Shown in pieces: positions 1 to 64,000 of a stretch of DNA of 64,000 nt (positions within the stretch are counted from its first letter, which is position 1; the number at the start of each line of letters is the position of its first letter). Origin of the DNA: Podarcis pityusensis. Its lineage: Eukaryota. The notes under the pieces were generated by a model. It was not told the DNA's origin and did not search any database. It saw only the letters and a program-made list of their open reading frames with translations. The translations under genes and the position numbers were made by a program. The DNA is taken from assembly GCA_964106645.2 (NCBI GenBank), contig OZ067041.1; one strand, given 5' to 3'.

Positions 1-921
1 GCAGCAGCATGCTATTTGGGAAACAGTTAGACTTTCAAAACATATCACTTACAAATCATGTAAGCTGCCTTCAGATGTTGCCCAGCTGTTCCAGCAGTCA
101 ATAAATTTTATCTGGAATTTTTAAAATTCTAATCTTGGTCACTGTGCTAAAATCCTGGAATGTTGTTTTGTGCTTCTCCCTCTTTGTTGTTGTTGCTAGA
201 AATAGCACACTGTACTAATGTATAGTAGTAGATAGCTGTGACAAACAGCCCAATATAAAAAACATCAACAATGTGCATGGCCCAGTGTATTTTCCCCTGG
301 GTGTTGCAACTCAACTGCTTCCTTCTGCCATAGTAAAATGCATCCTGCCAAGTTCTTTATGACCCACTGAGGACCATTACACATTGCAGAATAGCAAACC
401 TGGATTTGCCAATGAGTGTACATTCAACAGGGAGCTACAGCCAATCACAGGTCTGTATTAAGTGTACTGGCATGATACATATTTAAATACATTTAGGTGC
501 AGGTGTACACCTGAAATGTAACATGTGAAATCACAAATCTGAGCATCTATTGGATAAGGCTGTATATTTGAACTGGTAGTTTTGTGAGGGGCTTTGGGTT
601 TTTTAGAGCATTTCTTGCAAAAAATGATATTTTAATGGGCATTTATTGGAATATTTTATATCTGCTCCCATATTTCCTAGTTATCTGCTCTGAACCACTA
701 GGTCAGAGTGGGCTATGAATTTAAATAAATGCAATACATAAATGAAAGCAATTTAGTGCTCTGCAGCTGTTCCCCCCTTTTTATTATATGCATATAAATT
801 AAGGAAGCTTTTCAGTTTTTACATTAAATAACACTTGAGTAATCAGCTTGTAGCAACTCCTGTCTATGAGTAAACTGAAGCTATCTAATCAATTTGGGAA
901 GCAGTTAAAATTTGTAGCAGC

Positions 922-952
<31 letters not shown>

Positions 953-2833
953 ATTTATATACCATCCTTTATCTAAAGATCTCAGGGTGGTGGTGTACAT
1001 TACAAAACATCCATGATAAAAACAGAATAAAAACATAGTAAAAAGCATACTGACAAGACAGTCCAACAGTAAAATAATCATAATAGTAGCAGTCCTCTGC
1101 ACCACACTTTCACAGGCCATAGATTATTTAATAGCCATAGGCATTTAATAGGCATGTTTTTGCCTGGTGTCTAAAGACATGTAATTATGGTGCCAGGTGA
1201 GCCTCTCTAGGGAGAGCAGACCACAATCAGGAAGCCACCACAGAAAAGGATGTATCAGCAGTCACTTTGTTAGACATGTGTCTTTTTAGCCAAGTTTAAA
1301 GCTATTCTGATAGAAACTGGCCTTTTTTAGGCCTGGAAAATGTGCTTAGTTTTTAGAGATGTGGAATACCACAACAATGATGTGATACAAGCTTGCTTTG
1401 TACCTTATTTTAATAGATCTCACCTTCACAAAAGGAATATAGGAATAATGTGCCATAGCCCTACACAGGAATGGTAGAGAAATTTCTTATTTTAAAAGTG
1501 ACTCTTCCTAATTCACACCTCTTAAAACAAAATATTAGCTGAAGGACCTATCATTCAACACCAAATGCACATATTTGGGGAAGGTGTAAATAAAAATGCC
1601 CAGTTTTTAATGCTTGACATTTTATTTTTTATATTTTGCTGGAAGCTACCCAAAGTGGCTGGGGAAACCCAGCCAGATGGGCGGGGTAGTATTATTTATT
1701 ATTATTATTACTACATATAAAATACATAATGGAGTAATTCAAAAAAGTGTACTAGGAAAAAAATGCCTATGAAAATGAATATATTAAGAGAAATGTGCAC
1801 TAAAATGCTGATGTGATAATGTTTTTTAAACCAACAGAGGCAGGAAATATAGTGAACTGAATTTAAGCTTGGAAAACTGAGAAAAACTGAAATTGACAGA
1901 TTCAAGCAGCCCTAACTCTGAACAGTGCTAAGTTTTAATAAATATACTGGTCCTGGATTGAGGCCCCAAAGCTTTCTGTATTTTTCCTTCTCATGCACCA
2001 TATGTTTTGTTCTGCTGTGCTGTTGAAGAACAATACTAAAAGCCTCCTGAGGTTAATTTTACACCTGTAAAACCTTCTGGATTAAAATCAAATTTCTGAA
2101 GGCAAGCAGCTCAGGCATCTGGCTTATAATGGCTGCATAGTGCATTTAAATCCCAGTGGCTTGACTTTCAATGGAAATCCTCCCCCTTCCTTGATTTTCT
2201 TTTTAGTGTCCCAGTTATCAAAAATTCCACTTTGCTTTTCATCCCAAAATCTTAAAGAGATTCCTCTGAGATAGGAAACATACAGATAGTGGTTTTGGTG
2301 CTGTTTTGGACTTCATTAACATCCTGGGCTTGGTTTTTGTGTGATCAGCTTCTTTGCTTCTTTTTGACAGTTTCAGAATAAAAGGCACATATTTGCTAAG
2401 AGATGTCCTGCTGTAACTACACTACAGAGCCTGGGTTGTTAGAGGAGCATAAAGCAGATTTAAGATTATCCACATGGGTTCTGTGGCTGATCCTGGGGAT
2501 ATACAAGATACCTTGTTCTGTCTCTTAACACCTATGATGATTTACTAATCCCTGGCTCTGGTAGGAAGTCCATAATAATAAATTCAATATATGACTTATT
2601 GTGTCACTTTCAAGCCTTAACGGCAGAAGTCAACTATTTCCTCCAGTGGTCCTTTTCTATGGAGAAAAACTGCTTTTAGCTCAATGTTTGGTCCCGACTC
2701 AGTTTTAATAGATTAAGACTTGATCGTGCTAGTTTGTTTTAAATTCAGATTTCTTTTTAAGCTATTCTTTTAGACACCATTTAGTAAATGTAGGGGATGT
2801 GCGTTGGCTGTGTGTGTACTCTATACTGTATAA

Positions 2834-3880
2834 TGTGAATTGGTGCGATTCAGGGCAGCCTTTCACATTACTGAGTTAGTTCATGCCATGACCATGCTAT
2901 CAGGAAGTGCCTAACCTTCCAAGTCACTATTGACTCGGTTTTTCCACAAAGCTAAACCATTTCTCTCTCTCTCATACTTTTATTCTGAAAAATGAAATCA
3001 AGCTCATTGGGAAAATATCCAGAGCTTTAGAGATGAAGGGACAGAGAGGAGATTGGACAGGTAGAAAGGTTGGGGGAGGGCGTTGGAAATCATTTGTTTT
3101 GACAGACAGGTCTAGCTTTAAGTCACTCTGAATTGTTTCCCAGGGCACTCCAATCACAGTGATTGGATGTTGAAGTAAACATGAGAGGGCCCAAACCAAA
3201 CTGCAAATTTAACTTACTATTTAATCCCCTTATATGACCTCACTGCTAATGATTTAGCAGACAATTTAGCAGATTTGGGCTTTTTTTCAGCTGTAACTTG
3301 CCGGAACACAGCTCCGTCACCTCTCAGGTGGGCACCACTGCCATTACATGAACAAGGGAGTTCATGGTGAGTTCTGGCACCTTTTTTTCTAGAAAAATAG
3401 CACTGGCAGACAGTATTTCCAGCCCGGATAACTTCTTCCAGCTGCTCCAGGCTTGCCGCTCAGTTCTTCTCCACCGCCCCCTCCTCCAATCTCCCTCTCT
3501 TTAGTCATCCTCTCATCTAATCTCTGGTCTGCTTCCCAACAGTAGTAGAATAGGTCTATTTATGTCTCAGCCAGCCTATCCTTCAATCTGATTTGACAGG
3601 CATAGTATTTCCCTGCCTTCATCAGACTACCTATTCTGTCCAATGAATGATCAAGAATTTCTGTCCAATAAGCCAGTCAAAAGTCTAATTCACTATCCTC
3701 AGGATTAAACCTCACCTAGTTTCCCCAGACCAGACTCAGGTACTTACTTAACAGCCAACTGTCAACCAGCAACAGATACTTAGCATTTTCAAATGTAACC
3801 CTTACATGACCCCACATGCACATACATCTAAACCAAAAACCTGTTCTACCAAACATATTTTAAAAAGTGATTTTTTCACA
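2834..3880. mobile_element. Probable solo LTR with a nested hAT MITE
   Basis: TGTGAA...TTCACA termini, flanked by gtataa/gcataa (5 of 6 matching, TSD-like). Confidence 0.45.
3277..3405. mobile_element. hAT-type MITE
   Basis: gggctttttt...aaaaatagcactg ends; same family as 50412-50546. Confidence 0.6.
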
Positions 3881-5755
3881 GCATAATATTTATATTGCAT
3901 TTTGATGGTCAGCAAAACTGCCTAAAGGTTCAGTTATATGGGCAGTATAAGTTGTGCAATAAATAAAAACTTTTTTTAAAGGATTAAATTGTAAACTTCT
4001 AATTTATGAACCAAAAAGCCAGCATCTCTCCTAGCACTATGTTGTTTCTGTCTGCCAATACATTTTTAAAATAGATTTTCAGTTGCCTTGGTTATAGCAC
4101 AACTGGGAATGATTACTATCAGGGTGTGTTGCTTTTGTACAGTTTTACTATAGTAGAGCTTGGGAATATAGCCGGTATATTCTTCTGCTCTCCAGCTGAG
4201 GCTGTTTTACTATCTTAAGTTTTTAAGATTGATGACAATTCTGTTATAGCAGTATTGTACATTTTCCAGCGATACCTAGCTCCCAAATACATATGTGTAC
4301 ACACACAAATGGTTTTATAGACTACTTTTTACAAATACATGGACTCAGGCACATCATTCAGAAATGGAAGGTGGGGGAGGAGCAGAAATGGTCCCCTATA
4401 TTTTGGAGAGGACTAACCCAAACTCTTATCCTGCTCCGGGGGGGGGGGGGGGAATAATTTTGTCATTTTGTTACTGGATAATACATTAGCACATTAAACA
4501 ATGGGTTTACCAGGATATTGTTTTATATACATTATATGTCTCAATGTCCTTGTAACATCATAGCAAGCTGGAAATGTTTTGAGATTCCAGCTAAGGATAC
4601 TCCTGGTCAAAATTCAAGGTAAAGGTAATGGAAGTTTGGACAGAGCAATTGTTGTTGAGTTTGGCGAATCTGGTAAGTGCTGCTGGGGTTTTTCAAGGGT
4701 TTCCAGAGCTTTAGAGGATGTTTGCAGGCTTTTTCAATGGTGTTCTCAAAAGACACGATTTCACTTACCAGTAAATGTAGAGCCCCAGAACGTAACCCCT
4801 AGGTAAATGGAGAGTTGCCTATACATCATCTTGCATTGTACTAAATGTCACATAAGGACCAGTTTTGTATAATGTTGTCATAATGCATTTGAGACCAATT
4901 ATTTTAATCTGAAAAGGGGAATTATGAAGGGCTTGGCTTCCTCAGTTTGGTATTTTGTGTCACTAGCTTTTAAACAGACAACTCCAAACATAGTAAGTAG
5001 GCACCAACAACTTCTAGAACTGGATGGGCAGGGACATGGCCATTGATCATAACTCAGATTCCCAGCCCCACCATTGTATTTTCAGGCAGAACATGAAGCT
5101 TGCAAATTGGGACAAAGAACTGTAAATATATAAAGGGCATTTTAATGGACACATTCTAAAAACCAGTTCTAGAGTCATGTGGCTGACCTCCAGATATAGC
5201 TTCTCTGATGGTGGCAATGGGCCTATCATGATTCGTAAGAGCCAGGAGAAAGATCCAGCCTCTAGGAATTTCAGATCTAGTGTCTGAAATAACTACATAA
5301 ATAGAAGGGCTTCACAAGTGAAGGCTATTGCAGCAAAATTAGGTGCATAGCTGAGGCTGTAAATGCAACTATGAGTTTAGGCCTTAAGCAGCAAACTGAA
5401 ATATAAACTTCTCCAAATAATCCAAAAAACTATAAAAGATGGTACACATTCAACTGAGCTGGTTTGCAGAATATGATCAAATAAAACTACCAGGTGTTAA
5501 ATGTAAACAACATAACAAAAAAGAAAAAGACAGAGACAGGTGATTGTAATTTGGAAAGCAATAGCTTGGAGCTATATTAGACAAAAAGGAAGAAAACTCA
5601 TTTCTAGTTTATAATAAATATTCCAGAATATTTATGCATAAATGTCAGACAAAACCTATTCTAAATGAGAACTGAAACCCACAATAAAAATGTTCTACTT
5701 TATCAAAAATATGTGCCTAGCTATCATCTTTACATCATATTCAAATGTGAGGTGA

Positions 5756-6372
5756 TGTCCTGAACCCCTGGCCTACCTGGCAGCAAGTCAGTATGTCAAG
5801 TCCAAAGTCCTGGGGTCAAGCAAAGTCCAAAAGTCAGGAAACACAGTCCAGATGTCAATCCAAGTAGTCAAGTCTGAAGTCCAGCAGTCAGGATACAGTC
5901 CAGAGTCAAACCCAAAGCACAGTCCTGTAGACGTCCAGGAGCATCCAAGCCAAGGCCCATCAACGTGGGCTGCTGAACAGACACAGCACCTCAGCTTTGC
6001 TTCCCTTTTGTACTTTGCTTGCTGACTGCAGCATCTGGGCTTGATGAGGCATGTGACCCTCACCTGTTCCAAGCCTACTCCAGCTGAGGAATCATACACT
6101 TCCTCCCAGAGCTAGCAAGCTCCACTTGGCCAGCTAGTGAGCTATAGGCCCTTGCCTGCCTCAGCCTCCTAGAGTGCCACTCCCACTCAGAGCCCAGTGT
6201 TCAGGGAGACAGGGGTTCCTCTGCTGGTTCCTGTGCACTGACCCCCATCCCCTCCATTACCCTGTGAATACTTCTTTCCCCATCCCCTGCTTGCCCCAGT
6301 GTGTCTCCATCCCAGCTACACCCCTTGCTGGGATCCTCTTCCTTCTCCCCTTCGTCCTGCCAGTTCATGACT
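5756..6372. mobile_element. Solo LTR (Gypsy-like)
   Basis: tgtcctgaac...gttcatgact imperfect terminal inverted repeat, perfect 5-bp TSD GGTGA (5751-5755 and 6373-6377), internal caagtc/agtcca short repeats. Confidence 0.65.
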
Positions 6373-6731
6373 GGTGAAGCTAAAGGGTGGGGGGAAAGAT
6401 GCAAACCAGTTTTGGTACCAGGAAAAAGAAGTTAGCATTTTTTTTGTCCTTTATTCAGTTGTGGATATCTGCTACCACTCCTTCAGGCTCAACACTGTTT
6501 AGGCAGACTCTGCATCAATGGCATGATTCACTTTCTGATATTGTACAACATTTCACTATGTATTGAAAGTGCTCCCAAATTAAAATTATACCCCATGTGA
6601 AAAATTTACACATCAGAAAGAAGGCTAGCCACCCTGGTATAGATGCACAAGGAATTAACCCACATAGAACTTGTATTCCTTCAAAAACTCAGGAAAACAT
6701 CCACTTTGTGCTCCTCCTTGGGCTTCCACTA

Positions 6732-7397
6732 CAGTGGTACCTTGGTTCCCAAACTCAATCCGTTCCAGAAGTCCATTCTAAAACCAAAGCATTCCAAAAC
6801 CAAGGCGTGCTTTCCCATAGAAAGTAATGCAAAACAGATTAATCCATTCTAGACTTTTAAATACAACCCCTAAAACAGCAATTTAACATGAATTTTACTA
6901 TCTAATGAAGACCATTGATTCATAAAATGAAAGCAATAATCAGTGTACTGTACTATAAAATAAATAAGGCAGTATTGATAAATTTTATTTTTTTAAAAGA
7001 AATATTCTTAGCTGCACTGATGATAGTCATTGTTTGGATGGGGGGCTTTTATCCCTTTCTGTAGTCACTCAGTCAATCCATCAGTACTGAACTGGGTTCC
7101 ACACAGTCACAAAAAAACAAATTAACTGAAAAAGCCTCAAAAACAAAAATGTGAAATAAATAGCAAAAACAAAAGCGCCAAACCTAATCCATTCCGGAAG
7201 TCCGTTTGACTTCTGAAATGTTCAAAAACCAAGGCACAGCTTCTTGTGCAGGCGCCCTGGAAACAATAGCCGACAGCTACATCAGACGTTCAGCTTCCGA
7301 AAAACATTCAAAAACCGCAACACTTACTTCTGGGTTTTTGGCGTTTGAGAACCAAGGCATTTGAGAACCAAGGCATTTGAGAACCAAGGTACCACTG
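6732..7397. mobile_element. Tc1/mariner-pogo (Tigger-like) non-autonomous element
   Basis: TIR CAGTGGTACCTTGGTT...AACCAAGGTACCACTG, TA duplication. Confidence 0.85.
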
Positions 7398-7762
7398 TAT
7401 TCTACCTTGTAACCCATGTCCAGTGTAACTAACACGCACACACCATTTGCAGGTAATTTTTCTTAGGAATAGCATTTCTCAGAAGACACTGTGCATCGAG
7501 AATGAGTTTCCTTAATGCCTGTCATCCTCTACAGCAGAAAGAAGCATCACTGACACAAGATAGAAACCAAATTCTTACTCTGATCTACTAAATTTCATCT
7601 TGTTAAGAATACTAAAACTCTTCAGTTGACAGTTACTGAAAATAAACTATTGTACCACATCTTGAAAAAAATCTACTGTGACTGTAGCAGAGGCTACATC
7701 TAACACAGTTATGGCTGACAGACTAGAAAGTTGCTTTTATATTGTTATACTGCAACAGGGTT

Positions 7763-7953
7763 TCACAGGGAACATTTTGAACTTCGTGACAGTGGAGGTG
7801 GTTTAGCTGACACTTTGCTTTGGACTGCAGATGAGGCCTTTTTATGGTCAAATCTCAGGCTGCGAATTGTGCTGTTTATAGCTGCAACACATGCTTTCCA
7901 GTCATATCCAGTTTCCTTCAGCTCAAAAGATGGGTAAGTCTCTTGCAGAAAGT
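7763..7953 (-). CDS. BEND2: BEND2 last coding exon (BEN domain 2 C-terminal half, stop TGA)
   Basis: DFLQETYPSFELKETGYDWKACVAAINSTIRSLRFD...KCSL*. Confidence 0.88.
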
Positions 7954-10613
7954 CTAATAATAAAAAAAGCAAGTTACAAATTGTTTATTAAAGTTTTATA
8001 TTGCTTAGTAAGTATTGAGTTGTACACTGTTCAGATTAGGCAAATTAAAGGCATCCTACTTTGAAGAGAGAATGCTACAGTACCCGTAACTGCTTCTGAC
8101 AAGCAACTACTAAATCAGGAATCCTACAAATGAGCAGTAAATGCCTTTTGGAAGAGCCTCATCAATATGATTGCTCCTCTGGTGCTGAGGAGCCCTGGTA
8201 TCCTAGGCAGCAGCGTGTGATGAAACAGGATGGAAGATGGTGGCACAGAACTCGCTCCAAAGCTGACTGAGCAGATTAGGGTGCATAATCGGACCTACCG
8301 TGCAGCAATAAGGGCAGCAAAGAAGTCCTACTTCACAGCCTCTAGTAATGATCCAGCAGAGCTCTTACAGACCACCTGGAATCTGGTCTCATGTGTAGGT
8401 GGGGACGGGCATTTGGAGGCCTCCTTTGACCATTTGGTCCATTATTTTGAAGATAAAGTCACTTGACACTGCAGCAATTTCGATGCTGCCATTATTGTAA
8501 CAATTCCACCTTGATCACTGAAATCTCTTGATGGGGCACTTCTGGTAGGTTGGCCTGAGATTTGGTTGGCCTATGCAGTAAAGACCAAACACTGAAACTG
8601 GCAAGCCCTGCTGTGGAACGCCCTACAAGTAGAGTTTTGGCAGGAAGCTACTCTGCCTCCTTTTAGACATATTCTGAAAGAGGTCTTGTTTAGACAGAAC
8701 TCCACAATATGAATTTCTTTTTCACCAACCAGTATCTCCTGATGTTTTATTAATGTTTTAAATCTTATGAATACATTTGCTGATTTTATTATATTTTGTA
8801 TACCACCCTGATATATCTTGTTAAAGAATAGTTTATAAATATTTGAATAAATATTTCACAGCCTGACAGCTCAGTCCTATATAATGTCTGCTCGGAACCA
8901 AATTGCACTGAGTTCCATGGGGGTTACTCTCCCGTTAAATTGCCTTTAGGGATTGCATCTCTCCTACTGAAACCGTTACTGACCTCTAAGAGCATTTATT
9001 TTGTTGCAGTCCAGTGGATGTGTGCCACGGTCCAGGTTGCCATACACATTGCTTTTTATCAGGATATTCTCTGTGAACAGATGACGTATCAGGTAGCGTG
9101 CTGAAAGTTCTGGCCGAGTTTTTCCCTTGGCTGCAAAAATAACTGAAAAGGGCAACTGGACATTCCTTGATGGGTTCCCAAGGTGTGCTAGAGAGGAGGC
9201 ATTTTTATTATTATTATTATGAAAAAGATTTCAAACCCTGTTCTTTAAGCAGAATGGCTCAAGAATGGTTGACAAATGTCAGCCCTAAGATTGTCAGTCT
9301 GAAAGCAGAGACCATCTAAAAAGCTTAGAAATCTAACTATCCTGTTTTGTTCTAAGTGGAATGGTTTCATGTTTGTTTTCAAAACTGATTAAAAATGAAG
9401 AGTTCTGTCTCTACATTGAGCAGATTCCTCCTAATTCTATATTTCTGAAATGCCTAAAGTAGGTAACTAAAACAAACCCATGTCTGCATGCTCAGTCTAA
9501 ACTGAAGCAGGGGAAAAATGAAGGACGATTTATCAGTCCGACTGCTAAAAGTCTAATTTAACTTGTGAGCTACCCAGCTAGGTATAACCCACCAGCCACT
9601 ATGCTCTGCAAGCTGCTTGATCGCCCCACCCCCATTCTTTCCCTCTTAGACAGACAAGGGGGGAAATGCAGGTTTTTAAATGCCTGGAGGACTGGTTTAC
9701 AGTGTTTGCATACTGCATATGGCTTGCACAGTTCTGACAAAGAAAACAAAGGTTCAGCAGCTTACCCATTGGCTCTAAAGAAGGTGGTTCACTGGAAGAA
9801 GGTGCATTTTTATTATTATCCCCTGTTGAATTCTGAAGCTGGTTTGATATTGAACTGGTTTGAGAATTGATGTCACTCTCTTCCCCAATATCAATTAAAT
9901 CTACACACATGGATGTGTCTGGAGCTTCAGGAGCTTTCTCTTTTCCCTCAGTGATCTAGGAAGCAATGTAGCAGGGAGGAATATTTCCATAACTAATGTA
10001 AAAATGCAGTAATAAACTTTTACAAATATCATAAGGAAGAAACTTAAATGAATTAAAGCAAGAACAATATTGTCTATTATTTTATTTCATAGTATTTTCA
10101 ATTGAGTAAGCTACGTTATTTTTGCTCTTGGCAATAGCAGTGACACAGTAGCAAAAGAGGTAGGCATTCTTCTGTAAATTCTCTATTCAATTTGAAACAT
10201 TCGAAGCAATGGCCGTGAATCACTACTTCAGTAACTAGAGATCTATAAATATTTTGTATCAATGAGCCTGAAACATCCTTAATACTTTCTGGGTTTCAGC
10301 GTTTATTATTAACTTCTGATTTCAAACTTAAAATAATTGCTTTCAGAGAAATGCAGTCTGGGCTAGGATGTGTTTATAGAGGCGTCAACACTAAGAAAGA
10401 ACTTACTGGACTTGTTTTGCTTTCATAACGTAAGCAGCGGATCATTGCATTCACATTTGTAATACAGGTTTTCCAGTCTTTCCCACGCTCACTTAGATCA
10501 TAACTTGGGAAATAAGCAGCAAGAAATTCTGCATTCAAAAACACAATTATTATTTTTAAAAGCACACTTATGTTACTATGAAACACCACGCTTCTGTTTT
10601 AAACAAACCATTG

Positions 10614-10666
<53 letters not shown>

Positions 10667-13600
10667 CCCGCCCATCTGGCTGGGCTTCCCCAAGCTACTT
10701 TGGGTGGCTTCCAACAAAATACTAAAATACAGTAATCCATCAAACATTAAAAGCTTCCCTAAACAGGGCTGCCTTCAGATGTCTTCTAAAAGTCTGGTAG
10801 TAGTTGCTCTCCTTGAAATCTGGTGGGAGGGCGTTCCACAGGGTGGGTGCCACTACCAAGAAGGCCCTCTGCCTGATTCCCTGTAACTTGGCTTCTCGCA
10901 GTGAAGGAACTGCCAGAAGGCCCTCGGCGCTGGATCTCAGTGTCCAGGCAGAACGATGGGGGTGGAGATGCTCCTTCAAGTATACTGGAGCGAGGCCGTT
11001 TAGGGCTTTAAAGGTCCACACCAACATTTGAATTGTGCTCGGAAACGTACTGGGAGCCAATGTAGGTCTTTCAAGACTGGTGTTATGTGGTCTCGGTGGC
11101 CGCTCCCAGTCACCAGTCTAGCTGCCGCATTCTGGATTAGTTGTAGTTTCCGGGTCACCTTCAAAGGTAGCCCCACGTAGAGCGCATTGCAGTAGTCCAA
11201 GCGAAAGCAAACCAGAGCATGCACCACTCTGGCGAGACAGTCCGCGGGCAGATAGGGTCTCAGCCTGCGTACCAGATGGAGCTGGTAAACAGCTGCCCTG
11301 GACACAGAATTGACCTGTGGCTCCAGGGACAGCTGCGAATCCAAAATGACGCCCAGGCTGCACACCTAGACCTTCAGGGGCACAGTTACCCCATTTAGGA
11401 CCAGGAAGTCATCCACACCAGCCCGCCTCCTGTCCCCCCAAAAGAGTACTTCTGTCTTGTCAGGATTTAACCTCAATCTGTTAGCTGCCATCCATCCTCC
11501 AACTGCCTCCAGACACTCACACAGGACTTTCACCACCTTCACTGGTTCTGATTTGAAAGAGAGGTAGAGCTGGGTATCATCCGCATATTGATGGACACCG
11601 AGTCCAAACCCCATGATGATCTCTCCCAGCGGCTGCATGTAGATGTTGAAAAGCATGGGGGAGAAGACAGAACCCTGAGGCACCCCACAAGTGAGAGCCC
11701 ATGAGAGTATCCATTTTGAGAGCTTGTGTAAATTGAAATATTTATGAAAATAAATACTGATTACCTGATTATAACCAGACAAAGGCGACTAGGTAGTAAA
11801 ATATGTTAAGAATATTTCATAAAGCAAAGAAAACCATATTTCATCTGAACTGAATTAAGTGCATGTATACCATCAGGCAAATTTGTTTGCTCCAGTTGCA
11901 ATAGGAACTGCCGTTTTTGTGTATGAATGTATGAAAACATGCAGTTTTTTGATACTTGCAAGTATAATCATACTTGCAAGTTAAAGGCAACATTAGGGAA
12001 AGAATGTCTGCAGAGGAGAAAAAGTGCCCAGCGAGGGTGGAGTTTAAACCTTCTCCTATTCACTATTCTCCCCCTTTCCATTGTCTCCTAGCCATATTTC
12101 TTTCTGTTGTTCTAGGCAGCTGGGGGGAAAGGAGAAAACCACTTGAGAGAGAAGGAATTGTGGATGAGAACTGGGAGGGAAATGATTAAGCACTTTTCTT
12201 CTTGGCTATTTCCTACCTACTGTTCTACTCTATCTAAATATTGGAAGAAAACATAAAACTGGAAACCCTGTCTGAGTCTTATTATATAGTTCTGGCCTAA
12301 GGAACTACCAAGGGTTGAAAATCTAACCCCTTCTCTTAAACCAGTGAGACATCAGACGGCGGTGAGCGTCCTGGGGGGCGCCGCTCCCGGCGATGTCACC
12401 CCCCTCAGGGGTGACACCCAGGGCGGACTGCCCCCACCTTGCTCCGCTACTGCGTGACATACCTCTGATTGCAGCGACCTTGTTTGGGTCTAGCGTCCTG
12501 CGTCCTCGAGCCCTTGTACCCATAACACTGCATAGCAATGTTTCTTTTGGGAACAAAACCCGGACCAAGTAGCGTGCAGCATACTTTGGCACGGTCTTTT
12601 GCCACGCTTTCATCAAATAGTTGCCAAGGACCTTCACATTCCGCTTTGGATCACCAATGAACTCTAGATAAAGGAAAATATTAGAAGAGTATTAAAACAA
12701 AATTGCACTGCACCCACTGCAAGTCCTCCAAAGTGCCATTCTGGGCTTCTAACATTTCACAGACATGGCCCACGTGTTTGGAAGCCCCCCCCCCCCCCCC
12801 GTTCAGTAAAGACACAATTCTTCTAACCTCTTAACCATGATTGAGAAACTGGGAATGGGCCACAGACTCCTTACCCCTTCTCCTGCAGCACATGAACTTC
12901 CCCATCCCTGCTCTTTTCACAAATAACAGTAGTGCAGTATTATTTCTACCCAGATAGTAATGCTAACCATCCTTGCAAAGTCTGGTTGCAAACTTCAGTG
13001 AGCTGTAGGGAAAGTCTCCTAAATATTCAGTCAAAAGAATAACACTCAATAAAAAAAGAAAAGGAAAAGGATGCAACACAGAAGCACCTTTTAAAACAGT
13101 GCCAGGCTGAGTGATGGACAGGGAAATGGTTGGAGGATAGTGGCTGCTATGAAAATACAACCTGCCATTATGCCCTTGTGACGCCTCCACCAAAGGGCAG
13201 GTACAATAGGGATGCCTTTTGCCTTTATGGAGCAGGAAGTGAGAAAGCAGAACATTGGTGCTATGAGAAACAGTGGGTGGCTACCTTTTCAGTTTAATGG
13301 AAGAATCCCTGTTCATGCAAAAGAGTGGAATTAAAGAAGGAATTAAGAGCTAAACACATTATTCTTATGAAAACTGTAACTCACCAAAATTATGACTCAT
13401 AGAAGAAGAAGAGGGTACCTCGTTACTAATATCTGTACCACCGGTTGAAGTTCTGTAAGTTACCAGCGTTTTTTTCCTCTCCAAACTGGTTTCAGATAAT
13501 ATCACTGGTGAGGGTACAGCTGAAGATTCTACCTGAGCTGGACTATCAGTAGTTGAAAGACTAGCTTGTGAAGGAAGGTCGGGCATCTTATTAGCTGTAA

Positions 13601-16600
13601 CTGGAGCATTCAATAAACGACTAGAGGCAACTGCTGAACTGGCAGAAACAGAAGATGACGAGGGTGGCTCATTACGAATACTTCTACTTCCAGGTGAAGT
13701 TTTGTTAGTCACTGTCCTATTGTTTCTCTCTAAATTAGCTGCCGGTGGTGTAGATGCTACTGATGACACCACTGGTGAGGCTATTGCCAAAGATGCGACA
13801 GAAACAGAGCTTTTGTTGACTAAGGTTGCTAGATTGGTTTGTGAAGGAATATTAGGCATGTCACTAGCCATGTTGAATGGGAGACATAGTGAACGGGTGG
13901 AAACAATTGTAGGAAGTGGTGGACTCTGCCTGTGCACAGGGGGCTGTGATTCAGGTTGAAGGGTGTGTGGAACTGGCTTAACCGCAGATCTGGTCAAAAT
14001 AGGAGCTCTTTGTAGCTTAACCTTCATGGGTTGGCTCTGACATCCATGCCCAGGGGGTAAGATCTGACTTGGCTTTCTTTCTGTTGCCTTCTGGATTCTG
14101 ATTTTTCCAGGCAAGAGATTTCTAGGACTTCTGTACGTAAACCTAAGTGGTCTCTGAAAAGGAGAGAAAAACATTGAGCAAACACTCCATTTTGCCACAC
14201 TGCTTGGCATTAGCCCCATTTGAAAAAGTGGAGATTATCAGGTGAGCACATACTGGAGGCAGGAGTACTCAAATGCTATGCTTTGAACGGAACTGAATTT
14301 ATATGTTCAGATTTGTTTTGCATCATGTTTTGTTAGCCATCTTAATCATAGTCTACAGTGGTACCTCGGGTTAAGTACTTTATTCATTCCGGAGGTCCGT
14401 ACTTAACCTGAAACTGTTCTTTAGCTAATGGGGCCTCCTGCTGCTGCCGTGCCGCCGGAGCACGATTTCTGTTCTCATTCTGAAGCAAAGTTCTTAACCT
14501 GAAGCACTATTTCTGGGTTAGCAGAGTCTGTAACCTGAAGCGTATGTAACCCGAGGTACCACTGTATTTGTAGCTCAAGCTATATAAAGTTATTTCAGCA
14601 ACTTTGAAAAAAGTTATACAATATAGGCTAGCCTTTTGTATGCAAACATTAGGTTTATGTTTTTGTGCAATGTTTTCTTATTACTATATACACAATCTTG
14701 CATTGTAATAGAAACCAAACTTGGGCCCTGTTAGGTGTACTGTGCTATCCCAAGCTGTACACAGTTATGTGCCTCTGGTACAGGGTTAGGGATGCACAGG
14801 ATGTTAGGATATTTCCGTTCCACCTTAAAAAGGACAGGCTGTTGTGAGTCACAGCCTGCGTACTTCCGGCTCACAGTAAGTTTCTGTTTTTGTATATAGT
14901 TTTTGTTTCTCTCTGTTGCCTTGACATGCAGTCAGGCAGTCATGTTCTTCCTTTGTTCTGACCAACGCTGAATAAAGCTGTAAATATGCTGCTCTCCTGA
15001 GTGCATCTTTCGTTGTGCGAACTCTGTGAAAAGGGCGTGCATGAGTCCTGGGATGTGGACAGCTATTTCCGAGGCTCGTGTCGCTAATTGACTGATACTG
15101 TATCTACGGGAGATTGATGGATCGTCCTGAGACGACGTGGAGTCATGATGGCCTTTGTCTCCCTAGCAGTATCCCAACACAGGGATGGGGGACCTGTGCC
15201 CTAGAGATACTGTTAGACTACAGCTCCAATCACTCCTGACCACTGGCTATGCTAGCCCATCCCTGCTCTAGTGCATGGCCAGATTAGAAGCTTAATGCCA
15301 TTTTTAAATCACAATGAAACACAATAAGAAAGACACCATTAAAGACAATTAGAAAATTAACAAAACATCAACAAAAACGAATTGCAACTACAGCAATTTA
15401 ATACTCACTGGTTTTAAAAGTAAAGGCTTTAACTGGGTGTGTTGCATTTCTGAGACCTTGCGATGAAGGCTCTCAAACTTCTCATCCAGTTTCAGAATGG
15501 CATCATACATGGCCTGCAAACATACATTTATTTATGTCAGATTGGAAGAGAGATTCAAAGCCAGCTGGAACTCAAGGGAGAAAACCAAGAAACTGGTGCC
15601 TAAACAGACCTTGTTTTGGAAGAACTTATAAAAGCAAGGATGGAGAACCATTAGTTGCTGGACTTGAACTCCTGTCTATCCCAGCCAATGGTGAGGGTGT
15701 AATGACATTTGGAGGGCCACACATTCCCTATCCATGACAAATGGCTTCTCAAACAAACAATGAAGGACGGCACAGTACCTGACAATAATTAAGGACTTCC
15801 ATAAGAGTTTTCTGCTGATCTCCTGCACATGAAGCTTCAGATACAACACTCCCCTAGTGTAAAGACAATGAAAATGTAACCCAGTCACAGGAATAATTGG
15901 AAACAAAAATGATAAAATAAAGCTCTCAAATTTAAAAGAAAGCAGTATTTTAATTTGCGCAGTTCCTCCTACAGAGAGGCTATAAATTATTTTTGGAAGT
16001 ATACATACACATTCATCATCAGGGTCGTATTCATAAATAACATCTCCATCTTCATATTCAGGCTCTTTGGCTCTCATCTAATAAAGATATTGAAATAAAG
16101 AATATAAATAACATAAATTATAACTGATATGGCACTTATAATCATTTGTTATTATTGTTCCGTGGGCTGACTAAGAAAAATTATTTTAATCCATACTAAG
16201 TTTTGTTAAGAAAAGCAGAACGCTGGTGCCACGCTGTGGATAAGAAATTCATTACATGGAAACGATCAATGTGCTCCACAGATACCGCTAATAGTTCATA
16301 GAAAGACAGTAAGCAGGGCTTATAGAAACAGTTTGAATTGTTATATTTTTGTGTCAGTTATTCGATAAAAGTTTATACAGTCATACCTCGGGTTACAGAC
16401 ACTTCAGGTTGCGTTTTTTTCGGGTTACAGACCGCTGAAACCCGGAAGTACTGGAACGGGTTACTTCCGGGGTTTGGAGGTCGTGCATGTGCAGAAGCGC
16501 CAAATCGCAATGCTCGCATGCGCAGACGTGCCACTGCGGGTTGCGAATGTGCATCCTGCACGGATCACGTTCGCAACCTGAGCGTCCACTGTATTTTAAT

Positions 16601-19600
16601 GCTGGGATAAGCTGATTTCAGTCTTTTGCAGTCTACTTAAAAAACAACCCCTAAAACCCTAGAATCTCTGTGACCCAAATTAAGTTATTAATCTGAGGTA
16701 CCACTGTACAAGTAATTTATTGGAATATACTTACCCCCGTTAAAGAGGATGCAAGTCGGCGCCTTTTACGTAAATAAACTAATTCCATTTGTTCTGGATT
16801 GCGACTGAGCCTTGGCGCACTTGTTGAAAGATTTTCCTGTGATCCAGCTTGCTCCTCTATATCCAATAAATCTTCATTACCTTCTAAAAATGTAAGTTAG
16901 GCAGTGTCTTAATAATGCCTTAGATACCACTCAAGAAAGATTTAATTTAGTTTTATACCTCACTATCCCAATTAATTAGTCTTCTCACAGAATGCTACAT
17001 TAAAAAAGTATTTCCAGAAAATTTGATTCACTGTGGGTAAGATTTCAAATCTGGCACTGGAAGGGTAGAAATCTGGAGGTCACAAGTTTTGGCTTGGCTA
17101 CAGTACCAAGGCCAGACAAAAATTATGCTTCCCTAGATAACATCGCTGAACCCCCCTATATGAAAAGTCATAATCATCTTTCAAAATGAAATTAAACATA
17201 ATTACCATATGTAAGATGAGTTACATAGCGACCATCACACTTCCCTTGAGTTTTAGGTCCATTTTCTGTATCTTCCATTTCTGAATCATCAATTATTACA
17301 GTGTTGTCATCATCTTCAGTGTGCACTGCAATATAGCCTAAAACATGTACACAGCAGGGGAGATGAATTAGATGCTATTAAGTACAGTAGTTTACACTTC
17401 TCTGTATAAGCCCAACAGCCCAATGTATCTACAATAAAAGCCTTTTATTGAACCATATAGTAGATTTTTTGTCTACTTTGCTTTATAATTTAAAATAACG
17501 TAAATAAAGCAGCCTTCTCTCCCCCCCCCCCCGCCCATTCAAGTTAATGGAAGAATTCGGTTGACTTGTACTACAATCACAAACCTCCACTTTCCACATG
17601 GAAAGTGAAGGTCTAGAGAAAATGGCTTTCAAATTAAGCACAGCTGCACGTTGATAAGTACTGCTCCTCCCAAGCAGTTATGACCATCCAGTCACCGAGA
17701 ATAAAACTTCATTCCCACAGATTAATTCTTATTCACCCAAGGTTAAAGAATAAAGATGAGGTGGGGCAGGGGGGAAGTGTAGTGAACCTGTTTAGCAGGT
17801 TTGAAGAGACTCGCAGTTATAATAGCAATAATAGCGTGCAGCTGATTCATATGGAAACGCACAGTAAAAGAACAATGCAATAAGTTCATCTTAAAAGTAG
17901 CCTGAAATATCACAAAATAAAGGGGCAGAAGTTAGGAGCATGCAATGTGTGCATCACACAAAACCAAGAATCAGCACTGTACTGTCCTTGGTGGAGGGAA
18001 TGCTGGATTGTGGATTGGACTCAGGTCTTGCATCACTCATTTACTTCCTTATTAATTGTTTGGGGTACATTTCACTTTGTACCTATTAGAGCTGCGCTTG
18101 CTTCACTTTTCCCTTGTCTCCCTTTTTATTTTAGGAGGGAGGCTTTGGGCAAAAAAACAAAAACAAGACTTTCCAGTGGTTATATTGGAAAGGATGATGT
18201 GTTCATTTGACTTTTAGATTATGCAAAGCACATGCATAGGCTTGCCCAATTACGCTCCTAATTGTCTCCTGAGTAGATTCCCCCCACTCTCACCAATCTA
18301 TTGAGCAAAGCACAGAATCCTAGTTTGACCTGGATACATAAAATAGGAGTTAATGAAATGTCTTATTGGATGCTAAGACTTACAGTACCCTATCATTAGG
18401 TATGAAGCACTTAAATTTTACCACAAGAATAAGTGTACCTCTTTTAAGGACACAAAACCCAAGGATCAATGACAGCCAAAGAAAAAGACATCAGAACAAA
18501 GATGACAGCTGTACCATTCAATATGGCTCCATTCAATGCTTTTGCGGGGGAAACCCCCTTTTTTAAAGGGAAAAATGTGTGTACTAAACACCCACCCACA
18601 CCCCGACACTTTATTTTTTCTGCTGCAAAGCAGGTCCATGCAGCTGCCTTGTTTCTGGTGTTAGAATGACAATACATGGCCTAATACTTCCTCATTTTTT
18701 AAAATGTGATCACAGTAACCACTATGTTTTAACTTTTGTGTTCAACATGGGTGTGAGACAATTTCTTGGTATGAACTCCCACCACTGGCTCTTTGGGATA
18801 CTGTCTGGATTTCCTCATTTTATCTTATTTGTTTAAATAATTGTTTGAAATAACAGTTTGGAAATGAAAGGGAAAAAATTAAGCACCTTTGGATGGAATA
18901 ATTTCACCTTTCCATTCTTGTTTTCAAAGACACCTTACAAAGTTATAGGAAAATTAAGCACACCACAAAGGTATAATTTCTACAACTCTCAGGAAGCTGC
19001 TGTTCTGAGCACAGGACTGGTTTTAGGTTTGATGTGGCCCTAAGCTACTGAAGGTAACGGGCCCTTTATATGTCCAGCTGTCCTTTGTCAACAGCAGCTG
19101 TTTTTTTGTGTTGAATATATGCTATATGGTAATTTATGGACCTAATAGGTATCTAAAGCCATTTGCACATAACAGGAGCCTACACAACACAAAACACTGT
19201 TGCTGTGTGTAGATTTTATTTTGTTTTTTATCTTATATTTTGGATATGTACATCCAGATTTTTTTCCCCTTTAAATTTTTTTGGGGCCCCCAAAAGAGTG
19301 GGGCCCTAAGCTATAGCTCGTTTAGCTTATACGTAAATCCGGCACTGTCTGCGCAGTCAGAACGGCCCTTTTACTCTCAGCTTTAAAGTTTAGATGGACG
19401 ACTGCGCTGCCATTGTACACACAACTGAGCGATGCTCATTTCTGAGGAAACACACGTAAGACCGCTCAGGGTGGCTGCAGTCTTGTGCCCCATCGAGCAC
19501 AGAGGGACACGGACCTGCGTCTCCCCGCTCCCTCCGCACGAGAACGGCTTCCTCGAGCCACCTGCCGTGCAAACGGCTTCCCGGTGTTCAACGGCAACGC

Positions 19601-20076
19601 ACGCGCACGCGCAGTGGCGAGGGAAGCATTTTCGTACATGCTCGGTTCCTTCGCGTAACACAGCTACAGAAGGTGGGCGCCCGCGTCCTCCCCACACTCC
19701 GCGCTCACCAAGGTAGCGAGATTTCATTATCCCCTCAGTTCAATAAGGTTTTATTCGCCCGCCAAAGAAATCTCAAGCCTGGCCTCGTTTTCCCCGCCCG
19801 TTAATCTCAAGCAGTCTTGGTTACCCCCCCCCCCCGCACACGAGTCGACGTAACGCTGACAGACAAGCGCGCTGCGCAATAGCAGCGCCGCTGAGCACGA
19901 AGCGGGCCAATAAGAGCTCAACACGGAGGTGGCACCTCGCGAACGGCTCGGCTGCTTGAGCAACGGCCGTTTGCGCGTCCAGCCGTTGGAAACGTTCCTT
20001 GTTTGCGCATGCGGGCAGGCGGCGGGTGGGCTCCCGGCTCCCTGTCCGTTTCTAGCTTCTTACCTTTGGCAGACAT
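7763..20076 (-). CDS. BEND2: BEN domain-containing protein 2, complete 12-exon gene, about 730 aa; join(20076-20064,17337-17233,16883-16735,16077-16009,15853-15779,15513-15409,14153-13385,12663-12463,10528-10407,9955-9766,9187-8984,7953-7763)
   Basis: Exon lengths 13+105+149+69+75+105+769+201+122+190+204+191=2193 nt (731 codons including the stop); all introns GT-AG with matching phases. The two BEN domains (FIGDPKRNVKV...LDPNKVAAIREFL...DWKTCITNVNAMIRCL and HLGNPSRNVQLP...LSARYLIRHLF...SNVYGNL...NKINALRDFLQETYP...DWKACVAAINSTIRSLR) match recalled human BEND2. NHS and BEND2 are also linked in mammals. Confidence 0.88.
8150..8850 (+). mobile_element. Old degraded L2/CR1-clade LINE fragments
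   Basis: ORF 8230..8466 (YRAAIRAAKKSYF) resembles LINE ORF2; followed by a degenerate L2-like 3' end (ctgtggaacgccct...). Confidence 0.45.
8984..9187 (-). CDS. BEND2: BEND2 exon 11 (BEN domain 2, N-terminal half)
   Basis: AHLGNPSRNVQLPFSVIFAAKGKTRPELSARYLIRHLFTENILIKSNVYGNLDRGTHPLDCNKINALR; not in the ORF track, read by hand; AG/GT sites, 204 nt. Confidence 0.92.
9766..9955 (-). CDS. BEND2: BEND2 exon 10 (inter-BEN linker)
   Basis: ITEGKEKAPEAPDTSMCVDL...SLEPM; ttcctag acceptor, ATGG|gtaagc donor, phase 0 to 1. Confidence 0.8.
10407..10528 (-). CDS. BEND2: BEND2 exon 9 (BEN domain 1, C-terminal half)
   Basis: EFLAAYFPSYDLSERGKDWKTCITNVNAMIRCLRYESKTSP; CCA|gtaagt donor. Confidence 0.92.
10614..11701 (-). 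mobile_element. 5'-truncated L2-clade LINE (reverse transcriptase C-terminal part plus (TTA)n tail), disrupted
   Basis: GVPQGS, QYADDTQLY, LRLNPDKTE, RLDYCNALY and HITPVLKDLHWLPV motifs; in-frame TAG at 11366-11368 and a frameshift near 11030; lies in BEND2 intron 8. Confidence 0.92.
12463..12663 (-). CDS. BEND2: BEND2 exon 8 (BEN domain 1, N-terminal half)
   Basis: EFIGDPKRNVKVLGNYLMKAWQKTVPKYAARYLVRVLFPKE...LDPNKVAAIR; AG/GT sites, 201 nt. Confidence 0.92.
13385..14153 (-). CDS. BEND2: BEND2 exon 7 (Ser/Pro/Thr-rich disordered region)
   Basis: Within ORF 13365..14219; ttttctctccttttcag acceptor, TTTG|gtgagt donor, 769 nt, phase 0 to 1. Confidence 0.85.
14356..14564. mobile_element. Tigger-like MITE
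   Basis: CAGTGGTACCTCGGGTTA TIRs, TA TSD; same family as the copies at 20797, 53866 and 59763. Confidence 0.88.
14802..15179 (+). mobile_element. Solo LTR (Gypsy-like, 378 bp) in BEND2 intron 6
   Basis: TGTTAGGATA...TATCCCAACA termini, cagga/caggg 5-bp TSD (4 of 5), internal AATAAA 14971-14976. Confidence 0.7.
15409..15513 (-). CDS. BEND2: BEND2 exon 6 (AMYDAILKLDEKFESLHRKVSEMQHTQLKPLLLKP, coiled-coil-like)
   Basis: tttgcag acceptor, CCA|gtgagt donor, 105 nt, phase 0-0. Confidence 0.8.
15779..15853 (-). CDS. BEND2: BEND2 exon 5 (GSVVSEASCAGDQQKTLMEVLNYCQ)
   Basis: tttacactag acceptor, CAG|gtactg donor, 75 nt, phase 0-0. Confidence 0.75.
16009..16077 (-). CDS. BEND2: BEND2 exon 4 (MRAKEPEYEDGDVIYEYDPDDEC)
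   Basis: ctttattag acceptor, TGT|gtatgt donor, 69 nt, phase 0-0. Confidence 0.7.
16378..16591. mobile_element. Tigger-like MITE with GCGCATGCGC-rich core
   Basis: TA-CAGTCATACCTCGGGTT...CCACTG-TA; related copy at 63874. Confidence 0.8.
16735..16883 (-). CDS. BEND2: BEND2 exon 3 (EGNEDLL...YLRKRRRLASSLTG, basic NLS-like motif)
   Basis: ctaac branch point plus tttttag acceptor (NAGNAG), GGG|gtaagt donor, 149-nt open frame, phase 1 to 0. Confidence 0.75.
17233..17337 (-). CDS. BEND2: BEND2 exon 2 (GYIAVHTEDDDNTVIIDDSEMEDTENGPKTQGKCD)
   Basis: ttttag acceptor; acidic N-terminus as in mammalian BEND2. The donor GATG|gtcgct is weak but is the only phase-1 option found. Confidence 0.65.
19012..19347. 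mobile_element. hAT-type MITE
   Basis: CAG...CTG ends (caggactggtttta / taaatccggcactg), 8-bp TSD tctgagca/tctgcgca. Confidence 0.7.
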
Positions 20077-20480
20077 GGTGCCGAAAGAGAGGAGGAGGGA
20101 GGGGAGCCGCGGACGGTCGCGACGCGGCGAGGCCCAGCGACGGAACAGACCCGGAGTCGGGACGCGGAAGCGGCTGCAGCGACGTGAGGCACAAAACAGT
20201 TTCGGTTACCCTTGCGGCTGCGCAGTGGGGACTTGGGCGCGTCTGGCAAACGGGCGGCCGAGGGAGGGCGCGCTGAGGTGGTGGCTTCGCCTGTCCCTTA
20301 CAGCGTTTGCGGGAAACGGCCTTGAGAGAGCGCCCTTCCCTCCGTCGCCTCTCCCACCCCACGAGATTTCAGGATGTGGTGACGGCAAGCACACGCTCAA
20401 CAGGCTCTGTTTTCTGCGGCACATGCAGCCGTCGCTGGCAGCGCCACTATTCCCTCGCTGCTCACTTGGTTCGGTTGTGA
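19350..20480. promoter_or_regulatory. CpG island / BEND2 promoter and first intron
   Basis: The only long GC- and CpG-dense non-repeat block; contains BEND2 exon 1, CCAAT 19907-19911, NRF1-type TGCGCATGCG 20004-20013, E2F-type sites at 19759-19766 and 20309-20316, and MYB-type YAACGG sites. Confidence 0.88.
20064..20076 (-). CDS. BEND2: BEND2 exon 1 coding part (MSAK/G)
   Basis: Minus strand reads ggcaccATGTCTGCCAAAG|gtaaga: good Kozak context, consensus donor, phase 1 matching exon 2; lies inside the CpG island. Confidence 0.8.
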
Positions 20481-20796
20481 GGGGATGGCAGAGGGATTCA
20501 AGGAATGAAAGAAACCAGTACCTTGATTATAAGAGTTGTAGGTGAATGGGCTCGCCAAGTTGCTTGCCTATAAGCAAATACTTACAGAGCACGAAGTGTT
20601 CTCTCACTGTTTTCAGATGTTGTAGTAGACATTATCTTAGGAGAGGCTTCCCTGAGTTAGGAAATGGGCCTTTTTTAAGCTAGTGCTTGCAGCCTGCAAT
20701 TTTCATAAGTACTTACATTCAAAATGATAAAATAAGATCCCTTGGGGCGGGTGTGTGTGTTGTGAGTTCTTCTCAAGTATCCACCTTCCCATAGTA

Positions 20797-21019
20797 CAGT
20801 GGTACCTTGGGTTACATACGCTTCAGGTTACAGACTCCGCTAACCCAGACATAGTGCTTCAGGTTAAGAACTTTGCTTCAGGATGAGAACAGAAATCGTG
20901 CTCCAGCGGTGCGGCAGCAGCAGGAGGCCCCATTAGCTAAAGTGGTGCTTCAGGTTAAGAACAGTTTCAGGTTAAGAACAGACCGGAACGAATTAAGTAC
21001 TTAACCTGAAGTACCACTG
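20797..21019. mobile_element. Tigger-like MITE
   Basis: CAGTGGTAC TIRs, TA TSD; inverted relative to the 14356 copy. Confidence 0.88.
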
Positions 21020-21836
21020 TACATATAAGACACATAGATAATTTCTACTATTTAGCATTTAGCAACAACAGAAGATTGAAATGTGCTGTTCTTGCACAAA
21101 AATATTTTTGATCACAATTTGATTTTGTTTTTGATTCCTGACAAGATAGACATAAAAGGGAAACTATGGGAACCGATGTGTGATTAGTGGGGCTTTCTTT
21201 CTGAGATTATTTGTAGCAGTGAAAGCCCTAAAATCTAGATTTCAAACTTTTTGACCGTAGCTAGCCTTAACAGCACACAAGCCACTGCATGTTTAGTAAG
21301 CAATAACTTGAACAAAGGCTTGAATCCTGAAGTCATTCACTAGAGAGCAAGGCCTGTTGAAGACAGTGAGGCTTCTGAGTCTGAGTAAACATGCATATGA
21401 TTGCATATACCCTGGAAGTTGGCCATTTATACTTGGAATGGTACAAAAGGACAAAGTAAAATCTGAGTAAAATAGCTATTAAGAAGCTGGTTTTGGTGTT
21501 TTAGTTTGATTTTGTTTGTTTGATATCACAAGTGCTCAGGGTTGGGTATAGCAGTAGTAAATTCAGAATAATAAAGGTGACGGTGTGTGCAAGTGGTATG
21601 AAGCTGGGGCTCTGCTATTGGTTGATGAACACTTGTGTAACTTTACCCTCTGCTTAATTTTCTTGTTTCTAGCACGTATCTGTTAGAAATGCTTTGTGGC
21701 CGAGTTGGGATTTTAACTTGCATCTAATGGTCCTAATCCAAACTCCTACATTATAACACTGAGCAAAGATGAAATCTGAACAATGCATAATGAACTTGTG
21801 GAATCTGGTGCCACAATAGATTATGATGACCTATAG

Positions 21837-21971
21837 CAAGAGTAGCCAATGTGGTTCCCCCCAGAAGTTTTTGGACTACAATACCCACAAGCCCCAGCCA
21901 GCATAACCAATGGGGAGGGATGATGGGAGTTGTAGTCTAACATCTGGAAGACACCACATTGGCTATCCCTG
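21837..21971. mobile_element. Palindromic hAT-like MITE (ggactaca...tgtagtc family)
   Basis: tagccaatgtggt...accacattggcta inverted ends; related pieces at about 15180-15270 and 51650-51815. Confidence 0.55.
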
Positions 21972-22377
21972 GCCTATAGTTTAGGTGGCTTTAAAAGGGG
22001 ATTAGACAAATCCTTGGAGGAGTCTGCTGCAATCATGTTCTCATGTACTTGGCGGTAAATCCCACTGAACTCAATGGACGGAGCTTCCTTCTGAGCAGAC
22101 ATACAGAGGATTGCACTATATGACTTATCGTTGGCGATAGATCAGGAGAGCTATCGTCTACTTCCGGGTTTAGAAGAGGCATAGATTTGAAGCACAATCT
22201 GGTAAGGAGCAACTGTAAGGAACGACCGTTGCTTTCATGCCCCTGTTTGTGAGCTTCCCAGAGACATTTGGTTGGCTGTGGTAGGAAAGGGGATGTTGGA
22301 TCAGGCAGACCTTTGGCAGACCTCTTGCATTGATTGCAGTGAAGCGAAGAGAATGGAGCAGTTTAATTGCAGTCACG

Positions 22378-25300
22378 TTTATTTGCCATTTCTATACACA
22401 CTTCCTAGATAATCAAACTTTTCTGACACATTTTAGAGAGGGGGTTCACAATGAAACTGTCACTGTTTTTACTAAAAATAAATACAAGACTTAAAGTGTT
22501 GCACAGCTCTAAAATATACAAAGGCTTGGATTTAATGTAAACTTTGAAAACATTTTACAAAAGAAACCATCTTTGCAACAATTTAAAAAGTTCATATTTA
22601 CAAATATTACAAAAATACAAAATGGATGCAAGTCCATAAACCATTGTCTCTTCTGCCAGCATGAACTGGTGATAGTACCAAAATAGTTACACTGTAACCT
22701 TCTTAATTGGTTTTTTTTTTTAAACTTTTAAGTCATAACCTACAGTATTTCTCTAAATCTGCCACAATTGCAGCAAATGCACTCTATCAGTGACCTTTGG
22801 CAAATGCAAACATATGCTTTATTTGCTTCAGCTAATCCATATTCTCTATGCTGCCACAATATTAAAATAGGAAAGAAAAAATGTTATTGAAAGAAAAGAT
22901 CAAACAAACAGCTGCATAACTTCAAAAACCATTCTTGTAACATCAGTGCAAACAACATAATTGAAAGTTGGAATGATGGCTCACAAATTACTTATGTGTT
23001 TATACCCTGTTTCAAGATGGGATGTGTTTTGAGGGCTCTGACGACACTACTTGTGAGCACAGTCCTATGCATGTTTACTTGCAAGTAAGTCCCACTGCAT
23101 TCAATGAGGCATGCTCTCAGGAAACTGTGCATAAGATTGTCGATTTGGGTTGTTTTTATCTCCAAATTTTATCACCCTGGTCTAGAGATCTATGCACTCA
23201 TACACAGGCAAGGAGCTATTGCTGGTTATTCCCATTAACGTCAATGAAAGGGCATCACTGTGTGCATAAAGTTATGCCCCATCCTCAGTTCTAACGGGAG
23301 CAACCCTTGTGGGCAGCAGAGCTCCATTTGCCAACCATCTATTGCTGAATCAGGGGTTGTTTGCTAATATATATATTTTAAAGTGGATTTACAATCCATA
23401 TTCATTTGGGCTTTTAATCTGATAAACAGAAAATAGAAACACTTTGTCATAGATTTCTGAGTAAACAAAATAAGTTTTTTATATGATAGTTTTGTGAGCA
23501 TTACATAAGAAGGTGTTTCACTGCCTTCTAATTCAAGTTGCATGTATTTTTTTTAAATATATCTCTCTATATTTATATAGCTCTCTGTGGTATCAATACG
23601 AAATCATTAAATGCCTTGGAGTGTTATCCACAATGGAGGCGTTCGCCAGCCTCAGTGCACTGTGGATGGCACCTGCAAGACTGACATCTTGGAGAAACCA
23701 ATTCAGCTGTTTTCTATAACAGTTTTGCTATAAAACACATTAGCATTTTTTAAACAAATGAATTTGGCACTTGGATCCTAAACATGTGGTGGTGATATTT
23801 CTGCCTGTGACACTGAAGCAATGCCATTGGTGATGCTCCATTGTTAGCACCAAGAGTTGAGACTCAGTTGTCTTAGCATCAGGAGTTTGTAAGGGTACTC
23901 TGGCAGTAATTGAAAAGTGGCCTCAAATGGCACTTGTGCCTCCCATATCAAATTTATTATATTGTTCTTTTCTTTTTTTTAAACTACATGAATCTTGTCA
24001 ACCCACTAATGCTTTCTACTTCACTTGCTATTTGACCACTTTTTAGAGCTTGCTTAGTAGCTCTATTAGACTGCAATCCTGAATACATTTCCTGGGAGTA
24101 AGTCCCATTTAACTTTATGGGACTTACTTCTGAGACAACATGCATAGGATTGCACCATTAGACTTGCTTGTAATACTAACTAACACCTCTCTATTACACA
24201 TCCCTACCAAACATTTAGGTTAGGTTTTGCTTATAGCAGTCCAGATCCTAAATGTCTGCCCCAGCATATCTACCTACTCCGCCTCCATAACATCTCTGCA
24301 GTGTGCCAGAATGTTGTCATAGTTAGTGACAACATACTGGCTCAGAAGTGCAGATGGCCCATCCTAAATCTTTATTTGCCAGCATGGCAAATTTTAGAAT
24401 TGGACCAGTGATTTCCTGTTCTCACTAGTCTTTTTACACACATGCTTACCATTCATCTTTTGCCACACTGGAGGACTATAAGAAAACCTAAAAAAAGAAA
24501 ACCTTGTATATTTTTCACGAGCCCCTGATGAAGATGAACTTCAACAATTTGTGACTAATTTTGAATGTTATTATTTGCTCGATCATTTCAACTACAAACA
24601 ATATATTTAAGCTTATCCTTATGAGCAAACTAAAAAGTAATCCTCCCTCTGCTTTCCACCCCTTCTAAATTCCTAGTAAAACTTATTTCTGCTTGAAGCC
24701 AACTTATTTGTAGACTTACTAGTGACTATCAACTTAATTCTGCCATTTGATTCAATCTGTCCTGCACAACACATTCCTCCTTAAAACTGCCCTCAGCACT
24801 AAACCTTCCTGCATTTGTATTCCACAGTTAATATCAATGGACTGCATTTTAGAAAACTGGGCCTGAATGTCTATTTGATTTTGGAGTCTATTGCAATGGG
24901 GAAACTGATGCATCTATGGAAAATATTCTATTCTAAAATTAGTGACATTGTTTTGTGCATATGAGTGTGTGTTTTTTAAAACCCCTGTTGTACTTGATCT
25001 CATATCAATTTGTTTTTGCTCCTAGTTTTCCGACAAGAAAATTCAAGTAACTTCAAGTAATCCAGCTTTTGTTTCCCTGCCTTCATTTATTCAAAGTATT
25101 TGCTTGGATTCCTTTTCTACCCCACCCACTACATATTCCCACCCTGTTAAGCATTTCTGGTAAAGCCAGGACCAAAAGAAACTGAGCTGTATGTGGCTGG
25201 CATAATAGACCAAAGAGCTTCCCCATTCCAAGTTTAGTAAGCTATATGTAAGTTTAGTAAGTATGCATACATACACCTATTTCTCAGCTATTTTTTTTCA

Positions 25301-26907
25301 CAGTGTCATTTTCTAAATATTTAGGTAGCATGAATGTTGTCCGCACAAAGCTTCACTGAAAAGTTGTTACACAATTTTATTGATGAATCAAGAGCATTTG
25401 TTGCATGCTTAATAGTTATTTACTTTATGAACATGAAACTAATCTTGTTTCAAGATTTACGTTACCAGGTTATGACTAGGTCACCCAACAGCCTAGTAGT
25501 AGTAGTAATATGAAAACATTTCCTTATACTTGCCCCCTCTTTACAGTAATTGTTCAAATTAAGTGTCAAACATCAGAGTAAAGTCTGACAGCTCATATTT
25601 TGCATTTAGAAGAGGGGGAGGTGTTTATTTTCCTATTTAAAGTGTGCTTTTTACCCGAACAATTGTTGTTCTTGTTCTTGTTATGGTTATGGAGGCACTA
25701 GAAACTTAAATCCGTTTAACAGATGTGGCTTCCCCCAAGAAATCCTGGAGTTGTAGTTGTGTAATGGGGCTAAGAATCTCTATGGCATGTGTGGGCAACC
25801 TTTGGACTGCTAAGTCCCCCCCCCCCATGCTTCTGAATTTTGCTGTTTACATGCAAAGGAAAACACACAGAGGGAATCATCGTTGTGAGCCTTCCTTGCT
25901 ATATAAATTGCACTCTCCATAGGTTGCCAAATACAATGGGGAGGAAGATGTCTGGGAAGAGAAAATAGGATTAACTTGATTTAAGAGACTGATATTATTC
26001 TCATTCTACCAACTGCAGTCTGACTAACTACACTTCTCTAGATTCTTGGCAGGGGATTGGGAGAAGCCTCAACTGCAAATCTGGTTTATAAACAGTTTGT
26101 ATTTGTAGTGCCTGCCAATAAGCCTCTTGCCACAAGCTGCTCTTCGAAATTAGCTTGTTTGGAACAGCACTTTTGGAAAGAAAATTGATCAGATAATATC
26201 AAATTAATCTTATAATAATATTTTATTCAGATTTCCCCAAATTAAAGGGTTAAATTTGTGTTAGAGGCTTTCATTATTCAATTACAAGTGGTAGATATGT
26301 AAATTATGTTTGATATTAAAATTGTATTCACAGAATACAGTCAGTACCTTTTTTAATCCTTTTTTTGTCTTTCAACAAGGTTATCGTTTGCCACCAACCA
26401 ATTTTCTCTCTGATAATTCTATTTACACATGTTTATCAAAAATATGGATATGTACATCTGTTTTGTTCATTTCTTCTAAATTTTGTTTCTGTTCATTTTA
26501 ATGTAAAAAAATACCAATTCCTCAAGCAATTTAATGTTTTTTCCCTAGGGAAGCACAACAGTGAAGGTAATGTTTTTGATCCTAAATGACATCTTTGGAG
26601 GGGCAGAGGGAATTCTGAAAATTGGATAATGTAAATCTACATTGACAATGAGAAACATGAAGACAAATGAAATGAAAGTTAACCATTTAGTAAATTTCTA
26701 CTTATAGAAAAATGTGAAGTAATAAATAGCTACAGATCATCTTCTCATCTCCCAGTCTCTTAAGCAACCCTTAGCATTTTCAAGCATCAATATTGCCCTG
26801 CATGGTATTTGACTGCTACAGAATTGGCCTTTTATAGTCAGGTGAGCCAAGTGATTGCAGAGTCCTCCCATTTAACAGTCAGAAGTGTGCTCTGGCCCAG
26901 GTGTAGC
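22378..26907 (-). other. NHS: Putative long NHS 3'UTR (about 4.4 kb)
   Basis: AU-rich and largely free of long repeats; candidate poly(A) signals on the minus strand: ATTAAA 22531-22536, AGTAAA 22468-22473, AATAAA 22378-22383. The end point is inferred. Confidence 0.5.
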
Positions 26908-48805
<21,898 letters not shown>

Positions 48806-50411
48806 CTGCAGAACCAAAGAGAAAAGGACATTTAACTCACACACATAATGGAGCAGTCAAGTCTTTTCAAATGCATCAAATCTGCTCAGAAATCAATGCA
48901 ACTATTAAAAAAAAGGAATTTTAATTTGAAACAGGGAAGGTGATTTCTGGTCGTAATTCAAATCCATAAGTTTAAGAAATGCCAGGGTTCATGAATCCAC
49001 CAGATTTTAGAAACATTTTGAAGAGTACCCACTGCCTGTATGAATGAAAAAACAAATGAATGAGGAGATGGATGTGAATAAACTCACTGAAACATTTTGA
49101 GAACAGCATGAATAAAATGGATACAAAATTAGACACAGAATAGCTTTACCCTCAGATATATTGGCTTATTTTTATTTATCTAGGTCAGTCAGAAGCATAA
49201 TGAATTCTGACATTTACTAATAATCTTTAAATTTTTAGAAAGCCACCAGAAAATATAAGACCATTATTATATTAGCTGATCAATGATCAGATTTCATTCT
49301 CATTCGCATGATACACTAATAAAAGATGACAGTAATCATCACTGATTTGCAAACCAAGCAAGTTTCCTAACACACATTTCTGACATTTACCAGTAAATCT
49401 CTTGAGTAAATTTACATACATTATTGGTATAGGACATTTATGAAGACACACGGGTGTAAATGACAAAAATAAGTTTTGTGACATGGAAGTCTCTGGCATT
49501 CACTGGTATAACTTGAGTCTACTAAGCACCTTCAGCAAATGGCCCTATTTCACTTAAAAAAATAATATAATATATTTTAAATACAGAAAAGGCTGTAGCA
49601 CTATAACAACAGCTTATGTTGCCTTGAAATATATAATGCACCAACTTTGAAGTAGCTTTTCTCTTTTCTTGTACCTTCAAATCCCCCATCTTTGAGCACA
49701 GTTAAAACCATCACTCTGTATTTCATAATCAAACACTTTCAGGTTCCTGATTACAAGATGCAGGTACTGGCAGAGTCTGGCAAAGGAAGGGAAGGAGCAT
49801 GGAGGCAATGAAGTTGGTGGGAGGAAGAAGTTGCCAGGAGAAACTAGTTGTAAAGAGATCCTGCATGCTGGAATCTGCAAATGGGAGTTGCAGGATTGGG
49901 TGTTTAAAGTAGCCAATGTGCCCTTGCTGTCAACAGTGGCTAATGCAGGTGACCCTGCCATTCTATTAACTGGAGCAATGTAAGAAACAATACCTTAGTG
50001 TAGCAGCACCTCTGGAACTCAATGCCTATTGGCAAGCTGCTGCCTTCTCTGTACCCTTTTGTGCGCCTAAAAACACTTGTTTAAACAAGCCTATCCAGAC
50101 ATGTAGAATGTTGATGTATGCATTAATCTGTTTTTAGTTTATTGCTGATTCTATCTTTTGAGTGTAATCATTGATAATTTAATTTATTCTCTTTGTAAAT
50201 TGCTTTGAGGTTCCCCCCCCCCAATCAAGTGGTATAGAAATTTTATTAAATAAATAAAGAGATTTTCAGAATCTGCATCTTTTGTATTTTAACCTTGAAT
50301 TCCTTGGATGAAATGTGGCATATAAATATTTTATACTGTACCATCATCCTTCTTTCTTACACTTAAAATGCATCAGCTTCTGTCACTGATTGATAGTTAT
50401 CTACGTACAGG

Positions 50412-50546
50412 TAGTGCTTTTTTCAGCTGGAGCCCATCAAAGCTCAGTTCTGGCACCTCTTAAATGGGTGCCATTGCCATTGTAAGAGAACAAGGAAGAA
50501 GTTCATGGTGAGGTCCAGCACCTCTTTTCCTAGAAAAATAGCACTG
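50412..50546. mobile_element. hAT-type MITE
   Basis: tagtgctttt...aaatagcactg, 8-bp TSD cgtacagg/ggtacagg. Confidence 0.75.
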
Positions 50547-50764
50547 GGTACAGGGCACACAGCCAATGTATGTGAACAGCTTTGTCACATGAAGACAGGC
50601 ACCACATGGACTGGTTTACAGCTGCCCACATACAGTGGCTATGCCTTGTACCCTGGCCCACATTGATGATTACATGCAATTCCCAAGCATGAAGACAAGC
50701 AGATTTTCTAGTTTTCCACTCTTGATCATAAACACCCATCATTCATAGCCTCTGCTCTCAGCTT

Positions 50765-50791
50765 TCTTCTTCTTCTTCTTCTTCTTCTTCT
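50765..50791. repeat. (CTT)n microsatellite
   Basis: Read directly. Confidence 0.9.
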
Positions 50792-51089
50792 TTAATCCTG
50801 TCGCTAAGCTGTGTATGGATGCTTGAAGGGAGTCTGGCTTAGTTCACTCAGGCGTGTTTGTTCTAATAATAACAACACAAAGGCCAGCAAGAAAGATTTC
50901 TGCTCTATTTATTTTGATAGATCCAAGGGGTTACCCCCACGGCTCTGTCTGCTTTCCTAGACTCTCACATTTCCCTTTTCCTTCTTTTGCAATTTCTCAA
51001 CCCTTAATTACCAAATGGAGAATATGGTTTAAAAGAATTCTAGCCAGCGTCCCAAGTGAGCAGGTTTTAAGGTATATAAATAATAAAAT

Positions 51090-51116
51090 TGTGTGTGTGT
51101 GTGTGTGTGTGTGTGT
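51090..51116. repeat. (TG)n microsatellite
   Basis: Read directly; another at 58878-58901. Confidence 0.95.
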
Positions 51117-51403
51117 GATTTAAAAGTCAGGGACATATTTTTTTTCAGCAGATGGAGTGCGGTAAAGGATGGATATGTAAAATGTCAAGTTGCCACATTG
51201 TAATTGGGAAGTCTTAAATGCATCATTAAAAGGGTTAAGTCCCAGTGCAGTGTAGACATAGGCCCAGTGCAGATGGAATTGAAACCATGGTTTTCTGATT
51301 CGTGAACAAGTTGTGGCTCCATCCTCATATCTCCTTTTTCTCATGCCATAGGATATTGGAAGCTTTTATTTCCTTATTTTAAACCTATCATACTTTCCCA
51401 TTA

Positions 51404-51637
51404 CAGTGGAACCTTGGTTCTCAAATGGTTTAGTTGATGAACAAATCAGCTCCTGAACGCCAAAAGCCCAGAAGTAAGTGTTCCGGTTTTTGAACATTTT
51501 TTGGAAGCCAAATGTCTGATGCGGCTGTTGTTTCCAGGGCGCCTGCGCCAGTCAGAAGCCGTGCCTTGGTTTTCGAATGTTTCGGGAGTTGAACGGACTT
51601 CCGGAACGGATTAAGTTCGAGAACCAAGGTATCACTG
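51404..51637. mobile_element. Tigger-like MITE
   Basis: CAGTGGAACCTTGGTTCTC...GAGAACCAAGGTATCACTG, TA TSD. Confidence 0.85.
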
Positions 51638-53865
51638 TACATCCTAACTCAGGGGACGGTGGCTGGATTACACTCTAGTTTAGGGTAACAAATCTGTGGC
51701 CTGTATTGTTGGACTATGACTTCCATCACTTCCAGCCAGCAAGATCAATAATCAGGGATGATAGGGGTTATTGTCCCAACAGCATGTGGAGGGCCAAAGG
51801 TTAGCCATCTATGCATTAGAACAGGGTGAAAGAAAATCACAGGAGGGGTTTTATATAGAAAAAAGGGAAAAAACAGGAAAGCATGTAAATCACGGCAATG
51901 CTTCTAAACTTCTAGCCATGGTTAAGAAATCGGGAAGACAATATCTGTTCTGATTCTTAGATTATAAAAGAAAGAATCTAAGAGTAGTTATGCAAGTACA
52001 CAAGTTTTTCGTAGACAAGAGTAGTCCACAAAATTTGACTCAGATCAATCACTCCCCCATACAAAAAAATGTGTGAGAAAACTGGGGATAATTCGAAGCA
52101 AAACACTCCCCACCTGTTCACAACAGAATAATACAGTACCAAGGTATCAAAAAGCCTACAGACGTAATCTGTGGGTCAGGCAGGTTTTTTTCTTCAGTGC
52201 CACTTTACTCTCTTATGAAGAGTCAACCAGTTGCAATATTCTTCCTAATTAACATATTCATTCATTAAAAGCAGCAAATTCCCTGGGCTGCTCCATTCAG
52301 ATCTACTAAGCCACTGAACTAGGAATTGTACAGATTATAATTCATAAGCAACCAATGTCTTAACTTTCTCCATACTGCAATGCCCAATCCTGCACCAATA
52401 CTTTAAGAAATGCAGGAGAAAGGGTCTCATTTTTAAAAGCGTGCCCTCCAATTCTGGAAAGGGGCATGTGCATTCTTTAAATAAAAATATATGGAATCAA
52501 TAGAACATTATGGGAAGGAAACAGGTATTCTTTTACCTCACTGATACAATTTGAAACCCCTTTTAAAACAGTCCCCAAACTGCATCCTGTTGCAAGAGAA
52601 AGGCAAAGGGGAAGGGGGAAGCACTTGTTTTGCACACAAAAGGTATCAGCTTCAGTCCCCCTTGGCAGCTCCAGGTAAGGCTGGGAAAGATCCTTCTCTG
52701 AAACTGCAGAAAGCTCCTGTCAAGTCTGTAGACAATTCTCAGAAGGGGCTCTGCTCTGACTCTCTCTATGGCAGCTTCCTATGTTTCCCAAGTCAACAGT
52801 ATTTCCATGTCTGTACAAGCCCTAAGCTGAACCTGAGGGAGGACCAATTCTTCCACATCTAGCTGCATGATGAGTCAACAGGAGCACTGTTTGTTTCTAG
52901 CATTGACTGCCACAGAATATTGTAAGAAAAACAGAAAATTAATTTCAAGACAGAACCAGTTCATCTCAGATACAAGATAAGCTGGGAACACATCCAACTA
53001 CATCAAGCATATTAGTGCATAAATGTTTCATGGAGGCAAGTGCCAAGACTGATGTACATTTTATTTATAGCCCAGAATGCCTTCAATGATATTCCCCCCT
53101 TGCAGGAGCTTGTGTCTTTTGCTGCCATATTCTGGAAGTTAAAGTCTATAATGCTGGCAAAGCATACACATTATTGCTTGTCATGCATGACCATGCTAAA
53201 CAAAGCAGTCACTTCTCATTCTGCAGAAGCCACTCTTAAACCTCTTGAGCCAAGGCAGCATGGAATATCCACTGCGATCCGTTAGCTAGAAAATTAGACT
53301 TGGATCTCTGGATTCAGATTCTGCCAATAACATATTTTTGTGGTCCTGGGCAAGTAAAGGAACTTATCTCTCAGGCTCAGTAAAATGGGAACAATAGTGA
53401 CTAATCTCACATGCAGATGTAGGAAAGTGTGGTAAAAATGGTAAAGCACTTTGCAGATAAAAAGTGCTGTAGAACTAGTTTGGTGCAATGGTAGAAATCA
53501 ATGAGCTAGAAGTAAACCTCCCAATTTGTTGGGTGGCTTTAGGCAAACAGCCATGGCCCAGTATAGAGGCAATGGGCTTCATCTGAAGCTCAACACACGT
53601 AGTTCTGTTGGTGCAACGGGTCTTCCATTTGCTCTCCCCGCTGCACACACCTCAAATATGCTCTGGAGGGTCCCCCAACCCTTTGGAGCTGATTCTGAGG
53701 ATGCATATCCAGATAGAGGAAACTGCTGTGCTCATTTAAGTCTGTTGTGACAGCAGAGCTGTAGCACTGAATATGGCCCAAGGTCTCTTGATCTGTTAAG
53801 CATATTTAAGAGATCAGAAGATCCCCCTATATTTGCAGGGGGTGGTTCCCAGCTCAGTGGCAGTA

Positions 53866-54114
53866 CAGTGGTACCTTGGGTTACAGACGCTTCAGGTTAC
53901 ATACGCTTCAGGTTACAGACTCCGCTAACCACCCAGAAATAGAACCTTGGGTTAAGAACTTTGCTTCAAGGATGAGAACAGAAATCGTGCTTTGGCGGTG
54001 CAGCGGCAGCAGTGGGAGACCACATTAGCTAAAGTGGTGCTTCAGGTTAAGAACAGTTTCAGGTTAAGAACGGACCTACAGAACGAATTAAGTACTTAAC
54101 CCGACGTACCACTG
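53866..54114. mobile_element. Tigger-like MITE inserted in an older SINE-like repeat
   Basis: CAGTGGTAC TIRs, TA TSD; the flanks (agctcagtgg... / ...gggctggga...gcagattcct) resemble the degenerate repeat at 52650-52790. Confidence 0.85.
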
Positions 54115-57100
54115 TACTTTGCATGAAGAACATCTGCGAGCAGGGCTGGGAATGTTCCCTGTTTGAAACCTTCCAGAGCCACTACCTGTCAGTGCTGACA
54201 ATAATGTGCTAGAGAGAACAACTGTATGATTTAGTATGAAGCAGATTCCTCCCCTTCTTACTTTTATCCTGCACAATTTCCCCTCCATTCTCCTTTTTTA
54301 TCATCATATTTAAATCCATATCTGTGGCCTGATGTAGTTTACATAGTAGCCTGATATGTAACCCAAATCACAATTTGCAATCCTGCATCCGACTAGATTT
54401 TAAAACAATGGCTCGGCACTAACTATAGTTAGCAAAATAATCAGTTCTAATTGTCGGTATTTTAAAAAACTGAACTGGATGGAGAAAGGAACAGGGAGGA
54501 TGAGAAGGTTACGGGAGGAGTGTGCAAACTCACAGGGCACTTGCATTCCCTAAACCACTGTTTGGTGCTCATCAGTTACATCTGCACTGGGCAGGTATAG
54601 CTGGCATTAATCAGGAGTTATAAGACAGCTTCAAATTCTGGTTTCACATTTCATTGTAAAGCCAGTGTGTCAAGACTACAGTGGATTATGGTAAACCACT
54701 TTGAGGGTGGTTATTATTATTATTATTATTATAACCAACCAACCAAGCTGTATATAAATTTTATGAAATAAATAAAAATAAATGATATTGAAAGGGGAAG
54801 GGGGGTAGGAAATCATGCGCAAGGGAAGAAGGGGAGGGTACAGAGTAAGTGGCAATTCTATATCTTACGGGGGTTTTGTAAAAAAAAATGTTTTTATTAA
54901 AGATTTTCTTGGGTTAAATTCTAATATCTTGTTAAGAGACCAGGAAATGTGTTAAGTCAGCACTGGGTCTGTTTCTGTTCCCCCATCTGTAATATATGAG
55001 TGGCCTCCCAGGACTGAAAGAGGATAATGTATATTAAGCAGTTAGAACATTTAGAACTATACAAACAAACATATACTTGTATATTATTAGTAATTATCAT
55101 TTTTAGCAGTATTATATAGAATTTGTCATAGGGAACTATCAATAATAACCTGTGGTGGCTGATATCCCTTGTAAGGTGCAAGGCAAGAGGGCCCGCAGGA
55201 GCCATAGCCAATGAAAGGCAGAGCCAATGACTTCTGTTTTTCCACCCATCTTTCTTCCTGCTGAGTTCTGTAAGGTCAACCCTGAAGCTAAAATGGAGGA
55301 AGCAGGCAGCCAAGGCCTGGACTGGTTGTAAGTAAGAAGGCAAGCAGATGAGGGTTTGCTGAGGGCAGGCTGTGGTGCTGTGGTTGGTGGCACAGTGCCC
55401 CAGTTGCCCTTGTGGACCAGCCTCCCCTGGTAATAAATGCACACATATAGCAGCTGCTAGACATGCCAAAATAACTTTCCAGAAGCTTCCGAAGGTCTTC
55501 TGGAATTCGTTCATGTCTCACCTCGACGTGCCCATTCCAAGGGCGCTCCAAGCCAGAGCTCACTGAGTCCTGCAGCAGAGGAAGCACGCTGGAACGGAAA
55601 GCAGCTGTTCACATCAGTTGAGCTTATGGGCCATTTTATGTGGCATCTGGAAACGCTTGCTGAAAGGGTGTTTTATTTATGCTAATGGCTCTGGGAATGG
55701 CCATCTTTGATAACTAAAGGTCAACCAAACCACATGCTTCAATTATCCTGTCAAGAAGCAGGATGCTCTAGCGGGCCTGTTTTTCAACAGGCCTCAACAC
55801 CCTTGTGGGGGTCCAAAATGAGTTACGATTCCATTCACCTAGGCTGCTCAGCTCTTCTGAAAAGTTGGCCACCACCGATATATTGGAAGCTGCCATATGT
55901 GCAGCCACTTCTTGCTCTTTCCTAGGTGACTAATTAGGGTCTGGTTTTTTTCAAAAACCTGACCAAATTCGCAAATACTGCACAAATACCTGCCTACTCA
56001 ACCTCTTCAATCTGCAGAACGTGCAGTTTTGCAAGTGCCATATAATGGTGTTCCACATCTGTGAGGAGTAAAAAAAAATATTTAGCATGGCAGCTCTTAT
56101 GCTTTGGAGCTCCCTGCTTATTAACATTAAGCAGGCACCCTCACTATACTGTAATATGGATATTCCAGTATGCCTACCAGACATATAGTTTCATTACGTA
56201 TAATTGGGTTTTGCCATTTTGTTGCTTTTATCTGTATATTGCTGATCGTTATTTTATGTAAATCACTGAAATGGGGTTTTTTTTTAAGCCATTCAGATTT
56301 TTTCTGAATAAAAATAAATAAGTTTTAAAGCCACCCAAGTGCGAACATTTGCAAATATGCCTTTTTTAAAATAAAAAAATCTCCATAGTATGAAGGCTAC
56401 CAGGGATTAAAACCAGGTTGAGTTTATACACCACATTATTCACATATCCTTTGTCATCGTTTGGTAAACTGAACTGTGAGAAATTGCTATATTTTTGTTT
56501 TAAAATCATGTTAAACATTATTGCTGAATTTTGTTTTTAAAATGTTTCATTTATACCCTATCTTTCCTTGAGGGAGCTCAATACAGTGTGCTTGGTTCCT
56601 CTCCCATTCTGACAACAGCCCTGTGAAGTAGGCAAGGCCAAGAGTGTCTGCCTCTGGGATTTGAACCTAGATCTTCTCAGTTTTAGTCTGACACTCTAAC
56701 AAACCATACTAGCATTATTAAAGATACATGTAAAAAAAGAAAAGCAAAACAAATAATCAACAAAAACAAGACACAAAGGGTTGTATTCATCACTGAGTAG
56801 GACCAGTGTAGGAGTGGGAGCAGACCCATTGAAAAGAATGCACATGACTAACTTAGGTTACTTTCAGCCGGTTTATGCAGAATATAAGTTGGATACCACC
56901 CAAACATCTCTGGTGGGTAGTCTCAGGCATGTAGCTTCATGAAAACAGAGGCAGATGTCAGTAGAGAAATCTCAACAACCTGAAACTGATTGATAAACAT
57001 TCATCTCAGTCATTACCCACGGCCCTCCTTGTTACTCAAACTTGACCCATTATAATAAATATATACGCATCTGTATTGCTTCAGTATATTTTCTTTTTCT

Positions 57101-59762
57101 TTGGGGCAGGGACGGGGGCAGGGGAGGAAACAAGTATAATAAAAGAACCTCAAAGTCTTGATCTGCTTAACCTGACATGAGTTTATGAAAAACAGTTTGC
57201 TCCAATGCTGTTGCTATCCTACCTCACAACTGAGAGAAGATGGAGGCCTACACTTAACTCGTGAAAAATCACTATCAGCAGAAACATGGAGATCATGCAT
57301 CCTACCCCTCATGGGCCATATTTCAGTAATATTACCTGAACTGGAGAGAGTAGAGGCCATCCATTCACAGCAAACAAAGAAGCCCATACACAAAGAAGCC
57401 AGAAAAATGTGACTAAGGCCTGTGATAGTCCGGAGGATGTGGGGATGGTAGCAAGGAGGAAGAATCAATGCCAGGGAAGGATTTCAGACCTCACTTGGGC
57501 AGTTCGGAAAAAGCTGAGAGGTCAGGTTTACTGATGTGCAGGGACCATTGTCATTTCAGCAAGGGTTCAACATACAGTTGCAAAACAGAAGAGGTACTCT
57601 CGCAGGAACATTGGCAGTGGGTAGATCTTACACAGAAGGAGGAAGGTGAAAAAGACACAGACAAAATGGGAAAGTAAGGAAAATACTGCCACAGAGGCTC
57701 TCCAAATGAACAGATTTCAGGTATCTCATAATGGCATCCATGGGAGTGTGGCTCTTTGGGCCAAATTCTACAACAGAGCCTTCTGTTTCAAAATATGTGA
57801 CTAAAGGTTTGGGGAACAGTCCAGTATTGTCAACTCAACCTGACGATGACTTTCCAAGGTCTCAAGTGGCAGTCTTCCACATCACCTGCTACCTGCAGAA
57901 TCTGCTACCTTTGTCACTGAAGATGGCAGGGATTGAGCCCAAGACCTTCTGAATGCAAAGGAGGTGCTCTTTAGCCCTATGATCCCTATGATGAGGGATC
58001 CTGATGTGGAGTGCACCCTGCTTCAAAGTGTCATTCCTACCACTTCAATCAGGCGTACCTGAGTGTAATATCCATGCATTGCAAATAGCTTGCCATGAGC
58101 CCGAGCTGTTCCAAAGGCTTTGTGTACAAAAGAACACCTGTCCCCGAGTTGTACGTAGGCTTCATTCCTAGAAAGTTCCACCATAACCCAATTCCTTTTC
58201 TCTGTTTTCTCCACGTCCCCCGCCTCCTCCTTTACTTAGTGACCTAGATTGCTTCGAAGAGGAAAGGGTTCAAGCTGGGGGAGTGGAGCACAGAAGCACT
58301 TTGCCAGCGCTGAGTAGCAAAGAAAGGCAGTGAGAGGCTGAAGAGAGATGGGAGGGTGTTTCCCTAAATGGATTTGCCCTTCTAATCCCTCCCTCCAAGT
58401 GAGGAGTAGGGATAAAAATGGATTGTCTACTTGTATGTGCATTTGCGTCCATGTGCAATAGATACACACACACACACATATGCCTTCCTGTGCCGGTGGG
58501 AATCTCCCATCTGAAAAACACACTGTATTCCGCAAAGAACAAATCCCTCTGCAACTCATCCGCTCTAATGCGCTGTGACAGAATACACTGAGAAGTACCG
58601 CAACATGCTTATCTATTAATATATGTTTGAAACAATCAATAATGCATGTGCTGCGATACTCGCTCTCTGCGCTTGGTCCTGATACATGCAGAAGCAAATC
58701 TGTCTGGAGAAGCAACTTAGTAAGCAAAATGGAGAAGGGGAAAAAAAACCACCACACCAGTATAGGAAAGCTCCAGCATAATTCCCAAGACAGTTGAAGG
58801 GTTCCTGGTTTGTATGCATAAAACTGCAGCATTTCATTTTCCCTCGCAAAGGCCAGTGCAAATGAACCCCAGAGCACGTGTGTGTGTGTGTGTGTGTGTG
58901 TATACTCCCGCCCTCTTTATATTCTTCAGGCGATTGGAGTGATCCCTTCCCATCATCCCTTCCTTCCTTGAGAAATTTGAAGCTGTCATTTTAAGTGGCA
59001 GGTTTTTGCTTTGTTATGTAACAGAGAGGCAAGAAACCCACATAAACTCCACGAAGAGACTTTGATCATGCAGAGGAATTGAAAGCAACTTCTTTCAGGT
59101 CCTGGCTTACTAGTGACAACCAGCAAGAGATCAAATACAAATGTTGGCACAAACAAGGAACAAGGGAACAAAACAGGCCTTTCCCAAAGCAAAGGCTGTA
59201 AAAGAATTTCAGCAAGGTCACCACGGTGTCAGAGCTCTCTTCAGTTTTATTGGACTACCAGTGGATAACAAGGTAACTGCCTACAGAGAAAGCCTTCTAT
59301 TGTTGCTCTACTTCTGTGGCTAAGCAGACTAGCTGGGAATTAGTTGACTTACAAAATATGATGCTTGCCTCCTACACCAATGAACCTTTCTTCTAAAGCA
59401 GCAGAGAAATGGAAGCATAACACCAAGGAAATAAGGAAAGAAACATACAATTCACACACTCCAACTGTTTCTTCTGCAGAATGTTTTCCCTCACAGCCAA
59501 AGCTAGGTAAGGGAAGGAATTCATTCTGCTTGCATTGTAAACTTGCACTGATGTGCAAATTCCCAACTCAACTTGCGAACTGAGACACAGCTATCCTTTG
59601 AAATTCAAACTCCTCCAAAATTTGGCGATGCAATTCTCTAACCAAAATAGTGCACATAAATGCATGTTGTAGTGAAAAGAACTTACAAAGCTACCCTGTA
59701 TTGAGGAAAATAGCTTGTGGGTGTTCATTTATTAGGTAAAATTACATAACAAAAAACATATA

Positions 59763-60003
59763 CAGTGGTACCTCGGGTTAATAACTTAATTCATTCTGGA
59801 GGTCCGTTCTTAACCTGAAACTGTTCTTAACCTGGGGTACCACTTTAGCTAATGGGGCCTCCTGCTGCTGCCATGCCGTCACCACACAATTTCTGTTCTC
59901 ATCCTGAAGCAAAGTTCTTAACCCGATGTACTATTTCTGGGTTAGTGGAGTCTGTAACCTGAAGCGTCTGTAACCTGAAGTGTCTGTAACCCGAGGTACC
60001 ACT
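59763..60003. mobile_element. Tigger-like MITE
   Basis: CAGTGGTACCTCGGGTTA...TAACCCGAGGTACCACT. Confidence 0.85.
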
Positions 60004-60540
60004 AAATCAGGAGAAATGCATGTGAAAAGGAGGACGTGGAAATTAAGGGTGGAAAAATGAGAAACTGGCAGAAACCAAAACTTATAGATTTCTCCATCCA
60101 TCCCTAGCCAAAGCCAGTCCAAAATACAAGAATGCTCTAGCATACATTCAGTGCTGTGAGCATTCACTGAAGATACAGCAAGATGATAAAAGTTTTGCAT
60201 TGCTGTGGATGACTGCGCCATATATTTGCAGACTTACTGCCTGTATCTAAACCTGAACTCTGATGTGTTATAAGTTGTACATGTTTAATACATAACTAAG
60301 AGTATAATGCCTTCTGTTAGACTCTACAGTAGTCAGTTGGTCTTCTACCATGTGTTTCTAGGGTTCAGTCATATTACATTTTCAGAAGTGTCTAATATCA
60401 TCTTTGTTCAGGAAACTTCACGTGAAGAGACAGTCACAAGATTTGGCAACAATACAGTGTGGCAAAAAATGTTTTGTTTTGTTTTTCCCTTTGAGAAATC
60501 CTTGCAATATATAAATTACAAAAGTTACTTAACTACCTAA

Positions 60541-60770
60541 AGGGAACCAGGCAGAGGAATAGGCAGAAGGCCTTCTCGGTAGTGGCGCCCTCCCTGTGGA
60601 ACACCCTCCCTTCAGATGTCAAGGAGATAAAGAACTACATAACTTTTAGGAGACATCCGAAGATAGCCCTGTATCAGGAAGTTTTTAATGTTTGATAATT
60701 TACTATGCTTTATATATGCAGTAAGCTGCCCTGAGTGGCTGGGAAAACCCAGCCAGTTGGGCAGGGTGTA

Positions 60771-60812
<42 letters not shown>
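60541..60812 (+). mobile_element. L2-clade LINE 3' fragment with (AAT)n tail
   Basis: Homologous to 10614-10885. Confidence 0.8.
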
Positions 60813-60813
<1 letters not shown>

Positions 60814-63349
60814 GAAATTCAGCTACTCCAGAGCTTCATCAAACAATCTCTATTCCTGAACTTTGTATTGAAGGCACTGCCGCCACATGGCAATCTTATC
60901 ACACTTCTTCACATCTCTGTTAAGTCTGCCAACAAGGAGGGCAATTATGGTCAGCTGAGATTCATAATGAGGATGTTGTTCATTAAGTATTAGAGGGAGA
61001 CCACCCAGTCATTTTTAACAACTATGGAGCCATTAAGCGGTATATATTTATTAGAGCAGTAGAGCCCAAAGAACAGCACATTACAAAAGTTGCCATACTC
61101 TATTGCAAAAAGACAATGAAATGATTAGTGAACTTGTATCAGAGACTTGTAGCCAAAAAAGAATTTGGCTAGCATTGATCCAGTCTGTGGACCACCCATT
61201 AGCCACTCCAGGTCTAAATTATGGTACTTGGGTGATAAGGTACCTGATAAGGAAGGGCTCCCAGTTGCAGGAAGGTTTGTCACTGTGCTTTTCCAAATGC
61301 ACTTAGAAATCCACTTTATACATTCCTAGTCGACTCAGGAAGCTTGGGAACAAAGTGAATTGTGAACATTTGCTCCCCCTTCCCAAAACTCTATTTTGAA
61401 TGTCTCTTTCCGGAATGAGGAACTGAGATTTTTAAATTAAGTTTTAATTGGTGGGAATGAGAATCAGAAATAGGAGTAAGAACCAGATTGATCCATCTGA
61501 AAGGCATCCTTTCCCCTTCACCCTGACTTGGGTGAGAGGACGGGTCCTTTGAACTCTTCCTCTGTCTCCCCATCTCTCTTTATTTCAACATTCATGGCCT
61601 GCTTCTTTGGATGTTGACTTGGCAGTGCATCCCACTGTCTTCAACGGGACTTGCTCCCAATTGGAGAAGTACATAGGACTGAAACCTAAATTATGCAACC
61701 CAAAATTGGATAGTTTCTAAAATGTTCTCATACTTCGGGCATTTCTTTGTGATGGATTTTCAATTTTCATTAAGAGACTTGATAACCACAGACCACAAAT
61801 TAATTTGTTTGAGCTCGAGCCATTTAGCAAAGATTTGCATTCCATACAGCCTGTGTTGGAGATGGGGAACCCCTTTCTGCCCAATAGTCACTTTCCCTTC
61901 TGGACAACCTTGTGAGGTGGGACATGCCAGTGGTGGGTGGGATCAGAGGCAAAAATGGACAGAGCAATTCATGCCAATTTTACCTCTGTGCACTGAGCTA
62001 ATTTTCACAGACACACCCCTCTTTAGTCTCCTTGCAGGCAAGCACAAAGCATTATGGGAGTTCAAGGACACATTGCAATCAGGCAGAAACACTCAGAGAG
62101 GGTGCAAAGCAGGACAGGTGATGGGCGTTGCCTGAGGAGAAGGGGTGTGGCCTAAGGAAAGTCCCAAGGGCCACATCTGGGCCTGAGATCCCCCTTCCCT
62201 GCTTTATGGCATATGCATCTGATAGTGAAGGAAGGGTAACAAATTTAATCATGATAAGATGTGCTGTGGTCAGGGCCAATGATCCTATTTTGCTGTTTGA
62301 GGCAAATCAGGAAGTGCCGGCCGCTGCTACCTGTGGTGCTGGCAGAGAAGGGATGCCGGCACTGGCACTGATTTCAGGGGAGATCCCCACCGAACGGCTG
62401 TGGTAGCCTATGGTATCTGGCCACATGCAGGAAAATACAAAGAAGGAATAAATTCGTTTGTCCTTTGCTCATCCTTATTCTTCCGTGTGTTTCCAGAATT
62501 TAAGCACTGTGCCACACCCTGGAAACCAGAAGCATGAAATCACACACACACACACAAGTTTATTTCTGCAGCCTCAATAATACAGGCACAAATTATAATG
62601 CCAAACCCTTGAATGTTCACAATATATCAAATGGCAGGACGTATCTTTGCTTTCCATGTTGCGCATGTCACCTTTTCATTCATAAAAGACAAGTCGTATC
62701 TTTAATCACTCTGCCAGAATAACAGCACTCGACTGCTTGCGTTATCAAACACTATTGGAAAAGTCTAGATAAGGAAGGCTGGGCAACCCCAGCCAATTAG
62801 TATTCCACACACAGCCACCTCCTCGTAAGCAAGAGTCATTGGTATCCCAGCAACCCTTAACTTTTCATTCTCCCTGGATTGCCGGATCTTTATCAAAATA
62901 TAATTACATCCCTCATTTGGAAGATAAATTTTGATAGCCTGTGCCATGCCCAAATAAATAAAATCTGCGAGTGCTAAGATTCCACGGTTACAAACACCTG
63001 CATGCATCAAGGCACTTAGGTGGCCTCCTACCTTGTGGAAAGATTTGTTTGGTCTGCAGCATCTCCCACCTTCGCATTGATGGCTGAGGTTAAATCTTCA
63101 AATGTGGCAACAAGCTGAAAGTCGGCCCGGTCTCACATCCAGTTCCCAACTGCAGCAAGCCAGAGGACTCTGGGATGCCTGCAGCAGGACAGGAAGGAAG
63201 CAGGCCTTCTCCCACTTTCCACCCCACTACCATTCCAAGGTATACTGCTTCTGAACCTGGAGGATCCATTTACCTATCAGGGTAAAATCCCATGATAGAG
63301 CCGACATCCATTCATTTGATAAAACTCAGGAAATGCCTCCGTTTGGAAA

Positions 63350-63490
63350 CATAGAGTCACAGAGTTGGAAGGGACTGTGAAGGACATCAAATCCAACCCC
63401 CAGAAATGCAGGAATCTTTTGCCCAATGTGGGGCTTGAACTCATGCCCCTAGGATTAAGAGTCTTATGTTCTACCTATTGAGCTAACCCC
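63350..63490 (-). mobile_element. tRNA-Lys(CTT)-derived SINE with CR1-like tail
   Basis: The reverse complement of 63421-63485 resembles tRNA-Lys (TAGCTCA..GGTAGA.CAT.AGACTCTTAATC...GTTCAAGCCCCAC.TTGGGC), followed by a CR1-type ...ccttccaactctgtgactctatg end. Confidence 0.65.
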
Positions 63491-63523
63491 CGATAATTCA
63501 AAATAAATAGTAGTACAGTCATA

Positions 63524-63867
63524 AAAAGGACCCCAGATCATTAGGTCCAGTCATGGCCGACTCTGGGGTTGGGGCACTCATCTCGCTTTATTGGCCGAGG
63601 GAGCCAGCGTACAGCTTCCGGGTCATGTGGCCAGCATGACTAAGCCGCTTCTGGCAAACCAGAGCAGCACACGGAAATGCCGTTTACCTTCCCACCGGAG
63701 CGGTACCTATTTATCTACTTGCACTTGACGTGCTTTCGAACTGCTAGGTTGGCAGGAGCAGGGACCGAGCAACGGGAGCTCACCCCGTCACGGGGATTCG
63801 AATCGCCGACCTTCTGATCAGCAAGTCCTAGGCTCTGTGGTTTAACCCACAGTGCCAGCCGCGTCCC
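63524..63867 (-). mobile_element. Sauria SINE (Squam1/POM-like), full length
   Basis: Minus strand starts GGGACGCGGCTGGCACTGTGGGTTAAACC with a B-box-like GATTCGAATCC; 13-bp TSD TAGTACAGTCATA at 63511-63523 and 63869-63881. Confidence 0.88.
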
Positions 63868-63873
63868 TTAGTA

Positions 63874-64000
63874 CAGTCATACCTCAGGTTAAATATGCCT
63901 CAGGTTGAGTGTTTTCAGGTTATGCTCCATGGCGACCTGGAAGTAATGGAATGCGTTACTTCCTGGTTTCGCCACTCGCGCATGTGCAGATGCTCAAAAT
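63874..64000. mobile_element. Tigger-like MITE, runs off the window
   Basis: TA-CAGTCATACCTC start, homologous to 16378-16591. Confidence 0.75.

What the first reader, a model, noticed from the sequence alone, without database searches (positions are those of the whole stretch)
7763..26908. Gene order NHS then BEND2 (same strand, adjacent) implies an inversion in mammals with breakpoints in BEND2 and SCML2
Seen in sequence: the BEND2 start codon is under 7 kb downstream of the NHS stop, same orientation, with no intervening gene. Recalled human Xp22 order: NHS(+) SCML1(+) RAI2(-) BEND2(-) SCML2(-). Inference: an ancestral NHS>BEND2>RAI2> <SCML2 arrangement, inverted between the inside of BEND2 and the 3' end of SCML2 with staggered duplication, reproduces the human order. 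It would also put SAM exons behind the BEND2 5' exons, giving SCML1. This predicts RAI2 on the minus strand and then a convergent SCML2 to the left of this window.
Basis: partly seen in the sequence, partly recalled or inferred. Interest (0 to 1): 0.7.

Follow-up and report, generated by a model that had tools for sequence, protein, structure and literature searches.

The report
SCML1: BEND2–SCML2 fusion at an inversion
In this lizard the genes run NHS, BEND2, RAI2, SCML2 with no SCML1 found, and the placental-mammal testis gene SCML1 matches BEND2 at its front and SCML2 at its tail, so SCML1 likely arose as a fusion gene at the edge of an inversion with duplicated ends, probably in early placental mammals.

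Summary
An intact, spliced 12-exon BEND2 starts 6,832 bases after the NHS stop, same strand. Left of the window come RAI2 (minus), tail-to-tail with SCML2 (plus), then CDKL5, RS1, PPEF1. Published human order is NHS, SCML1, RAI2, BEND2, SCML2 (most strands recalled).

New here: SCML1 is a chimera. Its non-SAM part scores 70–125 bits against 12 of 12 non-placental BEND2 proteins and under 5 bits against 16 of 16 SCML2/SCM controls. It covers BEND2 exons 4–7. Its SAM tail groups with placental SCML2, and the joined exons are both phase 1. All 14 such chimeras found are placental. Armadillo BEND2 keeps decayed copies of those exons, so they were duplicated.

One inversion with duplicated ends explains all of this most simply (inferred). 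The lizard SOBP–SCML4 paralogue pair and bird map data favour the lizard order as ancestral. Marsupial and monotreme gene order was not obtained, so the timing is inferred.

The parts
29053..32094 (-). NHS large coding exon (1,014-aa open frame, stop to stop)
   Evidence: Pfam NHS E 4.8e-298
28551..28685 (-). NHS penultimate coding exon (approximate ends)
   Evidence: 87% identity to a camel NHS model
26908..27543 (-). NHS last coding exon, stop at 26910-26908 (5' end approximate)
22378..26907 (-). Probable NHS 3' UTR up to the last AATAAA
   Evidence: motif scan; inferred, not shown by RNA
19001..21000 (.). CpG island at the BEND2 start; by position the likely ancestor of the SCML1 promoter
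   Evidence: CpG o/e 0.99 and 0.82; link to SCML1 inferred
20064..20076 (-). BEND2 exon 1, coding part (start codon 20076)
   Evidence: same N-terminus as Lacerta agilis BEND2 P0003
17206..17337 (-). BEND2 exon 2 (acidic; recognisable in armadillo BEND2)
16735..16883 (-). BEND2 exon 3 (basic, NLS-like run; retained in armadillo BEND2)
16009..16077 (-). BEND2 exon 4, phase 0-0; homologous to an SCML1 exon skipped in some isoforms
15779..15853 (-). BEND2 exon 5, phase 0-0; start of the long helix shared with SCML1
15409..15513 (-). BEND2 exon 6, phase 0-0; predicted coiled-coil helix shared with SCML1
13385..14153 (-). BEND2 exon 7, low complexity, ends in phase 1; last BEND2-like part of SCML1
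12664..13384 (-). BEND2 intron 7: lizard counterpart of the inferred fusion breakpoint interval
   Evidence: inference; intron shown by RNA
12463..12663 (-). BEND2 exon 8, first half of BEN domain 1
10407..10528 (-). BEND2 exon 9, second half of BEN domain 1
9766..9955 (-). BEND2 exon 10, linker
8984..9187 (-). BEND2 exon 11, first half of BEN domain 2
7763..7953 (-). BEND2 exon 12, second half of BEN domain 2 and stop

Best explanation
The lizard shows the order NHS > BEND2 > RAI2 > < SCML2, which is likely ancestral, and placental SCML1 is a chimera of BEND2 exons 4-7 and the last two SCML2 exons that likely formed at the left junction of one inversion with duplicated ends, probably on the placental stem. 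Inferred mechanism: the segment from the BEND2 promoter through RAI2 to the intron before SCML2's penultimate exon was reinserted upside down. BEND2's promoter and exons 1-7 stayed in place beside NHS, and SCML2's last two exons stayed on the right. At the left junction, BEND2 exon 7 (phase-1 donor) met the inverted SCML2 penultimate exon (phase-1 acceptor), which gave an in-frame helix-plus-SAM protein, SCML1. At the right junction, the BEND2 5' copy came to lie behind SCML2's 3' end. Both parent genes survived. The duplicates then likely split the load: SCML1 kept the long N-terminal helix (predicted coiled coil) and placental BEND2 let it decay while keeping the BEN DNA-binding domains. SCML1 would then be a self-assembling nuclear scaffold with no known DNA-binding domain. 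That would fit its reported place in the meiotic dense body, but this last step is untested.
For: SHOWN. Lizard order on C4: PPEF1(-), RS1(+), CDKL5(-), SCML2(+), RAI2(-), BEND2(-), NHS(-) (PPEF1, RS1 and CDKL5 named from recalled motifs). A profile of the non-placental BEND2 N-terminal block found 66 proteins; of 46 scanned, 13 carry SAM_1 and no BEN, and one more is just under the cut. All 14 of 14 are placental, from Afrotheria, Xenarthra, Laurasiatheria and Euarchontoglires, and 12 are named SCML1 by their sources. HHalign of SCML1 against BEND2: probability 99.8, E 1.2e-27, 176 columns. Reciprocal profile of SCML1 without SAM: 69.5-124.5 bits on 12 of 12 non-placental BEND2, under 5 bits on 16 of 16 SCML2/SCM controls. 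SCML1 isoform skips and alternative acceptors in hippo, sheep, rabbit, marmoset and a bat fall at the lizard BEND2 exon 3/4, 4/5, 5/6 and 6/7 boundaries. A profile of the 48 residues before the SCML1 junction hits armadillo BEND2 at 15.7 bits (next best 4.4) among 31 proteins. The phases match, 1 and 1. SAM tree: SCML1 is one group, sister to placental SCML2 (98/89 with 34 rows; 100/98 with 29 rows); forcing all SCML2 together without SCML1 gives p-AU 0.049 and 0.0095. Armadillo BEND2 keeps a decayed exon 5-6 block (17.6 bits). A camel gene model fuses NHS exons directly to SCML1 exons, so the two are adjacent on one strand. Polarity: the lizard paralogue cluster on C3 runs BEND3, SOBP(+), SCML4(-), also tail-to-tail. 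Duck SNPs assigned to SCML2 and RAI2 lie 23 kb apart (PMC13054014), and one chicken BAC is listed as carrying SCML2 and RAI2 (PMC3297585). The lizard genome search finds the BEND2 N-terminal block only here (2 matches).
Against: No marsupial, monotreme or amphibian gene order was obtained, and no marsupial or monotreme SCML2 is in the tree, so timing rests on intact platypus and bilby BEND2 proteins and on not finding non-placental chimeras. The search for short chimeras (18 hits of 58 candidates) also missed the placental SCML1s, so its blank is weak. No mammalian DNA was examined: breakpoints come from protein homology, and a single event cannot be told from two or three linked ones. Only one placental BEND2 (armadillo) was examined, and it scores -2.7 bits against the SCML1 profile. 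The exon-7-end match is weak in pairwise tests: 3 of 6 SCML1 segments reach z 2.3 or more against armadillo BEND2, and some SCML2 controls reach z 3.8 by chance. I picked the junctions by eye. The stretch just after the junction was not significant pairwise in most cases. The tamandua SCML1 lies on a different contig from tamandua SCML2, so it may be a relocated copy. Human strands of RAI2, BEND2 and SCML2 are recalled. The bird data show proximity only, not strand. BEND3 points the other way from SOBP, unlike BEND2 and RAI2.
Confidence: 0.72

Rival explanations
1. Same chimera, several steps: a segmental duplication of BEND2's 5' half or SCML2's 3' end made SCML1, and a separate inversion or transposition swapped BEND2 and RAI2.
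For: All protein evidence fits equally well. The locus is rearrangement-prone today: six SCML1 copies with interleaved inversions in marmoset (PMC13041921) and duplication-triplication in patients (PMC2701339).
Against: It needs both duplicated pieces to coincide with the two ends of the flipped block by chance. One event with two junctions explains the chimera, the swap and the survival of both parent genes.
Confidence: 0.18
2. The event is older (therian or mammalian stem), and marsupials or monotremes lost SCML1 or were missed.
For: No marsupial or monotreme gene order or SCML2 was available. The short-protein search was insensitive.
Against: Bilby and platypus BEND2 keep the block well conserved (120.8 and 107.5 bits against the SCML1 profile, versus -2.7 for armadillo), as expected if there was no second copy. 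14 of 14 chimeras are placental. PMC2950125 dates SCML1 to branch 6, after the marsupial split.
Confidence: 0.07
3. The human order is ancestral and the lizard (or sauropsid) order is derived.
For: Direct order with strands was read in one lizard only.
Against: The paralogue pair SOBP/SCML4 is also tail-to-tail, with the BEN gene outside. Birds have SCML2 next to RAI2. SCML1's SAM domain groups with placental SCML2. Non-placental BEND2 is intact from shark to platypus.
Confidence: 0.03

Closest known systems
SCML1 as a partial duplicate of SCML2 (Wu and Su 2008, PMC2459175)
   Same: C-terminal exon structure and SAM domain come from SCML2; the gene is mammal-specific and testis-biased.
   Different: That paper calls the N-terminus 'totally different' and gives no source. 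Here it is traced to BEND2 exons 4-7, about three quarters of the protein, and tied to the gene-order change.
Inversions with duplicated ends (paired-duplication or staggered-break inversions in human patients and Drosophila; recalled, papers not read)
   Same: A flipped block is flanked by inverted copies of both ends, so neither broken gene is lost.
   Different: This case is old and fixed, and one junction became a lasting protein-coding gene. Junction DNA was not examined.
Young chimeric testis genes such as USP6, Sdic and jingwei (recalled)
   Same: In-frame fusion of the 5' part of one gene to the 3' part of another; testis bias; fast evolution.
   Different: The two donors are near neighbours on one chromosome, the 5' half appears to stay at its ancestral site with its promoter, and the parent copy decayed in the donated exons.
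BEND2 (Ma et al. 2022, PMC9132480; PMC12367297)
   Same: The window gene has the same two C-terminal BEN domains, and nearly all close hits that carry a name are called BEND2.
   Different: Non-placental BEND2 carries a conserved N-terminal helix with no Pfam family. It is decayed in armadillo BEND2 and preserved in SCML1.

Membership tests
BEND2 (window gene) | Two C-terminal BEN domains | tested here: met
   Pfam BEN, 2 stretches in P0002; window model identical at 718 of 739 residues
BEND2 (window gene) | Intact, spliced, transcribed gene | tested here: met
   Open 739-codon frame; RNA joints and minus-strand reads in related organisms' runs
Chimeric gene (SCML1) | 5' part homologous to gene A (BEND2) and not to gene B | tested here: met
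Chimeric gene (SCML1) | 3' part derived from gene B (SCML2) specifically | tested here: met
   Best lizard match of both SAM exons is SCML2; tree and AU tests
Chimeric gene (SCML1) | Frame-compatible junction at exon boundaries | tested here: inconclusive
   Lizard donor and acceptor are both phase 1; the SCML1 intron itself was not read in mammalian DNA
Inversion with duplicated ends | Middle block reversed between unchanged flanks | tested here: inconclusive
   Order swap shown (lizard; human order); NHS-SCML1 same strand; other human strands recalled
Inversion with duplicated ends | Both end segments present twice | tested here: met
   BEND2 exons 5-7 in SCML1 and, decayed, in armadillo BEND2; SAM exons in SCML1 and SCML2. 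One placental BEND2 only
Inversion with duplicated ends | One event with two junctions | not testable with these tools
   No mammalian genomic DNA available
Placental-specific origin | Marsupials and monotremes have the lizard order and no SCML1 | tested here: inconclusive
   Intact BEND2 and no chimera found; gene order not obtained
Coiled coil (shared block) | Long amphipathic helix with heptad repeat | tested here: met
   One predicted helix, residues 70-116 of the fragment, pLDDT 92-96 in its core; 9 of 12 a/d positions hydrophobic in 5 of 6 sequences, 8 of 12 in armadillo. A prediction, not a structure

The most novel reading that the evidence does not exclude
Human SCML1 is not mainly an SCML2 paralogue. 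It is the in-place 5' half of the ancestral BEND2 gene, given a Polycomb SAM tail by a single duplication-inversion-duplication on the placental stem. BEND2 then split its functions: the oligomerising helix went to SCML1 and the DNA-binding BEN domains stayed in BEND2. The inverted SAM copies still exchange sequence, as in Camelus SCML2.
Probability: 0.6. Interest if true: 0.65.

Novelty: new member of a known kind. Interest (0 to 1): 0.58.

Why it matters
It gives a source for the unexplained three quarters of a human X-linked testis gene that is under positive selection and has been linked to azoospermia. It ties that gene to BEND2, a meiosis regulator, as well as to SCML2. It defines a conserved helix domain with no Pfam family and predicts domain-swap experiments. 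It adds a small X-added-region inversion that was not among the X rows seen in a 300-kb-resolution breakpoint list. It also explains why automatic annotation names truncated bird and gar BEND2 models 'SCML1'.

Tried and rejected
Outgroup gene order from papers. Searches gave only the duck table and the chicken BAC. Supplement searches found no gene rows in PMC9550189 (12 of 13 files), PMC7849413 (11 of 28 files), PMC8081666 (3 files) and PMC13054014. Unsearched supplement files and figures may hold such data. RefSeq accession order was considered as a proxy and dropped: the needed proteins from one assembly were not in hand, and hippo SCML1 and SCML2 accessions are about 1,000 apart.

Papers not held: Abhiman 2008, Bellott 2010 and 2014, Papanikos 2017, Brand 2015 (ids recalled, except those of Papanikos 2017, taken from reference lists). 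Papanikos 2017 could mention the BEND2 link.

A G-alpha-like first exon between BEND2 and RAI2 was rejected: 0 of 84 G-alpha matches lie on C4, and the stretch is an interspersed repeat (150 of 150 scored candidates match). Of 53 other long ORFs between BEND2 and RAI2, one is a reverse transcriptase piece and one gave weak coiled-coil hits.

ESM Atlas gave only a BEN-family cluster at 0.76. Self-association of the SCML1 helix: no verdict. Earlier findings of this scan: none. No indexed holder on record as RNA was listed; raw RNA runs were laid instead. One hit of the profile search is a chemotaxis protein, taken as chance (P0182).
Full report
1. Observation. The window is C4:66,278,001-66,342,000 of the own genome. 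The organism is a lacertid lizard close to Podarcis, judged by protein identity. NHS-family exons lie on the minus strand and end at 26908. BEND2 begins 6,832 bases further on, at a CpG island. Its 12 coding exons give one open frame of 739 codons with canonical splice sites. RNA reads and contigs from related organisms list 9 of the 11 joints, imply a tenth, and put raw reads on the minus strand; the exon 1-2 joint was not among the rows shown. Rfam found nothing in the window, and 0 of 8 ORFs in the NHS-BEND2 gap matched Pfam.

2. Neighbourhood. I read 320 kb to the left. RAI2 (SOBP family) is on the minus strand about 117.5 kb beyond the BEND2 stop. SCML2 is on the plus strand, and its stop is 7.5 kb from RAI2's. 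CDKL5(-), RS1(+) and PPEF1(-) follow; these three were named from recalled motifs. Read along NHS, the order is NHS > BEND2 > RAI2 > < SCML2, CDKL5 >. Of 53 long ORFs between BEND2 and RAI2, none matched a cellular gene family above its cut-off. Human order from case reports is NHS, SCML1, RAI2, BEND2 (CXorf20), SCML2 (PMC10204325; PMC2701339). In the latter, a deletion from the last NHS exon runs 4.3 kb further into sequence upstream of SCML1. A Camelus ferus gene model runs NHS exons straight into SCML1 exons, so these two share a strand. The minus strands of human RAI2, BEND2 and SCML2 are recalled. So in placentals SCML1 sits where BEND2 sits in the lizard, and BEND2 and RAI2 have swapped places.

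3. SCML1 is a BEND2-SCML2 chimera. A profile of eight non-placental BEND2 N-terminal blocks found 66 proteins among 1.84 billion representatives. I scanned 46 of them; the 20 left out are fragments of 34-172 aa. Thirteen carry SAM_1 and no BEN (best E 5.9e-21), and a fourteenth is just under the cut. All 14 are placental: hippo, tiger, sheep, muntjac, two bats, beaver, pocket mouse, rabbit, galago, lemur, marmoset, aardvark and tamandua. Twelve are named SCML1 by their sources. Human proteins were not in my sets. Profile-profile comparison gives probability 99.8 over 176 columns, from BEND2 exon 4 into exon 7. The reciprocal test is clean: 12 of 12 non-placental BEND2 proteins, from horn shark to platypus and bilby, score 69.5-124.5 bits, and 16 of 16 SCML2/SCM controls score under 5. 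Isoform differences in SCML1 records fall at the lizard BEND2 exon 3/4, 4/5, 5/6 and 6/7 boundaries, all phase 0. The 48 residues before the SAM exons match armadillo BEND2 (15.7 bits, next best 4.4, 31 targets), and the weak non-placental hits mostly fall at the end of exon 7. Pairwise tests of this stretch are weaker and noisier, and I chose the junctions by eye. The tail comes from SCML2's last two exons. Those are the best lizard matches for both halves of the SAM domain. In trees SCML1 is one group, sister to placental SCML2, to the exclusion of lizard SCML2, SCMH1 and SCML4 (98/89, 34 rows). Support is 100/98 after leaving out two long SCML1 rows, camel SCML2 and two arthropods. AU tests of an SCML2-only clade give 0.049 and 0.0095. 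In the lizard, BEND2 exon 7 ends in phase 1 and SCML2's penultimate exon begins in phase 1, so the join would be in frame. Four BEND2-like exons, one exon upstream and two SAM exons give seven coding exons, which fits the eight exons (first untranslated) reported for human SCML1 (PMC2459175); this count is my inference.

4. Duplication, not transfer. Armadillo BEND2 keeps exon 3, a decayed exon 5-6 helix (17.6 bits) and the exon 7 end, yet it scores -2.7 bits against the SCML1 profile. SCML1 thus resembles lizard or platypus BEND2 far more than this placental BEND2 does, which would hide the link in comparisons within one placental species. This rests on one placental BEND2.

5. Polarity and date. 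The lizard paralogue cluster on C3 has BEND3, then SOBP(+) tail-to-tail with SCML4(-) (paralogue names inferred from domains and recalled synteny), the same layout as RAI2 and SCML2, although BEND3 points the other way. Duck SNPs assigned to SCML2 and RAI2 are 23 kb apart, and a chicken BAC is listed with both genes. The lizard has one detectable copy of the N-terminal block. PMC2950125 puts SCML1 on branch 6, after the marsupial split; the aardvark and tamandua proteins push it back to the placental root. The tamandua copy lies on a different contig from tamandua SCML2. Marsupial and monotreme order was not obtained.

6. Mechanism (inferred). Ancestor: NHS > [B1-7] B8-12 > RAI2 > < [S-last two] rest of SCML2. 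Product: NHS > [B1-7]::[S-last two] > < RAI2 < B12-8 [B7-1] < [S-last two] rest of SCML2. Two template switches or one pair of staggered breaks give this in one step. My odds: chimera about 0.97, lizard order ancestral about 0.95, placental stem about 0.85, single event about 0.8. The shared block is predicted to be one 47-residue helix with a heptad pattern. Helix plus SAM without BEN or MBT suggests a self-assembling scaffold. SCML1 is reported in the meiotic dense body and is dispensable for mouse fertility (as cited in PMC9782464). This functional step is untested.

7. What is known. PMC2459175 says SCML1 and SCML2 share C-terminal exon structure 'with totally different N terminus'. Full-text searches: SCML1+BEND2+SCML2 gave 2 papers, SCML1+BEND2 gave 5, SCML1+'BEN domain' 0, RAI2+SCML2+synteny 0. 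The 30 listed of 217 papers for SCML1/eutherian/chimeric/marsupial never mention SCML1. Of the 5, I read passages of one, a deletion gene list; the other four hold each term once and were seen as listings only. The human-lineage breakpoint rows I saw in PMC9550189 have none at X:17-18 Mb for mammalia>theria or theria>eutheria, at 300-kb resolution. The similarity is implicit in databases: three truncated bird BEND2 models and one gar protein without SAM are auto-named SCML1. Subscription papers, including Papanikos 2017, were not searchable, so prior mention cannot be excluded.

8. Papers seen. PMC2459175: first fifth of the text, passages, section 14. PMC9132480, PMC10204325, PMC2701339, PMC3297585, PMC13041921, PMC12367297, PMC9782464 and bioRxiv 10.64898/2026.10.14.758906: keyword passages. 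PMC13054014: Table 1 passage and supplement search. PMC2950125: one supplement row and passages. PMC9550189: passages, part 2 and rows 96-118 of supplement 8. PMC7849413 and PMC8081666: supplement searches only. Paired-duplication inversions, USP6, Sdic and jingwei are recalled.

9. Verdict. Chimeric genes and inversions with duplicated ends are known kinds, but this origin for SCML1 was not found in the papers searched. Interest 0.58.

Noticed in passing
Proteins P0235, P0300, P0306 versus P0302: SCML2 of all three Camelus species carries an SCML1-like patch of about 12 residues in the first SAM exon; alpaca and other placentals do not. This looks like gene conversion from SCML1 into SCML2 between the inverted copies. 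Camel SCML1 for that exon was not available.
   Followed up: partly
Proteins P0208, P0209, P0210, P0160: Truncated BEND2-type models of starling, tinamou, merganser and gar are auto-named SCML1 although they have no SAM domain; these look like misannotations.
   Followed up: yes
G000:C3:49,779,461-50,097,769: Paralogue cluster BEND3(-), SOBP(+), SCML4(-) mirrors BEND2, RAI2, SCML2; a likely whole-genome-duplication relic.
   Followed up: partly
window 13385-14153: Squamate BEND2 exon 7 is longer than in turtle, bird or platypus and appears to hold an internal repeat of its Ser/Pro-rich part; armadillo BEND2 has several tandem copies of the exon 7 end.
   Followed up: no
Protein P0001 (bilby BEND2, 1,056 aa): Exact internal repeat of exons 7-9, giving three BEN domains; a recent tandem duplication or an assembly artefact.
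   Followed up: no
Protein P0157 (tamandua SCML1): Lacks most of the large exon and lies on a 95-Mb contig, while tamandua SCML2 lies on a 175-Mb contig; possibly a relocated or retroposed copy.
   Followed up: no
window 10690-11790: High-copy LINE-like fragment with broken reverse-transcriptase-like frames (recalled resemblance) in BEND2 intron 8; further short high-copy repeats near 14350-14570, 16350-16700, 19020-19340 and 20790-21020.
   Followed up: no
L019:1551-3275 (G000:C4:66,099,551-66,101,275, minus): Open 575-aa frame resembling a Tigger/pogo transposase (recalled resemblance) between the SCML2 and CDKL5 CpG islands.
   Followed up: no
L007:5439-5618 (G000:C4:66,223,439-66,223,618): GC-rich stretch between BEND2 and RAI2 that reads like a G-alpha first exon but is a high-copy interspersed repeat.
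   Followed up: yes
Proteins P0160, P0177 (gar, bowfin): Fish BEND2-like paralogues with the same helix block; the gar protein also has a Myb/SANT-like domain.
   Followed up: no

What the first reader, a model, noticed from the sequence alone, without database searches (positions are those of the whole stretch)
14030..16077. Lizard BEND2 carries the N-terminus of mammalian SCML1: likely unsplit ancestor of a BEND2/SCML2 chimeric gene
Seen in sequence: spliced exons 4-7 encode MRAKEPEYEDGDVIYEYDPDDEC|GSVVSEASCAGDQQKTLMEVLNYCQ|AMYDAILKLDEKFESLHRKVSEMQHTQLKPLLLKP|RPLRFTYRSPRNLLPGKIRIQK, upstream of two BEN domains. Recalled, not verified: human SCML1 begins ...IKTRIPTYDEDDNTILYAYE...[49 protein letters not shown]...RYGYK...KLKLQK and ends in an SCML2-like SAM domain. 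The VS(E/D)ASC, Q.KT...VL..CQ..YDA...LD.K.....RKVS and K...QK residues line up colinearly, and I recall no such block in human BEND2. Inference: SCML1, usually described as an SCML2 duplicate, is a chimera of the BEND2 5' exons and the SCML2 SAM exons. The ancestral amniote protein (coiled coil + 2 BEN domains) would then have been partitioned between two X-linked, testis-expressed mammalian genes. I do not know whether this has been published.
Basis: partly seen in the sequence, partly recalled or inferred. Interest (0 to 1): 0.9.

Follow-up and report, generated by a model that had tools for sequence, protein, structure and literature searches.

The report
SCML1 arose from BEND2's front half
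The lizard BEND2 gene shows that SCML1, a testis gene of placental mammals usually called a copy of SCML2, is really a hybrid that took its position and first five coding exons from BEND2 and only its tail domain from an SCML2-type gene.

Summary
Confirmed. Exons 4-7 lie on the minus strand as stated and are spliced to the BEN exons in RNA. They encode a five-heptad coiled-coil block found in BEND2 from sharks to marsupials. An exhaustive profile search found the block only in non-eutherian BEND2 and in SAM-bearing proteins named SCML1 from all four placental superorders (best E 2e-19), never in SCML2. In hippo, SCML1 matches BEND2 exons 3-7 exon for exon (phases 0,0,0,0,1), its ATG lies inside a frameshifted exon 3, and it sits just downstream of NHS on the same strand, where lizard and bird BEND2 sit. 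So SCML1 is a chimera of BEND2 5' exons and Scm-type SAM exons, most likely made on the placental stem. Loss of the block from placental BEND2 is supported only indirectly: I could not obtain a full placental BEND2. Not wholly new: an 'SCML1 domain' in BEN proteins was noted in 2008 (cited in PMC8887127; original not readable here), and NCBI names some truncated bird BEND2 models SCML1. I found no paper with the exon-level, synteny-based origin. A first-stage note on this same window proposed an inversion; the scan had not found this on other DNA.

The parts
20064..20076 (-). BEND2 coding exon 1 (MSAK, phase-1 donor) in a CpG island
   Evidence: CpG o/e 0.95-1.21 at 19500-20500; Lacerta BEND2 begins MSAKG; not covered by the RNA laid
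17206..17337 (-). exon 2, acidic
   Evidence: RNA contig in X7
16735..16883 (-). exon 3, ends in a basic RKRRR stretch; homologous to the first coding exon of hippo SCML1, where the 5' part is out of frame and a new ATG is used
16009..16077 (-). exon 4 (23 aa, acidic YEYDPD motif) = hippo SCML1 coding exon 2 (27 aa)
15779..15853 (-). exon 5 (25 aa, start of the coiled coil) = hippo SCML1 coding exon 3 (26 aa)
15409..15513 (-). exon 6 (35 aa, rest of the coiled coil) = hippo SCML1 coding exon 4 (35 aa, 105 nt in both)
15436..15823 (-). predicted 41-residue helix, five heptads, across exons 5-6 (intron included in the range)
   Evidence: AlphaFold2 helix 35-75 on the platypus block, pLDDT above 90 in its core; a/d positions 99-100% hydrophobic in BEND2 and SCML1
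13385..14153 (-). exon 7 (256 aa, Ser/Pro-rich): 5' part homologous to hippo SCML1 coding exon 5; 3' end homologous to tandem mini-exons in camel BEND2
12463..12663 (-). exon 8, first half of BEN domain 1
10407..10528 (-). exon 9, second half of BEN domain 1
   Evidence: homology; not covered by the RNA laid
9766..9955 (-). exon 10, linker
8984..9187 (-). exon 11, first half of BEN domain 2
7763..7953 (-). exon 12, second half of BEN domain 2 and stop
26908..27594 (-). last coding stretch of NHS, upstream neighbour on the same strand, 6.8 kb before the BEND2 ATG (context, marks the locus)
   Evidence: 71% identical to the hippo NHS exon 9.2 kb upstream of SCML1; collinear conserved non-coding blocks behind the NHS stop in lizard, hummingbird and hippo

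Best explanation
The window holds an ordinary, intact lizard BEND2: acidic N-terminus, a basic stretch, a five-heptad coiled coil (exons 5-6), a Ser/Pro-rich linker and two BEN DNA-binding domains. It probably works as an oligomeric DNA-binding chromatin factor, the coiled coil clustering BEN domains as in BANP (inferred). On the placental stem the locus was rearranged with duplication. The copy left beside NHS kept exons 3 to about the first half of 7, started translation at a new ATG in exon 3 and was joined to two Scm-type SAM exons: this is SCML1 (coiled coil + SAM). The BEN-bearing copy, now beside SCML2, lost or erased the coiled-coil exons and amplified the 3' end of exon 7: this is placental BEND2. 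The simplest single event is an inversion with staggered, duplicating ends, one end in BEND2 and one in the 3' part of SCML2. Shown: homology, exon match, position, distribution. Inferred: loss in placental BEND2, SCML2 as SAM donor, the inversion, oligomer function.
For: Block only in non-eutherian BEND2 and eutherian SCML1; 25 BEN-type and 16 SAM-type hits, none with both, the other 21 fragments. Hippo SCML1 exons of 10|27|26|35|210 aa with phases 0,0,0,0,1 against devil BEND2 exon 3 end|24|25|35|173 aa with the same phases. Hippo first coding exon (151 nt) aligns end to end to devil exon 3 (152 nt), score 116 against a null maximum of 94.5 in 500 windows. NHS directly upstream on the same strand in lizard, hummingbird and hippo. 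SCML1 with the block in Xenarthra, Afrotheria, Laurasiatheria and Euarchontoglires; platypus and four marsupials have block + BEN. Hippo SAM is closest to Drosophila Scm in PDB, E 9e-18; SCML1 and SCML2 share C-terminal exon structure and have a 'totally different N terminus' (PMC2459175). No BEN-type hit is of the camel type, and a block still 40% identical to the marsupial one would be found 99% of the time. Camel BEND2 has two related mini-exons like the 3' end of exon 7.
Against: No full-length placental BEND2 and no SCML2 sequence could be fetched, so loss of the block and the SAM donor were not compared directly. The camel locus covers only 10 kb upstream of BEN1. The protein tree of the block does not place SCML1 with mammals: it pairs the long SCML1 branch with shark, though SCML1 + mammals is not rejected (p-AU 0.25). 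DNA identity of hippo SCML1 exons favours devil only slightly (0.615 against 0.602 bird and 0.592 lizard). NHS was not seen within 10 kb of the devil gene model. RAI2 and SCML2 order and strand in non-eutherians were not seen.
Confidence: 0.7

Rival explanations
1. Pure fission: one inversion broke BEND2 inside exon 7 with no duplication of its 5' exons; the 5' half became SCML1, the 3' half got new 5' exons (close to first-stage note s1-722538).
For: Hippo SCML1 matches only the first 80-130 aa of exon 7 and its exon 3' end shows no likeness to the exon 7 end (score 20.5, 461 of 500 null windows as high), while camel BEND2 keeps that 3' end.
Against: SCML2 keeps its SAM exons, so at least that end was duplicated. 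From memory only (not tested): human BEND2 still has exon 2-like, exon 3-like and mid-exon 7-like sequence, which would mean both genes share BEND2 5' sequence.
Confidence: 0.1
2. Several steps: a whole BEND2 copy moved next to SCML2; later a copy of the SCML2 SAM exons was inserted into the original gene beside NHS, whose BEN exons decayed. Same chimera, no single inversion.
For: Fits all sequence and position data here.
Against: Needs more events. No BEN remnant was found in the 10 kb behind hippo SCML1, which is uninformative after about 100 million years.
Confidence: 0.12
3. Placental BEND2 still has exons 4-6 but diverged beyond detection; SCML1 is a chimera but nothing was partitioned.
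For: Human and mouse BEND2 are only 34% identical (PMC9132480); detection falls to 55% at 30% identity.
Against: Camel BEN exons are still 64-67% identical to devil; fast-evolving SCML1 is found in at least 16 clusters; the mouse N-terminal half is described as disordered (PMC9132480).
Confidence: 0.05
4. SCML1 is an old paralogue (coiled coil + SAM) lost everywhere except placentals.
For: Best tree groups SCML1 with shark.
Against: Long-branch pairing; needs many losses; SCML1 occupies the BEND2 position beside NHS and keeps a non-coding remnant of exon 3 at about 60% DNA identity to devil, lizard and bird.
Confidence: 0.02
5. Chance likeness between two coiled coils.
For: Heptad patterns can give spurious scores.
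Against: No unrelated coiled coil among the 62 hits in 1.84 billion proteins; likeness extends to non-helical exons, intron positions, DNA and gene position.
Confidence: 0.01

Closest known systems
BEND2 (non-eutherian; zebrafish-type zgc:113423)
   Same: Same gene: twelve coding exons, block + two BEN domains, 91-98% identical per exon to Lacerta agilis BEND2 for exons 4-12.
   Different: Nothing of substance; exon 7 is longer in lizards through an internal repeat.
SCML1 (placental mammals)
   Same: Exons 3-7 homologous with the same phases; same coiled coil; same place behind NHS.
   Different: SCML1 ends in an Scm-type SAM domain and has no BEN domain; starts at a new ATG in exon 3.
Placental BEND2
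   Same: Two BEN domains with the same four exons (camel); 3' end of exon 7.
   Different: Block not detected in any placental BEND2 representative; tandem mini-exons before BEN1; lies beside Scml2 in mouse (PMC9132480 Fig. 1A legend).
'SCML1 domain' of Abhiman, Iyer and Aravind 2008
   Same: Names an SCML1 domain among the partners of BEN domains (as cited in PMC8887127, written 'SCLM1').
   Different: The original could not be read here. As cited it is a domain-architecture remark, without exons, gene position or date.
BANP (coiled coil + BEN)
   Same: N-terminal coiled coil on a BEN protein; in BANP it mediates oligomers needed for DNA selectivity (PMC11472053).
   Different: No sequence hit between the block and BANP: analogous layout, not shown homologous.
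Chimeric genes made by duplication or inversion (e.g. Drosophila cases, PMC5460883, PMC1463047, seen as abstracts only)
   Same: 5' exons of one gene joined to 3' exons of a neighbour.
   Different: Here old (placental stem), kept in all four superorders, and apparently with reciprocal domain loss in the parent gene.

Membership tests
BEND2 | two C-terminal BEN domains | tested here: met
BEND2 | best matches are annotated BEND2 across all exons | tested here: met
BEND2 | block exons and BEN exons on one transcript | tested here: met
   joints; single chicken ORF
SCML1 (window gene as a member) | C-terminal SAM domain | tested here: not met
   gene ends in BEN2; no SAM in Lacerta BEND2
SCML1 (window gene as a member) | SCML1 N-terminal block | tested here: met
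SCML1 (window gene as a member) | position directly behind NHS on the same strand | tested here: met
chimeric gene (SCML1) | 5' exons homologous to one parent with kept intron positions | tested here: met
chimeric gene (SCML1) | 3' exons homologous to a second parent (SCML2) | tested here: inconclusive
   SAM is Scm-type; no SCML2 sequence compared; rests on PMC2459175
chimeric gene (SCML1) | second parent lacks the 5' block | tested here: met
   no SCML2, SCMH1 or MBT-type protein among 62 hits; PMC2459175
chimeric gene (SCML1) | outgroups lack the chimera and keep the parent | tested here: met
   platypus and marsupials have block + BEN; all named block + SAM proteins are placental
domain partition between BEND2 and SCML1 | placental BEND2 lacks the block | tested here: inconclusive
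   negative exhaustive search with 99% power at 40% identity; no full gene seen
coiled-coil oligomerisation domain | long helix with hydrophobic a/d heptads | tested here: met
coiled-coil oligomerisation domain | forms oligomers | not testable with these tools
   monomer prediction only
duplicating inversion | RAI2 flipped relative to NHS between non-placentals and placentals | not testable with these tools
   10 kb flanks reached no RAI2 or SCML2

The most novel reading that the evidence does not exclude
One duplicating inversion on the placental stem made SCML1 and freed BEND2 to lose its coiled coil, so that an ancestral oligomerising DNA-binding protein was split into a coiled-coil + SAM scaffold (the meiotic dense-body protein) and a coiled-coil-less BEN factor, both germ-line expressed; this exon-level history is unpublished.
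Probability: 0.45. Interest if true: 0.7.

Novelty: new variant of a known kind. Interest (0 to 1): 0.55.

Why it matters
It explains the N-terminus of SCML1, which the one evolutionary study found here left as 'totally different' from SCML2, and corrects two habits: calling SCML1 an SCML2 duplicate with no chicken counterpart, and treating non-placental BEND2 as the plain equivalent of human BEND2 (by position and 5' exons it is as much the SCML1 counterpart). It defines a conserved, Pfam-less coiled-coil domain that can be tested: whether coiled coil plus SAM builds the meiotic dense body, and whether placental BEND2, which lost it, depends on partners for oligomerisation, a question that also bears on tumour fusions that put a foreign N-terminus on the BEN domains (inference). 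The lizard gene itself is ordinary.

Tried and rejected
Pfam has no family for the block; PDB has no relative and no BEND2 BEN structure. ESM Atlas gave only weak leads under 0.9. Fold searches were not run: a single long helix matches anything. Attempts to get a full placental BEND2 failed: the third homologue search gave only a 205-aa camel model, its locus reached 10 kb upstream, an exact look-up of a camel ORF found nothing. Platypus and eel proteins had no locus on record; aardvark and wallaby loci came without DNA. The block tree was unresolved. Abhiman 2008 and Papanikos 2017 are not held. Paper searches for SCML1 with BEND2 (5 papers, none evolutionary by title or abstract), with 'BEN domain' (0) and with chimeric-gene or marsupial terms found no account of this origin. 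Alignment A1 held a stray row and was replaced by A2. Chance coiled-coil likeness and an old-paralogue origin were rejected as above.

Full report
Observation. They belong to a twelve-exon gene that starts in a CpG island at 20076 and ends at 7763, 6.8 kb behind the stop of NHS on the same strand. Exons 8-9 and 11-12 encode two BEN domains. Exons 4-12 are 91-98% identical to annotated Lacerta agilis BEND2, so this is a lacertid BEND2.

One transcript. In run X1 a single contig joins exons 3, 4, 5, 6 and 7; X4 and X7 show the 5-6 and 6-7 joints; the joint of exon 7 to the first BEN exon is present in all four runs and in 10 raw RNA reads of X23, whose first mates lie on the + strand as expected for a minus-strand RNA in a stranded library. 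The three contig runs are RNA by guess only and differ from the window at about 2% of exon 7 letters, so they come from another individual or a close species. No lizard contig spans exon 4 to exon 8, but a 2117-nt chicken contig carries block and both BEN domains in one ORF. The refutation 'exons 4-6 belong to a separate gene' fails.

Method note. Later searches used database proteins by id.

Distribution. Exon 7 alone retrieved bird proteins, two of which NCBI names SCML1 (tinamou, hoopoe) and others BEND2. The quail block retrieved block + BEN proteins from birds, alligator, turtles, lizards, caecilians, platypus and four marsupials. A profile of 16 such blocks, run against all 1.84 billion representatives, gave 62 hits: 25 with BEN, 16 with SAM, none with both, 21 fragments. 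The SAM-type hits carry Pfam SAM_1 and, where named, are all SCML1: hippo (E 2e-19), tiger, sheep, beaver, aardvark, rabbit, galago, lemur, marmoset, shrew, pocket mouse, tamandua and a bat. The BEN-type hits reach sharks, bichir, sturgeon, gar, bowfin, teleosts, lungfish and frogs; a partial gar model is again named SCML1. No SCML2, SCMH1 or other coiled-coil protein appears. Profile against profile gives 99.8% probability and 45% identity over 109 columns.

Exon-level match. Hippo SCML1 has coding exons of 10, 27, 26, 35 and 210 codons with phases 0, 0, 0, 0, 1, then two SAM exons; devil BEND2 has the end of exon 3, then 24, 25, 35 and 173 codons with the same phases, then BEN exons. The junction after the conserved CQ and the 105-nt exon are identical in both. 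Lizard exons 4, 5, 6 score z 5.2, 12.2, 9.8 against their hippo partners. Likeness runs 80-130 residues into exon 7 and then stops; the 3' end of the hippo exon is unlike the exon 7 end.

Position. Hippo SCML1 lies 9.2 kb behind the NHS stop on the same strand; that NHS exon is 71% identical to the one in the window, and the same non-coding blocks follow it in lizard, hummingbird (before BEND2) and hippo (before SCML1). SCML1 therefore occupies the ancestral BEND2 site. In mouse, Bend2 is drawn beside Scml2 (PMC9132480). The devil flank did not reach NHS.

Placental BEND2. Only a partial camel model was obtained. Its four BEN exons match devil at 64-67% for the two measured. Within 10 kb upstream there is no block, but two related mini-exons resemble the 3' end of exon 7 (scores 75.5 and 63.5 against a null maximum of 50; 132.5 to each other). 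None of the 25 BEN-type hits is closer to camel than to devil by more than a few points, and simulated blocks at 40% identity pass the cut-off 99 times in 100, at 30% 55 times. Loss is therefore likely but not seen directly; clustering could also hide some placental proteins.

What the block is. AlphaFold2 gives one 41-residue helix over exons 5-6 in platypus BEND2 and a helix over the same stretch in hippo SCML1. Five heptads have hydrophobic a and d positions in 99-100% of residues in both families, against 6-42% elsewhere. By analogy with BANP, whose N-terminal coiled coil drives oligomers (PMC11472053), it is probably an oligomerisation domain; this is inference. In SCML1, coiled coil plus SAM would give two self-association surfaces, fitting its reported place in the meiotic dense body (PMC9782464); also inference.

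Mechanism and date. The chimera is in all four placental superorders and the intact parent is in platypus and marsupials, so the placental stem is the simplest date. The block tree cannot confirm it: SCML1 is one long-branched clade drawn next to shark, and neither SCML1 + marsupials (p-AU 0.28), SCML1 + mammals (0.25) nor the opposite grouping (0.29) is rejected (no rows left out beyond the choice of 33 well-covered sequences). DNA identity leans slightly to devil. From my recollection of the human order (NHS and SCML1 on one strand; RAI2, BEND2, SCML2 on the other), one inversion with duplicated ends would give exactly this arrangement; it predicts RAI2 on the NHS strand in non-placentals, which I could not see. 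Pure fission and a multi-step route remain.

What is known. PMC2459175 calls SCML1 a recent duplicate with no chicken orthologue, sharing C-terminal exons with SCML2 but with a totally different N-terminus. PMC8887127 states that some BEN proteins contain 'SCLM1' domains, citing Abhiman et al. 2008, so the domain link is published; the original was not readable here. Automatic names already mix the two genes. Searches found no paper giving the exon-level origin, the position argument or the partition, but most subscription papers are outside the library.

Verdict. Real, well supported, and a new variant of a known kind (chimeric gene birth), partly anticipated at domain level.

Noticed in passing
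window 16735-16883, 16009-16016: Run X7 has a contig that skips exon 3 (joint 16077/17206) and shows an imperfect exon 4-5 joint; exon 3 skipping would shift the frame (phase 1 to phase 0) and leave the ATG at the first codon of exon 4 as a possible start, close to where SCML1 begins.
   Followed up: no
window 12664-13384: Intron 7, between exon 7 and the first BEN exon, is covered by lower-depth contigs in all three contig runs: possible intron retention giving a coiled-coil protein without BEN domains.
   Followed up: no
window 13385-14153: Lizard exon 7 has an internal direct repeat (72% over 85 nt, offset about 250-270 nt), making it 256 aa against about 175 aa in devil, platypus and bird.
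   Followed up: partly
window 17206-17337: Exon 2 is 10 codons shorter than in annotated Lacerta agilis BEND2.
   Followed up: no
L004:975-1120 and 7617-7755: Camel BEND2 has two related mini-exons like the 3' end of exon 7; the upstream one carries a stop and a frame break in this assembly.
   Followed up: partly
L005:10001-11332: The tamandua SCML1 hit is a compact copy with exons 3-5 fused and no NHS nearby: likely a retrocopy.
   Followed up: partly
window 22350-22880: A block of about 520 nt behind the NHS stop is 92.5% identical in hummingbird and 82% in hippo: strongly conserved non-coding sequence, probably NHS 3' UTR.
   Followed up: no
window 10740-11790; 14350-14570; 16370-16710: A broken LINE reverse-transcriptase fragment in intron 8 and very high-copy short repeats in introns 6 and 3.
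   Followed up: no
P0164, P0180, P0189 (gar, bowfin, tarpon): Divergent block + BEN proteins in non-teleost and basal teleost fishes, apparently a second paralogue beside zgc:113423.
   Followed up: no
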